From the NCBI GenBank assembly GCA_013202975.1, contig JABMQY010000085.1, forward strand, positions 1 through 60,427: 60,427 nucleotides of DNA, in the 5' to 3' direction. The stretch is from Candidatus Saganbacteria bacterium (GTDB lineage Bacteria > Margulisbacteria > WOR-1 > XYC2-FULL-46-14). How positions within the stretch are numbered: position 1 is the stretch's first letter; each line of letters begins with the position of its first letter. The position numbers were made by a program, and so were the translations under genes. A model generated the notes under the pieces. The model did no database searches and had not been told where the DNA came from. It saw only the letters and a program-made list of their open reading frames with translations. This document shows, piece by piece, positions 1-60,427 of this stretch.

Positions 1-726
1 ATGGGAAATGGGATTGAAGGATTAAAGTTTCAGGCTTCAACAAGAAAAGCAAAGGTTGTAGTAAATAAAAGACAAGGGGCATCTGGTATTGTTTTTGGAT
101 GTTCGCCGTCAAGAGTTCGCGGAGGAAAAAAGAAGGTTTCAGCCCCTGCTCCAGTAATAAAACATGAAGTTCCAAAGTGCATAATAAGAAAAGGTTCAAG
201 TACAGAAATTGTGGCTGATGAATCTGCAAGAAACCAAATAATTGTAGACCCTCAATTAAATTATCATGGTTGGGCAATAAAGTCTGAAGTTGTGACTAGT
301 TATGGACATACTAATCACTTGTCGGCCCGTACTAGTGTGGATAAAAAGGGTATGATTACTCTTTCTACCTACCACGCCGCTAAACCATTTTGTCCTAAGG
401 GAAGCGACCGATTGAGTGGTTATTCATCAACATCCTATCCCGTATATATCTGGGCAGCAAAGGATAAGAGTAAGGAAGTAGTCTGCAGGACAGAGATTAC
501 AGTTAAACAACCTAGCGAAGAAACTTTAAAGGGTATTAAAGGGTGTGTGAAGAAAGTGAAACCGAAATGCAAGTGGGGAAAACGACGAGGAAGATGCAAA
601 CCAAGGCCTCCAAGATCAACAGGAAGCAATGCCATAGGTTCAGAGCGAGATACACTAAGAGTTTCGCCGGTTAAGACAAAAGCGCCAGTTAAAACAAAAG
701 GCGATGACGATATGTTCGAATTATAG
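1..726 (+). CDS. Hypothetical Lys/Cys-rich protein; member 1 of a 3-member family sharing an N-terminal ~40-aa motif (MG..x..L.FQ.S..T.AKVxVN....G..G.VFGC)
   Basis: Begins with ATG at window position 1. N-terminus aligns with the proteins at 3758 and 8086 (..KAKVVVNKRQGASGIVFGCSPS vs ..AKVHVNRGKKSGGLVLGCSDG vs ..KAKVVANRSRGALGLMFGCDSRS). C-terminus is Lys/Arg/Cys-rich. Confidence 0.55.
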   Translation: MGNGIEGLKFQASTRKAKVVVNKRQGASGIVFGCSPSRVRGGKKKVSAPAPVIKHEVPKCIIRKGSSTEIVADESARNQIIVDPQLNYHGWAIKSEVVTSYGHTNHLSARTSVDKKGMITLSTYHAAKPFCPKGSDRLSGYSSTSYPVYIWAAKDKSKEVVCRTEITVKQPSEETLKGIKGCVKKVKPKCKWGKRRGRCKPRPPRSTGSNAIGSERDTLRVSPVKTKAPVKTKGDDDMFEL

Positions 727-737
727 GAGGAGAGTAA

Positions 738-3700
738 ATGAGTAATCCAATACAAATATGTGTAAGAGCGGATGTAAAAAAGCCAAATCCGGAAGCCAGC
801 GTCCATGCGGAAATATTAAAGCTAGGTGATTTATGGACCCTTTTGCAAATGCTTGATAAGGCGGTCGTCGCGACCGGGTCAGATAAGGTGGACGAAACGC
901 TGACTAAATTAGGAAAAACGCTTACCAGTTCACTGGGTGTTTATGGGAAGTTAAGCAAGGCGGTTCCGGATTGGACTGCGACCAGAAAGGTTGAGGGAAC
1001 TATTATTGCAATGGCGCAACGACTAAAAGGTTGGACCAGTGGAGTAATTAAATTTCCGGGCTATCTCTCTTTTGCAAAAGTCTCAAAAGATCCTGTTAAG
1101 ATAAAAAAGTGGCTTTCTCGGATTAGATATAAAACAAAAGCAAAAGAAGATTCTAAAATAGCCCTATGGATTAAAAATGTTAAGATTGCAAAGTTAGTAG
1201 ATATTTATAACAGGCTGTCTAAAAACAGTGATGACAGGCCTATTTTGGCCGACTTAATCACTTTAGTTAAAATGCGCAATGTTGCAGTGGCTGCTTCAAA
1301 AGTTATTGGGGGGATAGCCAGGAAAAATCTGACCGGGGTTTCTGATGCAAAGAAAGGGGCGTATGACAGTTTTTCATCTGTCCATAAAACTTTGCCGCAA
1401 AGAAAATTTTCTAATAAGAACAAAAGAACGATTTTTACTCTCCTTAGGAAATATCCCAAGATTGCAAAAAATATCGGGTTTAAAGATATTAAGGCAGGAT
1501 TTAATCCTGATAATTGGCTAAAAAACCTTACCGGAGACAGTGATACAAAATATCGTGCTACCCGAAAAAAAATTGCAGATACAATCCAGGCTATTAAAGC
1601 CAAGCTCTCAAAGCTTTGTCTCTCACCAAAACTAAAGAAAGCTGTCGACGCTGCCATAAATGCGGCTAAGATTGAACTGGTAAGAGACAAAGGAAGGGAG
1701 CTGCACTATGCAGAAGAGTCAGATAAATGGTATGACAAGGCTGATCAGTGGATGAGACGCAACCATATTATGGCCGATGCTACATTATATACAGGCGCTG
1801 CCTTTGAAACCGAGGATCTTTCATCTTTAGGAAAAGGTTTGGACGGAAACTCTGCTTTTTATCTTAAAACTCCGGTTACTTTAACCTGGAACCCAACAAC
1901 TCCACAGCATGCCTGGAAGGTGGGAGTAAAGGCAGAATATGAAGGGTTACACAGTGGTAAAGACTATAAAAAAGGTGAGGTTGCTCTCTTCTCTCATTTT
2001 AGACGAACTACTCAAAAAGGTCTTCCATTAGAAGCAAGATTAGAGGTCGGCGGGATCTTTGCCGACAGCGCAAAATCAAGTCCGATCTATCCATCAGGAA
2101 GCGCATTCTATGTTGATGGTAATATAAACTTTAACTTTAGCAGGGAACAGTATAAAAACTGGGCTTTGGGCGCCGGAGCAAGGGTAGAAGCCGGGGAATG
2201 GGATCAAACCCCATATCTATCTGTCTCTCCAAGGCTGGGAGTTGACTTTAGAGTAAAAAATTCCTGGACCTTTGGAATTGCTGCAAGGTACAACTTATTG
2301 AACCGGGATTATTTTACTTCATGGGACGATTCTCCCGATGCAGGTTCCCGCTATCTTGGCAGCGAGAGCTACCATAGAGCAGGGGTCGAGGTTGTTGCCG
2401 CATTTAACCGTCCGCGCTACAGCATTGCAGCGCGTGCCTTTGTTGACGCCAGCTTGTCCGGACAAGAGGTTACCGGTGGATTTGATGTTAGTGCCCAAAT
2501 TCAACTTAAGAAGAACGGGAAACACCTGCTTGATTTGAGCACCGGCTATCAAAAAGATGATTATCTGGGACCAATTAGACATAACGTTAAAGTATTAAGG
2601 GCAGAATATTTGTATCAGGGACATGCGCCGCTAAAATATGGAGTCTTTGCTCAGGTCAACGTTCATAAACATGAGGGGCTGCTAAATCATCCTGATGCCG
2701 TTGCTACTGCTGTAGTTGGGCCGTTAGTAAGGTTTGGACTTGCCAAACAATTTCGACGACCGTTAAGAGAATTAACCAGTGTCAATGACCAGCGCAGAGA
2801 GGCCTTTGTAGCCGATTTCTCTCGAACAAGGAGAATATTAAACACACTGGTTGGAGCTGAGAGGGTTGATGAAAAATATACCAACCTCTATGCCTTTGCT
2901 TTTGCCAACGGTCTTATACAAAGTGATTATAAACTTGATCTTAAAGCCGCGGAGGCACAATACGCGAAATTGCATCCAAAAGCAAAAGATCTTCCATTTA
3001 TCGAAAAGATAGAAAAATCGGATATTCCCATAAGGACATATAAGAAGGCTAATTCGCCGGTACTGCAGGGGGATGTGGTTCCAATTGCCTTGAATATCGG
3101 AATCGGAAAACCGGTAACCGGAACAACTGATGATGCATTGGCTGCAAACAAGGAATATCGAAGAAGTACCCGCATGATGACAGCAGGCAAAAAGAAATTG
3201 CTAAAAATTGCTTATCTGCGTAATAAAGTTGCCAATGACTTCAAATCTCAGGGGCTTAATGAAGCGGACTGGAAAAAACTGATAAAGCTTCCGAGCCAGG
3301 CCAGCCATTCTGCCGCGGATTTGGTCTATGCAATATCGCAGTTGAGCGGCTTAAATGATAATAAATTTGTGCTTGAGGCAAAACTTAAAGAGCTTGATCC
3401 AAAACTTGCCGCAAAGAGATCTATTCTTGAACGCGATCTTAGGGCAGGGGTTGTAACCCAGCCTGTATTGGATTTTGCTGTTGCCGCAATTAAGAAAAAC
3501 GGGGGTTCTGTTCTAAGTTTAACCTCTGGTCTACATAGAAAGCATGTTGATACACTGCTTGCTTTGGCCGGAAAAGAAATAAAAGCGGCTCCTAAAAAGA
3601 AAGATGAAACAAAAGGTGCAGAAAAAGCAAAAGGAAAAGGGGCAGAAGAAGTAAAAGATCCGACCAAGCCGCTTGATAAGACAGCTGCAACTGTTGAAGG

Positions 3701-3755
3701 GGAAATGGCAGGTGAAGAAGCTGCAGCGAAGAAAAAGAAAAAGGGAGGTAAATAA
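738..3755 (+). CDS. Giant (1005 aa) Lys-rich hypothetical protein, no obvious signal peptide; central segment with alternating beta-barrel-like pattern; K/E/A-rich C-terminal tail
   Basis: Long ORF with GGAGG RBS 8 nt upstream. Central region (..FYVDGNINFNFSREQYKNWALGAGARVEAG..FRVKNSWTFGIAARYNLL..) resembles amphipathic beta strands. No family recognised. Confidence 0.7.
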   Translation: MSNPIQICVRADVKKPNPEASVHAEILKLGDLWTLLQMLDKAVVATGSDKVDETLTKLGKTLTSSLGVYGKLSKAVPDWTATRKVEGTIIAMAQRLKGWTSGVIKFPGYLSFAKVSKDPVKIKKWLSRIRYKTKAKEDSKIALWIKNVKIAKLVDIYNRLSKNSDDRPILADLITLVKMRNVAVAASKVIGGIARKNLTGVSDAKKGAYDSFSSVHKTLPQRKFSNKNKRTIFTLLRKYPKIAKNIGFKDIKAGFNPDNWLKNLTGDSDTKYRATRKKIADTIQAIKAKLSKLCLSPKLKKAVDAAINAAKIELVRDKGRELHYAEESDKWYDKADQWMRRNHIMADATLYTGAAFETEDLSSLGKGLDGNSAFYLKTPVTLTWNPTTPQHAWKVGVKAEYEGLHSGKDYKKGEVALFSHFRRTTQKGLPLEARLEVGGIFADSAKSSPIYPSGSAFYVDGNINFNFSREQYKNWALGAGARVEAGEWDQTPYLSVSPRLGVDFRVKNSWTFGIAARYNLLNRDYFTSWDDSPDAGSRYLGSESYHRAGVEVVAAFNRPRYSIAARAFVDASLSGQEVTGGFDVSAQIQLKKNGKHLLDLSTGYQKDDYLGPIRHNVKVLRAEYLYQGHAPLKYGVFAQVNVHKHEGLLNHPDAVATAVVGPLVRFGLAKQFRRPLRELTSVNDQRREAFVADFSRTRRILNTLVGAERVDEKYTNLYAFAFANGLIQSDYKLDLKAAEAQYAKLHPKAKDLPFIEKIEKSDIPIRTYKKANSPVLQGDVVPIALNIGIGKPVTGTTDDALAANKEYRRSTRMMTAGKKKLLKIAYLRNKVANDFKSQGLNEADWKKLIKLPSQASHSAADLVYAISQLSGLNDNKFVLEAKLKELDPKLAAKRSILERDLRAGVVTQPVLDFAVAAIKKNGGSVLSLTSGLHRKHVDTLLALAGKEIKAAPKKKDETKGAEKAKGKGAEEVKDPTKPLDKTAATVEGEMAGEEAAAKKKKKGGK

Positions 3756-3757
3756 TC

Positions 3758-5014
3758 ATGGGAGATGTAACAAAGTTAAGTTTTCAATCAGCAAAAACGA
3801 CAGCAAAGGTGCATGTCAACAGAGGCAAAAAGTCGGGAGGTCTTGTGCTTGGCTGCTCAGATGGAGTTGGGACTCAAATATTAGACGGTGCAGTACCGGG
3901 AGTAAAAAGAGCTAGCAATTTTATCTCCGTTGCATTAGCCGACATCTCAAAGGGCGGAAGAGAGGTAACTGTAAGGACCACGCTAAAGCCGGGTTCAAAA
4001 GCACTTCCTCCTAACGTAAAAAGTATTTCAATTGTTCTCGGAACTAAAAATTCAGCAATCTGTTCAAAAGCTCCAGAGGGAGCGGTAATAGATATTGGGA
4101 CTCCGGCCAAAATGGGCAAGGATCCGGTTGTTCAGACCAAAGATGGCAAGTATGCCGGGATGGGGTTAAAACCTCAGAGTCGAATAGCCAGTAAGGATGG
4201 CTACACTACCATTACCCGCGATTATTATGCCGACAAAAATGGTGTCAAAGTAATAAGATATAGTGAACAGCAGGGATTTTCCACAACCAAGAGCGGAACT
4301 TATAAGGCAAATGATAAAGGACAGATTTTGTGCGAGAGCAATTCGGGATCTGTTCCTTGTAAACTTGCAGATGAAAAATTAGGTCAGCTTGATTCCACTG
4401 TTACCCCGGTTAAATGCGAAACAAAAAACAGCTGTGATCCGACCAGTTTAGTTACCGCAAAAACCTGGTATCAGGTAGAGGTAAATGGTACTTCAAATTC
4501 TACACCAAAATTTGGCCTGTCGCATGTTTTTGGCGATGATCCCAAAAAGTGCCTGAGTGATCCATTCAGATATGTTAAAAATGCGGATGATACCTTAAAA
4601 GAAGTTTCTGATCCGGGACAAGCTGGAAAACCGGTTGCCTGCGGAGTGTTTCCATCTTGTGATCCGGTGAAAAAGACAGATGGCGGTATCGATTCAGGAG
4701 TAAAAAAAGACGCAACAGTAAAACCGGATTCTACTCCGGTTTCGGACGGAGGACCGTATAATCCTCCAACTTATCCGATTTATGTGTCGGCAAAAATTGT
4801 AGACAAGGACGGCCGAGTTCTTTCGGAGATAAAGAAACAGCTTGCTCCGGCGCTTACCGCCACATCAGGAATAAAGATTCCTATTTCTTTGGATAGTTTT
4901 AATAAACCGACTGGGGACATTAAATTAGAATTAACGATTAATACTACTAACATTACCCGCGGAAGATTATTTGGTCTTAATCTGCAGGGTGACTTGGTAT
5001 ACGAAACAAAATAG
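3758..5014 (+). CDS. Hypothetical Cys-containing protein; member 2 of the MG..AKVxVN..G..G..GC N-terminal motif family
   Basis: RBS AAAGGGAGG upstream. N-terminal 40 aa align with ORF 1..726. Many Cys, Pro, Thr; likely extracellular. Confidence 0.6.
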   Translation: MGDVTKLSFQSAKTTAKVHVNRGKKSGGLVLGCSDGVGTQILDGAVPGVKRASNFISVALADISKGGREVTVRTTLKPGSKALPPNVKSISIVLGTKNSAICSKAPEGAVIDIGTPAKMGKDPVVQTKDGKYAGMGLKPQSRIASKDGYTTITRDYYADKNGVKVIRYSEQQGFSTTKSGTYKANDKGQILCESNSGSVPCKLADEKLGQLDSTVTPVKCETKNSCDPTSLVTAKTWYQVEVNGTSNSTPKFGLSHVFGDDPKKCLSDPFRYVKNADDTLKEVSDPGQAGKPVACGVFPSCDPVKKTDGGIDSGVKKDATVKPDSTPVSDGGPYNPPTYPIYVSAKIVDKDGRVLSEIKKQLAPALTATSGIKIPISLDSFNKPTGDIKLELTINTTNITRGRLFGLNLQGDLVYETK

Positions 5015-5025
5015 GAGGAATTGAA

Positions 5026-8000
5026 ATGATAAAGAAAATACTATCGATAGTCTTGCTTCTGGGAGTATTGGCTACGGGTGCTTTGGCTGCGGCGCATCCG
5101 GCACCGGCAGTTACATCTCCGATTATAAGCGGGAGCGGGGCAGAGGGTAATTACTATTACCTGTTTGTTCCTGATCATGCAGCAAATCAGATAAGAGTTA
5201 TTTGGGCCTGGAACAATGAGATTGGCGCAGTTAAGCAGACTTCAAAAGATGTTGCCACTATCCCGGTGTCCGGCGGCGCGGTTTACGGCATGGCGGTAAA
5301 TTCTGACGTAAGCAAACTGTATGTTTCAATTGCAGGCAGCTCACCAAATGTTTCAGTTTATTCAATTAGCAAGACCACTCCAGGTGCTCCAACTTTTACA
5401 TTAGAAAAGAGCATTACCGGAGTCTCGTTCCCTATGGGAATGGCTTTGAGTCCTGATAATAAGTATTTATACGTTGCAGACAGTACAATTGGAAAGGTTC
5501 ATGTTATTGAGACCCAAAATAATAGTATAAAGGGAGCAATTAGCGTTGGCGGGGTCAATCTTACCGATGTTGCGGTAAAGCCCGACAATACACGTTTGGC
5601 AGTAAGCCGAACTTTTGCTTCTGGTGCGGTTTATATTTATGATATAACCAGCGTTCCAACTACTATTCCATCAACCCCGATTTATACTGTAACCTCCGGA
5701 ATGGAGAATCCGACCTATCTTTCATATATGAATGACGGAAGGGTGTTATTTGTAAAGGTTAATCAAACTACCTCTCCATACTACGATGTAATCGGATTAA
5801 ATACAGATGAAGGTATTTATGGAGGTTTTGGGGCCGGTTCGTCTAATGCTTATACCGAAGGAGCTTCGCTCTCTATGGTTTCTGCAGATGAATATCATCC
5901 AAACAACAAGTGGGACGGAATGGCTTTGTCTTTGGATGACAGTTATATATATTTAACCCATTACAGGACCTCAATTGATCCACTTGTAACTACCGATGAT
6001 GGTATTTATGGCTATGCGATTAAGGTAAAGGGAAAACTGGGTATCGGCATGAAATATACCGACTCCGATAAAGATGGAAAAGATGACAGCGGTTTAGGCT
6101 GGCAGATAGTCGGACCGATTGTATATAATGAAGGATTTGATTCGACTGTCGGCTCTCCAAACGGAGGCTATGTCTGGTTCGCCTCTTCTGTAAAAGGGCA
6201 TGTCGAAGGAGATACTCTCGGAACCGGATATGACTGGAAATTAAATACTCCTCCGGGAGCAGTTTCAAACTTGCAGGTTGTGCCTCCGACAGCCGGGACA
6301 AAACTTAAATGGAGTGCTGCTTTAGATGATGGCAACTATACTACAAATTCCGGGAAGAAAATGGCTTATGTTATTGAATATAAAACTGCTGCAAACCTTA
6401 GTTGGCAGACTGATTTAGGTAATGTAGAATCAAATGCTAGTGCGATAGAAAAAGATATTACCACACTTTCCTATGGAACTACTTATTACTTTAGAGTTAA
6501 AGCTTATGATGGTGGTGATGCTAATGATTCTGATCCTACTAAGCGTTGGGATGATGGTAAATTTGGTCCTTATGCGGTAATAGGTCCGGTTACAGCAGGA
6601 AAAGATACACCGGTTATACCTCCGACGACTTCAAACATTATTGATGATATTGAGGGAAAATTGGTTCTTCACACTAAATACTATAAAATTATAGCAAGCG
6701 GAGAGAAGGATCCTACTTTTAAACCCGATACTTCAACCAAGCATGAGGGGTCATATTCAATGGCAACAAACTATGATGCTTCAACTGCCGGTTACAGGGG
6801 GTGGGGTGGTGAGCTGCAGACCAATTTTGACTTTACAAAGTACGATACTATCAACTTCTATATGCAGGGTGATGGTTCTACTACCGGAAATGTCAAGTTG
6901 CAGTTAAAGGATGACGATAACAGTGTTTATGGAACCAGCAGTACGGCTTATGAATTTGCGATAAGTGATTCTTCCGGATTCAAGAAATATTCAATTCCTG
7001 TCAGCGCGTTTAATAAGTCATTTGCTGCAGGTACAAATAGTAAATTAGACACAGATAAGATCGCTGAATATCAGTTTATATTTACTGATAAGAATGCTTC
7101 GAAAGGGAAGATTTATATAGATTATGTTACAGCGTCAAAGGAGTTAGGACCGATTGTAACTTCAATTAAGCGTGATGGAGACACTAAAGGATCTTCTGTA
7201 ACTGTTAGCTGGACCGTTACTCCAAGCGGGAATGTTGATATTTATACAGTAGAAGCTTACTCAACTGATGCTAGCAAATGGAAAGCTGAGAAGACAAACT
7301 ATACCAGCTCTTCCACCGGATCTTATACCGACAAATCAAGCGCGGCGTTAGTCGGCTCTGGTTATCAAAAATACTATAAAGTTGTGGCTACCGGAACCAC
7401 TTTGACTTCTACTTTGTTAAAGAAAGACGTTGTTGGTAAGTTTGATGTCTCTCTAAAGAAGGGGTATAACCTGATTTCTCTTCCTTTTGAGGTAGCCGAT
7501 ACAAGTATTGCAAAGGTGATTGGAGCCCAGCTTACTGCCGGGACTGTTCCACCGCTGGCAGATAAGATTTACAAGTTTAAAGACAGCACCTCTGGCTATG
7601 AGCAGGTCTGGTTAAATTCTACAGATAAAAAGTGGTATGACGCGACCACCATGAAAGCATCGACCATAACAGTTGCTCCGGATGCAGGTTATTGGGTTGA
7701 GTTGGCCTCTGGCACTGCTGTTACAACCCTGGTTGGTAACATATCAGAGAAAGACAGGAGTATTAAAGTTCAAAGCGGATTTAATTTTGTCGGGACTACC
7801 TTTCCGATTGCTGTCACACTTGGTTCTGAGAACTTAAGTGCAGGGGCAAGTATGGGATCTGTTCCGCCTCTGTCAGCTAAGATTTATAATTTTAAAGATT
7901 CGACCTCCGGATTTGAGCAGGTCTGGTTAAAATCAACTGATAAGAAGTGGTATGACGCGACTAGCATGAAGCTTTCTACCATGAAACTTAGTCCGGGAAA

Positions 8001-8067
8001 AGGGTATATTGTTGAAGAGATAAAAGGAAAGAGCTCCTATACATGGCTGTATAAAAAGCCGTATTAA
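5026..8067 (+). CDS. Large secreted multidomain protein (1013 aa): signal peptide, YVTN/NHL-like beta-propeller repeats, fibronectin-III-like domain, CBM-like beta-sandwich (YRGWGG motif), two tandem ~110-aa C-terminal repeats
   Basis: N-term MIKKILSIVLLLGVLATGALAAAHP is a Sec signal. Repeated ..LYVADSTIGKVHVIE.. propeller-like units. FN3-like segment ..TYYFRVKAYDGG... YRGWGGELQ..YIDYVTA segment shared with ORF 9561. Near-identical C-terminal repeats (VPPLADKIYKFKDSTSGYEQVWL.. / VPPLSAKIYNFKDSTSGFEQVWL..). Confidence 0.75.
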   Translation: MIKKILSIVLLLGVLATGALAAAHPAPAVTSPIISGSGAEGNYYYLFVPDHAANQIRVIWAWNNEIGAVKQTSKDVATIPVSGGAVYGMAVNSDVSKLYVSIAGSSPNVSVYSISKTTPGAPTFTLEKSITGVSFPMGMALSPDNKYLYVADSTIGKVHVIETQNNSIKGAISVGGVNLTDVAVKPDNTRLAVSRTFASGAVYIYDITSVPTTIPSTPIYTVTSGMENPTYLSYMNDGRVLFVKVNQTTSPYYDVIGLNTDEGIYGGFGAGSSNAYTEGASLSMVSADEYHPNNKWDGMALSLDDSYIYLTHYRTSIDPLVTTDDGIYGYAIKVKGKLGIGMKYTDSDKDGKDDSGLGWQIVGPIVYNEGFDSTVGSPNGGYVWFASSVKGHVEGDTLGTGYDWKLNTPPGAVSNLQVVPPTAGTKLKWSAALDDGNYTTNSGKKMAYVIEYKTAANLSWQTDLGNVESNASAIEKDITTLSYGTTYYFRVKAYDGGDANDSDPTKRWDDGKFGPYAVIGPVTAGKDTPVIPPTTSNIIDDIEGKLVLHTKYYKIIASGEKDPTFKPDTSTKHEGSYSMATNYDASTAGYRGWGGELQTNFDFTKYDTINFYMQGDGSTTGNVKLQLKDDDNSVYGTSSTAYEFAISDSSGFKKYSIPVSAFNKSFAAGTNSKLDTDKIAEYQFIFTDKNASKGKIYIDYVTASKELGPIVTSIKRDGDTKGSSVTVSWTVTPSGNVDIYTVEAYSTDASKWKAEKTNYTSSSTGSYTDKSSAALVGSGYQKYYKVVATGTTLTSTLLKKDVVGKFDVSLKKGYNLISLPFEVADTSIAKVIGAQLTAGTVPPLADKIYKFKDSTSGYEQVWLNSTDKKWYDATTMKASTITVAPDAGYWVELASGTAVTTLVGNISEKDRSIKVQSGFNFVGTTFPIAVTLGSENLSAGASMGSVPPLSAKIYNFKDSTSGFEQVWLKSTDKKWYDATSMKLSTMKLSPGKGYIVEEIKGKSSYTWLYKKPY

Positions 8068-8085
8068 ATATAGGAGGGGGAAACA

Positions 8086-9492
8086 ATGGGAACTGTAACT
8101 GCTGGTAATAATTTGGATCTGTCTAAATGGCTTGAAACATATAAGCCAAAGGGGCAGAGTGTATACAAGGGCGCAGCTAAAAAGTATTCTTATAGCAAAT
8201 CAGCGTCAAAAGCCAAGGTGGTTGCTAATCGATCAAGAGGGGCTTTGGGGTTGATGTTTGGGTGTGATAGTCGATCAGTTGTTGGCGCTTCTGATGCGCA
8301 GCCTAAGGGGGATGTTGACAGAAAGGACCAGTCTGGTTTTAAAAATTCTTGTCCTATTACTGTTAAGTGGACGAGAACACATGCTGGTGGGCAGGGAAAG
8401 GCTATAGCAGTTGACAGTAGTGGTAATTCTTATGTTACGGGTAAGATGAGAGATGTTGCTTGGAGATGGAACATATGGACAACAAAGTATGATCCAAATG
8501 GAAAGACGCTTTGGACTAAAACTAAGAATAGTGGCAGTACTACTGCAAATCTTGGTGGGAATGGAATAGATATTGATGGGGGTGGTAATGTCTATGTGAG
8601 TGGAACCTTAAATTTAGGTAAGGATGGCGTCTGGGCCGGAAAATATGATACCAATGGAAAGTTGCTTTGGAGCCAAGCTACCCAAATTAATGTGCATGGG
8701 TTTTCGTATACTGATAATGAAACGGATCTGGCGGTAGATAAGGCAGGGAATTTCTCTGTGACTACTAATAAATCGTTTGACATCTGGACAAGTAAGTATG
8801 ATACCAAGGCAAATCTGCTTTGGACACAAACCTATAGTGGTCCCTCTTGGTCCGCTAGTTATAATTCGGGGAAAGCAGTAGCAGTTGATAAAGCTGGGAA
8901 TTCCTATGTTACGGGATATGCATCTGTCTATGGATCCGGTGCTTGGAAAGATTGGAATATTTGGACAAGAAAATATGACCCGAATGGGAAAACACTTTGG
9001 ACAAGTACTCACAACGGTAATTCTCCTAAACCTGATAAACCGGATGATATTGGGTATGGAATAGCAGTAGATAATAGTAATGGGAATGTCTATGTGGTTG
9101 GTACGCACAATGGTGCTATGCACCCTTCTGGTTACGGAGGAGACATTTGGCTTGGAAAATATGATCCCAACGGAAAAACTCTCTGGACTCGGTCTTATGC
9201 TGGTTCTGTCAATAGAAGTGATGAGGGGAGAGGAGTAGCGGTGGATAAGAAGCGCAATGTTTATGTGATTGGTTCTACAACTGTTCCTGACTCTCTCACG
9301 CCACTTAAAAGTAATATTTGGATTAGAAAATACGATTCTAACGGAAAGACTCTCTGCACCCAAACTTATGATAGTGGTAGTGATGACTATGGAACCGGCA
9401 TTGCAGTTGATAAGGCCGGGGATGTTTATGTGACCGGTACTAGTGATCGAAGCATTTTTGTTAGAAAATATAAACAGATTGAGATCAAGTAG
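8086..9492 (+). CDS. SBBP-type beta-propeller repeat protein (468 aa); member 3 of the MG..AKVxVN..G..G..FGC N-terminal motif family
   Basis: At least 6 repeats of (AVD..GN.YVTG...NIWT.KYDPNGKTLWT..Y), typical of the SBBP beta-propeller repeat. N-terminus carries the shared motif ..SKAKVVANRSRGALGLMFGCDSRS. RBS AGGAGGGGG upstream. Confidence 0.7.
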   Translation: MGTVTAGNNLDLSKWLETYKPKGQSVYKGAAKKYSYSKSASKAKVVANRSRGALGLMFGCDSRSVVGASDAQPKGDVDRKDQSGFKNSCPITVKWTRTHAGGQGKAIAVDSSGNSYVTGKMRDVAWRWNIWTTKYDPNGKTLWTKTKNSGSTTANLGGNGIDIDGGGNVYVSGTLNLGKDGVWAGKYDTNGKLLWSQATQINVHGFSYTDNETDLAVDKAGNFSVTTNKSFDIWTSKYDTKANLLWTQTYSGPSWSASYNSGKAVAVDKAGNSYVTGYASVYGSGAWKDWNIWTRKYDPNGKTLWTSTHNGNSPKPDKPDDIGYGIAVDNSNGNVYVVGTHNGAMHPSGYGGDIWLGKYDPNGKTLWTRSYAGSVNRSDEGRGVAVDKKRNVYVIGSTTVPDSLTPLKSNIWIRKYDSNGKTLCTQTYDSGSDDYGTGIAVDKAGDVYVTGTSDRSIFVRKYKQIEIK

Positions 9493-9529
9493 GATTATAA
9501 TTATGAAAAATAGAGTGAAATTTTTAGTA

Positions 9530-9547
9530 AAAATTGACGATATATAT
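9530..9547 (+). promoter_or_regulatory. Recurring motif AAAATTGACGATATATAT (instance 1), upstream of the T9SS-CTD protein gene
   Basis: Near-identical copies at 53857-53874 (+), 35777-35792 (-), 46229-46251 (-, AAAATTAACGATACATATATAT) and a degenerate copy at ~19381-19396. Confidence 0.45.
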
Positions 9548-9560
9548 AAGGAGGGAAGAT

Positions 9561-11480
9561 ATGTTTAAGAAACTGTTGAATAAATTAATTTCGGTTGGGA
9601 TAGTTGCTTCAATTATTTTGTCAGGATTGGTCGTTTTTGCACTGCCGGTTTTGGCCGACAGCTATAACGCCTATCCGGATACCGGCCAGTATGTTTATGA
9701 AAAGTCGGTCGGTGGGACTAAGCTGGCTGCCGGTAATCTTTTACAGATAATTTATGCTAAGGGTTTAAAACCCCTCCCTCCTAAATCAGACGGATCTCCT
9801 GGAGGCGCAGACGCCTTAATTGATTCAACCGCCAGAACAGTCGGAAATATCGGCGGTGCCGGATATTTCTACTACGCTCTAAATGGATTAACTAATGGAA
9901 ACACCGTCTATATCCGTGTCTGGAATGCTTCTACTCTAAAAGCAGCAACCCATTACGGTGATTCTGCTCCTTTAAAAATAGGTAACCCATTACCTAATCC
10001 TCCCTCTGCCTGGGCAATAAAATCTTTTGCTACATCAAAACCAAAGCCTGTTACAGGACCATCTATAAAGAGTGTTTCTCCTTCGTCCGGAAAACAGGGC
10101 GAAACAATTGCTAAAGTTACAATAGAGGGGTCAGGTACAACTTTTACTTCTAATTCAAAGGTAACATTTGGAAGTGGAATAACTTCGGGTACAGTTAAAT
10201 TATTAAACGCATTAAAGCTTGAAGTTTCTAATGTAAAAATTGCTTCGGATGCTGCTCCTGGCAAGAGAGATGTTACTGTCGACTCTGTTATAGGGAAAAA
10301 CATGTTTGAAGTTAAGGCTCCAACAGCTGCAACCTCAATCGTCATCGACGATTATGAGGGAGCTACAAAATCAGTCTCTGGTAGCGTTACCTTCCCTTCA
10401 GGCAAGGTTAGTTCTTATTATGCTATCGGACCGACAAAGTCTAATGAACCAACGGTTTTAAGACAGACTTCAGTTGCCAAAAAAGATACTTATGCAATGA
10501 AGACCAGCTATTCTGCAAACTCAGATCCTAAAACTTCATATAGAGGATGGGGTGGTATTTTGGTTGCAACCCAGGATGCATCTTCTGTTGATACTCTAAC
10601 CTTTTGGTTAAAAGGTGACGGATCAACTAACAAGGTTAAGTTTCAGGTTAAAGATGCCGATGGTACAAACTTTGGTTTGACCGATGCAAATGCTGTCTCT
10701 CTTTCGTCAACAGATTGGAAAGAGGTTAAGATCAGCTCTTTTAAAACTAAAATGTCTCGTGTAGTGGGGACAACTTCGGGTGATGCAACATTAAATTGGA
10801 ACAAAATTGATCAGTATCAGTTTGTTTTTGCCGGAACCGCAGCATCAACAGGGGTTTATATTGACCATGTTGTTGTATCAAAAGGATCAACTATACCACC
10901 AGTAACCGGCAACCCAAAGATCGATAAGATCAGCAAGTCAAAGGGAAAAGCTGGAATTGAAGTTACTATAACCGGTACAGGATTTGGCTCTGCCGGAAAG
11001 ATTGAGTTTGCCGGAACAGACGCAAAAGCCTATATCGAAAGCCTGTCAACCAAACAAATATCAGCCTGGAGCGCGACCGGCATTACCTTTAAAGTTCCTG
11101 ATATCAAAAAAGGTAAAAAACAATTATCGGTAATTCGCACCAGCGACAGCCTGCAGTCAAACGCAGTAAGCTTTGAAGTATCAGCTTCGGCTGCCGCAGC
11201 ATCATATAACTATCCAAACCCGTTTAACCCAAGCGGAGCAGAGACAACTAAGATTGTATTTGATTCCGGAACAAACACAACTGCTACCATCTATATCTTT
11301 GATACCACAGCCCAGATGGTAGAAAAATTAAACTGGAGCGGAACTGCCGGAGCAAACGAGGTTTCATGGAACGGCAAAAACGCCTTTGGCGAAGTACTTG
11401 GAGACGGAGTTTATCTCTATCGTGTAGCAGCAGGATCAAGCATATTAGGTCGAGGAAAAATCCTCATAATTAATAAATAA
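9561..11480 (+). CDS. Secreted protein with CBM-like domain (YRGWGG) and a C-terminal T9SS-type sorting/FlgD-Ig-like domain (TIGR04183/PF13860-like)
   Basis: Preferred start ATG 9561 (RBS AAGGAGGG, then MFKKLLNKLISVGIVASIILSGLVVFALPVLADS signal). The track ORF starts at 9534. The last ~85 aa (..SYNYPNPFNPSG..TTKIVFD..ATIYIFDTTAQMVEKLNW..GANEVSWNGKNAFGEVLGDGVYLYRV..GKILIINK) match the Por-secretion-tail pattern. Mid-region shares the YRGWGG..YIDHVVVSK module with ORF 5026. Confidence 0.75.
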   Translation: MFKKLLNKLISVGIVASIILSGLVVFALPVLADSYNAYPDTGQYVYEKSVGGTKLAAGNLLQIIYAKGLKPLPPKSDGSPGGADALIDSTARTVGNIGGAGYFYYALNGLTNGNTVYIRVWNASTLKAATHYGDSAPLKIGNPLPNPPSAWAIKSFATSKPKPVTGPSIKSVSPSSGKQGETIAKVTIEGSGTTFTSNSKVTFGSGITSGTVKLLNALKLEVSNVKIASDAAPGKRDVTVDSVIGKNMFEVKAPTAATSIVIDDYEGATKSVSGSVTFPSGKVSSYYAIGPTKSNEPTVLRQTSVAKKDTYAMKTSYSANSDPKTSYRGWGGILVATQDASSVDTLTFWLKGDGSTNKVKFQVKDADGTNFGLTDANAVSLSSTDWKEVKISSFKTKMSRVVGTTSGDATLNWNKIDQYQFVFAGTAASTGVYIDHVVVSKGSTIPPVTGNPKIDKISKSKGKAGIEVTITGTGFGSAGKIEFAGTDAKAYIESLSTKQISAWSATGITFKVPDIKKGKKQLSVIRTSDSLQSNAVSFEVSASAAAASYNYPNPFNPSGAETTKIVFDSGTNTTATIYIFDTTAQMVEKLNWSGTAGANEVSWNGKNAFGEVLGDGVYLYRVAAGSSILGRGKILIINK

Positions 11481-11494
11481 GGGAGGAGAAAGTA

Positions 11495-13324
11495 ATGAAG
11501 AAATTTTTAATCTTTAGTTTTATAGTCGTTAGTTGTTTGTTGTTGGTTGTTGGTTTTGCGCAAGCTGACGTTACCGCAACAGATCCGCTGCGGATTGGTG
11601 TGGGCGCAAGGTCGCTTGGTATGGGCCGCGCATTTGTCGCGGTTGCAGAAGATGCTGATACGATTTTTAGCAACCCGGCCGGATTAGGAGAACTCTATTC
11701 TCCCAAAATTACCAGCATGTATACCACCTTAATGAGCGATGTAAATTACATTGTTTTGGGTGGCGCTTATCCTTTTGGAAAAAACAGCGGTATCGGCGCA
11801 GGGATCATTACCTCAAACGTCGGCGGAATATCACTTTATGACGGGACAGGTACCTCTCTTGGAAGTGCCAGCTGGAACAACAGCTTAATCTTTGCCTCTT
11901 ACGGATTAAAACTGCAGGACGAAAGATTAAAAGTCGGTGGAACATTAAAATATTATACTCAGGGCGGTTCTGGAAACGCGACCGTTGAAGCTGCTGCTGG
12001 ATCAGCCATCGGCCTTGATGCGGGTGTCCTTTATTCTGTATCAGATGCGCTGTCATTAGGTGTTGTTGCACAGAATCCATTAGGCACTAAACTTGAATCA
12101 GGAAACAGTGTTTCAAACGCACTGCCTACAGTTATCAAAACCGGTGTTGCTTACCGTCTTCCGATTGGAGCAGAGGGAAAGCTGACCCTGGCAGCCGATT
12201 ACGACCTGATCAGCAAGCGCTCAAATGCTTTCCATGCCGGAGCAGAATATTTTATAACTCCTATGTTTGCATTAAGGGCCGGACTGGACCAGGATCCTGC
12301 GCCGGAAGGTACAGTTACCAATCTTACTGCCGGTTTAGGGCTTAGGGTTAATGGTATTGCCTTTGATTTTGCCTACCATCCATACGGAAATCTGGCCGAA
12401 GATACTACCTATTATTTTTCACTGGGATTTGTCGGAGCCCCGGAACCAAAGAAACTTGATTTAGAAATGGTGCTTAATTCTCCGGTTGATAAATCAAAAG
12501 TTTATACCGACAGTGTAAAGGTAGCCGGAACACTTAAGGGAAAGTTGGACGGCATCAACGTAAAAGTTAACGGGGTTAATGCGACTTTGTCTTCTAAGGG
12601 AGCTTTTGTTGCTTCTGTTCCTATTGATAAGCTGGGTAAAAAACTGATCCATGTTGAAGCAGTTGATAATAAAGGAAGAAAGATCACAGCAGACCGGCGT
12701 GTATTGCGCCTGGTCAGCTTTAAAGATGTTACCGGCGGCTACTGGGCCAAGAACCCGATCGAAAATACCGGAACTGTCGGTTTGATTCAGGGGTATCCTG
12801 ATGGAAGCTTTAGGCCGGACCGAAGCTTGAGCAGGTCAGAGCTGGCAGCAATTTTGGTTAGAGCAAAAGAATATAAACTTCCCGGACGTCCGGTAAAGGT
12901 TTTCAAAGACGTACCGGCAAACCACTGGGCTGCAGGATACGTTGAGATTGCAAAACGTACCGGTTTGATTAAGGGATATCCTGACGGAAGATTTAGACCC
13001 AACAACCGTATCTCTAATTCAGAGGCAGTAACGGTTATGGCCCGATTTGACGGAATGTCAAAGAAATTTGGAAAGACCGCCTTCTCTGATGTATCTAAAA
13101 AACACTGGTCAGCAGGGTATGTAAATGCCGCACAGGAAGCAGGAATGCTCTCATATGTCAGTGGTACGGAGTTTAATCCAGATAAGTCAGTAACCCGGGC
13201 ACAGTCTGTACAGATGCTGGCAAAGACATCAATGGCAACCAAACTGGTTGATCAGCTCTTATCATGGGACAAGGGTTTCCAATTTGAAATAACCAGGCCG
13301 ACTATTAAAGCAAGTCTTTATTAA
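11495..13324 (+). CDS. FadL/PorV-like outer-membrane beta-barrel (N-terminal hatch with NPA motif) fused to three C-terminal SLH domains
   Basis: Signal peptide MKKFLIFSFIVVSCLLLVVGFAQA. ..GARSLGMGRAFVAVAEDADTIFSNPAGL.. matches the FadL/TodX/PorV N-terminal hatch signature (E. coli FadL [25 protein letters not shown]). Three SLH repeats near the C-terminus (FKDV..W...V.....GLI.GYPDG.FRP...). Confidence 0.75.
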   Translation: MKKFLIFSFIVVSCLLLVVGFAQADVTATDPLRIGVGARSLGMGRAFVAVAEDADTIFSNPAGLGELYSPKITSMYTTLMSDVNYIVLGGAYPFGKNSGIGAGIITSNVGGISLYDGTGTSLGSASWNNSLIFASYGLKLQDERLKVGGTLKYYTQGGSGNATVEAAAGSAIGLDAGVLYSVSDALSLGVVAQNPLGTKLESGNSVSNALPTVIKTGVAYRLPIGAEGKLTLAADYDLISKRSNAFHAGAEYFITPMFALRAGLDQDPAPEGTVTNLTAGLGLRVNGIAFDFAYHPYGNLAEDTTYYFSLGFVGAPEPKKLDLEMVLNSPVDKSKVYTDSVKVAGTLKGKLDGINVKVNGVNATLSSKGAFVASVPIDKLGKKLIHVEAVDNKGRKITADRRVLRLVSFKDVTGGYWAKNPIENTGTVGLIQGYPDGSFRPDRSLSRSELAAILVRAKEYKLPGRPVKVFKDVPANHWAAGYVEIAKRTGLIKGYPDGRFRPNNRISNSEAVTVMARFDGMSKKFGKTAFSDVSKKHWSAGYVNAAQEAGMLSYVSGTEFNPDKSVTRAQSVQMLAKTSMATKLVDQLLSWDKGFQFEITRPTIKASLY

Positions 13325-13338
13325 TTAGCTTTTAATAG

Positions 13339-13376
13339 GGGCGAGGTTGCATTGCTGCAATCTCGCCTTTTTTTTT
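13339..13376 (+). terminator. Rho-independent terminator after the surface-protein operon
   Basis: GGCGAGGTTGCA-ttgc-TGCAATCTCGCC stem followed by a run of 9 T. Confidence 0.8.
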
Positions 13377-13389
13377 GTTATAATTAGAT

Positions 13390-13854
13390 ATGGCTGGACA
13401 ATATTATAAAGTTATTATAAATAACCGAAAAGCATTTCACGATTTCTTTTTTCAAGAAACTTTTAAAGCGGGCATAGTTCTTCAGGGTTCAGAAGTAAAG
13501 TCAATTCGTATGGGCAGGGCAAATTTTAAGGACAGTTTTGCCCGACTTGATAAAGATGAGCTTTGGTTATATAATATGCACATAAGCCCTTACGGAAAGA
13601 GCACCGGTGCACAGGTTGTAAGTGACAGGGTAAGAAAGATTTTGGTTACCCGGGGTGAGCTTAAAAAAATAAGCGGAAAAATTGCAGAGAAGGGAATGGT
13701 GGCAATTCCTACCAAACTCTTTTTAGAAGGTAATTGGGTAAAAGTTGAAATAGGTCTTGGAAAGGCAAAAAAGCGATTCGAAAAGAGAGACACAATAATG
13801 CGCAAGGTAGCGCAAAGAGATATAGAGAGGGCACTAAAGGAGACGAACAAGTGA
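13390..13854 (+). CDS. smpB: SsrA-binding protein SmpB
   Basis: ..NRKAFHDFFFQETFKAGIVLQGSEVKSIRMGRANFKDSFARL..LYNMHISPY.. is the typical SmpB signature; located immediately upstream of tmRNA. Confidence 0.9.
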   Translation: MAGQYYKVIINNRKAFHDFFFQETFKAGIVLQGSEVKSIRMGRANFKDSFARLDKDELWLYNMHISPYGKSTGAQVVSDRVRKILVTRGELKKISGKIAEKGMVAIPTKLFLEGNWVKVEIGLGKAKKRFEKRDTIMRKVAQRDIERALKETNK

Positions 13855-14051
13855 CAGTTACGGGTGCAAATAATCATAACAGGGTATTTACCGGTATTGA
13901 CTTAAGAAAGGCCACACAAAAGGCTCTTGAGCAGAAGTTAACCCAATGGAAGGGTCAACCCCTGACTTCGGCCGAGCGGGAGTCAGCCTTAAGGCTGGCC
14001 GGCTTGCTGGCAAAAGAAGAAATTGCCGGTAAACTAGGAGGAACAAGCTAA
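13851..14051 (+). CDS. Small hypothetical protein (66 aa)
   Basis: ORF overlapping smpB stop by 4 nt; no recognisable domain. Confidence 0.3.
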   Translation: MTVTGANNHNRVFTGIDLRKATQKALEQKLTQWKGQPLTSAERESALRLAGLLAKEEIAGKLGGTS

Positions 14052-14491
14052 TGGTTAGAGTGCCAGGAAGGGTTCCTCATGTTCCACATCCCGCAGGTAA
14101 AGGGAAAGCCAGGGGGCAGAAGGTAGGAAAGCAGGCCGGACAATCAGCTAAGCCAAGCCAGATAGGGCGGGGGCCTGAGCTGGATGCCCACGCAATTGCA
14201 ACAGCCCTGGCGGTTGCCGCAAAAGAGGCAAAAGAGAAAGAGCTCTCTTTTGTAGAAATATTACAGCGTGTAATTGATTTAACCGGGATTAAGGATCCGC
14301 AGTCAGCAATGGAAGAGGCCAACCGCCGTCTTCAAAAAGAAATTGATAAAACAATAGATAATATTAAAAATAACAAAGAATTGATGGAAGAGGCCGAGGG
14401 GTGGGAGCAGTTTGCCAACCTGCTTGAGTCTCAGATGTCAGAAGAGCAGATCCAACAGTTCTTTGGGGTTCTTAATAAAGAGTTGCAGTGA
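14051..14491 (+). CDS. Hypothetical protein (146 aa), basic Pro/Gly-rich N-terminus, helical acidic C-terminus
   Basis: ORF with TAATG stop-start overlap with the previous ORF; no recognisable domain. Confidence 0.45.
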   Translation: MVRVPGRVPHVPHPAGKGKARGQKVGKQAGQSAKPSQIGRGPELDAHAIATALAVAAKEAKEKELSFVEILQRVIDLTGIKDPQSAMEEANRRLQKEIDKTIDNIKNNKELMEEAEGWEQFANLLESQMSEEQIQQFFGVLNKELQ

Positions 14492-14496
14492 ATAAC

Positions 14497-14624
14497 TTCC
14501 AACGTCCAACATCCAACGTCCAAGGAAATCCAAAATTCCAACTTCTAATCTCAAAAATATTGGGATTTTAAAATTGGGATTTGGAATTTGTTTTGGATTT
14601 GGACGTTGGATGTTGGGATTTACG
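14497..14624. repeat. Long imperfect palindrome built from CCAAC(G/A)TCCAAC repeats
   Basis: TCCAACATCCAACGTCCAA (14505-14523) pairs with TTGGACGTTGGATGTTGGG (14599-14617) as a 19-bp stem (one G-U). Additional inner pairing AATCCAAAATTCCAA / TTGGAATTTGTTTTGGATT. Starts 6 nt after the stop of ORF 14051..14491. Confidence 0.6.
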
Positions 14625-14647
14625 ATGCCGCCTTTGGCGGCAGAGTT

Positions 14648-15052
14648 GGGGCAGTAAGGGTATTGACGGGGTGTTTTCGTAGTTCTGGTTGCGAGCCGAG
14701 CATGTCATCTAATCTCGTTAAAATTGGTGGCAAAACATAAATGCAAGAAACATATTTGCACAACTAGTTGACGCTGTAAAGACTGTTTTCAGTCCAGCAG
14801 TTCCTCAGCTAGTGGCTTGCTAATTAAAGCATAGCCAGACTCACCATCTTTTCCGATAGGGGTGGATTCGAGTTTAATTATATCGGATATCCGATCGTTC
14901 GCTTATAGGCTGGTTGGAGAAAATTTATGTAAGCTAGCCTCAAGAAGACTCTGTTTCGGGTCAACCTTGAGGCGAAATAAAGAATAGAAACTACGCTCGT
15001 AGATACTGGGGCTCGTTCATCTCGGACACGGGTTCGACTCCCGTCTGCTCCA
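14648..15052 (+). ncRNA. ssrA: tmRNA (ssrA), one-piece
   Basis: 5' GGGGCAGUAAGGGUAUUGACGGGG resembles the E. coli tmRNA 5' end GGGGCUGAUUCUGGAUUCGACGGG. 3' tRNA-like end GGACACGGGTTCGACTCCCGTCTGCTCCA: T-arm ACGGG/TTCGACT/CCCGT, acceptor 3' strand CTGCTCC pairing with 5' GGGGCAG. Adjacent to smpB. Tag-ORF frame uncertain; candidate resume GCA near 14743 and stop TAA 14821-14823. Confidence 0.8.
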
Positions 15053-15055
15053 CTA

Positions 15056-15064
15056 TGATATAAT
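15056..15064 (+). promoter_or_regulatory. Extended -10 element TGATATAAT, 6 nt upstream of the metX ATG (possible leaderless transcript)
   Basis: Perfect TGnTATAAT at 15056-15064; no Shine-Dalgarno before the ATG at 15071; overlaps the tmRNA 3' end. Confidence 0.4.
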
Positions 15065-15070
15065 ATATTC

Positions 15071-16174
15071 ATGGTTCTTTTATCAAAAATCCAAGAATTT
15101 AAGTTCGATAAATTGGAGCTAGAATCCGGGGAAGTTCTTTCCCCAATCACCATTGCATATGAAACCTACGGCAATCTGAATTCGGATAAAAGCAATGCTG
15201 TCCTGATTTGCCATGCCTTATCCGGAGACTCTCATGTGGCCGGAAAGTACAGCAAAGACGATAAAAAGGCCGGGTGGTGGGATAATCTGGTCGGATCGGG
15301 CAAGGCCATTGATACCGACCGCTATTTTGTTATCTGTTCTAATATACTTGGCGGATGCCGCGGATCAACCGGACCATCTTCAGTTAATCCAAAGACAAAA
15401 AAACCCTATGCCCTTGATTTTCCGTTGATAACCGTAGGGGACATTGTAAATGCCCAAAAAAAACTAATCGACCATTTCGGGATTAAAAAACTTTTATGCG
15501 TTACCGGCGGATCGATGGGGGGGATGCAGGCCCTGCAGTGGGCGGTTTGTTATCCCGATTCGGTTAGGTCAGTTATTCCCATTGCTACAACCTCCCGTCT
15601 GTCAGCGCAGGGGATAGCATTTAACGAGGTCGGCCGCAGGGCTATTATGGCCGATCCTAATTTTAACAATGGCAATTATTACGATTCAAATCCCCCTTCC
15701 GACGGCCTGGCGATTGCCCGCATGGTTGGACACATCACTTACCTTTCTGACGAATCAATGCATAAAAAATTCGGAAGACAGACTCAGGGAGAGGATAAGT
15801 TTAAATCAAAATTCGACATTAATTTTCAGGTCGAAAGTTATCTGCGACATCAGGGGTTATCGTTTACTCAACGCTTTGATGCAAATTCATACCTCTATAT
15901 TGCCAAGGCCGGAGATTATTTTGATTTAGCCGAAACATTTGGAAGTTTAATGAAGGCCTTTGCAGGGTCAAAAGGGGTTAAATTTCTGGTGATTTCATTT
16001 ACCTCTGACTGGCTCTTTCCGTCTTATCAGTCCTGGGAAATTGTCAAAGCACTAAAGGCAAATTCTATCCCTGTTTCATACCGTAATATGGAGTCTTCTG
16101 CCGGACATGATGCCTTTCTTCTTGACGACCCTCAATTTGATAATATTATCGGAGGTTTTTTATCACATGCCTGA
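15071..16174 (+). CDS. metX: Homoserine O-acetyltransferase MetX
   Basis: ..[76 protein letters not shown].. matches MetX/MetA alpha/beta-hydrolase family motifs. Confidence 0.88.
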
Positions 16175-16769
16175 CAAGTATAAGCCCGATTATAATGTAA
16201 TTGTTAAATGGGTTGAGCCGGGAAGCCGGGTATTAGACGTTGGCTGCGGCGAGGGTTCTTTGCTTGAGCGGTTAATTACCGAAAAGAATATTCGCGGAGT
16301 GGGGGTGGACAAGAGTCCCGGTAATCTGAACGTTTGTATAGCCAAGGGCTTAAATGTAATTCAGGTTGATCTGGATATTCAAAAAGGGCTCAGGGATTTT
16401 CCTGACAAGACCTTTGACTATGTAATATTAAATGATACCCTGCAGGCACTCGAGCATCCGCTTCCTGTTTTACTGGAAATGCTGCGTCTGGGAAAAAAAG
16501 TTATTGTCGGTTTTCCTAATTTTGCGCATATTGTTTCGCGCAGTTATCTCTTTTTTCAGGGAAAAATGCCGATGTCAAAGACCCTTCCTTACATGTGGTA
16601 TGACACGCCTAATATCCATTTTATGACAATAAATGATTTTCGAAATCTATGCAAAGAGCAAAAGATAAAAGTTTTAAAAGAGCACTATTTAGGCGAGCGG
16701 TTCTATAATATTCCGGCGTTTTTTGCTAATCTTTTTGCAAGTGAAGCAGTTTATCTGGTAAACTTATAA
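16167..16769 (+). CDS. metW: Methionine biosynthesis protein MetW (methyltransferase-fold)
   Basis: [34 protein letters not shown].. is the typical MetW N-terminus. Internal ATG 16167 chosen over the track start 16107. 8-nt overlap with metX. Confidence 0.8.
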
Positions 16770-18113
16770 TTCCGCCTCCAGTCCAAAACCTATTAAATCT
16801 GAGCGTATTGGCACACTGCTTGCAATAGCAGGATCGGTGTAATTGGTTCCGGATGGAACATCAAAGTTCTTATAAAAAAAGATGATTTTGCTGTTTTGGT
16901 TAAGGTCAAGGATTATATCAAATTTACTGGTTAGTGAAGTTCCCGGATAGTTTTTTCCATATCTGTAATCACCGGATAAAACCAAATCAGCTTCGAGTCT
17001 TGCTCTGATATTTTTTGAAAGAGGATGGGTGTATTCTAATCCAATATCGCATGTTCCGGGTATAATGTATTTATAAAAGCGATTTAGCGGAAGAAAGGAA
17101 TATTTGCTGCTGCTGCGGCTATACTGGCTGCCAATCCTATGGGCAGACAATTTTAAGTTGTTAATTCTGGCTTCTGCTCCAAGATATAGTCCCGAGGTTT
17201 TTCCGGATCCCATACCAAAGTAAAAATCAAGCCTTTCGCTGATAACCCTAATATCTGCTCTTACATCTCGTCCAGCTCCTCTAACATAGTGAAGTGTTAG
17301 TGTTTTATCGGTTTTACCAAGCAGAGGAAGCTTTTTAAAAGAGTAGCCGGCTGTTATAAAAATATCCTGATCTGAAACCAAACCATTTGCAGAATTGCCC
17401 AAAACAGTATAGCCGGCGGAAAGGGTGGTGTGATTTTTTTTCACTTTTGCTGTAATCGATGGTCTTGCGCGGCGAAATACCATTCCGGTTTTTGAAGGAA
17501 CCAATGGGTTGCTGTGAATAATGTCTCCGGCTCCAAAACTGGTGGTAAAATCAAAGTCTAAAAATCTAAAACAGCCGTTGATATCAATAAGTTCATTCGT
17601 GAGGTTTCTGGGAGTACTGGTATAGTATCCACCGTCCAATGTGTCAAAGTTTATCGTAAGTCTGTTTTTTGAGCTGTATTTTTTAGTAAAATTAAGCTTG
17701 AGACGATAATTTGTTATTAAATCGCGCGTATTAGCTTGTGAAAGGAATAAATTGCTTCTGAATGATCCGGATACTGTAGGTAATGCCGGATTTTCGATTT
17801 TGTATTTTTCAACATTGAATTCGGTTTTTAGTTCTGCCAGCAGTTTTTTTATTTTGGGTTGGGGGTTAAACTTGCCGGCTAGTTTGTCAAGAAACCCGGC
17901 TATTTCATAGCGGGTAACCTTTTTTTTTCCTCGAAAAGTGCCGTCCGGAAAGCCATCCGTTACCCCAAGATTTACCAGTTTCAGAACTGCTGCCTCGGCC
18001 CAGTGTTTGTTTTGCATGTCCTTGAATATTTGCTCTGCAGGACAACTAACAACTAACAACTTACAACTTACAACTAAGAATATAACTAAGATAGAAACAT
18101 TTCGAAGTCTCAT
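16764..18113 (-). CDS. SLH-domain outer-membrane porin (OmpM/Slp-like): signal peptide + 1 SLH domain + beta-barrel
   Basis: Signal MRLRNVSILVIFLVVSCKLLVVSC (contains a tandem LLVVSCK duplication). SLH motif ..HWAEAAVLKLVNLGVTDGFPDGTFRGKKKVTRYEIAGFL... Rest is rich in alternating aromatic/Gly/Ser, typical of OM barrels. Confidence 0.7.
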   Translation of the reverse strand: MRLRNVSILVIFLVVSCKLLVVSCPAEQIFKDMQNKHWAEAAVLKLVNLGVTDGFPDGTFRGKKKVTRYEIAGFLDKLAGKFNPQPKIKKLLAELKTEFNVEKYKIENPALPTVSGSFRSNLFLSQANTRDLITNYRLKLNFTKKYSSKNRLTINFDTLDGGYYTSTPRNLTNELIDINGCFRFLDFDFTTSFGAGDIIHSNPLVPSKTGMVFRRARPSITAKVKKNHTTLSAGYTVLGNSANGLVSDQDIFITAGYSFKKLPLLGKTDKTLTLHYVRGAGRDVRADIRVISERLDFYFGMGSGKTSGLYLGAEARINNLKLSAHRIGSQYSRSSSKYSFLPLNRFYKYIIPGTCDIGLEYTHPLSKNIRARLEADLVLSGDYRYGKNYPGTSLTSKFDIILDLNQNSKIIFFYKNFDVPSGTNYTDPAIASSVPIRSDLIGFGLEAEL

Positions 18114-19030
18114 TTTCTAAAGTACTCGACAGTCTTTTGGAGGCCGCTCTTGATATCGGTCTTAATAGAGAATCCAAGTTCTCTTTTTATCTTGCTTGGG
18201 TTAAGCAGTGATCGAAAAAGCTCTCCCTGTCGTGGTGGTTTGTAAACGGCCTCTTTTTGAAAGCCCATGATGTTTTTTAATTCTGTAAAAAGAGTATTTA
18301 CAGATGTTGCCTGCCCGGTTCCGACATTATAAGTTTTGTTGTGGCCTTTTTTTAGTGCAATCAGGTTTGCCCGGCATATATCTTTTACAAAAACATAGTC
18401 TCGCAGCTGTTTTCCGTTACCGTAGATAAAAGGCTGTTGATTGTTTTTGAGTTTCCCAATAAAAAGGGCAATAACCCCGGCTTCGCCATAGGGATCCTGG
18501 CGAGGGCCGTAAACATTCCCGTATCTTAATATTGTATATTTTAATCCATAGTTGTACGCATATGCGGATAAATATAGCTCGGCCGATCTTTTGGTTATTG
18601 CATAAGGTGAGATTGGATCGAGCGGGTGGTTTTCGCCAGCTCCCTTTTTTGCGCTTACTTCTCCATAAAGTGCTCCGCCGGTTGAGGCAAAGATAATTTT
18701 TTTTACCTTAAACTTTACGCAGCAATTCAACAGCTCTAGTGTTCCGATCTCATTTACTTTTGCATTATAGATTGGGTCTGTTACCGATTTTCTTACATCA
18801 ATCTGCGCCGCATGGTGGTTAACTATTTCCGGCTTTTCTTTTTTGAATATTTTTTCAAGCGCTTTTCTGTCAGTTATGTCAGCTTTGTAAAACTTTGCTT
18901 TAGAGTTGATGTTTTTCCTGTTGCCCGAGCTCAAATTGTCGACAATTACAACTTTATGTCCTGCATCAATGTATGTGTCGGCAATGTTGGAGCCGATAAA
19001 GCCTGCGCCGCCGGTTAATATGATTTTCAT
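18110..19030 (-). CDS. NAD-dependent epimerase/dehydratase (UDP-glucose 4-epimerase family)
   Basis: MKIILTGGAGFIGSN.. Rossmann motif; YxxxK (..YAITKRSAEL..); short-chain SDR-extended family. Confidence 0.8.
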   Translation of the reverse strand: MKIILTGGAGFIGSNIADTYIDAGHKVVIVDNLSSGNRKNINSKAKFYKADITDRKALEKIFKKEKPEIVNHHAAQIDVRKSVTDPIYNAKVNEIGTLELLNCCVKFKVKKIIFASTGGALYGEVSAKKGAGENHPLDPISPYAITKRSAELYLSAYAYNYGLKYTILRYGNVYGPRQDPYGEAGVIALFIGKLKNNQQPFIYGNGKQLRDYVFVKDICRANLIALKKGHNKTYNVGTGQATSVNTLFTELKNIMGFQKEAVYKPPRQGELFRSLLNPSKIKRELGFSIKTDIKSGLQKTVEYFRK

Positions 19031-19112
19031 TGCTATATAATTTTAGCATAGATGGTTAAAAATTTAATGTGGAATTTTTATGGGAAAGTTGGGTTTGCGG
19101 TATTAGAGCCGA

Positions 19113-19325
19113 TTAATTGCTGTCTACACCCAAATTCATAACCTGCGCCAGCTGGGCTGCGATAGCCTTACTGTCAGTATCACCAAACTGGAGGATATAA
19201 GCTACGGCCCGCTGTATCGGTATTTCTTTGTGAAGTTCTTTTTGTTCTTTTAGGGTTTTAAGTGTCTCTTTTTTGCCGGGTCCGTGAAGGCTGACTACGA
19301 TTCTTTGTAAGTCTAATTCTGTCAT
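19113..19325 (-). CDS. Small hypothetical protein (70 aa)
   Basis: ORF only. Confidence 0.3.
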   Translation of the reverse strand: MTELDLQRIVVSLHGPGKKETLKTLKEQKELHKEIPIQRAVAYILQFGDTDSKAIAAQLAQVMNLGVDSN

Positions 19326-19409
19326 ACCTATCTATCGTTATGAGAGAGAGTAAACTTGCGTGAAATTTTTGTTGGAAAGTGTCGATAAATATATAGGGAG
19401 AACAAGGGA

Positions 19410-20435
19410 ATGCTAAAAAATAAAATAATTGCTTTTGATTTTGACGGAGCACGACTTGGTCGCTCGCTAGCAGAACTATTTAAAGGAATATGTCGCGGAG
19501 AGGGAGTAGATGCGGCACAGCTAAGAGAATCTGGAGTGCCAGTCGCTGCAGTTTTAATAGATAAGGCAATTAAACAAAATAATATAGGAAATCTTTTAGT
19601 AAAAAGTGGATTTATTTTGCCAGATCACGGAGTAATTGATTTGGATAAATTCGATATTAAATCTGATCTCTCTGTGCCTAAGCCCAATATGAATTTTAGG
19701 AGTGCCTTGTCACCAGATCAAGTCTTAGAGTTAGTCGGAGCAAACAAAATCTCAGTGTTGTTTTTGAGTGAATTATTTTCTAGTGGCCTGCTTGCAATAA
19801 GTGTTGAAAAAGGGTACGAATATTCTCTCGTTAAATTTTTTAGTTTTATTAAAGATATGTTAGGACAACTAGATGCCTGTTTTCGCCGTGACGGTGATCC
19901 TGATACTTCTGAAATAAATGACATTTATCAACAAATAGATAGATTAAGTAGAGAGGATTATTCTGGAATAACAATCGTTTGTAATAAGGATTTTATAAGT
20001 AAATATCGATCATTCCTTTATTTGGATGGAGATGTTGAGGTTGTTCCTCTTACTTCTTTATACGGCTTTTTGTCAATCACGACTTCTAATCCTTCAGAGA
20101 TAGTTGGGGAAACGGAATATGTGACAGATTTTTCTTCTAATGATGCTCAAGAGATTCGAAAAAGGGTTTTTAATATTATAAATCTGGCTCTTGAAAAGGG
20201 GACATTTTTAGAAAAGAATCTCGAAAGAATTTCAATGGCCTTGTCTTTCTCTGCAAGTAGCCAAGGGTGGGCGATTGATTCGGAAAGGTTTGTGGTGCAG
20301 GTGAGAGGTATTGTGGGAGGATTGGGGTATTATTATTTTGATGTTAAAGGAAATTATTTTATAAAAATTGACAATCCGGATGATTTGGCTATATTGGAAA
20401 ACCAGCGCTGTTTTTCAAGTATTTCTTTGTGTTAG
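19410..20435 (+). CDS. Hypothetical protein (341 aa)
   Basis: ORF with AGGGAGAA RBS-like sequence upstream; no recognised domain. Confidence 0.5.
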   Translation: MLKNKIIAFDFDGARLGRSLAELFKGICRGEGVDAAQLRESGVPVAAVLIDKAIKQNNIGNLLVKSGFILPDHGVIDLDKFDIKSDLSVPKPNMNFRSALSPDQVLELVGANKISVLFLSELFSSGLLAISVEKGYEYSLVKFFSFIKDMLGQLDACFRRDGDPDTSEINDIYQQIDRLSREDYSGITIVCNKDFISKYRSFLYLDGDVEVVPLTSLYGFLSITTSNPSEIVGETEYVTDFSSNDAQEIRKRVFNIINLALEKGTFLEKNLERISMALSFSASSQGWAIDSERFVVQVRGIVGGLGYYYFDVKGNYFIKIDNPDDLAILENQRCFSSISLC

Positions 20436-20551
20436 GGTCCTTATTCGTTATATCTACACTTTTAAATCTCTACTTCTTCAACCTCTGTCCCTAAAAAAAT
20501 AGCCTGAAATTTTATTTATTTGTACACGAAAGAAAATAGGAGGGAATTAAT

Positions 20552-21370
20552 ATGAAAATAAATTTTAGTAGCTTTACTGGAGTCAATCAGGTTTTATTGT
20601 CTCAAGCGGGTGGAACGATCAGGAAATTGGTTGATGGTGGAGTTCGTGTCCGTCTGGGGGCGAACGAGCGGCCAATCTCAGCAAAAACAACAGAATTATT
20701 GGATGAGCATTTGCCCGGGGGAGTATATGACTATAGGGATATGGTTTTATCGGTGTTGGCAAGTGCGGATCTGGTTCCGGATGGCACTGATAATCTGATA
20801 AAGATTGGCAACGGAGCGAGATTTGGAGAAAGCGGGGCTCTTGAAATGGACCAGGCTGTCATGGCTTTTCATAGTTTAGAATATCCCGAATGGGATAGCC
20901 TGGATGCTGTCCACAAAGATTTTATTACTAATCCTGAAAACGGAAAAGTTCGTTTATCATGGTTTTTGGGGGATATGGCACAGCAGGAGATCCCTCTTTT
21001 ACCAGACATTACTACGGATCAGGAAGAAGCTTCGAGGCTGATGTCTATGGGGAGGGTCTGGATGCCGGTGGGATTAACAAGTACTTTTTTTCGGGATAGA
21101 CAGGTTAAAGTAATGGGACTCAGGTTAAAGGGTGTATATACCGGTGTATCAATATTTGGTTCTTTTTGGGGAACACATTTGCAAGGCCTTAATTTAAAAG
21201 CGGGACTTCCTTTTGGGAGTATGCGCTATAAAGTTGAAGCGCTGGATTTACAGGTAACCGGCCATGGAATAAATATCCAAACTAGTCCGGAGGAAGGGCA
21301 GGGGATTCTTAATACGGTGTTAGATTTGGCAGGGATTGAATCGATATGGGTGACGCGAAAAACAGACTAA
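20552..21370 (+). CDS. Hypothetical protein (272 aa)
   Basis: ORF with AGGAGGG RBS upstream; no recognised domain. Confidence 0.55.
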   Translation: MKINFSSFTGVNQVLLSQAGGTIRKLVDGGVRVRLGANERPISAKTTELLDEHLPGGVYDYRDMVLSVLASADLVPDGTDNLIKIGNGARFGESGALEMDQAVMAFHSLEYPEWDSLDAVHKDFITNPENGKVRLSWFLGDMAQQEIPLLPDITTDQEEASRLMSMGRVWMPVGLTSTFFRDRQVKVMGLRLKGVYTGVSIFGSFWGTHLQGLNLKAGLPFGSMRYKVEALDLQVTGHGINIQTSPEEGQGILNTVLDLAGIESIWVTRKTD

Positions 21371-22875
21371 CCGTTATACCTATACTTTAAAACTTCCCCT
21401 TCTTCTACCTCAATCATATGATAAGGGAAGAATACATTTGTGTCGGTTTCGCGGATTGCGAGGTCGGTCAGGCGTACTTCAAGATTTAAATCAGCAGGGA
21501 TGACTTTTAGTTCCTTGTGGTGATTTCCGTTCATTGGGTGGGACCAGTTTTCTATTATTTTTGAGATAACTTCCCTTTTTCCGTCAAACTCTTCTCCGAA
21601 TTCAGTTAGAATTGCCAGCAAAGGCTGTCCCAGCCGGGCCTCTTTTAAAAGATTAATGCATCCGCACATACCCAAATGCTGAGAGAGCAGTTTTCCTTCT
21701 TCTTTTTCTATTGAACCGATATTTAATAATAACAGCTGGACGTCTTTATAGGACCTTCCCATGCGTTCCGTATAGCGGGTGTCGCCGGTTATGCCGATTT
21801 TTAGTAGATTTCCATCCTTGTTCATAATATTGGTTTCCATAATTACTCCGATTGCGGATTCCTGGTTGGTCCATCGCTCTTTGTGATAGGCGGGAAGAAC
21901 CTTAAGCGAAAAGCCGTATTTTTCTTCCAAACTTTCTCCCTCAATTTCACTAACGGTATTTCCCGGGACTAAAAGCTTAAAGTTGATTTCTCTGTTGCCT
22001 AATAAATCTGTGGCCGAAAGCAGGCCGTGAAACTTGAGCAGTGTTCCGGCCGATCCAAAAATATCCAGTACCTTGCTTTTTCTTTCGTGATTATGGTCGT
22101 TATGTTTTGCCAGGAGAGAAAGGATTCCTTCAACCGATTCTGTATGGTCATCATGATCGTGAGTAATTATTATTGCATCAAGATCTGCAATGCCAAGCCC
22201 CAGGTCCCTGAAAATGTTGAAAAAGTCATATCCCGGATCGATTGCAATCCCTTTTACTGCCCCTCTTTTTCCTCTTAATGTGAAAAAGTATCCTCCCCCC
22301 TGGGATGGTCCGTGGGAATAGAGCGGGGTGGCAGAATTCCATTTGTGGATTGTCCTCAGGACGTTTGCTCCGATCTTATATTCTAAACTGCGCGGTTTGT
22401 TTAAATTGTGGATCAGGTTTTTCTGGTTTTTGATGATTATTTCCTTGGTCGGAAAGATTATTTTTTCCATGTAGTGCAGAGCCGAGGCAGAGGGGGAGTC
22501 GTATTTCTTGGCATGCAGATCATACTGCTGGGCAACCCTAAAGTCTGCATGGGCTTCTTTGTGGCGTCCCTGAAGAAATTTTGCAATGCCCCTGTAATAT
22601 GCCGCTTCTCCATAATCATGATGGTGAGAACGCATGATCTTAAACATTAAATCATAAATTTGTTCGGCTTCTTTATAAAGAGTATCATTTATACACAAAA
22701 AACCGATCGAGTGCCAGTCTTTTTTATCCTGCGGCTTTGATTTTTCAAAACTGTGGAGGATGTTTTTGATGTTTTGCGTAATCCATTGATGACGAGCATC
22801 ATACGACAGGCGTTTTAGGTTTTCCCAAGTTTCTACTTTTGTTTCATCAAGATGGCTCTTGATTAACTGGTACAT
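21367..22875 (-). CDS. Metallo-beta-lactamase-fold hydrolase with N-terminal helical/TPR-like extension
   Basis: HxHxDH metal-binding motif (..AIIITHDHDDHTESVEG..) plus downstream His/Asp residues. Confidence 0.65.
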   Translation of the reverse strand: MYQLIKSHLDETKVETWENLKRLSYDARHQWITQNIKNILHSFEKSKPQDKKDWHSIGFLCINDTLYKEAEQIYDLMFKIMRSHHHDYGEAAYYRGIAKFLQGRHKEAHADFRVAQQYDLHAKKYDSPSASALHYMEKIIFPTKEIIIKNQKNLIHNLNKPRSLEYKIGANVLRTIHKWNSATPLYSHGPSQGGGYFFTLRGKRGAVKGIAIDPGYDFFNIFRDLGLGIADLDAIIITHDHDDHTESVEGILSLLAKHNDHNHERKSKVLDIFGSAGTLLKFHGLLSATDLLGNREINFKLLVPGNTVSEIEGESLEEKYGFSLKVLPAYHKERWTNQESAIGVIMETNIMNKDGNLLKIGITGDTRYTERMGRSYKDVQLLLLNIGSIEKEEGKLLSQHLGMCGCINLLKEARLGQPLLAILTEFGEEFDGKREVISKIIENWSHPMNGNHHKELKVIPADLNLEVRLTDLAIRETDTNVFFPYHMIEVEEGEVLKYRYNG

Positions 22876-24108
22876 CTAGATTTTCCAGGTCGCGCCCAGG
22901 ATTTGGGTGCGATTGAATGATCCGGCAAGATAGGCGTAATCGATAACGAGCGGTCCGACCGCGATACCAATACCGGCGGTTTTACTGTTGTCGTGCAGTC
23001 CGGCGCGCAAAGCTACTCCCCCCATCGGTCTTGCTTCTACTCCATAGTGCATGGCTGATGAGCGGTTATTTTGTTCAAAAATATTTTTTAGGTCTGCCGC
23101 AATTGTTACCTGGGGCAGGGGAGTTATTGCAATACCGGCGTTTACGTTCATTCCATAGGTAGCAACTGCACCGTTGTCAAAATGAATATCGGTGGTAAGT
23201 AAATCCTTTGCGGTAATTCCAAAAGCAACTTCATCAACCGGGCGGGCAATCATCCCCAGATCAAGTGATCCTCCAAATCCTTTGGTTTTTACGCTTGGTA
23301 TTTCAAGATCATAAATGTTTAAGTTTGCGCCAATGGCAACCCTCTCTTCATATCCGGAGGCAAGGCTTAAGCTGTACCAGCTGGTATTTTGGTCAAGGGT
23401 GGAGTTTTTATCAAAAACCCAGGTTAATCCAATGGCAAACTGGGCTTTACCTTCAGGACTGTATTTTTTGTGGTGGTGTCTTCTCTCCCAGTAAGAGGGC
23501 CTATAATAGTTATGGCTATACCAGGGGTTTCTTAGTCCCCACAAAAATCCTTCCTTTGCTGCTCCGGCCGCTTCTTTTCCAAAAGAAACTGCAGATTTAG
23601 CTGTTTCCTTGGCTGCCTTTTTTGCCGCCTGCTTTGCTTTTTGTTTGGCCTCTTTTTTTACATCCCTGACCTTTTCAGAACCTTTTGCTTTTACTTTTTC
23701 AGACAAACTTTCTTCTTTTTCTGATTTATCAACATCCCTGCCCCAGCCTTTTTTTACAACACCCTGGTCAGATAAGAACTGCGCTCCCTGAAAAGCCAGC
23801 ATCGAGGCTGCTCCAATCCCAAGGATCCAGGCAAAGGGATTCATTTCTACTTCAAGGCACATTTTCATTGCGGCCAGATTTTCACCGATGGTTTGATTGC
23901 GGTTTGTAATTGCAGTTGAGCCGGTAATGTCTACTCCTGGATTAAGGGCCATTCCGGCCGGGTTATAGTAGGCAGCGTTAGCATCATCGGATATTGCGGT
24001 AAATGCACCGCCCATCCCCATCGGCCTGGTTCCGTAAAAAGCATAGGCGCTTTGGAGGCTTACTACAACTATTATAACAATTGATTTAACCAGGAGTTTA
24101 TTTTTCAC
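22876..24108 (-). CDS. Second FadL/PorV-like outer-membrane protein with a Lys/Glu/Ala-rich low-complexity insert
   Basis: ..YGTRPMGMGGAFTAISDDANAAYYNPAGMAL.. has the same hatch signature as ORF 11495. Track ORF begins at a TTG (24147). GTG at 24108 gives a classical signal peptide MKNKLLVKSIVIIVVVSLQSAYA. Insert ..KSEKEESLSEKVKAKGSEKVRDVKKEAKQKAKQAAKKAAKETAKS... Confidence 0.65.
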   Translation of the reverse strand: MKNKLLVKSIVIIVVVSLQSAYAFYGTRPMGMGGAFTAISDDANAAYYNPAGMALNPGVDITGSTAITNRNQTIGENLAAMKMCLEVEMNPFAWILGIGAASMLAFQGAQFLSDQGVVKKGWGRDVDKSEKEESLSEKVKAKGSEKVRDVKKEAKQKAKQAAKKAAKETAKSAVSFGKEAAGAAKEGFLWGLRNPWYSHNYYRPSYWERRHHHKKYSPEGKAQFAIGLTWVFDKNSTLDQNTSWYSLSLASGYEERVAIGANLNIYDLEIPSVKTKGFGGSLDLGMIARPVDEVAFGITAKDLLTTDIHFDNGAVATYGMNVNAGIAITPLPQVTIAADLKNIFEQNNRSSAMHYGVEARPMGGVALRAGLHDNSKTAGIGIAVGPLVIDYAYLAGSFNRTQILGATWKI

Positions 24109-24192
24109 ACTTGCTATGATAATAGCAAATGCCTCTTGCAGAGTCAATAAATCAAATGTTAGAATGGCTAGAACTTAACCCTGGAGGTAATT

Positions 24193-24783
24193 ATGATAAT
24201 TGATCGAGTAAAGAAGCTTATTTTGTCCCCGGCAGAAGCCTGGAAGGAAATTGCTGCAGAAGAGAGTTCAATAAAATCTCTTTTTTTGAAGTATGCCATA
24301 TTTTTGGCCTTAATTCCCGCTCTTTCGATGATAGTTGGGTTTGGTGTTGTAGGACTCCGAATTGGACCGGCTTATTATCACATGCCGATTAATACCGCAT
24401 TATATTCTGCCCTTGTCTCGTTCGTTGTTTATTTGCTCGGAGTTTTTTCAGCCGGGTTTATTTTTGATTTTATCGGGCAGTATTTTTCTGCAGAAAGTAA
24501 CCTTAAACAGGCGATGAAGCTTTCGGTCTATTCATCAACTCCATTTTTTCTTGCCGGGATATTTTCCATTATCCCCTCAATGAGTTTTTTATCAATAATA
24601 GGGCTCTACTCTGTTTATCTTTTGTATCTGGGGATTCCTGCCTTATTGAAAGTGCCCGAGGATAAAATAATGCCCTTCACCGTAACTGTGATCATGGCAG
24701 CAATAATTTTGGGGTTTTTATTGAGCGGAGTTGTAAATCGATTTGCTTACGGCCCGATATATTTAGACCGGCTAACATATTAA
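24193..24783 (+). CDS. Yip1-domain-like integral membrane protein
   Basis: ~196 aa, cytosolic N-terminus then 5 predicted TM helices; pattern resembles the Yip1/DUF1282 family. Confidence 0.45.
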   Translation: MIIDRVKKLILSPAEAWKEIAAEESSIKSLFLKYAIFLALIPALSMIVGFGVVGLRIGPAYYHMPINTALYSALVSFVVYLLGVFSAGFIFDFIGQYFSAESNLKQAMKLSVYSSTPFFLAGIFSIIPSMSFLSIIGLYSVYLLYLGIPALLKVPEDKIMPFTVTVIMAAIILGFLLSGVVNRFAYGPIYLDRLTY

Positions 24784-24786
24784 AAA

Positions 24787-26388
24787 ATGAATCTTAGAAA
24801 TTTATTTTTTCAATCTGCCTTAAATTATAAAGACCAGACTGCTTTTCAGATAAAACAAGGAAAGACTTATAAGAAGTTTAGCTATTCTGAGGCAGGGCAA
24901 AAAATACTTTCTTTGGCTGACCATCTTCTTTCTCTGGGGATCAAGAAGGGGGATTGTGTTGCGATCCTTTCTGAGAATCGTCCGGAGTGGGCAATATCCT
25001 ATCTTGCAATAGCTTCGATTGCTGCAGTAGTTGTCCCATTAGACATAATGCTCCATAAATCTGATATTTTGCCGCTCCTGAAAGATTGCGGGGCAAAAGC
25101 AATTATTCTCTCGTCCCGCGGCGGAGAAATTTTGGGAGAAGAATTAAACCAGAAAAGGATAAAGATTGAAAGCATAGAGAGCCTGACAGAAATAAAATCT
25201 GCTGAATTCTTAAACCAGATCCCTTTGCAGGCAGATGATCTGGCAGCGATTCTCTATACATCGGGGACTACCGGCAGCCCCAAGGGGGTTATGCTCAGCC
25301 ATAAGAATATTATGTCAAATGTTTTGGCGGTTTCTGAGATTTTTAGTGTGGGACCAAAGGATAACTTTTTATCTATTTTGCCGCTTCATCATGCTTTTGA
25401 GGCAACCGCCGGTTTTTTGTGTCCCTTTTATAACGGGGTTTGTATCACTTATGCCGAGAGCCTCAAATCATATAATCTATTGGCCAATATGAAGGAGACA
25501 GGGGTAACTATAATGTGCGGAGTGCCCCTTTTGTACAAATTGTTTTTGGACGGGATTAAGCGTGAGGTGGAGGCAAAGGGGCGGGGGATGAATGTGCTTT
25601 TTAATTTGCTCCTAATACTGGCACGCATTATTCCGTTGCAGTCTTTCAGGAGAAAATTGTTTTCCACCGTGCACAAGAGTTTTGGGGGCAGGGTCAGGTT
25701 TTGGGTCAGCGGCGGGGCGGCCATTGATCCGGAGGTGATTAAAGGATTTAGTCTTCTTGGTATTCCTATCCTGCAGGGATATGGATTAACGGAATCTTCT
25801 CCGATTCTTAACTGTAATACGCCAAAGTGTAATAAGGTAGGATCGGTTGGCCGCAATATTCCGGGGGTTGAGGTGAGGATAGAGCCACGCCATGGCGTGG
25901 CTATACCGGAGGGCGAAGTCCTGGCCCGGGGGCCAAGTATTATGAGCGGGTATTACAAACGGCCCGATATAACTTCTCAGGTTCTAAAGGACGGCTGGCT
26001 TTATACCGGGGATATCGGCCGCATAGATTCAAAAGGCTTTCTTTATATTACCGGCAGATGCAAGGATGTTATTGTCACCGGCTCCGGGGTAAACGTTTTT
26101 CCGGAAGAGCTGGAGTTTTTGCTGATGAAGGTAAAGGATGTTAAGGATGTTTGTGTTGTTGGCGCAAAAGTAAAAGATGGGATCAGGGCAGGGACCGAAC
26201 AGGTTATTGCTATCCTGGTTCCTGAGGAGGGAAAAGAGATAGAAGAAGACGATATTTATGCCTTAAATGGTAAATTGCCCGAATTTAAACGCATTGCCCG
26301 TGTTATTATTAGAAAAGAGGAATTTCCGAAAACTACTACCCGCAAAATCAAAAAATATCAGGTTAAAAAAGAGATGGGATTATTATGA
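24787..26388 (+). CDS. AMP-dependent synthetase/ligase (long-chain acyl-CoA / acyl-ACP synthetase-like)
   Basis: AMP-binding motif ..LYTSGTTGSPKGVMLSH..; ..GWLYTGDIGRIDSKGFLYITGR..; C-terminal ..TTTRKIKK... Confidence 0.85.
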   Translation: MNLRNLFFQSALNYKDQTAFQIKQGKTYKKFSYSEAGQKILSLADHLLSLGIKKGDCVAILSENRPEWAISYLAIASIAAVVVPLDIMLHKSDILPLLKDCGAKAIILSSRGGEILGEELNQKRIKIESIESLTEIKSAEFLNQIPLQADDLAAILYTSGTTGSPKGVMLSHKNIMSNVLAVSEIFSVGPKDNFLSILPLHHAFEATAGFLCPFYNGVCITYAESLKSYNLLANMKETGVTIMCGVPLLYKLFLDGIKREVEAKGRGMNVLFNLLLILARIIPLQSFRRKLFSTVHKSFGGRVRFWVSGGAAIDPEVIKGFSLLGIPILQGYGLTESSPILNCNTPKCNKVGSVGRNIPGVEVRIEPRHGVAIPEGEVLARGPSIMSGYYKRPDITSQVLKDGWLYTGDIGRIDSKGFLYITGRCKDVIVTGSGVNVFPEELEFLLMKVKDVKDVCVVGAKVKDGIRAGTEQVIAILVPEEGKEIEEDDIYALNGKLPEFKRIARVIIRKEEFPKTTTRKIKKYQVKKEMGLL

Positions 26389-26624
26389 CAGAAAATATGG
26401 AAGCCGAGTTAAGGGCGTTAATTGCAAGGGTTGTGAAAATTCCGGAAGAGAAGGTTACGCTTGATGCCAACCTGTTTTCTGATTTAGGGATTGATTCCCT
26501 GCTGGGGGTTGAGATATTTGCCGCTCTGGATCAGAAATATCAGATTGACATTCCGGAAGATAAACTGCGCGATGTCAAAACGCTGCGGGATATCCTTGCT
26601 CTGGTAGAGGGATTAAAAAAGTAG
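26385..26624 (+). CDS. Acyl carrier protein
   Basis: 79 aa with ..LGIDSLLGVEIFAALDQ.. phosphopantetheine-attachment DSL motif. Start overlaps the upstream ligase by 4 nt. Confidence 0.8.
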   Translation: MTENMEAELRALIARVVKIPEEKVTLDANLFSDLGIDSLLGVEIFAALDQKYQIDIPEDKLRDVKTLRDILALVEGLKK

Positions 26625-26625
26625 G

Positions 26626-27366
26626 ATGGCTGCCGGCACTTCTTCATATTGGCGCAAGCTTCTGGGGCTGGATCAGCCGGCAGATAAAGATGTTTTTAAA
26701 AAGATACATTCTCCGCATGAAGTATTGAGACCCTTATTTTATTTTCTTTTTGGTCTTCTCTCCCGGCTGCTTTTTCCAATCAAGGTTTATGGTATTGAAA
26801 ATATTCCAAAGCCTCCCTATATAATTTCTCCAAATCACACCAGTGCTTTGGATTTTGCAGTTGTTGCTTTGTGTATTGGGCCAAAGCATAGAAAACAGCT
26901 TTATCCCCTGGCAAGCAAATTCTTCTACGATCATCTGTTCCCAAGGTTTTTTATGCGTACAGCTGCAAATATAGTAAGGATTGATACTGACCAGGCCTTT
27001 TTTCCTGCTTTGAGGGAAGCAGGATCTATTTTACGGTTAGGCCGGTCGGTTTGTATCTATCCCGAGGGCACTCGATCACAAACAGGAGAGCTCTTACCCT
27101 TTAAGGTAGGGGTGGGGATTTTGGCGGTAGAGGCTAATGTTCCGATTGTTCCGGTTTATACCAAAGGGATTTATGAGATTTTGCCGAGCGGTGCGCTAAT
27201 GTTTCGACCTGGTAAAATTAGTATCCATTTTGGTAAGCCGATTGATCCTAAACCTTATATTGGGAAGATTAAAACTACGCAGGCATATGATGTTTATAAA
27301 GAGATTACGGATAATCTTAGGGCTGAGATTCTAAAACTTCTCGATAAAGCTCGACATATTTATTAG
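26626..27366 (+). CDS. 1-acyl-sn-glycerol-3-phosphate (lysophospholipid) acyltransferase, PlsC family
   Basis: HX4D motif (..ISPNHTSALDFAVV..) and ..YPEGTRS.. motif. Confidence 0.8.
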   Translation: MAAGTSSYWRKLLGLDQPADKDVFKKIHSPHEVLRPLFYFLFGLLSRLLFPIKVYGIENIPKPPYIISPNHTSALDFAVVALCIGPKHRKQLYPLASKFFYDHLFPRFFMRTAANIVRIDTDQAFFPALREAGSILRLGRSVCIYPEGTRSQTGELLPFKVGVGILAVEANVPIVPVYTKGIYEILPSGALMFRPGKISIHFGKPIDPKPYIGKIKTTQAYDVYKEITDNLRAEILKLLDKARHIY

Positions 27367-28852
27367 CCTGGGTTGGCCAGGTGTAGTCCAGGGACATTAT
27401 CGCTCGCTGTATTGTTTCCCATGACTCTTTGTTTTGAAATGCCTCCCAGACATTCTTCATCTTGTTAGTTAAATTTGTCGAATTTAGATTATAAAAAGAA
27501 AAACCGGTTTTTCCATATTCAACCGTGTCAATAAGTCCTCCTGTTTCGTGGACTAAGGGAACAGTTCCAAAAAGCTGGGCTTTCATCTGGTTTAAGCCGC
27601 AAGGCTCATACAACGAGGGCATAAGCAGTACATCGCCGCCGGCCAAAGCAAGAATTTCAAGCTTTTCGGAAAACTTAAGATGTTTTAGCTGGTTTGGAAA
27701 TTCCCTGCGGAGAGCTCTGAGTTTGTTGACAAATTCCGGTTCCCCGTCGGCGATAAAGATAAACTGTAATTTTGGGTTTTCCAGGATCATATCTCTAATA
27801 GATTCAAGAGCTACATCTATTCCTTTTTGACCGGCCAGGCGAGAGGTCCAGGTGACGATCATGGCATCTTTGTCGATTGGAAGGCCTGCTTTTTTCTGAA
27901 GAGCTTCTCGATTTATTATTCTTCCATTCAAATCGTTTTTTGAAAAATTTGCAGGTATTATTTTCTTGTCATAAAAATATTGAGGAGTGAAAGATTCTGG
28001 CAGACCATTTAATATCCCGTGCACATCCGGCCGGCGGGTCTCAAGAATCCCCTGATAAAGACTGGCTGGGTAGGGGGTATATCCGCTCAATATTTCATCT
28101 ACATAATGGGGGCTTACTGTTACAATTTTATTACTAAACATTATTGCCGCTTTATGGGCATCCACTTTTCCATGGAACTCAATCCCTTTGTCCCAGCTGT
28201 AGAATGCCGGGTCTTGCTTGAAGGGAAGATTTAGAAGAAATGAGAACTCCCCCAGACTAAGGCGGCTGTCAAATCCATATCCCAGATTGTGAATATTATA
28301 GATAAAAGGAAGATGCGCCGAATTAGGGTACTGTCTTAAGAACAGCGGGATAAAGCCGCTCTGCCAGTCGTGGCCGTGAACAATATCGGGAATAAACATT
28401 TTTAGACTTGGCTGCCCCTCTGCTAATTTATTGATTTTGTGATAGAGCTGATATACTGCCATGTTAAAAAAGAAGAAGCGGTAGGGATCGTCTTTGTAGC
28501 CGTAGAGCTGGGTTCGATTGCCAAAGTGAGAGCAGTCTTCTGTATCGATAAAAAAGAGGTTAAGCCGTCTTCTTTTTCCCTGTTTTAAAAAGGCCCGGTA
28601 AACCTCGCCCTCCACTTTTTGGTCGCCCATCTTGACCTCAAGAGTTGTAAAATGGTCCAGACTCCTGAAATGGTTGCGCAGGAAAAATTCAAGTGTCCCG
28701 GCATGCTTTGGCATAACCACGGTTACTTTATGGCCTTGTTTAACTAACCCTTCACTAAGTCCATAAACGGCATCTGCCATGCCGCCCGATTTTTTGATCC
28801 GGTGCATTTCTGGTGATACCATCCAAATTTTTAAGGGTCTGATTGAAGGCAT
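27317..28852 (-). CDS. Glycogen/starch synthase-like GT5 glycosyltransferase (GlgA paralog 1)
   Basis: N-terminal ..KSGGMADAVYGLSEGL.. (K-x-G-G-L motif); C-terminal ..EPCGLNQMKAQLFGTVPLVHETGGLIDTV.. matches the GlgA consensus. Its 3' end overlaps the convergent plsC-like gene by 50 nt. Confidence 0.75.
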   Translation of the reverse strand: MPSIRPLKIWMVSPEMHRIKKSGGMADAVYGLSEGLVKQGHKVTVVMPKHAGTLEFFLRNHFRSLDHFTTLEVKMGDQKVEGEVYRAFLKQGKRRRLNLFFIDTEDCSHFGNRTQLYGYKDDPYRFFFFNMAVYQLYHKINKLAEGQPSLKMFIPDIVHGHDWQSGFIPLFLRQYPNSAHLPFIYNIHNLGYGFDSRLSLGEFSFLLNLPFKQDPAFYSWDKGIEFHGKVDAHKAAIMFSNKIVTVSPHYVDEILSGYTPYPASLYQGILETRRPDVHGILNGLPESFTPQYFYDKKIIPANFSKNDLNGRIINREALQKKAGLPIDKDAMIVTWTSRLAGQKGIDVALESIRDMILENPKLQFIFIADGEPEFVNKLRALRREFPNQLKHLKFSEKLEILALAGGDVLLMPSLYEPCGLNQMKAQLFGTVPLVHETGGLIDTVEYGKTGFSFYNLNSTNLTNKMKNVWEAFQNKESWETIQRAIMSLDYTWPTQANKYVELYREVLESQP

Positions 28853-28959
28853 TTTTGCTCCCTTTTACCACCTTTTTATCGGATATATTTTTGAGAAATT
28901 TCACTAAATTTTAAAATTTTCCCGCCCTGCGGGATCCCGCCCCGCGGGACAGTCTATTT

Positions 28960-31900
28960 TTATTTTAACAACTTTTGCTGTAGTTTAGCTACTCTTTCTT
29001 GTAACCTTTCTTTTTCCTTTTGATAATATCTTTTGACCCGTGGAATTGTTGCCAGTTCCATTTGTTGGTCTAGTATCCTACACGCTTTTTTAACTTCTCT
29101 TGCATAATGAGTTACTAGAGCGGATAGTGATCCGGTTTTTTTGTTAAGAGCGTCAAAAATTTGTTTCCTGTATGGCTCAAATTCAGGGGAAAGTTCCATA
29201 TCTGCTGCACTCAAAAGATTGAAAGATCTATCTTGAGCAACGCCATAGATGTTGAGATAGCGATTTGCAGCGAGGTCTTCCATTAGTATAGTACTATCAA
29301 TTTTAATTTGAGTAAAATCCAGATCGGTAAAGGTCCATCCCTCAACCATTTTTAATTCGGCTTCTCTTAAAATTGCCCAGCGATTTGAGCTCATTTTTGT
29401 GTAGGAGGGATCGTCTTCTTTTAATAACGCAACCAGCTCGTCAGTGGTTAGATTGAAGATCTCTTTGGGCTTAGAAAAAAATCCACTGGCAACAAAACGT
29501 TTTCCAAGATCAAGCATCATCCTTGCGATTTTCCTCTGAGCCGGAACGATCAGGTGGTGGCCGTCTTCTCTTAGTGCAAGCTGGGCTTTTGAGATTGCCA
29601 GAATCTCTTTCATTTTTGGGTATGCGTCCAGGATACGTATTGCCGAAGACCTTCTCTTATCAGAATCAATTTTCATCTCCAAAACTTTTTGAAAAACCTC
29701 AAGAAGATCCTTCCCGGACATACGGGCATGTCCCTTGAACAAGAGATATAAATTATTATCATCCTTTTTGATCTCTTCCAGATCCGCCTTTTCTATTTGC
29801 TGTGATTCAAGGTGGAGTAGATAGAAATTCAGCAGCATATCTGGCGAGATATTGTTGGCTGTTTTTAACCTGCGTTGGAGGTCAATTAAGTATTCTGGTG
29901 TGTCAGATAAGACCAGAAGATTTTCATTGTTTAGCTTGTATTGATTTGACCATTGCTCGATATAATCTAGAATGTGAGGATGGTGTTTTCTTAATTTTTC
30001 CTCTATATCTGAGGTTGAACCCAAAAAGATATTTAATAGATGTGTGGTTGATCTAATCTGCTCCAGCAGGGCATAGATTTTTTTGTCTTTCTGCCTGGAG
30101 AGGTTCATTACTTTTCTTTTTGGAGTATCCGGACGGTTTGGATCTATTGTTTCATCACAAAGCCAGTCTGCTGCTGCTTCTTCTCTTAAGAAGTTGTGGA
30201 AGGCCCCTTCATCGCTCACATATTTAAGTTGATCAAACGAAAACTTGCCTACAATGGCATCCAGCCAAAAACCAAAATGCATCCATGAAAAAATTTCAAC
30301 CAAATTGTCTACGACTGCTTCCACATTTGATTTGTCAATTCTTTTAACCGGAGCTAGGAATTTTGCAAATTTTTTAAACCCTTCCCAGCGTGCCTCAAAT
30401 AGTTTTTTGCAGTCTTCTACTCTAAAATTGTTAGACCCGACCAAAAAATTATAAATACTTTTAGGGTCATTTGGAGTAACTTTGTGCATTAAGGAAATCC
30501 CATGGGGTTCATTTTTTATCTGACGCTCTTGTGTGGTCAAAACCCAAGGGCGCCGGTTTAAAAACATATCATTTAATATTTCTGTTAATCGGTCCCAGGC
30601 CTTATAATAATAGTCAACTTCAAAAATAGGATATCTGCTTGAGCGGCGGCGCCAATGGCCTTCCAGGTCTTCCAAAAAGACCTCGGCCCTTTTGAGTTTA
30701 CTTAAATCCCAGGGACGAAATATTTCATGCAGATCCAGGCCTTCTGCTTCTTTTTGCACCGATTCTGCGTCAGGAAGCCATTCGTTGAGTCTGCGCTCTT
30801 CCTGGATAATCGGCAGTTCTCCCAAATAAACTGTTTTTCTTTCTGCATCAAAAGTAACATTGAGGCCTTCATGGGGGGATAATTGTTCAATTGCTCCGAC
30901 AACCGATACAAGACAGGGGATTCTTTTTTCAAAGGCGTGCTGTCCGGCATGTGAAGTAGGGTCTCCGTCGGTAGTAATTACTCCGGCCAAAGAGCCAAAA
31001 ACACTGTTAAAGGCGTTGTTAGTATGATGCGTTACCAGGATTACCCCTGGTCGAACCATTGCAGCGTATTTTTCGCTTGTATGAGGCAGGATTTGCATAG
31101 GGGCAACCACTGCTCCGGGGTAGGCTACTTGAGAATTTTTATAAAGGCTCAATTTTGGTAAGCCGGATGGAACTTTAGATAAATCCAGGGTTGAGACCAT
31201 GAAGAACGATTTTCCTTCCTGGTCTTTTTCCTCTCCCTTATCTTTTGAGCGTGCCTGAACCATTACGATTTCGTTATTTCTTTTGTCTAAAACATATTCA
31301 ATATCTATTTCATCGGCCAGTCCTTTTTTTCTATAGGCTTCGTGCACAATTTTAGCAATCTGTCCTATAGCCAAAACATGGTCATCTTCCAGGCTGGGAG
31401 TAGAATCATCAATTTTGTGTTCTGATATCCCACCTTCTTTATTTTCAAGATAACGGGTTTTTTTGTGTTGAATTTTCCTTTCTAATATTTGATCGGCTAA
31501 TAATCCGACCAACCAGCGGTCTGCCAGGCCTTCTCCTTCTACAACTCCTTCACCCTGGCCGGGGTGAGCAGTTATACGATAAACAGGTCGTCTGCTCCCG
31601 GGGTCAAAAGAAAAAACCACTCCTGCTGCTTTTGCGGGTATAAACTCTTGCAGCAGCACTGCCATGCGTGCCATAGAGTGGGGGAAACCCATATCTAATC
31701 TGTATTCCACAAACCCGTCAGAAAATAGGCTTTGCCAGACTTTTATTACACTTTCACAAACCTGATCTATTGTAATTTGGTGAGAGAAAGAATCTGCTCT
31801 GCCTGCGGCAGTATGTTTTTTCATATCTTCTGAGTTTGCAGAACTTCTTACCATAATATCTTGTCCCAGTCTTTCGAATTCTCTCTTAATCTGTTCCAAT

Positions 31901-33339
31901 AAATCAGGCGGAAATTTGATCTTGCCAATTTCATTTCTAATTTTTTGGGCAATCTGCTTTCTTTCTGCTTTTGTGATTGCTTGTTCCAATTGTTTTATCT
32001 GTCTTCGTATATTTGGATTACTTAAGACTAGTTTTTCGTAAGCACAAATAGTAATTGCTGATGTGCGGGGGATTTTTACCCGGGGATTAATTTTGCTTAT
32101 TTTAGCCAGTGTATTGGTGTTTGTCCCTTTTCCTCCGACGATGTGGACAAAACCGGCTGTTTTAGATGTAATATCAACCATATCCGGCAAATGGTGGTCG
32201 GTTGCAGCCCAGGCAGTATCCGACCCAAAATAGGGTGCGGTTAAATCAAGGGCGAATCCGGTCGGATTATGCTTAAATTGGTGCCGGACTTCCAGCCAGT
32301 GCATAAAAACCATATTGTCAGAATCAATTGTTTTTAGTCTATTTACTAGAGTATCGGGATCTGTCCCTTTTTCTAAGGCTGAAGTTGCACTAGCTTTTGC
32401 GTTAACCTTTTTCTGCTGAAGGGTTCTTATTATTTCTTCTTCTTTTTCTGTCAGTCTGCATGCCAGCAGCGAATTCTGGTCAACATTAAATACAGGATAA
32501 ATATATGGAATGGCCGCCCATCTTTTAATTTTTTCTGCAACTTTGATTACCCGGCTTCTGGGAATCGAGGGATCTGTTGCCATTACCGACAGGGCCCTTT
32601 TGTTTCGATCGTAATGGATTAATATTCCATTTAGCTCACTTTTCTTCATTTCCTGATAAATAGTATCTAAAAGCTCTTCTTCTTCATCAGAAAAAGCATA
32701 GAAGTCGTAAGAGATCAATTGGCTGGAATAGCCTTTCTTTGGACCTGCTGTTTTAAAGCGGGAAGGATCCATTGTGACCCCTGTCTCTTTTTTAACCGCC
32801 AGGGCAGCTGCCTGTGTCAGGGTTTGATCTGCTTTGGGTTTTGCGTTTGCTGAGACAGTGTAGGTATTTGCAAAAAGCCTTTTAAATGATCCTCTCTGCT
32901 GCAATAAAACCTTTTCCCCGCTAGAATCAAAGACTAATATTTGTGCTGCACTTTTGATTTTTCCATCACGAAACATCCCCTGATGCCACTTTACTACCTT
33001 GTCCAGCATGATTTTGGTTGTATAGTAATGAGAGAGCAGGGGATCTTCTAAATCTGCACCCTGCAAAAGCTTGGGTTTTATCTCATCCATTATCTCTTCT
33101 AATAAAGGCTTTGCCTCTTCGTATCGTGATTTTGCAAATAAAGCTCTTACATTTCTTAGCTTTGTTTGTACTTGAGTGAGAATATCTTCTCGAAAAAAAA
33201 GATTAGAAATACTGGCCGTAAGTTTTGGAAAAAGTGTTCCGGCATAAGCCGGGAGATCTCTCCGGGCCCTTGTTTTAAGTCTGTGCAGTTTGCTAGAAAG
33301 ACTGTATTTGCATGTCGAAAGCTTACTTAGATAGACCAT
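28960..33339 (-). CDS. 1459-aa multidomain PEP-utilising-enzyme-family dikinase/phosphotransferase (PPDK_N ATP-grasp + phosphohistidine swivel domain) with degenerate Nudix-like N-terminal fold and ~650-aa unknown C-terminal region; candidate glucan,water-dikinase-like enzyme
   Basis: ..FVHIVGGKGTNTNTLAKI..PRVKIPRTSAITICAYEKLV.. and ..VRSSANSEDMKKHTAAGRADSF.. match the PPDK_N/PEP-synthase nucleotide-binding domain. ..ITTDGDPTSHAGQHAFEKRIPCLVSVVG.. matches the PEP-utilisers mobile His domain. Residues ~125-200 (..ILVFDSSGEKVLLQQRGSFKRLFANTYTVSANAKPKADQTLTQAAALAVKKETGV..) fit a Nudix box with the catalytic Glu residues lost. Confidence 0.7.
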   Translation of the reverse strand: MVYLSKLSTCKYSLSSKLHRLKTRARRDLPAYAGTLFPKLTASISNLFFREDILTQVQTKLRNVRALFAKSRYEEAKPLLEEIMDEIKPKLLQGADLEDPLLSHYYTTKIMLDKVVKWHQGMFRDGKIKSAAQILVFDSSGEKVLLQQRGSFKRLFANTYTVSANAKPKADQTLTQAAALAVKKETGVTMDPSRFKTAGPKKGYSSQLISYDFYAFSDEEEELLDTIYQEMKKSELNGILIHYDRNKRALSVMATDPSIPRSRVIKVAEKIKRWAAIPYIYPVFNVDQNSLLACRLTEKEEEIIRTLQQKKVNAKASATSALEKGTDPDTLVNRLKTIDSDNMVFMHWLEVRHQFKHNPTGFALDLTAPYFGSDTAWAATDHHLPDMVDITSKTAGFVHIVGGKGTNTNTLAKISKINPRVKIPRTSAITICAYEKLVLSNPNIRRQIKQLEQAITKAERKQIAQKIRNEIGKIKFPPDLLEQIKREFERLGQDIMVRSSANSEDMKKHTAAGRADSFSHQITIDQVCESVIKVWQSLFSDGFVEYRLDMGFPHSMARMAVLLQEFIPAKAAGVVFSFDPGSRRPVYRITAHPGQGEGVVEGEGLADRWLVGLLADQILERKIQHKKTRYLENKEGGISEHKIDDSTPSLEDDHVLAIGQIAKIVHEAYRKKGLADEIDIEYVLDKRNNEIVMVQARSKDKGEEKDQEGKSFFMVSTLDLSKVPSGLPKLSLYKNSQVAYPGAVVAPMQILPHTSEKYAAMVRPGVILVTHHTNNAFNSVFGSLAGVITTDGDPTSHAGQHAFEKRIPCLVSVVGAIEQLSPHEGLNVTFDAERKTVYLGELPIIQEERRLNEWLPDAESVQKEAEGLDLHEIFRPWDLSKLKRAEVFLEDLEGHWRRRSSRYPIFEVDYYYKAWDRLTEILNDMFLNRRPWVLTTQERQIKNEPHGISLMHKVTPNDPKSIYNFLVGSNNFRVEDCKKLFEARWEGFKKFAKFLAPVKRIDKSNVEAVVDNLVEIFSWMHFGFWLDAIVGKFSFDQLKYVSDEGAFHNFLREEAAADWLCDETIDPNRPDTPKRKVMNLSRQKDKKIYALLEQIRSTTHLLNIFLGSTSDIEEKLRKHHPHILDYIEQWSNQYKLNNENLLVLSDTPEYLIDLQRRLKTANNISPDMLLNFYLLHLESQQIEKADLEEIKKDDNNLYLLFKGHARMSGKDLLEVFQKVLEMKIDSDKRRSSAIRILDAYPKMKEILAISKAQLALREDGHHLIVPAQRKIARMMLDLGKRFVASGFFSKPKEIFNLTTDELVALLKEDDPSYTKMSSNRWAILREAELKMVEGWTFTDLDFTQIKIDSTILMEDLAANRYLNIYGVAQDRSFNLLSAADMELSPEFEPYRKQIFDALNKKTGSLSALVTHYAREVKKACRILDQQMELATIPRVKRYYQKEKERLQERVAKLQQKLLK

Positions 33340-34816
33340 AAAAAAGGTCCTCGTATTCTTTTCCAGAATCGTCCCACAAAAACCTGGTTTGCATCCCTCT
33401 CATTTGTAGGGCACTCCAAACTTCCTCACTATTAAAGACTTCAATGGCACGGTGGATTGCCTCTGCCATCGCAGCTGAAGAATACTCCTCAAATTCAAAG
33501 CCGTTACCGCTTTCTAGATCCCTTGAAATATCAATAATAGTGTCAGCCAATCCGCCGGTTATGCGTACAATAGGAATAGTTCCATATCGCAGCGCGATCA
33601 TCTGGGTTAAGCCGCACGGCTCGTATCGGGAGGGCATTAAAAACATATCACAGGCTGCATAGATTTTTTGGGCCAGATTGCTATCGAAGGCAAGGCGTAA
33701 ACCAAAAGTCTCACCAGAAAGTTTCGAAAGCTCTTGCTCTAATTGCGGGTCGCCGGTACCTAGAAGGACTATCTGTGCCTTATTAGCCAGGCCGGGAATT
33801 ATATCGGGTAATAAACCATATCCTTTTTGTCCCTGATCAATTCTACCGACTGTGCCTATTAGTGGAAGTTTTGGATCATTTGGCAGTCCAAATTCAGCCT
33901 GTAATTCTTCTTTTAGTTTTGCCTTTGCTTCTTTTGCGTTACTTGTTCCATATTTATTATTTCCCAAAGCCTCATCTGTTTCAGGATTCCAGACCTCATA
34001 ATCCAGACCGTTTAATATCCCAAGTAAAATAGGAAGGGCCTGATAAAGGCCTGTTAGACCGACTCCGTAATCGTAACTGTCGTTGGCTCCTCCCCTGACT
34101 TCATTTGCATAGGTTGGACTAACTGTATTAACCGCGTCGGCAAAAATAAGTCCGGCCTTTAATAGGTTAACTGTTTTATAATATTCCAGGGCATCCGGAG
34201 TATATAATTCTCTCCTCAAACCTAATGTGTCTAAAAATGATAGGCCCAGGTTTTTGGGGCCCTGAAAGTTAGCATTGTGAAAGGTAAAGACAGTTTTAAT
34301 GTTTTTCATTTCTGGAACTTCGCTATAAAATTCCTTTAAAAACAGGGGGATCAAAGCGGTTTGCCAATCCTGGCAGTGTATAATATCGGGGACCCAGCCG
34401 GTTTTTCTAATAGTTTCAAGAACTGCGCGGCTAAAAAAGGCAAAACGCATCGGGTTGTCTGGATAGTCGATCCCTTTTTCCCCATAAAGCTCGGGACGGT
34501 CAAAATATTGGGGTTGATCAACTAATAATACCTGAGGGTCAGATTCCTCAACCTTCCATAATGAGCCCCACTTTATTTCATCCCTAATTTGAACATCTAC
34601 TGTTCTTCTTATATGGGTTTGTGAAAAAGAGCGATTTTCTTTTACAGAAAGATAGCGTGGTGTAAGCACCCTGCAATCATGGCCTTGTGTTGCGAGATAT
34701 TTGGGCAATGCACCCGCGACATCAGCCAGGCCTCCGCTTTTAGAAAAGGGGACAACCTCGGAGGCTGCGATTAACAGTTTTAACGGGCGATTTCTTATTG
34801 CCGGCGTTGTATTCAT
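33323..34816 (-). CDS. glgA: Glycogen synthase (GlgA paralog 2, GT5)
   Basis: ..LKLLIAASEVVPFSKSGGLADVAGALPKYLATQGHDCRVLTPRY.. and C-terminal ..SRYEPCGLTQMIALRYGTIPIVRITGGLADTI.. are canonical GlgA motifs. 17-nt overlap with the start of the dikinase gene. Confidence 0.85.
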   Translation of the reverse strand: MNTTPAIRNRPLKLLIAASEVVPFSKSGGLADVAGALPKYLATQGHDCRVLTPRYLSVKENRSFSQTHIRRTVDVQIRDEIKWGSLWKVEESDPQVLLVDQPQYFDRPELYGEKGIDYPDNPMRFAFFSRAVLETIRKTGWVPDIIHCQDWQTALIPLFLKEFYSEVPEMKNIKTVFTFHNANFQGPKNLGLSFLDTLGLRRELYTPDALEYYKTVNLLKAGLIFADAVNTVSPTYANEVRGGANDSYDYGVGLTGLYQALPILLGILNGLDYEVWNPETDEALGNNKYGTSNAKEAKAKLKEELQAEFGLPNDPKLPLIGTVGRIDQGQKGYGLLPDIIPGLANKAQIVLLGTGDPQLEQELSKLSGETFGLRLAFDSNLAQKIYAACDMFLMPSRYEPCGLTQMIALRYGTIPIVRITGGLADTIIDISRDLESGNGFEFEEYSSAAMAEAIHRAIEVFNSEEVWSALQMRGMQTRFLWDDSGKEYEDLFYGLSK

Positions 34817-34857
34817 GCTCTTATTTCGTGCAGCTATTTTAGAAATTTCAGGCTATT

Positions 34858-35730
34858 TTAATATATAACCTTATTCAGCGGATATTCAACAATTCCCTCG
34901 GCTCCGGCGCGTTTGAGTTTTGGAATCAAATCACGCACAATGGCTTCTTCAAGGATTGTATCAACATCTACCCATTTATTGTTGGATAGAGGGGCAATGG
35001 TTGGTGTTTGTAGTGCCGGTAAAAGACTTAAAATCTTCTTTAGGTTTGTACAAGGGACATTCATTTTTAGTCCGACCTTGGTTTCTGCAGCCAGTGCTCC
35101 GGTAAGCAACAAAATTAGGTTGTCCATTTTTTGTTTTTTAAATGGATCTTTAACCGCCTCTTTGTTTGAAATGATAACTGTGTTTGATTCAAGAATTGTA
35201 TCAAGGATTTTTAAGTTATTTGCACGAAGGGATGACCCTGTTTCGGTTAATTCAACAATTGCATCGGCCAATTGAGGCGGTTTTGCTTCAGTTGCTCCCC
35301 ATGAGAATTCGACGTTAGCCTTTACTCCGTTTTTCTTTAAATATTTTTTTGTAAGTTCAACAAATTCGGTTGCAATTCTCTTTCCCTCTAAATCTTTTAC
35401 GCTTTTTATTTTAGAATTAGCTAAAGCGGCCAAGACTATTTTAACCTTTTTTAGTCCCTGTTTTGCATAAATAAGATCTGCCAGCTTAATAACCTTGCGC
35501 CCTGATTCCATAACCCAGTCTGTTCCGGTTATTCCACAATCAAGCACCTTTGATTCTACATAGCGGGGCATCTCCTGTGCGCGGATAAGCATACACTCGA
35601 TTTCATCATCATCAATAGTAGGATAGTATGAACGCGAGCTGACTTTAACTATAAAACCAGCTTTTTTTAATAATCTAACGGTGCTCTCCTGCAAGCTTCC
35701 TTTTGGTATTCCTAATTTTAATTTTTTCAT
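34858..35730 (-). CDS. hisG: ATP phosphoribosyltransferase HisG (long form)
   Basis: [26 protein letters not shown].. is the typical HisG N-terminus. Internal ATG 35730 with GGAGGG RBS preferred over the track start 35811, which would run through an upstream promoter-like motif. Confidence 0.8.
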
Positions 35731-35833
35731 TTTAGCCCTCCCTGCCTGCCGATGGGCAGGTGAATTTAATTCTATCATATATATATCGTCAGGTTGAAGG
35801 AAAAATTTCACTTTTTCTCAATTGAGAGCTATA

Positions 35834-36717
35834 ATGAATTAATGCATAAGTCTTATCCTGTTATTTTTGTACATGGGATTGGTGATTCTTCGTTTGTCTG
35901 GAGAGTAACCGGTCCGGAAATCAGCAAGCTGTATGAAAAATATTATGCCCCCTTCAAGTCCGGAAGCGGTATTTTAATAAGTCGATTTGATAAAAACCCA
36001 AAGCACAGCATCCGCAATAGTTGTGTCTATCTGACCTTTAATGACCATTTCTCGGCTCCTGAAGGGCAGGTATCTGAGCTGGCTGAGATTATTTCTGAAG
36101 TAAAAACCGAGGCCGGGGCAGACCGTGTCAATCTGGTTTGTCACTCGATGGGAGGGCTAGTAGCCAGAAAATACCTGGCAGAACATCTAACTAACCATGG
36201 AGTTAATAAATTAGTTATGATTGGGACCCCAAATTTAGGAGCAAATTTATTAAGATTTCATCATCTGCCAACTATTTTGATTGTTGCCGGAATTATTCTT
36301 ACCTTGATTCTACAGAATATCTTTTTTCTTTTAATAACACAGTTGGGACTGATTGTTAGTCTTCTTGCTTATATTCGCGGAGTAAACCTTCTCTCCGGCG
36401 CGGCAGAGGCAATGACCCCGGATTCGCGATTTCTGAAAGTTTTAAATACCAGGAAACTGCCGGCAAATGTTGAGTATGTTTGTCTGCTAAGTAAGGCCAG
36501 AGAGTTTTTTCATTCCTTATTTGGCGGTGATGGTGCGGTACAGCTTGAGAGTCAACAGTTAAGCCGCAAATGCGTGCCAAATTTTGAAGAATTAAATTAT
36601 AAAGAGATATTGATAGGCCGCTCCCATTTTGAGGAGCCCCAGGAGGCGGATGGGATTGTAAAGGCCCTGGGACTGTATTATATGGCCCGTCCAATCAAAC
36701 AGCATCCGGATGAATAG
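35834..36717 (+). CDS. Alpha/beta-hydrolase (lipase/esterase-like, PGAP1-type) with a TM segment
   Basis: ..YPVIFVHGIGDSS.. and nucleophile elbow ..VCHSMGGLVARKY... Start uncertain (35794, 35834 or 35842 possible). Confidence 0.6.
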
Positions 36718-36785
36718 AACAAAAAAATTGCCTACTAAGAAGCAGGATCAAAAAAAGAGTGAAATTTTTGGGAATTTGATATGAA

Positions 36786-36833
36786 ATAATATGTAGGGCA
36801 GAGCAGTGTTCTGCCCGTACAAAAATCCTCCGA
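36786..36833 (+). promoter_or_regulatory. Conserved 5'-leader element: ATATGTAG + hairpin (GGGCAGA/TCTGCCC) + CGTACAAA; second copy at 53868..53922
   Basis: ATATGTAGGGCAGAGCAGTGTTCTGCCCGTACAAA vs ATATGTAGATAGGGTAGATCA...TGATCTGCCCGTACAAA. Both lie 35-50 nt upstream of a start codon. Confidence 0.4.
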
Positions 36834-36867
36834 AGCCCGCAGGGCGAAGGAGGGGGAGGGTTTAATT

Positions 36868-37482
36868 GTGCCAATAGCACAGATATCATCAATGACTTTT
36901 TATCGTCCAGGAGGGAAGGGGAGTATAACAGATAAAAGACTAATTAGAAAAAATGTTGAAGAGTTTTCAGCTGGACACTTGCTTGCGAAGCCATCTGATT
37001 GCGCATTTTGGCCAGCAGAGGTCGGATCAATGAGCGAAGTCTTACTCTGTGAAAGAGATGAAGGGGAAGGGCCTCTCTCTTTTTCGTTCTCTATCTTTAG
37101 GAGAATAGACAATGAGGCTGTCAAACAAATACACAACATGCAAATTCCATTAATGTTCCTGCGTCCACTTGTTCTGCCTGATGGTATAGTGAAATATACT
37201 GATATTTATTGCCAAGAAGATGGGGAATTTAGGCTTAGTAACAAAGATCTTCTACTTTCGGGATTACACTCAACTACTTTGCACGATCGCTTCACACTTG
37301 ATCAGGAAAGATGCCAAATAGCTTTTCCAGAGGTAGTTGATGCAAGATCTCCTCTCTTTGGTCCGCTTGAGGATCTCTTTTCTGGCGAGGCTGCAGATCA
37401 AGAACAGATTGCTGAGGTTGTAATGAAATTGCTCTTTCAAGCACAAAAGAGGGCACTAATAGGAACTTATTCAGAGCAATAA
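36868..37482 (+). CDS. Hypothetical protein (204 aa), GTG start
   Basis: ORF preceded by RBS GAAGGAGGGGGAGGG; no recognised domain. Confidence 0.45.
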   Translation: MPIAQISSMTFYRPGGKGSITDKRLIRKNVEEFSAGHLLAKPSDCAFWPAEVGSMSEVLLCERDEGEGPLSFSFSIFRRIDNEAVKQIHNMQIPLMFLRPLVLPDGIVKYTDIYCQEDGEFRLSNKDLLLSGLHSTTLHDRFTLDQERCQIAFPEVVDARSPLFGPLEDLFSGEAADQEQIAEVVMKLLFQAQKRALIGTYSEQ

Positions 37483-37523
37483 GCACTTTCGGCAATGCCA
37501 TGATTTTGGTATACTAATGATAT

Positions 37524-38084
37524 ATGGGACAGTTTAAATTTAGCAAAACCAATATTGCCGGCGTCTTAATCATAGAACCCAAAGCCTTTTTTGATAACCG
37601 CGGATTTTTTATGGAGTCCTACAATAAACAGAATTTTGCTGATGCCGGATTTACTGATGTATTTGTCCAGGATAATCACAGCGTTTCTGGGGAAGGGGTT
37701 TTGCGCGGTATGCATTATCAAATAAATCCTGCTCCAATGGGAAAGCTGGTCCGCTGCATAAAAGGCAAGATTTTTGATGCTGGGGTTGATATTCGCAAAG
37801 GGTCAAAGACCTTTGGTCAGTGGTTTGGAGATATTCTTGATGAAGAAAACATGAAAATGATCTATTTTCCACCGGGGATTGCGCATGGTTTTTTGTCGCT
37901 TGCAGAAGATACCCATGTTTATTACAAATGCACCGGCTTGTACAGCAAAGAGGATGAGCGGGCAATGATCTGGAATGATCCGGCGGTTGGAATAAAATGG
38001 CCTCTGGATCAGGTAGGCGGTACGCCTATCCTATCTGATAAAGACAAGGTGCATCCTGGGATAAAAGGGGCAATACAATTTTAG
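37524..38084 (+). CDS. rmlC: dTDP-4-dehydrorhamnose 3,5-epimerase
   Basis: ..IEPKAFFDNRGFFMESYN.. ..LRGMHYQ.. ..KLVRCIKGKIFDAGVDIR.. ..YFPPGIAHGF.. are RmlC cupin-family motifs. Confidence 0.88.
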   Translation: MGQFKFSKTNIAGVLIIEPKAFFDNRGFFMESYNKQNFADAGFTDVFVQDNHSVSGEGVLRGMHYQINPAPMGKLVRCIKGKIFDAGVDIRKGSKTFGQWFGDILDEENMKMIYFPPGIAHGFLSLAEDTHVYYKCTGLYSKEDERAMIWNDPAVGIKWPLDQVGGTPILSDKDKVHPGIKGAIQF

Positions 38085-38555
38085 TCAGGGTAAAGAGCTA
38101 AATAAGCGCAGAAATTTAACTATACAATAAAGAATATATTTCCTCAAAAGCATAAGTTTGTGAATTATAAGTCCGGCCAGGCCATTCTTTGGATATAATT
38201 TTCTGTTTTTTCTGATTATTTTGTAAACTTTTCCTATGATATTCTCAAAGGGGATAATATAGGGGTCTATTTTGTTGTTGTTGTCTCCTCTGGTAATAAA
38301 ACCTTCTGGTGTAATCCTTATTACACGATGTATAGTTGTGCAGATTTTTTTTGTTTGAATGTATTGGATTATGTCTCCTCTTTCTACTGAGGTTTTGTCA
38401 GGATATGGTTTAATAATTACCCTGTCTTTGTCTTTTATTACGGGAGACATGCTGGGACCATGACAGGTTGCAGTTTGTTCTTGACTAACTAATGAGTTCA
38501 TGTTTAAATTATACAGCAATATGCAAATTATGAGGGACATATAATGCCTAAACAA
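38085..38555 (-). CDS. ER/archaeal-type (SipW/Sec11-like) signal peptidase I, short form
   Basis: Box B ..HGPSMSP.. (Ser nucleophile), box C ..RGDIIQY.., box D ..IHRVIRI.. with His in place of the bacterial Lys general base, box E ..TRGDNNNKIDPY... Confidence 0.65.
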   Translation of the reverse strand: MFRHYMSLIICILLYNLNMNSLVSQEQTATCHGPSMSPVIKDKDRVIIKPYPDKTSVERGDIIQYIQTKKICTTIHRVIRITPEGFITRGDNNNKIDPYIIPFENIIGKVYKIIRKNRKLYPKNGLAGLIIHKLMLLRKYILYCIVKFLRLFSSLP

Positions 38556-38804
38556 AAAGAATACAGAAAACCAGAATTATATTGTTTTACAAATGATGCT
38601 CTATTAGATTGTATTAATGGTACCGGGGCTAGTAATACGGGTACTTGCCAAGGTGGGGATGGAGTGGTTTCAGGTAATTGTTTTAACGGTGAGGTTGCAC
38701 TCTCGTCCTGTATTTCAAATGGCGTACATGCTGCAAGGGGTTGCACTACGGTGGGGTCATTCTATACTAATCCCGGATGTGGAGCTGGGATTGGCCCATC
38801 TTAA
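38544..38804 (+). CDS. Small Cys-rich peptide (86 aa) with KPELY N-terminal motif and repeated C-x-x-G units
   Basis: RBS GAGGGA upstream. MPKQKEYRKPELYCFTNDALLDCINGTG..TCQGG..NCFNG..SCISNG..GCTTVG..GCGAG. Paralogous to the convergent ORF 38805..39020 at protein and DNA level (AAACCAGAAyTATAT). Confidence 0.45.
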   Translation: MPKQKEYRKPELYCFTNDALLDCINGTGASNTGTCQGGDGVVSGNCFNGEVALSSCISNGVHAARGCTTVGSFYTNPGCGAGIGPS

Positions 38805-39020
38805 TTAGATTTCTTCTTTTGATCCGTTGTTGCAGGCAGCTGTTATGGCGTTTCCATTGACGCATTTGTCTACTGCTAGCGTTCCTGGTCCGCAGCCCGA
38901 ATTAGCTTCAAGGCCTTGTTTACAAGCAAGCTTTCTTGAGGCAGCATTGCCATCCAGGCAGGCGCCCTCAGAGAATTTGCTTGAAGAAATTTCATATAGT
39001 TCTGGTTTTGTGTATAGCAC
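38805..39020 (-). CDS. Small Cys-rich peptide (71 aa, GTG start) with KPELY N-terminal motif and repeated C-x-x-G units
   Basis: (V)LYTKPELYEISSSKFSEGACLDGNA..ACKQG..GCGPG..KCVNG..ACNNG; shares leader and core pattern with ORF 38544. No obvious RBS, so the call is weaker. Confidence 0.35.
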   Translation of the reverse strand: MLYTKPELYEISSSKFSEGACLDGNAASRKLACKQGLEANSGCGPGTLAVDKCVNGNAITAACNNGSKEEI

Positions 39021-39068
39021 AGCTAAATACTAACAATCAACTCGGATAAAGACAAGGTGCATCCTACC

Positions 39069-40205
39069 TTAAAAGATGCTGATTTGTTTTAGTGGAATCT
39101 TATGTTTCTTTGCCAACTTCTTTATATCTTCAAACTCCGGCGCAGCGGTGATAACCTTATTATCCAGAATTCCTAGTTTAACTTCAACTTTTCCATACTT
39201 AGTTTTAGCTGTCATGAACTTTCTCTTAAGTTTTTCTCGTTTAACTAAAAAAGTACGGACGCCCAGGGAAGTCGTTTCTTTGAATAGTGCTTCTAATACT
39301 TCGAGTTTGTGAAAAGTTTCACAAAGTGCCGTAAGTTTTATTGCTTGCCGTTTTTTCTTCATAAGAATAGGCTCAATCCAAGCGTCTAGAGCGCCGGCTT
39401 TCATTGTTTTCTTAATAGCTTTGTTATAAAGTTTTGGATTCATATCATCAATATTAGCTTCGATTTGTAGAACTGTGTCTGTTTCTGTCTGGATCTCTTT
39501 TTTGCCAAGATAGATTCTTAAAGCATTTGGAAGCTTAGGGATTATATGTCCTCCGGCACCAGCTCCAATATTTTCAAAGACCATGCGCGGTATTTCACCA
39601 AAGCTTTTTGCTAAAGATTTTATCAGAACGACTCCGGTTGGGGTTGCCAGTTCTTTTTTAACTGGTGATCCATAACACGGAATCCCTTTTAGTAGTTCAG
39701 CCGTTGCTGGAGCAGGGACTGGCAGGATTCCATGAGAGTGTTTTACGGTTCCGGAACCTACATTAATAGGGGAGCTGTATATTTCGCTTATTCCTAGTTT
39801 TTTTAGACAAATTAATGTCCCAACGATATCTATTATTGCATCAGTTGCGCCGACTTCGTGCAGATGGACTGTGTCCATTTTTTTACCATGGACTTTGGCT
39901 TCTGCAGCAATCAGAGTTTTGTAAATTTGGATGGCTTTTCTTTTGATGTCAGGCGAGAGTTTGGATTTTGAGATAAGGGCGGTGATTGATGAGAGGGTTG
40001 TCCCATGGTCGCGACCTGTCCGTACATCTACATACCTAGCCTTCAGACCATTCCGGTCGACCTGTTTGATGATGAGCCGATAGGGGGGGAGATGGATCTT
40101 CTTTAGCTCTCCTCGAAGATATGTTTCCGATACTCCAAGATCAAGTAATGCTCCAAGGATCATATTTCCGGCAATTCCGGAGGAGCAGTCAACGTATAAT
40201 AGCAT
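39069..40205 (-). CDS. larC: LarC-family nickel insertion protein (nickel-pincer cofactor biosynthesis, DUF111)
   Basis: N-terminus MLLYVDCSSGIAGNMILGALLDLGVS.. is the hallmark of TIGR00299/LarC. Confidence 0.8.
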   Translation of the reverse strand: MLLYVDCSSGIAGNMILGALLDLGVSETYLRGELKKIHLPPYRLIIKQVDRNGLKARYVDVRTGRDHGTTLSSITALISKSKLSPDIKRKAIQIYKTLIAAEAKVHGKKMDTVHLHEVGATDAIIDIVGTLICLKKLGISEIYSSPINVGSGTVKHSHGILPVPAPATAELLKGIPCYGSPVKKELATPTGVVLIKSLAKSFGEIPRMVFENIGAGAGGHIIPKLPNALRIYLGKKEIQTETDTVLQIEANIDDMNPKLYNKAIKKTMKAGALDAWIEPILMKKKRQAIKLTALCETFHKLEVLEALFKETTSLGVRTFLVKREKLKRKFMTAKTKYGKVEVKLGILDNKVITAAPEFEDIKKLAKKHKIPLKQISIF

Positions 40206-40851
40206 GTGCCATTACCGCAGCCCCAAAACCATTATCAATATTTACCACTGCGACGCCAGGGGCACACGAATTCATCATTGTTAAAAGTGCGGATAGCCCT
40301 TTAAAGTTTGCGCCATAACCGACCGATGTTGGAACGGCAATTACCGGAGCTTCTACCAGTCCGCCAACAACTGAGGGGAGGGCCCCCTCCATGCCGGCGA
40401 CAACAATAATCACTTTTGCTTTTTCGAGTTTGTCTAGATTTTGGGTTAAGCGATGAATTCCGGCTACTCCAACATCATAAAGTCTCTCTGTTTTTATTCC
40501 AAGAAATTCAGCGGTAACAGCCGCTTCTTCTGCTACAGGTATGTCGGCGGTGCCGGCGGTAATAATTAAGCAGGGTTTAGGGTTTGGGGTATAGGGTATA
40601 GTTTTTGAGATAGTGATTATTTTTGCTTCTTTATGATACGTTGCCTTCCTCAGGGCTTTCTTGACGGCTTTATAGACTTCTACCGACGCTCGGGTCATTA
40701 AAACCGGATGTTTCTTTTTATTGATACTCTTTGCGATCTCGACAATTTGTTTTGTGGTTTTTCCGGGACAATAAATGACCTCAGGAAAGCCCTTGCGTTT
40801 TATGCGGTGGTGATCAACTTTGGCAAAACCGAGTTCTTCGTAGTGGTTCAT
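40189..40851 (-). CDS. larB: LarB (PurE-like nickel-pincer cofactor biosynthesis carboxylase/hydrolase)
   Basis: C-terminal ..AGMEGALPSVVGGLVEAPVIAVPTSVGYGANFKGLSALLTMMNSCAPGVAVVNIDNGFGAAVMA.. matches LarB/PurE-like proteins. Confidence 0.75.
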   Translation of the reverse strand: MNHYEELGFAKVDHHRIKRKGFPEVIYCPGKTTKQIVEIAKSINKKKHPVLMTRASVEVYKAVKKALRKATYHKEAKIITISKTIPYTPNPKPCLIITAGTADIPVAEEAAVTAEFLGIKTERLYDVGVAGIHRLTQNLDKLEKAKVIIVVAGMEGALPSVVGGLVEAPVIAVPTSVGYGANFKGLSALLTMMNSCAPGVAVVNIDNGFGAAVMAHAIIR

Positions 40852-41942
40852 ATCTTTAGCAGTTTTCTTATCAAATCGGCAACTGCAAATGCAGCGCGAG
40901 GTTTTCTAAGCCGTTCGATATTCTTTTTAATACTTTGATACTCTGTTCCTTCTTTTAATTCTTTTATCTGCTTTGCAACTATTTTGGGATCCACGGTGTA
41001 TTTTCCGATTTTCTCCTTTTGTACAAATTCAATGTTACCTTCCTCATTTCCCGGCACATAATCAGTGATAATCATTGGAAGTCTCATTGCCATGGCCTCG
41101 GCAATTGTTCCGGGGCCGGCTTTAGTAACAATCAGGTCCGAATCTGCCATAAGCTCTGCGACCTTATCGGTAAAGCCAAAGACCCGCATCGGAATGGTGA
41201 AATCTTTACTGTTTTCTAGTCTTTCTTTTAGTTTTTTGTTTCGTCCGGCTATAATAATTAACCGGGCTTTAATTTTTTGCTGGTTTATCTCTCTTACAAT
41301 TTCATATATATTGCCAGAGCCTTCTCCCCCCCCCATAACCAGTATTGTAAAGGGGCCATCTTTTTTTGTGTTTTCTGTGCAGAATTTTGGATCAATTGGA
41401 GTTCCGCAAACCTTGATCGATTCTTCTTTTAGTCCATATTTTATAGATAGCTCTTTTGCATGTTCTGACCCAACAATGGTAAGATCTGATTCTGGCATTA
41501 CCCACATGCGGTGCATAGAGTAGGGGTCCATGATTACTGAGACCAGCTTGATATTAAGTTTTTGCTCTTTGACCCGCCTAAAAACCATCCTGCTTACCGG
41601 ATGAGTTGAAACCAGAATATCTGGGCGGTACTGTTTAATCAGCTTATCAATTTTGCGAAGCATAAAGGGCCAGCCCATTTTTTCTATTTTTGCGATTCGA
41701 TCGCTGTTTTCAAAGTGATAAAACAAATTCTTCCATATGTTTGGGAAGTAGCGGATAATCGGACCGTATAGTTTTGCAAGAAATGCCAGGAAGCTATTGG
41801 TATAAACAAATACCTCAACCTGATCTTGTTCAATAAGGCTGCCATAAGATTTTTCGCAGGCTTTGGATTTTGCTTTAACTGCCGAGCGATGCCCGCCGCC
41901 GGTGTCAGAAAATAAATAGAGAATTCTTTTTTTATTGTTCAT
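40848..41942 (-). CDS. MGDG-synthase-like / diacylglycerol glycosyltransferase (GT28 family, MurG-like fold)
   Basis: N-terminal ..ILYLFSDTGGGHRSAVKA.. motif of monogalactosyl/monoglucosyl-diacylglycerol synthases; C-terminal GT-B domain. Confidence 0.7.
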   Translation of the reverse strand: MNNKKRILYLFSDTGGGHRSAVKAKSKACEKSYGSLIEQDQVEVFVYTNSFLAFLAKLYGPIIRYFPNIWKNLFYHFENSDRIAKIEKMGWPFMLRKIDKLIKQYRPDILVSTHPVSRMVFRRVKEQKLNIKLVSVIMDPYSMHRMWVMPESDLTIVGSEHAKELSIKYGLKEESIKVCGTPIDPKFCTENTKKDGPFTILVMGGGEGSGNIYEIVREINQQKIKARLIIIAGRNKKLKERLENSKDFTIPMRVFGFTDKVAELMADSDLIVTKAGPGTIAEAMAMRLPMIITDYVPGNEEGNIEFVQKEKIGKYTVDPKIVAKQIKELKEGTEYQSIKKNIERLRKPRAAFAVADLIRKLLKI

Positions 41943-42475
41943 GGATGTAATTTATATAGTTTTGCCGATAAAAGGTATAACATTATAAAGAGATGAATAA
42001 TTAATGTAGCTATTCCTAAATAGACTACACTTGTATTTGCTAACGTAAGTGCTGCTCCCAGACAGCTAAAGGAAAAGGCGCATATTTCTACTTTTGATTT
42101 CTTTTTGATATATTCTTTTATTATCTCGGGCAGGTTTGGTCTTTTGAGGGCAGCAGAATATTTGAAGACCGCAAAAGCAAAGCAGATTGCATTCACCGTA
42201 AACCAAAGAGCAGGATCTTTTATAATAAAGATGGTTAATATAATAAAAGAAACAAGTGTCAGATCAAAAGCCAGCTCGCGATAATTTTGGGTTGGGCCGA
42301 TATGTCTTATAAAGTAATCTATTCCAAAGATCCAATGCAGCAGAAAAAAGAGTGTGTTGAGCCATAATACATAATCGGCGCTCGATGTCATTCGCTGAAA
42401 CATGAACAATAAGACCAGCAATGCGGCGCCAAGCGTTATTTTGCTGTTCAAAAGCTGTGTATTTCTTTTAAGCAT
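41939..42475 (-). CDS. Integral membrane protein, hypothetical (178 aa)
   Basis: Multiple hydrophobic helices; translationally coupled to neighbouring genes. Confidence 0.5.
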   Translation of the reverse strand: MLKRNTQLLNSKITLGAALLVLLFMFQRMTSSADYVLWLNTLFFLLHWIFGIDYFIRHIGPTQNYRELAFDLTLVSFIILTIFIIKDPALWFTVNAICFAFAVFKYSAALKRPNLPEIIKEYIKKKSKVEICAFSFSCLGAALTLANTSVVYLGIATLIIHLFIMLYLLSAKLYKLHP

Positions 42476-42505
42476 CGTTTTATTTTAGCATGTAGTGGAT
42501 TGTAC

Positions 42506-43345
42506 TTAAAGGCTTCTTAGGACTAAAAGATTGCCTAGGTCTTCATGCATATCTGGATTTTTGGGCGTTTCAAGACACATTGGTAAACTATTGAATCTTT
42601 TGTCGTTTAAAATCATCCTGAAGGGTTCTAAACCAAGTGTTCCTTTTCCAATATGTTCATGCCTATCTTTGTGAGAATCAAATTCCTTTTTGCTGTCGTT
42701 AAGATGAAAAGCCAGCAGATATTTTAGGCCGATCTCTTTTTCAAATTCATCCCAGCACTTTTGATAGCCTTCTTTTGATTTAATATCATATCCGGCAGAA
42801 AATGAGTGACAGGTATCAAAACAAACTCCTATTCTGCTTTTTTCTTCAATAAGATTAATTATTTTACCAATCTCGGAAAATTTGCTGCCAACGCTTGATC
42901 CTGCTCCGGCAGTAGTTTCAAGAGCGATTTTGACTTTTTGACCTTTTGTTTTATTAAACAGGTCATTAATGCTTTTGGCAATCTTTTTAATTCCGTCTTC
43001 TTTTGGAGTATCGAGAGATGAGCCGGGGTGTAGGACGGTAAATGGAATTCCCAGTTTTTCTGAGCGCTCAAGTTCATCAAGCATCGAACGCATTGAATTT
43101 GTATAAACGGTTTCCTTTGGAGAGGCTAAGTTTATTAAATATCCGGTATGGGCAAAGACTAAAATACCTGTATCTTTTTGTAGTTTCTTGAATTGTTCAA
43201 TCTCATCTTCCGGAATTGGTTTTGAAGACCATTGATTATTGTTTTTTACGAATATTTGGATGGTTTTGCATTCGATCGAATTTCCACGCTCAATTGCCTT
43301 ATCAACTCCGCCGGCGATTGACATATGTGCGCCGAGTAGTCTCAT
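42506..43345 (-). CDS. nfo: Endonuclease IV (AP endonuclease family 2)
   Basis: MRLLGAHMSIAGGVDKAIERGNSIECKTIQIFVKNNNQWSSKP.. is the canonical Nfo N-terminus; His/Asp/Glu metal ligands present. Confidence 0.88.
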   Translation of the reverse strand: MRLLGAHMSIAGGVDKAIERGNSIECKTIQIFVKNNNQWSSKPIPEDEIEQFKKLQKDTGILVFAHTGYLINLASPKETVYTNSMRSMLDELERSEKLGIPFTVLHPGSSLDTPKEDGIKKIAKSINDLFNKTKGQKVKIALETTAGAGSSVGSKFSEIGKIINLIEEKSRIGVCFDTCHSFSAGYDIKSKEGYQKCWDEFEKEIGLKYLLAFHLNDSKKEFDSHKDRHEHIGKGTLGLEPFRMILNDKRFNSLPMCLETPKNPDMHEDLGNLLVLRSL

Positions 43346-44628
43346 TTGCTCATTCTCGCTTGTATCTTTTTTTCAAACCCGATATCTTTTGGTTTATAGT
43401 AGGTCTTCTTTTCAGCCAAATGCTTTTGTTGAACAATGCCACCTTTATAATTGTGAGCATACTTATATCCCTTGCCTTTCCCCATCTCTTTTTCACCTTT
43501 ATAATTGGCATTTTTTAAGTGCATTGGTACTTCAAGCGTCGGGTTTTCTTTGACATCTTTGAGCGCAGCATCAATTCCAACATAAGAAGCATTACTCTTT
43601 GGCGCTGTTGCAACATAGGTGGTTGCCTGAGCTAGAGGAATACGAGCTTCGGGCATTCCGACAAATTCTGCAATTTCGCGTGCTGCATTTGATATTACCA
43701 AAGCCAAAGGATCGGCATTTCCAACATCCTCTGCTGCACAAATACATATTCGTCGAGCGATAAATCTGGGGTCTTCACCTGCGTAAATCATTTTTGCAAG
43801 ATAATAGAGGGCTGCGTCAGGATCAGAACCGCGCATACTTTTTATAAAAGCGGAGATAGTATCGTAGTGCTGGTCGCCCTTTTTATCATACACAACAGCT
43901 TTCTTTTGCATCGATTCTTCTGCAACTTTTAAATCGATATTTATAGACCCTTTTTTGTCCGGTGAAGTAGAAAGTGCGGCTAATTCTAAGGCTTGAAGCG
44001 CCTTGCGTGCATCACCATCAGCGATTTTGCACCAAAAATCCATTGCCTCTTTCTTAATATTCAGATTAAGTTTTCCAAGGCCTCTTTCCTGGTCTTTTAT
44101 CGCATTAGAAATTATTTGTTGTAAGTTGTTAGTTGTAAGTGGTTTTAACTCAAAGAGCTGGGAGCGGGAGACCAGGGCCGAGTTTACATAGAAAAACGGA
44201 TTTTCGGTCGTTGCTCCAATTAGTATAAAAAGGCCTTCTTCTACGTCGGGAAGCAAAACATCTTGTTGAAGTTTGTTGAAGCGATGGATTTCGTCTAAAA
44301 ACAAGATAGTTTTTGTTAGATGAAGTTTTTTTCTGTTTTTTGCCGCAATGCTGATTTTTCGAATATCTTCTACTTTGGCGGTCGAAGCATTGGTCCACTC
44401 AAAATGGCCCTTAGTAGTGTTTGCGATAATTCGGGCAAGAGCGGTTTTTCCTGTTCCCGGCGGTCCGAAGAAGATTATTGATGACACTTTATCGGCCTCA
44501 ATTAATCTTCTAAGGAGTTTTCCTTCTCCTATTATATGTTCCTGTCCGACTACGTCGTTTAGGGTTAATGGAGCCATTCTGAAGGCCAGTGGTTGGTTGT
44601 GTTTTAAATTCTTATCAAAGAGGTCCAT
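43342..44628 (-). CDS. rarA: Replication-associated recombination protein A (AAA+ ATPase RarA/MgsA)
   Basis: ..LNDVVGQEHIIGEGKLLRRLIEADKVSSIIFFGPPGTGKTALARIIAN.. Walker A; ..ILFLDEIHRFNK.. Walker B/sensor. Confidence 0.88.
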   Translation of the reverse strand: MDLFDKNLKHNQPLAFRMAPLTLNDVVGQEHIIGEGKLLRRLIEADKVSSIIFFGPPGTGKTALARIIANTTKGHFEWTNASTAKVEDIRKISIAAKNRKKLHLTKTILFLDEIHRFNKLQQDVLLPDVEEGLFILIGATTENPFFYVNSALVSRSQLFELKPLTTNNLQQIISNAIKDQERGLGKLNLNIKKEAMDFWCKIADGDARKALQALELAALSTSPDKKGSINIDLKVAEESMQKKAVVYDKKGDQHYDTISAFIKSMRGSDPDAALYYLAKMIYAGEDPRFIARRICICAAEDVGNADPLALVISNAAREIAEFVGMPEARIPLAQATTYVATAPKSNASYVGIDAALKDVKENPTLEVPMHLKNANYKGEKEMGKGKGYKYAHNYKGGIVQQKHLAEKKTYYKPKDIGFEKKIQARMSK

Positions 44629-44735
44629 ATTGTTATTTTAAGTGAAATTTTTCTGCTAGACTAACGATAATAGTATAGCACCTCGACAAGCCCGGTACAA
44701 AGCGGGTAAGAGGAACATAGTAAGGCAGGGAGAGA

Positions 44736-45491
44736 TTGAAGATGGCAAGGATTAGACCGCGATTATCATTAATGCAACAGCTTTCAGGAAATCCTAAATA
44801 TAGAGGAAGGCTTTTGGCTTTGGAATATAGAACACCCAAAGGCAATCTATTAAAGGCAAGACAGGTATTTGGGAGAACCCTGTCTGAGATTCAAGAGGCA
44901 ATTGAGCAGGTTGATGCGCAAGTCTCCCCACCTTCTTCTAAACGCTTGGATTTGGCTGTAGAGTATTCTCTAGCAGAATTTGATGCGATTCGAGGCCCTG
45001 TTGGGGATATATCTCCTGTTGAATTCCCTTTTACTATTGAAGCTATCCATTCCATATTCCCTAAAGCGCAAATTATTTGTGTAAAAAAAGGATCCTATGC
45101 AAAAATTGATGGGCATCCATTTGATCTGGATGAAGACGCACACCTGCTTAAAATCACCAAGAAGGGTTCAGATGAGATGTTTGCTATAAGGGATATTAAT
45201 ACAGGAATCATTGCGGTTGAAAGGCTTAATAGCTTTTTAAGAAGAAGAGAAGTTAAGTTAAGGGTGGTTTTGCCTTCTTTAGATTTAGTGCGGATTTGTT
45301 GTTTAAATAGTGTTGATTGTGGGCAGTTATCAACTAATATAATCACTGCAGAAAGAGGAACCAGAGCGAGCTATCCATCTTGGGGTGTTATTTCTCTTGA
45401 TGATCTTCAATCTGTTTTTCTGCTTCAGAGCGGACAGAAAATGGAGGACTTGGGTCTTTTGCTTCAAATTGTTCCCAAAACTTTAGAGTAG
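44736..45491 (+). CDS. Hypothetical protein (251 aa)
   Basis: ORF; no recognised domain. Confidence 0.45.
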   Translation: MKMARIRPRLSLMQQLSGNPKYRGRLLALEYRTPKGNLLKARQVFGRTLSEIQEAIEQVDAQVSPPSSKRLDLAVEYSLAEFDAIRGPVGDISPVEFPFTIEAIHSIFPKAQIICVKKGSYAKIDGHPFDLDEDAHLLKITKKGSDEMFAIRDINTGIIAVERLNSFLRRREVKLRVVLPSLDLVRICCLNSVDCGQLSTNIITAERGTRASYPSWGVISLDDLQSVFLLQSGQKMEDLGLLLQIVPKTLE

Positions 45492-46231
45492 GCTTTGATT
45501 GTCTCCTGTGCCATTTCGGTGGCATTTTTGGCAGTGCTTAAATCTGGGTGAATTTTTCTCATCTCCCTTCGATATGCCGATCTGATTTCTTCAAATGTTG
45601 CGTCTGTAGAAACATTTATAGTTTGGTATGCTGCACGGACGTCGGCAGAGATGATTCTAAACGGTTTTTTGGCAGGAGCCAATTGATAGCTTTGTAGAAG
45701 GGCAGTTGTTTTGGCTTCAAATTCATCCGACATTATTTCGGCAAGGGCGGACCGGTATTCTTTTCCCTTCAATCTTGTTTCAACATCTGTTAGCAGCGCG
45801 TCAAGTTGGATTTTTGCTTTTTCCATTACAGGAAATTCTTTTATTATATTAATATATCTTATGGCAATTTTTATTTTCAATGCCAATATGGAAATATCAC
45901 TTTCTTCGTATTGTGGAAAAAGGTTTCGAGCTATATTTTTAAGCAGGCTTTCCCGATCAAATAATTGCTGGATAGATAAATTGGCACCTTGTGCATCGCG
46001 TATTTTTTGGTTTTCCAAAAGAATCGGATTGGCCGCATCTATTCTCTTGTATAGACTGCTGCAAGCCTCAATCCAAAATTGATAACCGCCAAATTCTTGC
46101 TTTAGGCCGTAAATAAATTGCAGAGCTCGAGTTCGTGTGTTCTCAGGTTGACAGACTGCATATTTAAAAAAGGGCATTGCCCGGGGGCCAATTTTAACCG
46201 GCGAAATTCTATTAAGATATATTCCTGCCAT
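45464..46231 (-). CDS. J-domain (DnaJ-domain) protein, J domain at C-terminus
   Basis: ..FEEIRSAYRREMRKIHPDLS.. contains the HPD tripeptide within a J-domain-like helix II/III segment. Confidence 0.6.
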   Translation of the reverse strand: MAGIYLNRISPVKIGPRAMPFFKYAVCQPENTRTRALQFIYGLKQEFGGYQFWIEACSSLYKRIDAANPILLENQKIRDAQGANLSIQQLFDRESLLKNIARNLFPQYEESDISILALKIKIAIRYINIIKEFPVMEKAKIQLDALLTDVETRLKGKEYRSALAEIMSDEFEAKTTALLQSYQLAPAKKPFRIISADVRAAYQTINVSTDATFEEIRSAYRREMRKIHPDLSTAKNATEMAQETIKAYSKVLGTI

Positions 46232-46305
46232 ATATATGTATCGTTAATTTTTGGCAAAAATTTCATCCAATATGCTATAATTTTGACACAGAGAGGTGAT
46301 AAAAT

Positions 46306-46485
46306 ATGCCAGTAGTACGAATAGCTTGGTGGAAGGGCAGAACCCGCGAGCAAAAAGAAAAAGTTGCAATGGATATTGAAGAATCAATGGTAAAGAATAT
46401 CGGCTGCCCAAAAGGGGTAACTCATATTGTTTTTGAAGACGTAGATAAATCAGACTGGGCGATAGAGGGGAAGCTGCAAGGCTAA
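46306..46485 (+). CDS. 4-oxalocrotonate tautomerase family protein (59 aa)
   Basis: MPVVRIAWWKGRTREQKEKVAMDIEESMVKNIGCPKGVTHIVFEDVDKSDWAIEGK has the Pro1 / GRT.EQK pattern of 4-OT tautomerases. Not in the ORF track because it is under 60 aa. RBS GAGAGGTGA upstream. Confidence 0.65.
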   Translation: MPVVRIAWWKGRTREQKEKVAMDIEESMVKNIGCPKGVTHIVFEDVDKSDWAIEGKLQG

Positions 46486-46486
46486 G

Positions 46487-47263
46487 TTAGAATCTTTTTA
46501 GGCTGTTTTTACCAAAATCCCATTCAGGCGTATAGAGTATCTCTCCAAATTCTACACTATACCAAGGACTTAATTTTGAATTGATCGGATTTTTTAATAT
46601 ATGTATATCTTGTGCCGGCATATAGCTTTGTGCTAATAAGAAGATTTTTTCTCCTGTTATTTTGTTTATTGCCATATCAACAATGATTACAGCATGGCCG
46701 GGGAATCCTCCTTCAATAAATATATCGCCAATTTTAATTTCATTAATATTTGATAATGACCTTAATTCTTTGCTTAATGAGTACGATCCGGCATAGCTAA
46801 AAACAATGTTTAGATATTTCCTTAGATTATTGTAAGAGTAATCTTTTTTTGCAAATTTTGTCCAGCGGATGGTTTTTCCATTGGTAAAGTTAAAATGGAT
46901 TGAACTAAATTTTTTGAGAGAGTACAAATACTCTGCGCGAAGGCGCATTATGGCATCGGCGCATTGTTGCAGGTTTCTTTTGCCTATATCAATGTCAACG
47001 ATGGCAAAATGGGCATTTTGATTTATTTTTTCTTGATTATTGTATAACATTACTCTGGGTTTACCTTTTTTTAGCGGCAGGTGTCTTAGCCAATCAGCAA
47101 AACTTTCTGGCTGGACAGTGGTTCTTGTAAAGCTCAATGGGGTTGGAATGCGCTTAACAATACTGTCTGACCGGTCATATTTGTTTGTCCAGTGATAAGA
47201 GATAGAAAAAGCTGTGTTTGAAGACACAAAAAGCACTAATAGGATTGTTAGGACATACTTCAT
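46487..47263 (-). CDS. Secreted hypothetical protein (258 aa)
   Basis: Signal peptide MKYVLTILLVLFVSSNTAFS; no recognised domain. Confidence 0.5.
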   Translation of the reverse strand: MKYVLTILLVLFVSSNTAFSISYHWTNKYDRSDSIVKRIPTPLSFTRTTVQPESFADWLRHLPLKKGKPRVMLYNNQEKINQNAHFAIVDIDIGKRNLQQCADAIMRLRAEYLYSLKKFSSIHFNFTNGKTIRWTKFAKKDYSYNNLRKYLNIVFSYAGSYSLSKELRSLSNINEIKIGDIFIEGGFPGHAVIIVDMAINKITGEKIFLLAQSYMPAQDIHILKNPINSKLSPWYSVEFGEILYTPEWDFGKNSLKRF

Positions 47264-47321
47264 ATTGATTCTTATGCTATAATTCTATCACAATTTATTT
47301 TGTTTATAGGAGGGATATGAA

Positions 47322-48917
47322 ATGCGTAAATTGGTTTTTGTTTTTTGTTTATTGCTATTAACGGTTCTTGTGTCCGGCTGTATCGATCTTAAGGAGAAAC
47401 ATACCCTAAACTTGGATGGTTCCGGAAAGATGGAATTTACGGCACTGCTTGAGCCGGTTGATATCAGTATGAGCGGTGAGGAGCAGGATTTTTCAAAAGA
47501 TGATATGAAGGGGATGATTAAGCAGACAATTGAAGATTCAAAGGGGGTGGACGCCTGGAGCAAGATCAGCTATAAAAAGATGTCTGACGGAAAGATGCTT
47601 ATTAATGGTGCTTTGTATTATAAGGATATTGGCAAACTTGGGTTAAACATTGGCGGCATCAGTATGACTAATGACCCTGTTTTATATAAGGATCAGAATG
47701 GAGATTTGGTCTTTGAAATTGGAATTGGGAAGAGAGATAAATCAGAAAAAAAACCGGTTGTTAAACTGTCAGAAAAAGAGATAAAAGCAAAAATTAAATC
47801 CGAAAAAGCAGCATATAAGAAATCAAAGCCAATGCTAGATATGTTATTAGGTGGTATGAAGACCGAGAGAAAATTTCGTCTGCCCGGGACATTAAAAAGC
47901 TCCTCAAATTTAAAAAGAGATAATGAGGGAAATCTGATTTTTGCTTATAGTGGTAAGAAGATTCTTGAATCTATTGAAAAGTTAAGCGCCGATGCCACCT
48001 GGATGCGCAATCAGATTCTGGCTGAAGTTGATCTTAATAATGATTTTCCGGTCGGGGCGGTTGAGTTCAACGAGCTGGTTTTTGGTGAAAAGGCTCCTGT
48101 CCGCGCTGTTTTTAGCGGTGATTTTAAGCCTCTTTTTAATTACGATGCCGAGGTAAAAAAAGCCAGGAAAGACTTTCCCCAAGTGCTGAAGAAACTTGGC
48201 ATTCAAAAAGCGGCCCAGGTGGAGCGGATAAAGGCAGGTGGGGGGATCAGGGATTTGGTGGTAAATAAAATTGAGGCAGGGAAAGACCGATATGTATTGG
48301 GAATGGAGGGGAAACTTCCGGAAGAGGGGTTGGCGGCAGAAGGAAAAATTACCAAAATTATTTCAAGCAGCGGGGCTGATCTTTTGCCCGAAAGTGACTG
48401 GGACAAGAGATTAGGTTTTCTCAGTTTGTCTAACGAAGATAATAAGACCGTAACATTTGATATTAGAGTTCCAGTTCCAGAAGGTAAAAAGGTTAAGGGG
48501 GTCAAAGAAATTTCCGGGGTACTAGAATATACAGTGGGGGTTAACCTAAAAAAAATAAATCTTGGGATTAATAGTTTTAAGGCCAAAGCAAAAGGGAACA
48601 AGTTTAGTGCAAAAATTGAGAAATTAAAAGAGGGTGAGAGTGAATGGTCTAAGGGGAGCTGGAAATTGAATTTATTTCTTGATCTTCCCCCAAAGCAGCT
48701 CAGGTCTGCGGAATTTTATGACAGCAAGGGCAAGAAACTGGATGTCAGTAAAGGTGGATATTCTGCCATGAATGACAAGACAACCTTTTACTTTTCTCTT
48801 GACGGCAAATTTCCTAAAAAGGGAAAAATTGTGATTGAAACATTTGAAAAGATAATAAAGAAGGAGCTTTCTTTTAAACTCAAGAATATATCATTTAAAG
48901 CGGTGTCTAGAAAGTAA
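47322..48917 (+). CDS. Lipoprotein, hypothetical (531 aa)
   Basis: Signal with lipobox ..LTVLVSGC..; RBS TAGGAGGGA upstream; Lys-rich. Confidence 0.6.
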   Translation: MRKLVFVFCLLLLTVLVSGCIDLKEKHTLNLDGSGKMEFTALLEPVDISMSGEEQDFSKDDMKGMIKQTIEDSKGVDAWSKISYKKMSDGKMLINGALYYKDIGKLGLNIGGISMTNDPVLYKDQNGDLVFEIGIGKRDKSEKKPVVKLSEKEIKAKIKSEKAAYKKSKPMLDMLLGGMKTERKFRLPGTLKSSSNLKRDNEGNLIFAYSGKKILESIEKLSADATWMRNQILAEVDLNNDFPVGAVEFNELVFGEKAPVRAVFSGDFKPLFNYDAEVKKARKDFPQVLKKLGIQKAAQVERIKAGGGIRDLVVNKIEAGKDRYVLGMEGKLPEEGLAAEGKITKIISSSGADLLPESDWDKRLGFLSLSNEDNKTVTFDIRVPVPEGKKVKGVKEISGVLEYTVGVNLKKINLGINSFKAKAKGNKFSAKIEKLKEGESEWSKGSWKLNLFLDLPPKQLRSAEFYDSKGKKLDVSKGGYSAMNDKTTFYFSLDGKFPKKGKIVIETFEKIIKKELSFKLKNISFKAVSRK

Positions 48918-49887
48918 TTAGTACTTTAAGAGAGTCTTTTGCATTTGAGACCATTGCAAAGCCCTTTTGGATCTCTTTTAACGGGAATTTGTGGGTGATT
49001 GTGTCAGCCACATTAAATTTGCCGCTTTTTATTAATTCCAGGGCTTCTTCTAAATCAAGCGGGGCTGCTCCATAGGATGAAGTGAGTGTTATTTCATTTC
49101 TCCAGAAATCAACTGTCGGTATTTCTATGTTCTTATTTGGAATAGCAAAGAGTAATATTGTGGATTTATTATCAGCGCAATCAAAGGCTTGCTCAATTGC
49201 CTGATATGCTCCGGTGCAAATTATTATTTTGTCGGCTTTAATGTTTTCAAGTTTTTCTCTGGCATCAATAACCTGATCTGCCCCAAACTCTTTGGCCTTC
49301 TTTTTTCTATATTCATTAATATCTGTAGCAATGACTTTGGCTCCCTTTAACTTTGCCATGCGGATGTTTAATAGTCCAGATAAGCCGCTCCCTAAGACTA
49401 AAACAGTCTGGCCGACTTTAACATCAATAACTCTTTGTCCGCGAACAACACAGGCCAGCGGTTCTATCATGGTTCCTTCATCATATGAGACATTTTCTGG
49501 GAGAATATAAGTTCCGTTTTCAACATTTATTTTTGGAATTCTGATAAATTCGCTAAAACCGCCTGGATCGTAGTTTCCCTTGTGAAGGGTATCACAGGCA
49601 GTATGATTTCCGGCCAGACAGTATTTACAGCTGTTGCAGGGGACATGGTGGCTTACAAAAACGCGCTGGCCGGCTTTATATCTATCTGATTTTGATTCAA
49701 CTATTTCTCCGGCAATTTCGTGACCGAGAATCCGCGGTCCTTTTTTTATCCGATACCATTCCATAACATCGGTTCCGCAGATGCCGCTGGCAATGGTTTT
49801 TACTAATATTTCACCGGAATTGATCTTTGGGGTTTCGATCTCTTCTAAACGAATATCTTTATTATTGTAGTATCGGGCTACTTGCAT
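48907..49887 (-). CDS. Zn-dependent alcohol/polyol dehydrogenase (MDR family, threonine/sorbitol dehydrogenase-like)
   Basis: ..GICGTDVMEW.. ..GHEIAGEIVE.. Zn-ligand pattern; ..CNSCKYCLAGNHTAC.. structural-zinc Cys cluster; GxGxxG ..VLGSGLSGL... Confidence 0.8.
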   Translation of the reverse strand: MQVARYYNNKDIRLEEIETPKINSGEILVKTIASGICGTDVMEWYRIKKGPRILGHEIAGEIVESKSDRYKAGQRVFVSHHVPCNSCKYCLAGNHTACDTLHKGNYDPGGFSEFIRIPKINVENGTYILPENVSYDEGTMIEPLACVVRGQRVIDVKVGQTVLVLGSGLSGLLNIRMAKLKGAKVIATDINEYRKKKAKEFGADQVIDAREKLENIKADKIIICTGAYQAIEQAFDCADNKSTILLFAIPNKNIEIPTVDFWRNEITLTSSYGAAPLDLEEALELIKSGKFNVADTITHKFPLKEIQKGFAMVSNAKDSLKVLITF

Positions 49888-50663
49888 GCTGATTTAAAAA
49901 TATCATCCGCATCTTTTACGCTAGCTTTCTTATGAATAATCGCATCTAGTGCTTTGGCCACAGCCACTGGGTTTGGATTTTGCCAAATATTTCGCCCAAG
50001 GTTTACTCCAACCGCCCCTTTTGACATCCCATCATGTACAAATTCAAAGACCTCATGCTCTGTCTCACACTTTGGCCCGCCGGCCATAACTACTGGGACC
50101 GGGCAGCCTTCTACAACTTTTTCAAAGTTTTTACACCAATATGTTTTTACAACCCTTGCTCCTAGTTCTGCTGCAATGCGGCAGGCTAGTGCTAAGTAGC
50201 GTGCTTCTCTTTTTTCTGTTTCTTTGCCGACTGCTGTTACCGCCATTACCGGAATCCCATAGTTTTCACATTTATTTACTAATTCTGCCAGGTTTTGCAG
50301 GGTCTCTTTCTCATAATCACTGCCGACGAAGATCGAAAGACCTACGGCAGCTACGTTTAGTCTAATTATTTCTTCGATAGAGGTAGTAAGAACTTCGTTA
50401 GCCAAATCTTTACCAACCATGCTGGTTCCGCCGGAGACTCGAAGGATGATCGGCTTATCAATATTTGCGTCAATTGCCGAGCGCAGCACCCCTCTGGTGC
50501 AAAAGAGAGCGTCAAAGTAGGGGAGGAGCGGTTTGATTGTCTCTGCCGGTTTTTCCAGGCAAGAGGTCGGTCCCTGAAAGTACCCGTGATCAATCGGCAT
50601 AAAGAAGCAATGCCCGTCTTTTTGAAATAATTTGCTTAAACGATTCTTCATTCCCCAGTCCAT
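49878..50663 (-). CDS. Class I fructose-bisphosphate aldolase, DhnA/archaeal type (or related ADH-synthase family)
   Basis: Internal ATG 50663 with GGAGGG RBS preferred over the track start 50933. ..ILRVSGGTSM.. ..VKTYW.. and Lys-containing ..AVGVNLGRNIWQ.. motifs of the DeoC/FbaB-type TIM barrel. Confidence 0.7.
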   Translation of the reverse strand: MDWGMKNRLSKLFQKDGHCFFMPIDHGYFQGPTSCLEKPAETIKPLLPYFDALFCTRGVLRSAIDANIDKPIILRVSGGTSMVGKDLANEVLTTSIEEIIRLNVAAVGLSIFVGSDYEKETLQNLAELVNKCENYGIPVMAVTAVGKETEKREARYLALACRIAAELGARVVKTYWCKNFEKVVEGCPVPVVMAGGPKCETEHEVFEFVHDGMSKGAVGVNLGRNIWQNPNPVAVAKALDAIIHKKASVKDADDIFKSACK

Positions 50664-50742
50664 TTGGAGTCCCTCCTGTTGTAAATTTGTATATTTTATT
50701 ATATCATAATGAGACAAAATATAAGAAAAGGGGGAGAATAAT

Positions 50743-51057
50743 ATGGGGGGATACTTAAAGTTTGTAGAAGGGATGAAGTCAGCTGCCAGGGTTTTTGATG
50801 ATCTTGCTTTTATGAAGATGTTTTTGCCGCTAATTTCTGTCGTAGGAATTGTTGCTTTTTTAGGATTTGGAATTATGGGGGTTGCTAAAAAGAAGACCCT
50901 TTTTCTTGGGCGGTTAATTGGGGGGCAGGTCATCCAGGGAGGCTGGTGGATTGAAGGTGTCTGGGCAGTAATCCTTGGGGTTGTTTATTTGATAACCGGA
51001 ATAATCATGCTCCTGATTTTAGGACCTTTTAGTTTGGCATTACTGGGTTTAATCTAA
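50743..51057 (+). CDS. Small membrane protein (104 aa), hypothetical
   Basis: Three hydrophobic helices; RBS GGGGGAGAA upstream. Confidence 0.45.
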   Translation: MGGYLKFVEGMKSAARVFDDLAFMKMFLPLISVVGIVAFLGFGIMGVAKKKTLFLGRLIGGQVIQGGWWIEGVWAVILGVVYLITGIIMLLILGPFSLALLGLI

Positions 51058-51075
51058 TTATTTACAATCGGGTAT

Positions 51076-52035
51076 TTAGTTTTTATACAAAAAAGTAAGT
51101 TCTTTGCGTTGAAAGATAGAGTTAAGATAGGGATCTTCTTCTATCATATGTTTTGTTGGTTTGTATCCTTTTTGTTTTGCAATTTGTAACTGTTTTAATG
51201 CTTGTGCTTTTTTACCCTGGGCTGCCAATAGTGAAGCATAAAAATGGTGCCTGATGGGCTCATTTCCATACAGAGTTGTCACACTTTTTTTGAATTGTTT
51301 TGCATATTTTTTATCTTTTGATTTTGGGTCATTTATGTAGATATAAACAAAGGTTTGAGGGAGCATAAGTCCACCATTGTCATAGAAAAAATCTGCAGCC
51401 AGGTCAAATTCTTTGTCATCTGCGAGGACTATTGCAATCTCGTGAAAAAGGAAGGAGTACCCAGCTTGACTATCAACTGTGTAATACTTGGCCTTTTTGG
51501 CTTCTTCTATTGCTTCCTTAATCCGGTTTGATTTTCTTAATGCAGCGATTAGATTTGTCCACAGGATGCTGTTTTTTGGCTTTATTTTTAATCCCTGCCG
51601 GCTGATTTCAACTGCTTTGTTATATTTTCCCTCGCGAAGGTAGGCTTTTCCAAGGTTTCCATAGGTTTGAGGAAGAGGGTTTTTTAGTTTTGTTGAAGCC
51701 AGAAGTAGTTTTATGGCGACTTTATTATTATCGCGCATAAGAAGGTAAGTGGTACCAAGATTGTACAATAGTGTTGTATTGTAATCTTCATTATATCCTT
51801 TGGTTTTGTAATACTCTATTTCTGATCCATCAGCCTTTTTATATATTATGTAAGTCCAGTATTTTCCATTTGATTGGGGATCTCCCTTATAGATATCAAT
51901 ATATTCATTATTGTTAATCTCAAGGTGCTGTTTGAGGATTTTTTTAGATGGGGTGGAACCTATGGCAGAATTAGAACTGGCAAGAAAAAGATGAACAAGA
52001 ATCAAAATAATAGACACAAATCTTAATGTTTTCAT
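51076..52035 (-). CDS. Secreted TPR-repeat protein
   Basis: Start at internal ATG 52035 (RBS AAAGGAGAA) giving signal MKTLRFVSIILILVHLFLASSNSA. TPR-like ..YGNLGKAYLREGKYNKAVEI.. repeats. Confidence 0.6.
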   Translation of the reverse strand: MKTLRFVSIILILVHLFLASSNSAIGSTPSKKILKQHLEINNNEYIDIYKGDPQSNGKYWTYIIYKKADGSEIEYYKTKGYNEDYNTTLLYNLGTTYLLMRDNNKVAIKLLLASTKLKNPLPQTYGNLGKAYLREGKYNKAVEISRQGLKIKPKNSILWTNLIAALRKSNRIKEAIEEAKKAKYYTVDSQAGYSFLFHEIAIVLADDKEFDLAADFFYDNGGLMLPQTFVYIYINDPKSKDKKYAKQFKKSVTTLYGNEPIRHHFYASLLAAQGKKAQALKQLQIAKQKGYKPTKHMIEEDPYLNSIFQRKELTFLYKN

Positions 52036-52280
52036 TTTGTTTTCTCCTTTTTGATAATATAATACCAGAGATAATATAATGGAATGACAATAATAAATAT
52101 TCCCGCCCCCCACCAAAAGATTCTCATCATATATTGCGGAGCAAAGAAGTGGGCGGCAAGCACTGCAAAGGTAAATCCGTAAATTGAGCCGATTAGTAGT
52201 CCGGTTACTCCTTTTAAATATTTAATAATAAACAAAAACTGGAGAATTATTGCAATAGCTATAAATGTGATCCTGTTCAT
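52032..52280 (-). CDS. Small membrane protein (82 aa)
   Basis: Two to three hydrophobic helices; stop overlaps the TPR-gene start by 4 nt. Confidence 0.4.
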   Translation of the reverse strand: MNRITFIAIAIILQFLFIIKYLKGVTGLLIGSIYGFTFAVLAAHFFAPQYMMRIFWWGAGIFIIVIPLYYLWYYIIKKEKTK

Positions 52281-52720
52281 TCCTTAATGTCCACTCCTTT
52301 AGACCAGGCAATTAAGTCTGAAATTCCTTTTTCCGGTATGACCAGCGCAAAGCAGTCTCCGTCATTTGAGGCGATTTCTATTATTTTGGTCGGCTCCAAA
52401 CTGATCCGCCCGCTTTTTTGTCCGGTGTCCATGATTTTGGGCCTGTTTCCCGGACCATAACAGATTGTTTCTTTTTCATCCTCTTCTGTTTTTATGAAAA
52501 ACCTTTGTTCGCTGGTCAGTATTGCCGATATTTGTTTCCCCGGGCCTTCCTCAACCACAAAAAATCCGGCCCAATACTTTAATATCTTTTCAGTCTCATT
52601 TAAGTTGAAGTGTTCATTCCAGTAAGTGCCGGGATCAATAATCCCGAACATCCTTTTTAAATTATTAAATATTTCTATTAATAGATCTTTCATGGCTAAT
52701 TTTTCGGATAAATTCATCAA
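52277..52720 (-). CDS. Hypothetical protein (147 aa)
   Basis: ORF in an operon-like arrangement. Confidence 0.4.
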   Translation of the reverse strand: MMNLSEKLAMKDLLIEIFNNLKRMFGIIDPGTYWNEHFNLNETEKILKYWAGFFVVEEGPGKQISAILTSEQRFFIKTEEDEKETICYGPGNRPKIMDTGQKSGRISLEPTKIIEIASNDGDCFALVIPEKGISDLIAWSKGVDIKE

Positions 52721-53627
52721 TTAAATCCAAGACGGGATCGATTTCGTGCATTTTTCCGTTAACTTCTTCTAATTCATTCCATTTAATCTCAATTTTTTTT
52801 TCTTTTAAAGGAAGATAGACCTTTACTGTAGCATTCCTGGTGCTGGCTGATTCAGTTGCTTTTCTATTGCTTAAAATGAAATTAAGTTTATTGAAAAAAT
52901 CTTCTGCAGATTTCCTGTCAATAGTTGCCGAAAAACTTTGCATTTGCTTATTATCTTTCCAAAAATATCCGCCTTTATTGTCTATGAGGATTTGAATTTT
53001 GTCGTCTTTTGGCTTAAAGATAATATTTGCCTCTGTATAGACTTCACATCCGCCCGAAACCTTAATATATCCTTCCCTCTGCATAATATTGTTGGCCATT
53101 GTTTTTTTATTCCCCAATTTTTTTAATATTATATCCTTCTTTGCCGGTGATTCATAGGCTCCGGTGCAGAAAAGTTCATAGCCCTTTTCTTTTTTGCTGA
53201 GAAAAACAACCAGTCTCTTCTCCTTGTCAAAATTAGCCAATGTATCATATTTTTCGTAAATTGGTGATTTTCTAATCCCCTCTAATGCATATTTTTGATA
53301 CATAATAAATTTCCATTCGTTGTAGGCAGGAGCGACCCTGATTTTTGTGTCTATTGACGGATCATTATTGGTTTTTAGTTGTTCGACAACCTTAAAATTA
53401 TAGATAGTTTGTTGATAGGGTTTGTGCATAAAAATGTTCCAATGGATATTCCTTGATTCTTTTGTAATGAATGGATCAGACTTTTCTACCAAGAAAATGT
53501 AGGGCGAGCTGCTAATTAATTCTTTTAAAGAGATCTTATTGTAGAAAATCTTGCTGGAATGGCTGGCCAAAGTAGACAGACCTAAGATTAGAAGAATAAC
53601 AGTTAATAAAGTAATTTTCTTATTCAT
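52665..53627 (-). CDS. Secreted hypothetical protein (320 aa)
   Basis: Signal peptide MNKKITLLTVILLILGLSTLASHS. Confidence 0.5.
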   Translation of the reverse strand: MNKKITLLTVILLILGLSTLASHSSKIFYNKISLKELISSSPYIFLVEKSDPFITKESRNIHWNIFMHKPYQQTIYNFKVVEQLKTNNDPSIDTKIRVAPAYNEWKFIMYQKYALEGIRKSPIYEKYDTLANFDKEKRLVVFLSKKEKGYELFCTGAYESPAKKDIILKKLGNKKTMANNIMQREGYIKVSGGCEVYTEANIIFKPKDDKIQILIDNKGGYFWKDNKQMQSFSATIDRKSAEDFFNKLNFILSNRKATESASTRNATVKVYLPLKEKKIEIKWNELEEVNGKMHEIDPVLDLIDEFIRKISHERSINRNI

Positions 53628-53688
53628 TTTTTATAATCCTATTTAAATCGGAAGGGGTGGGATTTCCCGCGGAACCCACGATTTCAAA

Positions 53689-53775
53689 CGGAGGGAGGAG
53701 GATTCGAACCCCCGATGCCGTTTCCGACATAGTCGCTTTCGAGGCGACCGCTTTCAACCACTCAGCCATCCCTCC
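53689..53775 (-). tRNA. tRNA-Ser (anticodon CGA), type II with long variable arm
   Basis: Reverse complement GGAGGGATGGCTGAGTGGTTGAAAGCGGTCGCCTCGAAAGCGACTATGTCGGAAACGGCATCGGGGGTTCGAATCCTCCTCCCTCCG. Anticodon stem GTCGC/GCGAC, loop CTCGAAA; T-loop GGTTCGAATCC; CCA not encoded. Confidence 0.85.
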
Positions 53776-53783
53776 TTATTCTT

Positions 53784-53804
53784 TTGGATTTGCCACCCTT
53801 CCCA
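53784..53804. repeat. 21-nt direct repeat copy A (TTGGATTTGCCACCCTTCCCA); identical to the serpin 3' end at 56570..56590
   Basis: Exact 21/21 match. On the minus strand it encodes ..GRVANP.., a remnant of the serpin C-terminal motif, sitting just 5' of the tRNA-Ser. Confidence 0.7.
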
Positions 53805-53856
53805 GTATATCAATCTATTCTACCAAATATTTTGATAATAAGTGAAATTTCTGACC

Positions 53857-53874
53857 AAAATTGACGATATATAT
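53857..53874 (+). promoter_or_regulatory. Recurring motif AAAATTGACGATATATAT (instance 2), ~80 nt upstream of the kinase gene
   Basis: Exact 18/18 match to instance 1; followed by ATGTAG and a hairpin+CGTACAAA leader. Confidence 0.45.
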
Positions 53875-53954
53875 GTAGATAGGGTAGATCAGCTTGCACT
53901 GAGCGAAGTCGAAGTGTGATCTGCCCGTACAAAGAGAAAAACAAGGAGAGAAAA

Positions 53955-55238
53955 ATGAGAGCAGCCAGCAGAGCAGCTGAAATGCCAAATAGGCTAATAC
54001 CACAAAGACGTCTGGGTATCGAACAATTTTTACAGCGTGGAATTCCTCAACTGCCTAAAAGAACTACTCCTAGATACTTGGGTGAACAAAGATTACTTCA
54101 AAAAATAAATACTGACGGGGTTTTGTCATATAACGAATGGTCGGATATCTATTCGGCCGATCCAACTGATCCACGGCTTTCTAGCCTGATAGCGCATGTA
54201 GACGAGAAAGGGCTTGATCTTGTATCTCCCCGGGACAATCAATTGGCACAGAGATTTGTGGACAAGAATGTGATAGCGAAAATTTTAAAGCCGGGGTTGG
54301 AATTAACCGGTGGGGCTGAAGTTGTAAGCCGACTGGGTCAGGGAAGCAGTAAGGTGGCCTTTAGGACCAGAATAGATGATTCTGAGGATCAGGAAAGAGT
54401 AATGCTGCTTGGTTCTGAAGATGTGTTAAGGGGGGAAAAAGCTGCCTATCGTCGAGTTGAAGCGGAGGTTGCTTTGTTCAATCCTGAAGAGAGCACCCTT
54501 GCAGCTCATTTTGCCAGAAAGGATTATAGTCCTGCCCCCCCTCTGCTGCGAGAAGGGGTTTTGCATCTTCTAAGCTATAATTCGGAAGAAGGAATATTTC
54601 GCAGTGTTTTGAGAATTCCTTTTTTTGATACTGTTTTTCGGAAAGGGGGAATATTATCTGAGGTTATCTCTGCGAAAGAAGATAGACTGGATTTTACTTT
54701 TGCCGGGAATATTTTGATTTCTATGATTAGGGCCAGGGAGGCAATCGGCAGGACACATGGTGATATTAAGCCTGATAATACTTATGTCTGTTCTTTGCCA
54801 GGCCGGGATGTTCAATGTGCGCTGATAGATTTGCAGGAAAATGCTTATACCCCAGAGTATGCTGCGCCAGAGCAGTTCTTAACCGGGGCAGTCAGATCTT
54901 CCGATCTTTATGCTATTGGATCAATTTTTTATGAGATGATGACAGGAAAGGTGCCTTTTATCTTCGACTGTTCTACCGAAGGAGTAGGAGATCGTCTTTT
55001 TGCATTAGCGAGAGAAAAAACAGAAAGAGGACGCTTAAGCCTGCCCGGAAGTCCCGGAGATTACCATATCAATGACCTGGAATTATGGAAAGGGATACAA
55101 ACTATACTAGGGGATATGACTGAGCCCGATCCTGCTGCCCGTTTTATTATTCCAGGAGTTTTTGATATTGGGCAAACATTAAGAATGTATAGAAAAGTCT
55201 TAGCAGAGCTGGTCAAAAAATACCTGGCGCAGGATTAA
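53955..55238 (+). CDS. Atypical Ser/Thr protein kinase-like protein
   Basis: Start ATG 53955 with AAGGAGAGA RBS. ..RLGQGSSKVAF.. Gly-rich loop; catalytic loop ..THGDIKPDNTYV.. (HRDLKPEN-like); ..ALIDLQEN.. in place of DFG; ..YAAPEQ.. APE motif. Confidence 0.6.
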   Translation: MRAASRAAEMPNRLIPQRRLGIEQFLQRGIPQLPKRTTPRYLGEQRLLQKINTDGVLSYNEWSDIYSADPTDPRLSSLIAHVDEKGLDLVSPRDNQLAQRFVDKNVIAKILKPGLELTGGAEVVSRLGQGSSKVAFRTRIDDSEDQERVMLLGSEDVLRGEKAAYRRVEAEVALFNPEESTLAAHFARKDYSPAPPLLREGVLHLLSYNSEEGIFRSVLRIPFFDTVFRKGGILSEVISAKEDRLDFTFAGNILISMIRAREAIGRTHGDIKPDNTYVCSLPGRDVQCALIDLQENAYTPEYAAPEQFLTGAVRSSDLYAIGSIFYEMMTGKVPFIFDCSTEGVGDRLFALAREKTERGRLSLPGSPGDYHINDLELWKGIQTILGDMTEPDPAARFIIPGVFDIGQTLRMYRKVLAELVKKYLAQD

Positions 55239-55267
55239 TAATTAAAATGTAAGGGGTGGGATTCGAA

Positions 55268-55738
55268 TTATTTATTATAAACAGAAATTACCCTTTTTGA
55301 TAATGAGAAATATAATAACCATGTTATCCAATAGGGTAAAATGAGTATAAATGACATGGTTGGTAATCCTGGAGCTGCAGCCATAAGTATTGATAGAATC
55401 ATTTTTCCTACGAAAAGTGCTCTCAAATAATTAATATATTTCCATGCCCTGAAACGTTTGAGGGTTAGCATTATTGAAACCACGCATATTGCCAGCCAAA
55501 TTATGAGGTTAGGAAGCATTATTATTAACATAACAACACCCGCCCCTGAGGAATCTTTCAAATAAAGAAATAAAATAGTACTTGTTACTAAGGTCATCAA
55601 GACACCGAAAAAAATCTGGATAAAATAAAATAAAAGCCAGCCTCCTATCTGTTCTTTTCTTCTAAAATAGCAAATCAAGAAAATGGTTAAGGGTAAGATT
55701 ATTGATATGATTAGGCTCCCGATAATTTGATATAGCAT
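55268..55738 (-). CDS. Integral membrane protein (156 aa), hypothetical
   Basis: 4-5 hydrophobic helices. Confidence 0.5.
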   Translation of the reverse strand: MLYQIIGSLIISIILPLTIFLICYFRRKEQIGGWLLFYFIQIFFGVLMTLVTSTILFLYLKDSSGAGVVMLIIMLPNLIIWLAICVVSIMLTLKRFRAWKYINYLRALFVGKMILSILMAAAPGLPTMSFILILPYWITWLLYFSLSKRVISVYNK

Positions 55739-55740
55739 TG

Positions 55741-56556
55741 TTAATCTGTCCTCCTTTCTCTCTTTCGAATAACAATTTTTACAACTTCTCCGCCATTGAT
55801 AGCGCTTTTTTGATCTTTGAAATAGAAGAATACATTTTTCATGTCAGGTCTTCTGGCTGCAAAGTTTTCTTCTACTAATTTTGATTCTAGGGCAAATGGT
55901 TTGATTTTCCTGTTGTAATTTAGAGCAAGTAAGCGATGTTTATTGTATCCTTTACCACCTAATTTTGCGGGGCTTGCGATAAAACGGTCTTTCTTTGAAG
56001 TGGGACGGATATCGTATAGCCCTATTCCTTCTTGATTTCTGAAATCATCATGTAAACCAAAAAGGTTGCAGTTTCCGACCCCAAAACCTCCTTTAGTTTT
56101 AGCTGCATGTGAATAAATGACAATATACTTAACTTTAAAATCATCCGGGTTTGTTTTTTCTAATTCTTTTCCAAGGGTTTCCAAGGGTATAGATGCTACT
56201 TTATTATTGTCTTTGCACCATTTCTCGAATGGGCCGTTTGTTATTCCGACTATAATTTGCGGATCGTTGAATTGAAACCCTTCGAAGATTTTCTTGTCAG
56301 GCGTTATTCCATGAATGTATTGTATATTCCTTATCTCTTTATCTTTTAAGGTTTTTAGGAGGTTTTTGGGGATTGGTTTGCCGAGCATAACGTTTCCAAT
56401 GCCGTCATTATGAATTAAATAAGCGTCAATACTTGAAGAATCTTCTTTTCTGATCATTTCTGGTATTTTTATGGCGGCAAAGATTGCCAAAGCCGTAAAA
56501 ATGACCAAAACGTAAATTGAAATTCGAATTATTAAAAAGAGTGTTTTATTGTTCAT
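55741..56556 (-). CDS. Membrane-anchored hypothetical protein (271 aa), translationally coupled to the upstream serpin gene
   Basis: N-terminal TM ..LFLIIRISIYVLVIFTALAIFAAI..; ATGA start/stop overlap with the serpin; RBS AGGAGGAAAA inside the serpin 3' end. Confidence 0.55.
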   Translation of the reverse strand: MNNKTLFLIIRISIYVLVIFTALAIFAAIKIPEMIRKEDSSSIDAYLIHNDGIGNVMLGKPIPKNLLKTLKDKEIRNIQYIHGITPDKKIFEGFQFNDPQIIVGITNGPFEKWCKDNNKVASIPLETLGKELEKTNPDDFKVKYIVIYSHAAKTKGGFGVGNCNLFGLHDDFRNQEGIGLYDIRPTSKKDRFIASPAKLGGKGYNKHRLLALNYNRKIKPFALESKLVEENFAARRPDMKNVFFYFKDQKSAINGGEVVKIVIRKRERRTD

Positions 56557-58067
56557 TGTTTTCCTCCTATTGGATTTGCCACCCTTCCCATAAATAATAT
56601 TGTTCCTGAAGCATCGTCTTTAATCAAAAATATAAACGGATGGTCGGCTTTGAATTCTTTTGGAAGGCTTGGATCAAAAGATTCTTTTGCCATTCCAATC
56701 GCAGTTGCGGCAGCTGCCTCGGTTCCTTCTTCATCAACACTAACGAATGCTTTATGTATAACATCAGAAATGAATAAATCCTTATTGCCGGTTATCCCCG
56801 AAAAATCAGCCAGAGGAAGCAGGAAAGCATCTTTTATGCCCATTGACGAGAGCAGCTTTTTTAGTTGGAAGTCAGAGGTGATTTTAAATTTGGGCAGGTA
56901 GAGAGCTACCTTTTTATAGCTGAGCTCACTGATCCATTTTATTAGGTTCTTGTAAGTCAGCTCATTTTCCAGCCGCCCAATCCCATCAATCTTTTTTGGG
57001 AGAAGGATTATCATCGAAAGTTTGTGTCTATTATATGGCAGTTCGACCATTTGGACTGTATTGTTTGCGAAATATTTGATACTTTTATTTTGGTGCATTA
57101 ACGGAACAATTGTTTTTTTGTTTCGAGAAGAATAAAAAGGACCATTTTTGGTGTATTCTTTTTCAAATTGATCAGACCAATTTGCTTTAAAATAAATTGC
57201 ATTGGTTAGAATTAGGCGGGTTAGGGGATTAACTGTTCCTGGCTGGAGCAGCTCTTTGATTTTGTCATTGGTCTTTTTTTCAACCCATTTATTAACTGTT
57301 TTTCGGGCTTTTTCAGGATCTTTACTGAAATTAAGCTCTTTTAGCTCTGATTTATATTGTGTTTTTAATATATTTAGGAAGTCTTTTTTAAAGGCATAAC
57401 CTTTTTGTCCCCAGAGAGCATTAGCAACTACTAATTTATAATATTCATTGGGTTCATTTAATTGATTTATTAAAGCTGCAATATCTGCATGAGAGCTAAA
57501 GTGTAGTGTCTTTTTTATTTGAGATGCGGTTTTATCTCCTGCTCCGGCATAAACCATTGAAAGGGCAGTGGATATGCTGTAGGGAGAATAGAAAAGATTC
57601 CCTTCCCGGTTTTTAAGTTTTGAATAGAGATCGATCGAAAACTGGTTAATGCTCTCTGCTGCCTTTTTACTGTCTCCCAATAAATTTGTAATTTTCAGGC
57701 TCCGATTGATTTTGTAGCCGCCGTGAGGGTGCTGTTCAATCTCCATTGACATAAAATCTCCGACAACGATATCCCCCCGCTTTAATGTTTTTAGGTCAAT
57801 TTTGTTTGAGTTTGCATTGTGGATCTGAACTTTTGTTTTTGGTCTATATGGGCCAATGCGGGCATTTTTTGAGACAATTTGAAGTATCTCAATATTCATT
57901 TCATATTGAGGTTTTAGTTTGAATTTTGCGTTTTTATTAACCGGCCATTGCTTTTTTGAAATAACCTTCCCCGCGATTTTAAACGCAAAAGTATCGATCA
58001 TGGCCTGGGCGGACGAGATAAGTATTATCATCATTATCAGGGCGGCAAGGAGAGTTTGTTTTTTCAT
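56553..58067 (-). CDS. Secreted serpin (serine protease inhibitor) with ~110-aa N-terminal extension
   Basis: Signal MKKQTLLAALIMMIILISSAQA. Serpin core ..NLFYSPYSISTALSMVYAGAGDKTASQI... Hinge/reactive-centre loop ..EEGTEAAAATAIGM... C-terminal ..DHPFIFLIKD..ILFMGRVANP... Confidence 0.85.
   Translation of the reverse strand: MKKQTLLAALIMMIILISSAQAMIDTFAFKIAGKVISKKQWPVNKNAKFKLKPQYEMNIEILQIVSKNARIGPYRPKTKVQIHNANSNKIDLKTLKRGDIVVGDFMSMEIEQHPHGGYKINRSLKITNLLGDSKKAAESINQFSIDLYSKLKNREGNLFYSPYSISTALSMVYAGAGDKTASQIKKTLHFSSHADIAALINQLNEPNEYYKLVVANALWGQKGYAFKKDFLNILKTQYKSELKELNFSKDPEKARKTVNKWVEKKTNDKIKELLQPGTVNPLTRLILTNAIYFKANWSDQFEKEYTKNGPFYSSRNKKTIVPLMHQNKSIKYFANNTVQMVELPYNRHKLSMIILLPKKIDGIGRLENELTYKNLIKWISELSYKKVALYLPKFKITSDFQLKKLLSSMGIKDAFLLPLADFSGITGNKDLFISDVIHKAFVSVDEEGTEAAAATAIGMAKESFDPSLPKEFKADHPFIFLIKDDASGTILFMGRVANPIGGKQ
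56570..56590. repeat. 21-nt direct repeat copy B (TTGGATTTGCCACCCTTCCCA) within the serpin 3' end
   Basis: Identical to 53784..53804; the two copies bracket a 2.75 kb segment. Confidence 0.7.
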
Positions 58068-58076
58068 GATATCCTT

Positions 58077-58730
58077 CTAATTGTTTGATCTTATAATTTT
58101 TACTAACGCAATCCCGGTAATTGCCCCAACCGTTGCTCCCATCATAAGTCCGGCCATGATACCCGAGAGTACCCATACCCCTGCCGGGCTGTTATCGGGG
58201 ACTAAAATTAACACTATAATTGAAGCAAAAATTCCGACTGGCCAGGCCAGGGCATTGGCCAATATCCACCATCCTGCTTTTTGCATATGCTTGCGCAAAA
58301 CCAGCCACTGGGCAAAGCCGATTGAGAGCAAAAATATCGGAGCCAGAATAAATATACCGCTTAAAAGTGCAAGTGGATGGAGATTGCTAATGTTTTCTCC
58401 AACCGTGGTAGGAAGCATCCCGATTCCCCAACCGAGGGCAGCCGCCATTGCCGTAAATAATATCCAGTCCCTGGTGTTTAAATCTTTTATGTATTTTTTT
58501 AGAATAATCCATTGAGCGTAAGCCAATATGGCTCCTTCGCCTATTCCTGCTATTGTCATTGCAACCATCATTAGTAGCTCCGGATTTGGGGTGTGTATAT
58601 TTGTTGTCATATTTGCTGCGATGACACCAATAATTGCAGGGAATGCGAATCCGGCCATCTGGCCGATGGTTGTGGCGACAACCCATTCCTGCCATATTTT
58701 TGAAGTTTTTATATTTTGTTTCTCTTGCAT
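58077..58730 (-). CDS. Gly-rich integral membrane protein (217 aa), hypothetical
   Basis: 6 predicted TM helices; immediately upstream of and co-oriented with the serpin. Confidence 0.5.
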   Translation of the reverse strand: MQEKQNIKTSKIWQEWVVATTIGQMAGFAFPAIIGVIAANMTTNIHTPNPELLMMVAMTIAGIGEGAILAYAQWIILKKYIKDLNTRDWILFTAMAAALGWGIGMLPTTVGENISNLHPLALLSGIFILAPIFLLSIGFAQWLVLRKHMQKAGWWILANALAWPVGIFASIIVLILVPDNSPAGVWVLSGIMAGLMMGATVGAITGIALVKIIRSNN

Positions 58731-58808
58731 ATTACAGCTATTATATTATACACTAGTATAATGTCTTTAAAAGAAATTTTAGACAAAAAATTATAGGGGG
58801 AATTTGTT

Positions 58809-59663
58809 ATGTATTTGTATTATGCGGTTTTGGTTGTGGTTCTGGTGCTTTATTACTCTGTCAAAATTATCCGTCCGGTTGAAAAGGGGGTTGTTGAAAC
58901 CCTTGGTAAATTCACCAAGACCGCAGAGGCCGGGATTCAGTTTCTTATTCCATTTGTCCAGAGGATCTATAAGATTAATATCACAGAACAGCGTGTTGAT
59001 ATTGAGCCGCAGTCAATTATCACCAAAGATAAGCTTAATGCCGAGGTTGACGGGGTTGTGTACTATAAGGTGGTTGATCCAAAAAATGCAATTTATAATG
59101 TTAATCATTTTGCATCGGCTGTGCCATCTTTGGCAAAAACAACGCTTCGTGCTGTAATTGGTAAAATGACCTTAACTGAATCTAACGAAAATCGCGACAA
59201 AATTAATACAGAGGTTGAAAACATTCTTGATAAACAGACCGATCCTTGGGGTATTACCGTTATCCGGGTTGAGCTGCAGCGGATTGAGCCTCCGGCAGAT
59301 GTTCAGTCAGCAATGAATAATGTCGTAAAGGCCGAGAACGAAAAGATTGCAGCGCTTGATATTGCAACAGCTAAAGAAACAACCGCTGATGGTGATAGAA
59401 GAGCCGAAATTAAAAAGGCCGAGGGTCACGCCCAGGCGATCAGGCTTAGTGCAAATGCCGAGGCAGATGCCATTAAAGCAGTTAACGAATCAGCAGAAAA
59501 GTATTTTAAAGGCAACGCTCAACTATTAAAACGCCTGGAGACTGTAGCGGTAGCTTTAAAGAATAATTCAAAAATTGTTGTTCCGGCTAATTCTGATTTA
59601 GTGAATGTAATTGGTGATATGGCCGGTGGTGTTCTGCCGATTGTGAGAAGAGACCCAGGGTAA
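58809..59663 (+). CDS. SPFH/Band-7 domain protein (stomatin/prohibitin-like)
   Basis: N-terminal TM then ..IRPVEKGVVETLGKF..AGIQFLIPFVQRIYKINITEQRVDIEPQSIITKD..VDGVVYYKV.. is the typical SPFH domain; coiled-coil C-terminus. Confidence 0.8.
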   Translation: MYLYYAVLVVVLVLYYSVKIIRPVEKGVVETLGKFTKTAEAGIQFLIPFVQRIYKINITEQRVDIEPQSIITKDKLNAEVDGVVYYKVVDPKNAIYNVNHFASAVPSLAKTTLRAVIGKMTLTESNENRDKINTEVENILDKQTDPWGITVIRVELQRIEPPADVQSAMNNVVKAENEKIAALDIATAKETTADGDRRAEIKKAEGHAQAIRLSANAEADAIKAVNESAEKYFKGNAQLLKRLETVAVALKNNSKIVVPANSDLVNVIGDMAGGVLPIVRRDPG

Positions 59664-59686
59664 CGATCGAGTTAGTTAGGTGCTTT

Positions 59687-60217
59687 TTACGGAAGGGTGA
59701 CCTCAAACGTCCCCTGTGGCTTGGGTTCGTTCCAAAAATGAAAACTCCATTTGATTAAGGCTTTTTTACCAGATGGATATTCCCATTTGTTAAGATTGAT
59801 CCAGTCAGAAAACACCATCTCGCTGTATTTTGGAATGATCATTTGCATTGGTGGCGGAGGAACTGGCGGTAAAAAGGGTCCTTTATGTGGTTTCTTTTTG
59901 ATCCCTTCTTGTTTAAAGACAAAATTAACATAAAAAGGATTAACCATATTAACCGGGAAAATTATGATCTTTTCATCTCGTCCGCTGTTGTTAATCAGCT
60001 TTCCGCTGAGAGTAATTCTATTATTCTCAACTATGGCTTTTTTGTCAATAATAAAGGTTAGATTTTTGGGGGTAACTGATTTGTTAGCTTCTTCCATGCT
60101 AACCATCCGTCCCAGTAATTCTCTTGTAAATATTACTTCTTGCATTTCTTTGGGTGCACTAGCAAATCCACTCACAAAAAACATTGCGACGATTAATACT
60201 AGTATATTGTATCTCAT
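59687..60217 (-). CDS. Secreted hypothetical protein (176 aa)
   Basis: Signal MRYNILVLIVAMFFVSGFASA. Confidence 0.45.
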   Translation of the reverse strand: MRYNILVLIVAMFFVSGFASAPKEMQEVIFTRELLGRMVSMEEANKSVTPKNLTFIIDKKAIVENNRITLSGKLINNSGRDEKIIIFPVNMVNPFYVNFVFKQEGIKKKPHKGPFLPPVPPPPMQMIIPKYSEMVFSDWINLNKWEYPSGKKALIKWSFHFWNEPKPQGTFEVTLP

Positions 60218-60339
60218 TTTTTTGTATTGTTAACTCCCCAATTTTTATCAACCCATATGGTGGAGGGGGAGAGATTCCCGCCTACGCTCTCGCTTCGCTC
60301 GTAGCTACGGCGGGCAAGCGAACTCTCTTCTCTTTCAAA

Positions 60340-60424
60340 CGGAGAGGGAGAGATTCGAACTCTCGATATCTTGCGATATACACGCTTTCCAAGCGTGCGC
60401 ATTCAACCGCTCTGCCACCCCTCC
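60340..60424 (-). tRNA. tRNA-Ser (anticodon GGA), type II
   Basis: Reverse complement GGAGGGGTGGCAGAGCGGTTGAATGCGCACGCTTGGAAAGCGTGTATATCGCAAGATATCGAGAGTTCGAATCTCTCCCTCTCCG. Anticodon stem CACGC/GCGTG, loop TTGGAAA; long variable arm. Confidence 0.85.
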
Positions 60425-60427
60425 TAA

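What the first reader, a model, noticed from the sequence alone, without database searches (positions are those of the whole stretch)
38085..39020. Convergent pair of paralogous Cys-rich KPELY peptides abutting an ER-type (SipW-like) signal peptidase gene
Two small ORFs (86 and 71 aa) lie tail-to-tail with zero intergenic distance. Both start with a ..KPELY.. segment and continue with 5-7 repeats of C-x-x-G spaced ~10 residues apart in a Gly/Asn/Ser/Thr/Ala-rich background. Neither has a hydrophobic signal sequence. They also share DNA-level similarity in inverted orientation (AAACCAGAAyTATAT). The adjacent gene is a short signal peptidase with Ser/His chemistry (..GPSMSP.., ..HRVIRI.., ..GDNNN..), the ER/archaeal/SipW type; in Bacillus this type is dedicated to specific matrix substrates. 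The peptides look like RiPP-precursor-like or metal-binding (nickel? larB/larC are the next genes) Cys-repeat peptides, with a possible dedicated leader peptidase. No radical-SAM or lanthipeptide maturase is visible in the window, so the modification route, if any, is unknown.
Basis: partly seen in the sequence, partly recalled or inferred. Interest (0 to 1): 0.6.

Follow-up and report, generated by a model that had tools for sequence, protein, structure and literature searches.

The report
Stranded piece of a peptide-antibiotic-type gene cluster
The two small cysteine-rich genes and the neighbouring protease gene are real, and they belong to a widespread but unannotated family of precursor peptides and leader-removing proteases found in "SynChlorMet" radical-SAM peptide-modification clusters; here they sit alone, without the modifying enzymes, as a ~950-base insert in the end of a sugar-biosynthesis gene.

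Summary
Peptide A (38544-38804 +, 86 aa) and peptide B (38805-39020 -, 71 aa) are paralogs lying tail-to-tail. They abut an ER/archaeal-type S26 peptidase (38085-38555 -).

Both peptides belong to a family of at least 76 distinct peptides. Each has an N-terminal [YF]xxPx[LIVM] motif, the lasso-type motif bound by PqqD-like proteins, followed by 4-7 C-x-x-G units spaced 10-12 residues apart.

In 36 of 37 informative related loci, the homologous peptidase and peptide sit inside a SynChlorMet (SCM) cassette: ScmD (PqqD), ScmE and ScmF (radical SAM/SPASM), ScmC, and usually an ABC exporter. The RiPP-precursor-plus-leader-peptidase reading is therefore supported. The nickel/Lar reading is not.

This window is atypical:
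- No Scm maturase lies within 60 kb.
- The peptidase lacks the family's conserved C-terminal domain.
- The gene order is scrambled.
- The ~951-bp module is flanked by two copies of the rmlC 3' tail, an att-like integration scar.

I read it as a stranded SCM fragment, either a relic or a module served in trans. Neither Pfam nor NCBIfam has a model for the peptides, and I found no paper describing them.

The parts
38028..38084 (+). rmlC 3' tail, copy 1. These are the last 19 codons of the functional rmlC (37524-38084): ILSDKDKVHPGIKGAIQF*. It marks the left boundary of the insert.
   Evidence: rmlC scores 223.8 bits on TIGR01221. Direct repeat D1. The two tails align in register with a 21-nt identical core. 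Translation.
38085..38555 (-). SCM-type S26 (Sec11/archaeal-type) leader peptidase, C-terminally truncated. It is 156 aa from the TTG start. The true start is probably ATG at 38501 (M19, 138 aa) or at 38540 (M6, the NCBI call).
   Evidence: TIGR02228 73.6 bits, above the 51.85 cut-off. It is 40-50% identical to peptidases of SCM cassettes. It keeps GPSM, HRV and GDNNN plus the family signature IHKLMLLRKY. It lacks the ~50-65 aa C-terminal beta domain (..GEWQIRFPYKYF..) present in the homologs. Homology runs to within about 3 codons of its stop, which touches the rmlC stop.
38544..38804 (+). Precursor-type peptide A (86 aa, long subtype). It has the leader motif YRKPEL, 6 core Cys and 1 leader Cys. 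NCBI locus tag HQ564_06950, annotated 'hypothetical protein'.
   Evidence: 46.9 bits, E 3.7e-14 against a family HMM trained without it. It resembles the long-subtype members P0040, P0045, P0047 and P0050. A GAGG sequence lies 8 nt upstream of the ATG.
38805..39020 (-). Precursor-type peptide B (71 aa, canonical 5-Cys subtype). It has the leader motif YTKPEL. The predicted leader is MLYTKPELYEISSSKFSEG and the predicted core starts ACLDG. NCBI HQ564_06955, annotated 'hypothetical protein'.
   Evidence: 74.1 bits, E 1.2e-22 against a family HMM trained without it. The Y-to-first-Cys distance is 18, the family mode. NCBI name.
38561..38582 (.). Left arm of the 22-nt inverted repeat. It is the DNA encoding the Y-R-K-P-E-L-Y leader motif of peptide A. 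The partner arm is 38994-39015 (Y-T-K-P-E-L-Y of peptide B).
   Evidence: Inverted repeat I1, 91% complementary. It is explained by identical amino acids written in AT-rich codons. No Rfam match in 37900-39300.
39036..39092 (+). Relic rmlC 3' tail, copy 2 (INSDKDKVHPTLKDADLF*). It is no longer attached to a gene and overlaps the 3' end of larC (39069-40205 -) by 24 nt. It marks the right boundary of the insert.
   Evidence: Both copies have the same length and the same stop-codon register. The 21-nt core is identical and the flanks have diverged.

Best explanation
The region is a ~951-bp fragment (38085-39035) of a SynChlorMet (SCM)-type radical-SAM RiPP gene cluster, integrated at the 3' end of rmlC in a Candidatus Saganbacteria genome. 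It carries two precursor-peptide genes and the cluster's dedicated leader peptidase.

How the complete clusters most likely work (inferred from gene content):
- The ~19-residue leader carries Y(-17)xxPxL(-12), which the PqqD-family protein ScmD binds, as in lasso peptides.
- ScmD presents the Gly/Ala/Ser-rich core to the two radical SAM/SPASM enzymes ScmE and ScmF. These most likely install one cross-link or modification per C-x-x-G unit, probably thioethers.
- ScmC, distantly HPr-kinase-like, adds or assists a further step.
- A soluble Sec11-type Ser/His peptidase removes the leader after a small residue, one position before the first Cys (-3/-1 rule).
- An ABC transporter without a C39 domain exports the product.

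In this window only the two precursors and a C-terminally truncated peptidase are present. The module cannot mature the peptides by itself.

My split of the possibilities:
- About 0.5: an evolutionary remnant of a larger integrated island.
- About 0.35: it is served in trans by Scm enzymes encoded elsewhere in the genome.
- The remainder: stand-alone use.

Shown here: the homology, the co-occurrence, the motif statistics, the truncation and the duplicated target. Inferred: every biochemical step.

The confidence given (0.8) is for the identity of the module as SCM-type precursors plus leader peptidase stranded without maturases in this contig. It is not for the relic-versus-trans question.
For: - Family: a profile search finds 24 further peptides of 64-92 aa. 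Together with the locus ORFs this gives 76 unique members, 71 of them with [YF]xxPx[LIVM] in the first 20 residues.
- Core periodicity: Cys-Cys spacing is 10-12 residues in 247 of 314 gaps.
- Context: the canonical operon is ScmD-ScmE-ScmF-(ABC)-ScmC-peptidase-peptide, or the divergent form C-ABC-D <> peptidase-peptide ... F-E. NCBIfam confirms TIGR04248 at 115 bits, TIGR04249 at 251, TIGR04250 at 601 and TIGR04251 at 434.
- Co-occurrence: 36 of 37 loci with at least 1 kb upstream have an Scm gene, and 40 of 56 have a peptide within 800 nt downstream of the peptidase. Peptidase and peptide ORFs often overlap by 4 nt, for example in L005, L006, L007, L017 and L023.
- Predicted cleavage site: the Y-to-first-Cys distance is 18 in 45 of 68 peptides. 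Position Cys-2 is A/G/S/C in 61 of 68, and Cys-4 is small or aliphatic in 55 of 68. This places Y at -17, as in lasso leaders (PMC10368454).
- Peptidase type: TIGR02228 is above its cut-off, and SEC11C/A are the best PDB relatives, with Ser, His and GDNN aligned. No transmembrane-grade hydrophobic window is present.
- Orphan status: tblastn of ScmC/D/E/F and ABC against the 60-kb window gives nothing better than E ~1. The neighbours are housekeeping genes.
- Truncation.
- Insertion scar.
- Not an assembly artefact.
Against: - No biochemical data exist for any SCM cassette that I could find, so the cross-link chemistry, the ScmD-leader binding and the cleavage site are all inferences.
- The rest of the MAG could not be searched, so 'no maturase' holds only for this 60-kb contig.
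- Against a pure relic: all three ORFs are intact. Both peptides keep every invariant family residue (Pro, the Cys columns, the Gly). The peptidase keeps Ser, His and Asp. GC3 (0.26-0.375) is within the host range.
- Peptide A fits the cleavage rule poorly: its Cys-2 is Leu and its Y-to-Cys distance is 16.
- The related loci are not all independent. Several come from the same populations, for example L003/L004, L005/L034/L036 and L009/L043.
- The AlphaFold models are only moderate (pLDDT ~72), and Foldseek against the PDB was uninformative.
Confidence: 0.8

Rival explanations
1. The module is functional. The two precursor genes and the short peptidase are a remote 'substrate cassette', and the peptides are matured in trans by ScmD/E/F/C encoded elsewhere in the same genome, as remote precursors are in some other RiPP systems.
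For: - The ORFs and all invariant residues are intact although the peptidase is no more than 50% identical to any sampled homolog and the profile-search peptides 28-41% identical to peptide A.
- Full clusters often carry one canonical peptide plus one or two longer, divergent ones, as in L001, L004, L036, L038 and L045. The window's B + A pair mirrors this.
- Codon composition is host-like.
- A second orphan peptidase-peptide pair exists among housekeeping genes in L041.
Against: - The peptidase lacks the C-terminal domain conserved in the homologs.
- 36 of 37 informative loci keep the maturases within 10 kb.
- The other orphan, L041, has lost the invariant leader Pro: MKYLDIVLY versus MKYLDPILY in L007. 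That looks like decay.
- No Scm gene is known from this MAG, though this could not be tested.
Confidence: 0.3
2. These are stand-alone Cys-repeat peptides that bind metal, nickel in particular because larB/larC are adjacent, or that form disulfides. Only the adjacent peptidase processes them, with no radical-SAM chemistry.
For: - The regular Cys spacing and the adjacency to larC/larB.
- The peptidase shows weak similarity to the NiSOD maturation protease model TIGR02754 (34.6 bits).
Against: - TIGR02754 is far below its cut-off of 63.25.
- None of the 55 other loci has a lar homolog.
- The module is an insert between rmlC and larC, so the adjacency is positional.
- The family-wide leader motif and the near-universal linkage to PqqD plus rSAM/SPASM genes point to enzymatic modification.
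Confidence: 0.07
3. This is a SipW/TasA-like arrangement: a membrane signal peptidase dedicated to secreting two small extracellular proteins through Sec.
For: The peptidase is of the same ER/archaeal S26 type as SipW. The window protein has a borderline hydrophobic N-terminus if it starts at TTG or M6 (Kyte-Doolittle mean 1.52).
Against: - The peptides have no hydrophobic signal sequence.
- The SipW equivalog model scores 37.2 bits against a cut-off of 190.
- The SCM-linked homologs begin about 13 residues before the catalytic GPSM with no membrane anchor.
- The clusters carry their own ABC exporter.
Confidence: 0.03
4. The ORFs are not genes. They are chance ORFs, or a structured RNA formed by the inverted repeat.
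For: The ORFs are short. There are overlapping antisense ORFs, and one JGI assembly called the antisense ORF instead of peptide B. Promoter-like sites are no more frequent than in shuffled sequence.
Against: - The independent family HMM gives E 1e-22 and 4e-14.
- 76 homologous peptides occupy a conserved operon position.
- There is no Rfam match.
- The inverted repeat is only 22 nt and coincides with the shared leader motif.
Confidence: 0.01

Closest known systems
SynChlorMet (SCM) cassette: NCBIfam TIGR04248 ScmD, TIGR04249 ScmC, TIGR04250 ScmE, TIGR04251 ScmF; Pfam PF27840 ScmC
   Same: The window's peptidase and both peptides are homologs of the peptidase and peptide encoded at a fixed position in these cassettes.
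   Different: The window has none of the four defining Scm proteins and no ABC exporter. Its peptidase is truncated and its gene order rearranged. As far as I recall, the curated description of the cassette says the precursor was not identified; I could not verify that text. No Pfam or NCBIfam model hits the peptides.
Lasso-peptide leaders and their PqqD-like RRE (B1 protein)
   Same: The leader has a YxxPxL motif. If cleavage is one residue before the first Cys, it sits at the same distance (-17 to -12) from the predicted cleavage site. A PqqD-family protein is present in the cluster. HPr-kinase-like enzymes also occur in some lasso clusters (PMC10368454; ScmC weakly hits Hpr_kinase_C).
   Different: There is no lasso cyclase and no B2 cysteine protease. 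The core is 45-100 residues with periodic Cys, not a 15-25-residue lariat. The maturases are rSAM/SPASM enzymes.
Ranthipeptides and sactipeptides with repeated Cys motifs, for example freyrasin PapA/PapB with six C-x3-D units (from my own knowledge; PapB is the subject of PMC10739248)
   Same: The core has repeated short Cys motifs and is modified by rSAM/SPASM enzymes. ScmE hits the PapB model weakly (108 bits against a cut-off of 340).
   Different: The repeat unit here is C-x-x-G-x-x-A with 10-12-residue spacing. There are two distinct rSAM enzymes plus ScmC. The chemistry is unknown. The leader peptidase is S26-type.
ER/archaeal-type signal peptidase I (Sec11, archaeal SPase, Bacillus SipW)
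   Same: Sequence family and catalytic motifs match: Ser in GPSM, His in HRV/HRI, and GDNN.
   Different: There is no convincing membrane anchor, and the substrates have no hydrophobic signal peptide. The SCM subfamily has its own IHKLML[FL]RKY helix and a C-terminal beta domain.
SodX, the S26-family maturation protease of nickel superoxide dismutase
   Same: It is a soluble S26-type protease that removes a short N-terminal leader from a dedicated cytoplasmic substrate. The model gives a weak hit (34.6 bits).
   Different: The score is below the cut-off of 63.25. The peptides have no NiSOD-like His-Cys-x-x-Pro-Cys hook, and there is no family-wide link to nickel genes.
Genomic islands that integrate into the 3' end of a gene and rebuild it from an element-borne copy (attL/attR direct repeats)
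   Same: Two in-register copies of the rmlC tail flank the insert. They share a 21-nt identical core and have diverged flanks. The gene-proximal copy keeps rmlC intact.
   Different: The insert is only 951 bp and carries no integrase. An empty site was not observed.

Membership tests
SynChlorMet (SCM) radical-SAM RiPP cassette | ScmE and ScmF radical SAM/SPASM proteins (TIGR04250, TIGR04251) in the locus | tested here: not met
   tblastn of ScmE/ScmF from L003 against the 60-kb window gives a best E of about 2. In the related loci they are present.
SynChlorMet (SCM) radical-SAM RiPP cassette | ScmD (PqqD family, TIGR04248) and ScmC (TIGR04249 / PF27840) in the locus | tested here: not met
   No tblastn hit better than E ~1 in the window. 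The rest of the genome could not be searched.
SynChlorMet (SCM) radical-SAM RiPP cassette | Cassette-linked S26 peptidase with the IHKLML[FL]RKY signature and a C-terminal beta domain | tested here: inconclusive
   The catalytic core and the signature helix are present, with 40-50% identity to cassette peptidases. The C-terminal domain is absent.
SynChlorMet (SCM) radical-SAM RiPP cassette | Cassette-linked precursor peptide: a [YF]xxPx[LIVM] leader plus at least 4 periodic C-x-x-G units | tested here: met
   A and B score 46.9 and 74.1 bits on an HMM built from 68 peptides of other loci.
Peptidase S26, ER/archaeal-type signal peptidase I (TIGR02228) | Score above the curated cut-off, with catalytic Ser, His and Asp motifs | tested here: met
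   73.6 bits against a cut-off of 51.85. GPSM, HRV and GDNNN align to SEC11A/C.
Peptidase S26, ER/archaeal-type signal peptidase I (TIGR02228) | N-terminal transmembrane anchor placing the active site outside the membrane | tested here: not met
   No 19-residue window exceeds a Kyte-Doolittle mean of 1.6. The window protein reaches 1.52, and only if translated from the upstream starts. Homolog P0003 reaches 1.05. The homologs start 13 residues before GPSM.
SipW (NF046067) | Equivalog score | tested here: not met
   37.2 bits against a cut-off of 190.
RRE-dependent RiPP precursor (lasso-like leader) | YxxPxL motif at a fixed distance from the core, and a PqqD-like partner | tested here: inconclusive
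   The motif is present in A and B and in 71 of 76 family members, at a fixed distance from the first Cys. The PqqD partner is present in the relatives but not in the window. Binding is not testable here.
Sactipeptide / ranthipeptide | Cys sulfur to carbon thioether cross-links installed by an rSAM/SPASM enzyme | not testable with these tools
   There is only distant similarity of ScmE/F to thioether-forming maturases: PapB 108 bits against 340, StsB 98 against 625.
Nickel-related maturation (SodX / Lar) | SodX equivalog score, or conserved linkage to nickel genes | tested here: not met
   TIGR02754 scores 34.6 bits against a cut-off of 63.25. There is no lar homolog in the 55 other loci.

The most novel reading that the evidence does not exclude
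The precursor-plus-peptidase pair is a mobile 'substrate cassette'. It moves by att-like recombination into the 3' ends of housekeeping genes and is matured in trans by a resident SCM machinery, or has a use without it. On this reading, SCM systems would diversify their products by exchanging small cassettes. The SCM peptidase would also be the first soluble Sec11-type (S26) enzyme used as a RiPP leader peptidase, acting on the previously unassigned SCM precursor family.
Probability: 0.2. Interest if true: 0.7.

Novelty: new variant of a known kind. Interest (0 to 1): 0.5.

Why it matters
The SCM cassette is a curated but uncharacterised radical-SAM system. Tying it to a concrete precursor family makes it directly testable by heterologous expression and mass spectrometry. 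That family has a lasso-like leader, a periodic C-x-x-G core, and a predicted cleavage site. The system also has a dedicated Sec11-type leader peptidase.

The peptides are annotated as hypothetical proteins or are not called at all. Genome-mining tools would therefore miss them.

The window itself adds three things:
- a new phylum (Saganbacteria) for the family;
- an example of a precursor/peptidase module separated from its maturases;
- a clean integration scar.

This bears on how RiPP clusters are broken up, moved or lost.

Tried and rejected
- The word-indexed protein search with peptide A found only itself. With the 28-sequence profile it found just 8 proteins. The full HMMER scan was what revealed the family.
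- Literature searches gave nothing relevant: 'SynChlorMet'; 'ScmC' plus 'radical SAM'; TIGR accession numbers; 'SPASM' plus 'PqqD' plus 'Syntrophobacter'; and signal peptidase plus rSAM plus PqqD. The rSAM-RiPP compendium PMC10288494 does not mention SCM.
- Foldseek of the AlphaFold model of the window peptidase against the PDB gave only small beta-barrel matches with E above 0.04. The sequence profile against the PDB was informative instead.
- An exact-sequence look-up of LarC, meant to find an empty-site contig, found no record.
- The viral contig scan with the peptidase profile gave no relative.
- The Rfam scan of 37900-39300 gave nothing.
- The promoter/terminator scan was no better than shuffles.
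- I considered and rejected the nickel/Lar link, a SipW-type secretion role, and an ncRNA or inverted-repeat artefact (see the rival explanations).
- I considered similarity to ACGX-repeat, SCIFF and dynobactin precursors. The best NCBIfam hit was dynobactin at E 0.15, so this was rejected.
Full report
**What is in the window.** The window comes from a Candidatus Saganbacteria MAG.

Five features lie at the reported coordinates:
- rmlC (37524-38084 +). TIGR01221 scores 223.8 bits.
- A 156-aa peptidase ORF (38085-38555 -).
- Peptide A (38544-38804 +, 86 aa).
- Peptide B (38805-39020 -, 71 aa, GTG start).
- larC (39069-40205 -) followed by larB.

A and B are tail-to-tail with no base between their stop codons.

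They are paralogs. BLASTP gives 34% identity at E 6e-7. They share Y-x-K-P-E-L-Y and have Cys/Gly columns in register.

The 22-nt inverted repeat is the DNA of that shared motif written in AT-rich codons. No Rfam family matches the region.

Two independent JGI assemblies are 100% identical over 37039-39075, so the arrangement is not a chimeric assembly.

**The peptides belong to a real family.** A full HMMER scan of 1.84 billion representatives with the A+B profile found 24 further proteins at E below 1e-3. Twenty-two of them are 64-92-aa peptides aligned from residue ~2.

The consensus is MKYxKPxLYxxxxxxxxxAxCxxGxxASxxxxCxxGPxAxxGGCxxGxAAxxxCxxGAAAGxxCxxGxG.

Adding ORFs from the related loci gave 76 unique peptides.
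- 71 have [YF]xxPx[LIVM] within the first 20 residues.
- Cys-Cys spacing is 10-12 residues in 247 of 314 gaps.
- The core is 21% Gly, 18% Ala, 11% Ser and 9% Cys.

I built an HMM from 68 family members that excludes the window's peptides. It scores B at 74.1 bits (E 1.2e-22) and A at 46.9 bits (E 3.7e-14). No other ORF in the window hits.

B is a canonical 5-Cys member. A belongs to a longer subtype with extra C-x-x(x)-G units, like P0040, P0045, P0047 and P0050.

Pfam and NCBIfam have no model for these peptides. NCBI calls A and B 'hypothetical protein'.

**The peptidase.** It passes the archaeal/ER-type signal peptidase I model, with TIGR02228 at 73.6 bits against a cut-off of 51.85. It fails the SipW and SodX equivalogs.

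A profile of the family finds human SEC11C and SEC11A as the best solved relatives (E 3.6e-7). The Ser (GPSM), His (HRI/HRV) and GDNN motifs align.

Its closest homologs are 40-50% identical. They begin METxKSKYSTCxGPSM, only ~13 residues before the catalytic Ser, so they have no N-terminal anchor.

No 19-residue window reaches the Kyte-Doolittle transmembrane threshold. The window protein probably starts at M19 (38501) or M6 (38540), not at the TTG at 38555 that overlaps peptide A.

The homologs are ~200 aa. AlphaFold (pLDDT ~72) predicts three parts:
- a beta core (residues 12-95);
- a long helix carrying the family signature IHKLML[FL]RKY;
- a four-stranded C-terminal beta domain (..GEWQIRFPYKYF..).

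The window protein keeps the core and the helix but stops ~50-65 residues early. Homology runs to within about three codons of its stop. Foldseek of the window model against the PDB was uninformative.

**Genomic context elsewhere.** I obtained the contigs encoding the homologous peptidases. I then ran a scan of GTDB species genomes (8 loci) and a scan of JGI metagenomes (54 loci). I annotated all of them with phmmer and hmmsearch.

Two recurrent architectures appear:
- ScmD-ScmE-ScmF-(ABC)-ScmC-peptidase-peptide, as in L005, L007, L009, L010, L042 and L043.
- ScmC-ABC-ScmD <> peptidase-peptide ... ScmF-ScmE, as in L003, L017, L019 and L032.

NCBIfam confirms the cassette: TIGR04248 (ScmD, 115 bits), TIGR04249 (ScmC, 251), TIGR04250 (ScmE, 601) and TIGR04251 (ScmF, 434 in L008).

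Co-occurrence is strong.
- 36 of the 37 loci with at least 1 kb upstream of the peptidase carry at least one Scm gene.
- 40 of 56 loci have a family peptide starting within 800 nt downstream of the peptidase on the same strand, often overlapping by 4 nt.
- The remaining loci are mostly contig ends. Others belong to a subtype with the peptide between ScmF and ScmC (L050-L052, L056, L058).

Several clusters carry one canonical peptide plus one or two longer, divergent ones (L001, L004, L036, L038, L045).

Hosts named in the genome scan are Thermodesulfobacteriota/'delta proteobacterium', Lentisphaerota/Victivallales and a Pseudomonadota MAG. No viral contig carries the peptidase.

The loci are not all independent. 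Some are the same population assembled twice.

**How it most likely works (inference).** The leader motif is the YxxPxL motif of lasso-peptide leaders, which spans -17 to -12 there (PMC10368454). From my own knowledge, it is the element bound by the PqqD-like RRE.

In the SCM peptides the distance from the motif Tyr to the first core Cys is 18 in 45 of 68 cases.
- The residue two before that Cys is A/G/S/C in 61 of 68.
- The residue four before it is small or aliphatic in 55 of 68.

This is the -1/-3 rule of type I signal peptidases. It places the Tyr at exactly -17.

I therefore propose the following sequence of steps:
- ScmD binds the ~19-residue leader.
- ScmE and ScmF modify the periodic C-x-x-G units. 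Thioether-type cross-links are the likeliest. ScmE/F hit PapB, StsB and other peptide maturases only distantly.
- ScmC acts on the peptide. It hits Hpr_kinase_C weakly (E 0.003) and HprK_rel_A weakly.
- The soluble Sec11-type peptidase cuts one residue before the first Cys. For peptide B this is ...KFSEG|ACLDG.
- The ABC transporter exports the product. It is ~600 aa with no C39 domain.

Peptide A fits the cleavage rule poorly, with Leu at Cys-2 and a distance of 16.

**What is different in this window.** tblastn with ScmC, ScmD, ScmE, ScmF and the ABC transporter finds nothing better than E ~1 in the whole 60-kb window.

The neighbours are housekeeping genes:
- a PPDK-like protein;
- glycogen synthase;
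- HisG;
- an alpha/beta hydrolase;
- rmlC;
- larC and larB;
- an MGDG-synthase-like glycosyltransferase;
- MgsA.

The gene order is also unusual. On the minus strand it reads B, then A in antisense, then the peptidase.

The module is bracketed by two in-register copies of the last 19 codons of rmlC.
- Copy 1 is 38028-38084 (ILSDKDKVHPGIKGAIQF*).
- Copy 2 is 39036-39092 (INSDKDKVHPTLKDADLF*).
- They share a 21-nt identical core and have diverged flanks.

Copy 1 completes the live rmlC. Copy 2 is an orphan tail that overlaps the 3' end of larC by 24 nt.

This is the pattern left when a circular element carrying a homeologous copy of a gene's 3' end recombines within the shared core (attL/attR). 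The foreign DNA is then 38085-39035 (951 bp). It carries no integrase, and its left end cuts the peptidase gene.

The simplest reading is that a larger SCM-bearing island integrated here and later lost most of its content. An empty site was not observed, because the collection scans were exhausted.

GC3 of the three genes (0.26-0.375) lies within the host range of 0.26-0.45. Composition therefore does not date the event.

**Relic or functional?** Evidence for a relic:
- The peptidase C-terminal domain is missing.
- The window peptidase deviates at about 10 of the ~31 nearly invariant family positions, for example YPHP to YIQT and DVVH to TTIH.
- No maturases are present.
- The only other orphan pair, L041, sits between tatD and pabB. 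Its peptide has lost the invariant leader Pro.

Evidence for function:
- All three ORFs are intact.
- Every invariant peptide residue and the catalytic residues are retained.
- Peptide A has a plausible Shine-Dalgarno sequence.
- The 'canonical plus long' peptide pairing mirrors that of full clusters.

I put about 0.5 on relic, about 0.35 on trans-maturation by Scm genes elsewhere in the genome, and the rest on stand-alone use.

**Rejected readings.**
- Nickel/Lar link. None of the 55 other loci has a lar or rmlC homolog. The SodX model is below its cut-off.
- SipW-type secretion. The substrates have no signal peptide, the homologs have no anchor, and the SipW model fails.
- ncRNA or chance ORFs. 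These are excluded by the family HMM scores and the conserved operon position.

**Novelty.** The SCM cassette is curated (NCBIfam/TIGRFAMs, Pfam PF27840).

I found no paper on it in the searchable library. No model covers its precursor or its peptidase subfamily.

My recollection is that the TIGRFAMs text says the precursor was not identified. I could not verify that text here.

The window is therefore a new, atypical instance of a known but uncharacterised RiPP system: orphaned, truncated and in a new phylum. Following it up yields a concrete candidate precursor family and leader peptidase for that system.

Noticed in passing
window 38028-38084 and 39036-39092: The last 19 codons of rmlC are present twice, in register. 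Both copies end in TTTTAG and share a 21-nt identical core with diverged flanks. They bracket the 951-bp peptidase/peptide module. The second copy overlaps the 3' end of larC by 24 nt. This looks like an attL/attR scar of an integration that rebuilt rmlC from an element-borne tail.
   Followed up: partly
L041 10007-10815 (JGI contig Ga0233425_10000536): This is a second orphan peptidase + peptide pair, wedged between a TatD-family nuclease gene and pabB. No Scm gene lies in the 10 kb upstream or the 2 kb downstream. Its peptide is close to that of L007 but has Ile in place of the invariant leader Pro (MKYLDIVLY versus MKYLDPILY).
   Followed up: partly
L001 2923-3355 and L002 2973-3405: In two loci from one ENA sample only short ORF fragments of ScmF remain between ScmD and the peptidase, and no ScmE is seen. 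The neighbourhood holds PIN/RHH and PemK toxin-antitoxin genes and transposases (DDE_Tnp_1, Y1_Tnp). L001 carries three family peptides. The SCM clusters here appear to be decaying in a mobile-element-rich region.
   Followed up: no
L003 4001-4700; L015 3139-3328 and L016 6609-6798: There are apparent frameshifts in cluster genes. The L003/L004 peptidase is split, with its C-terminal domain in another frame (ORF 4437-4700). ScmF in L003 is split into 147 + 222 aa. The L015/L016 peptide is split into two 49-aa ORFs. These could be sequencing errors or pseudogenes.
   Followed up: no
L008 9950-11664 (Pseudomonadota MAG, 174-kb contig): The peptidase is followed directly by a full ScmF (TIGR04251, 434 bits). 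There is no ScmC, ScmD or ScmE and no recognisable family peptide within 10 kb on either side. This may be a reduced or differently organised variant.
   Followed up: no
L050-L052, L056, L058: This is a divergent subtype of the system. The order is ScmF - peptide (63-84 aa, leader KYEKPxI or YQAPKV) - ScmC - peptidase, and the peptidases score only 48-71 bits against the window protein.
   Followed up: no
L012 43-231 (= window 38845-39033, + strand): In one JGI assembly the gene caller chose the ORF antisense to peptide B (62 aa) instead of peptide B. Several family peptides in other loci are absent from the protein collection altogether. Automated annotation under-calls this family.
   Followed up: partly
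window 36868-37482 (+), 41939-42475 (-), 19410-20435 (+), 44736-45491 (+): These ORFs of 178-341 aa had no Pfam family at the thresholds used: E up to 1 for the first, and up to 1e-5 for the others.
   Followed up: no
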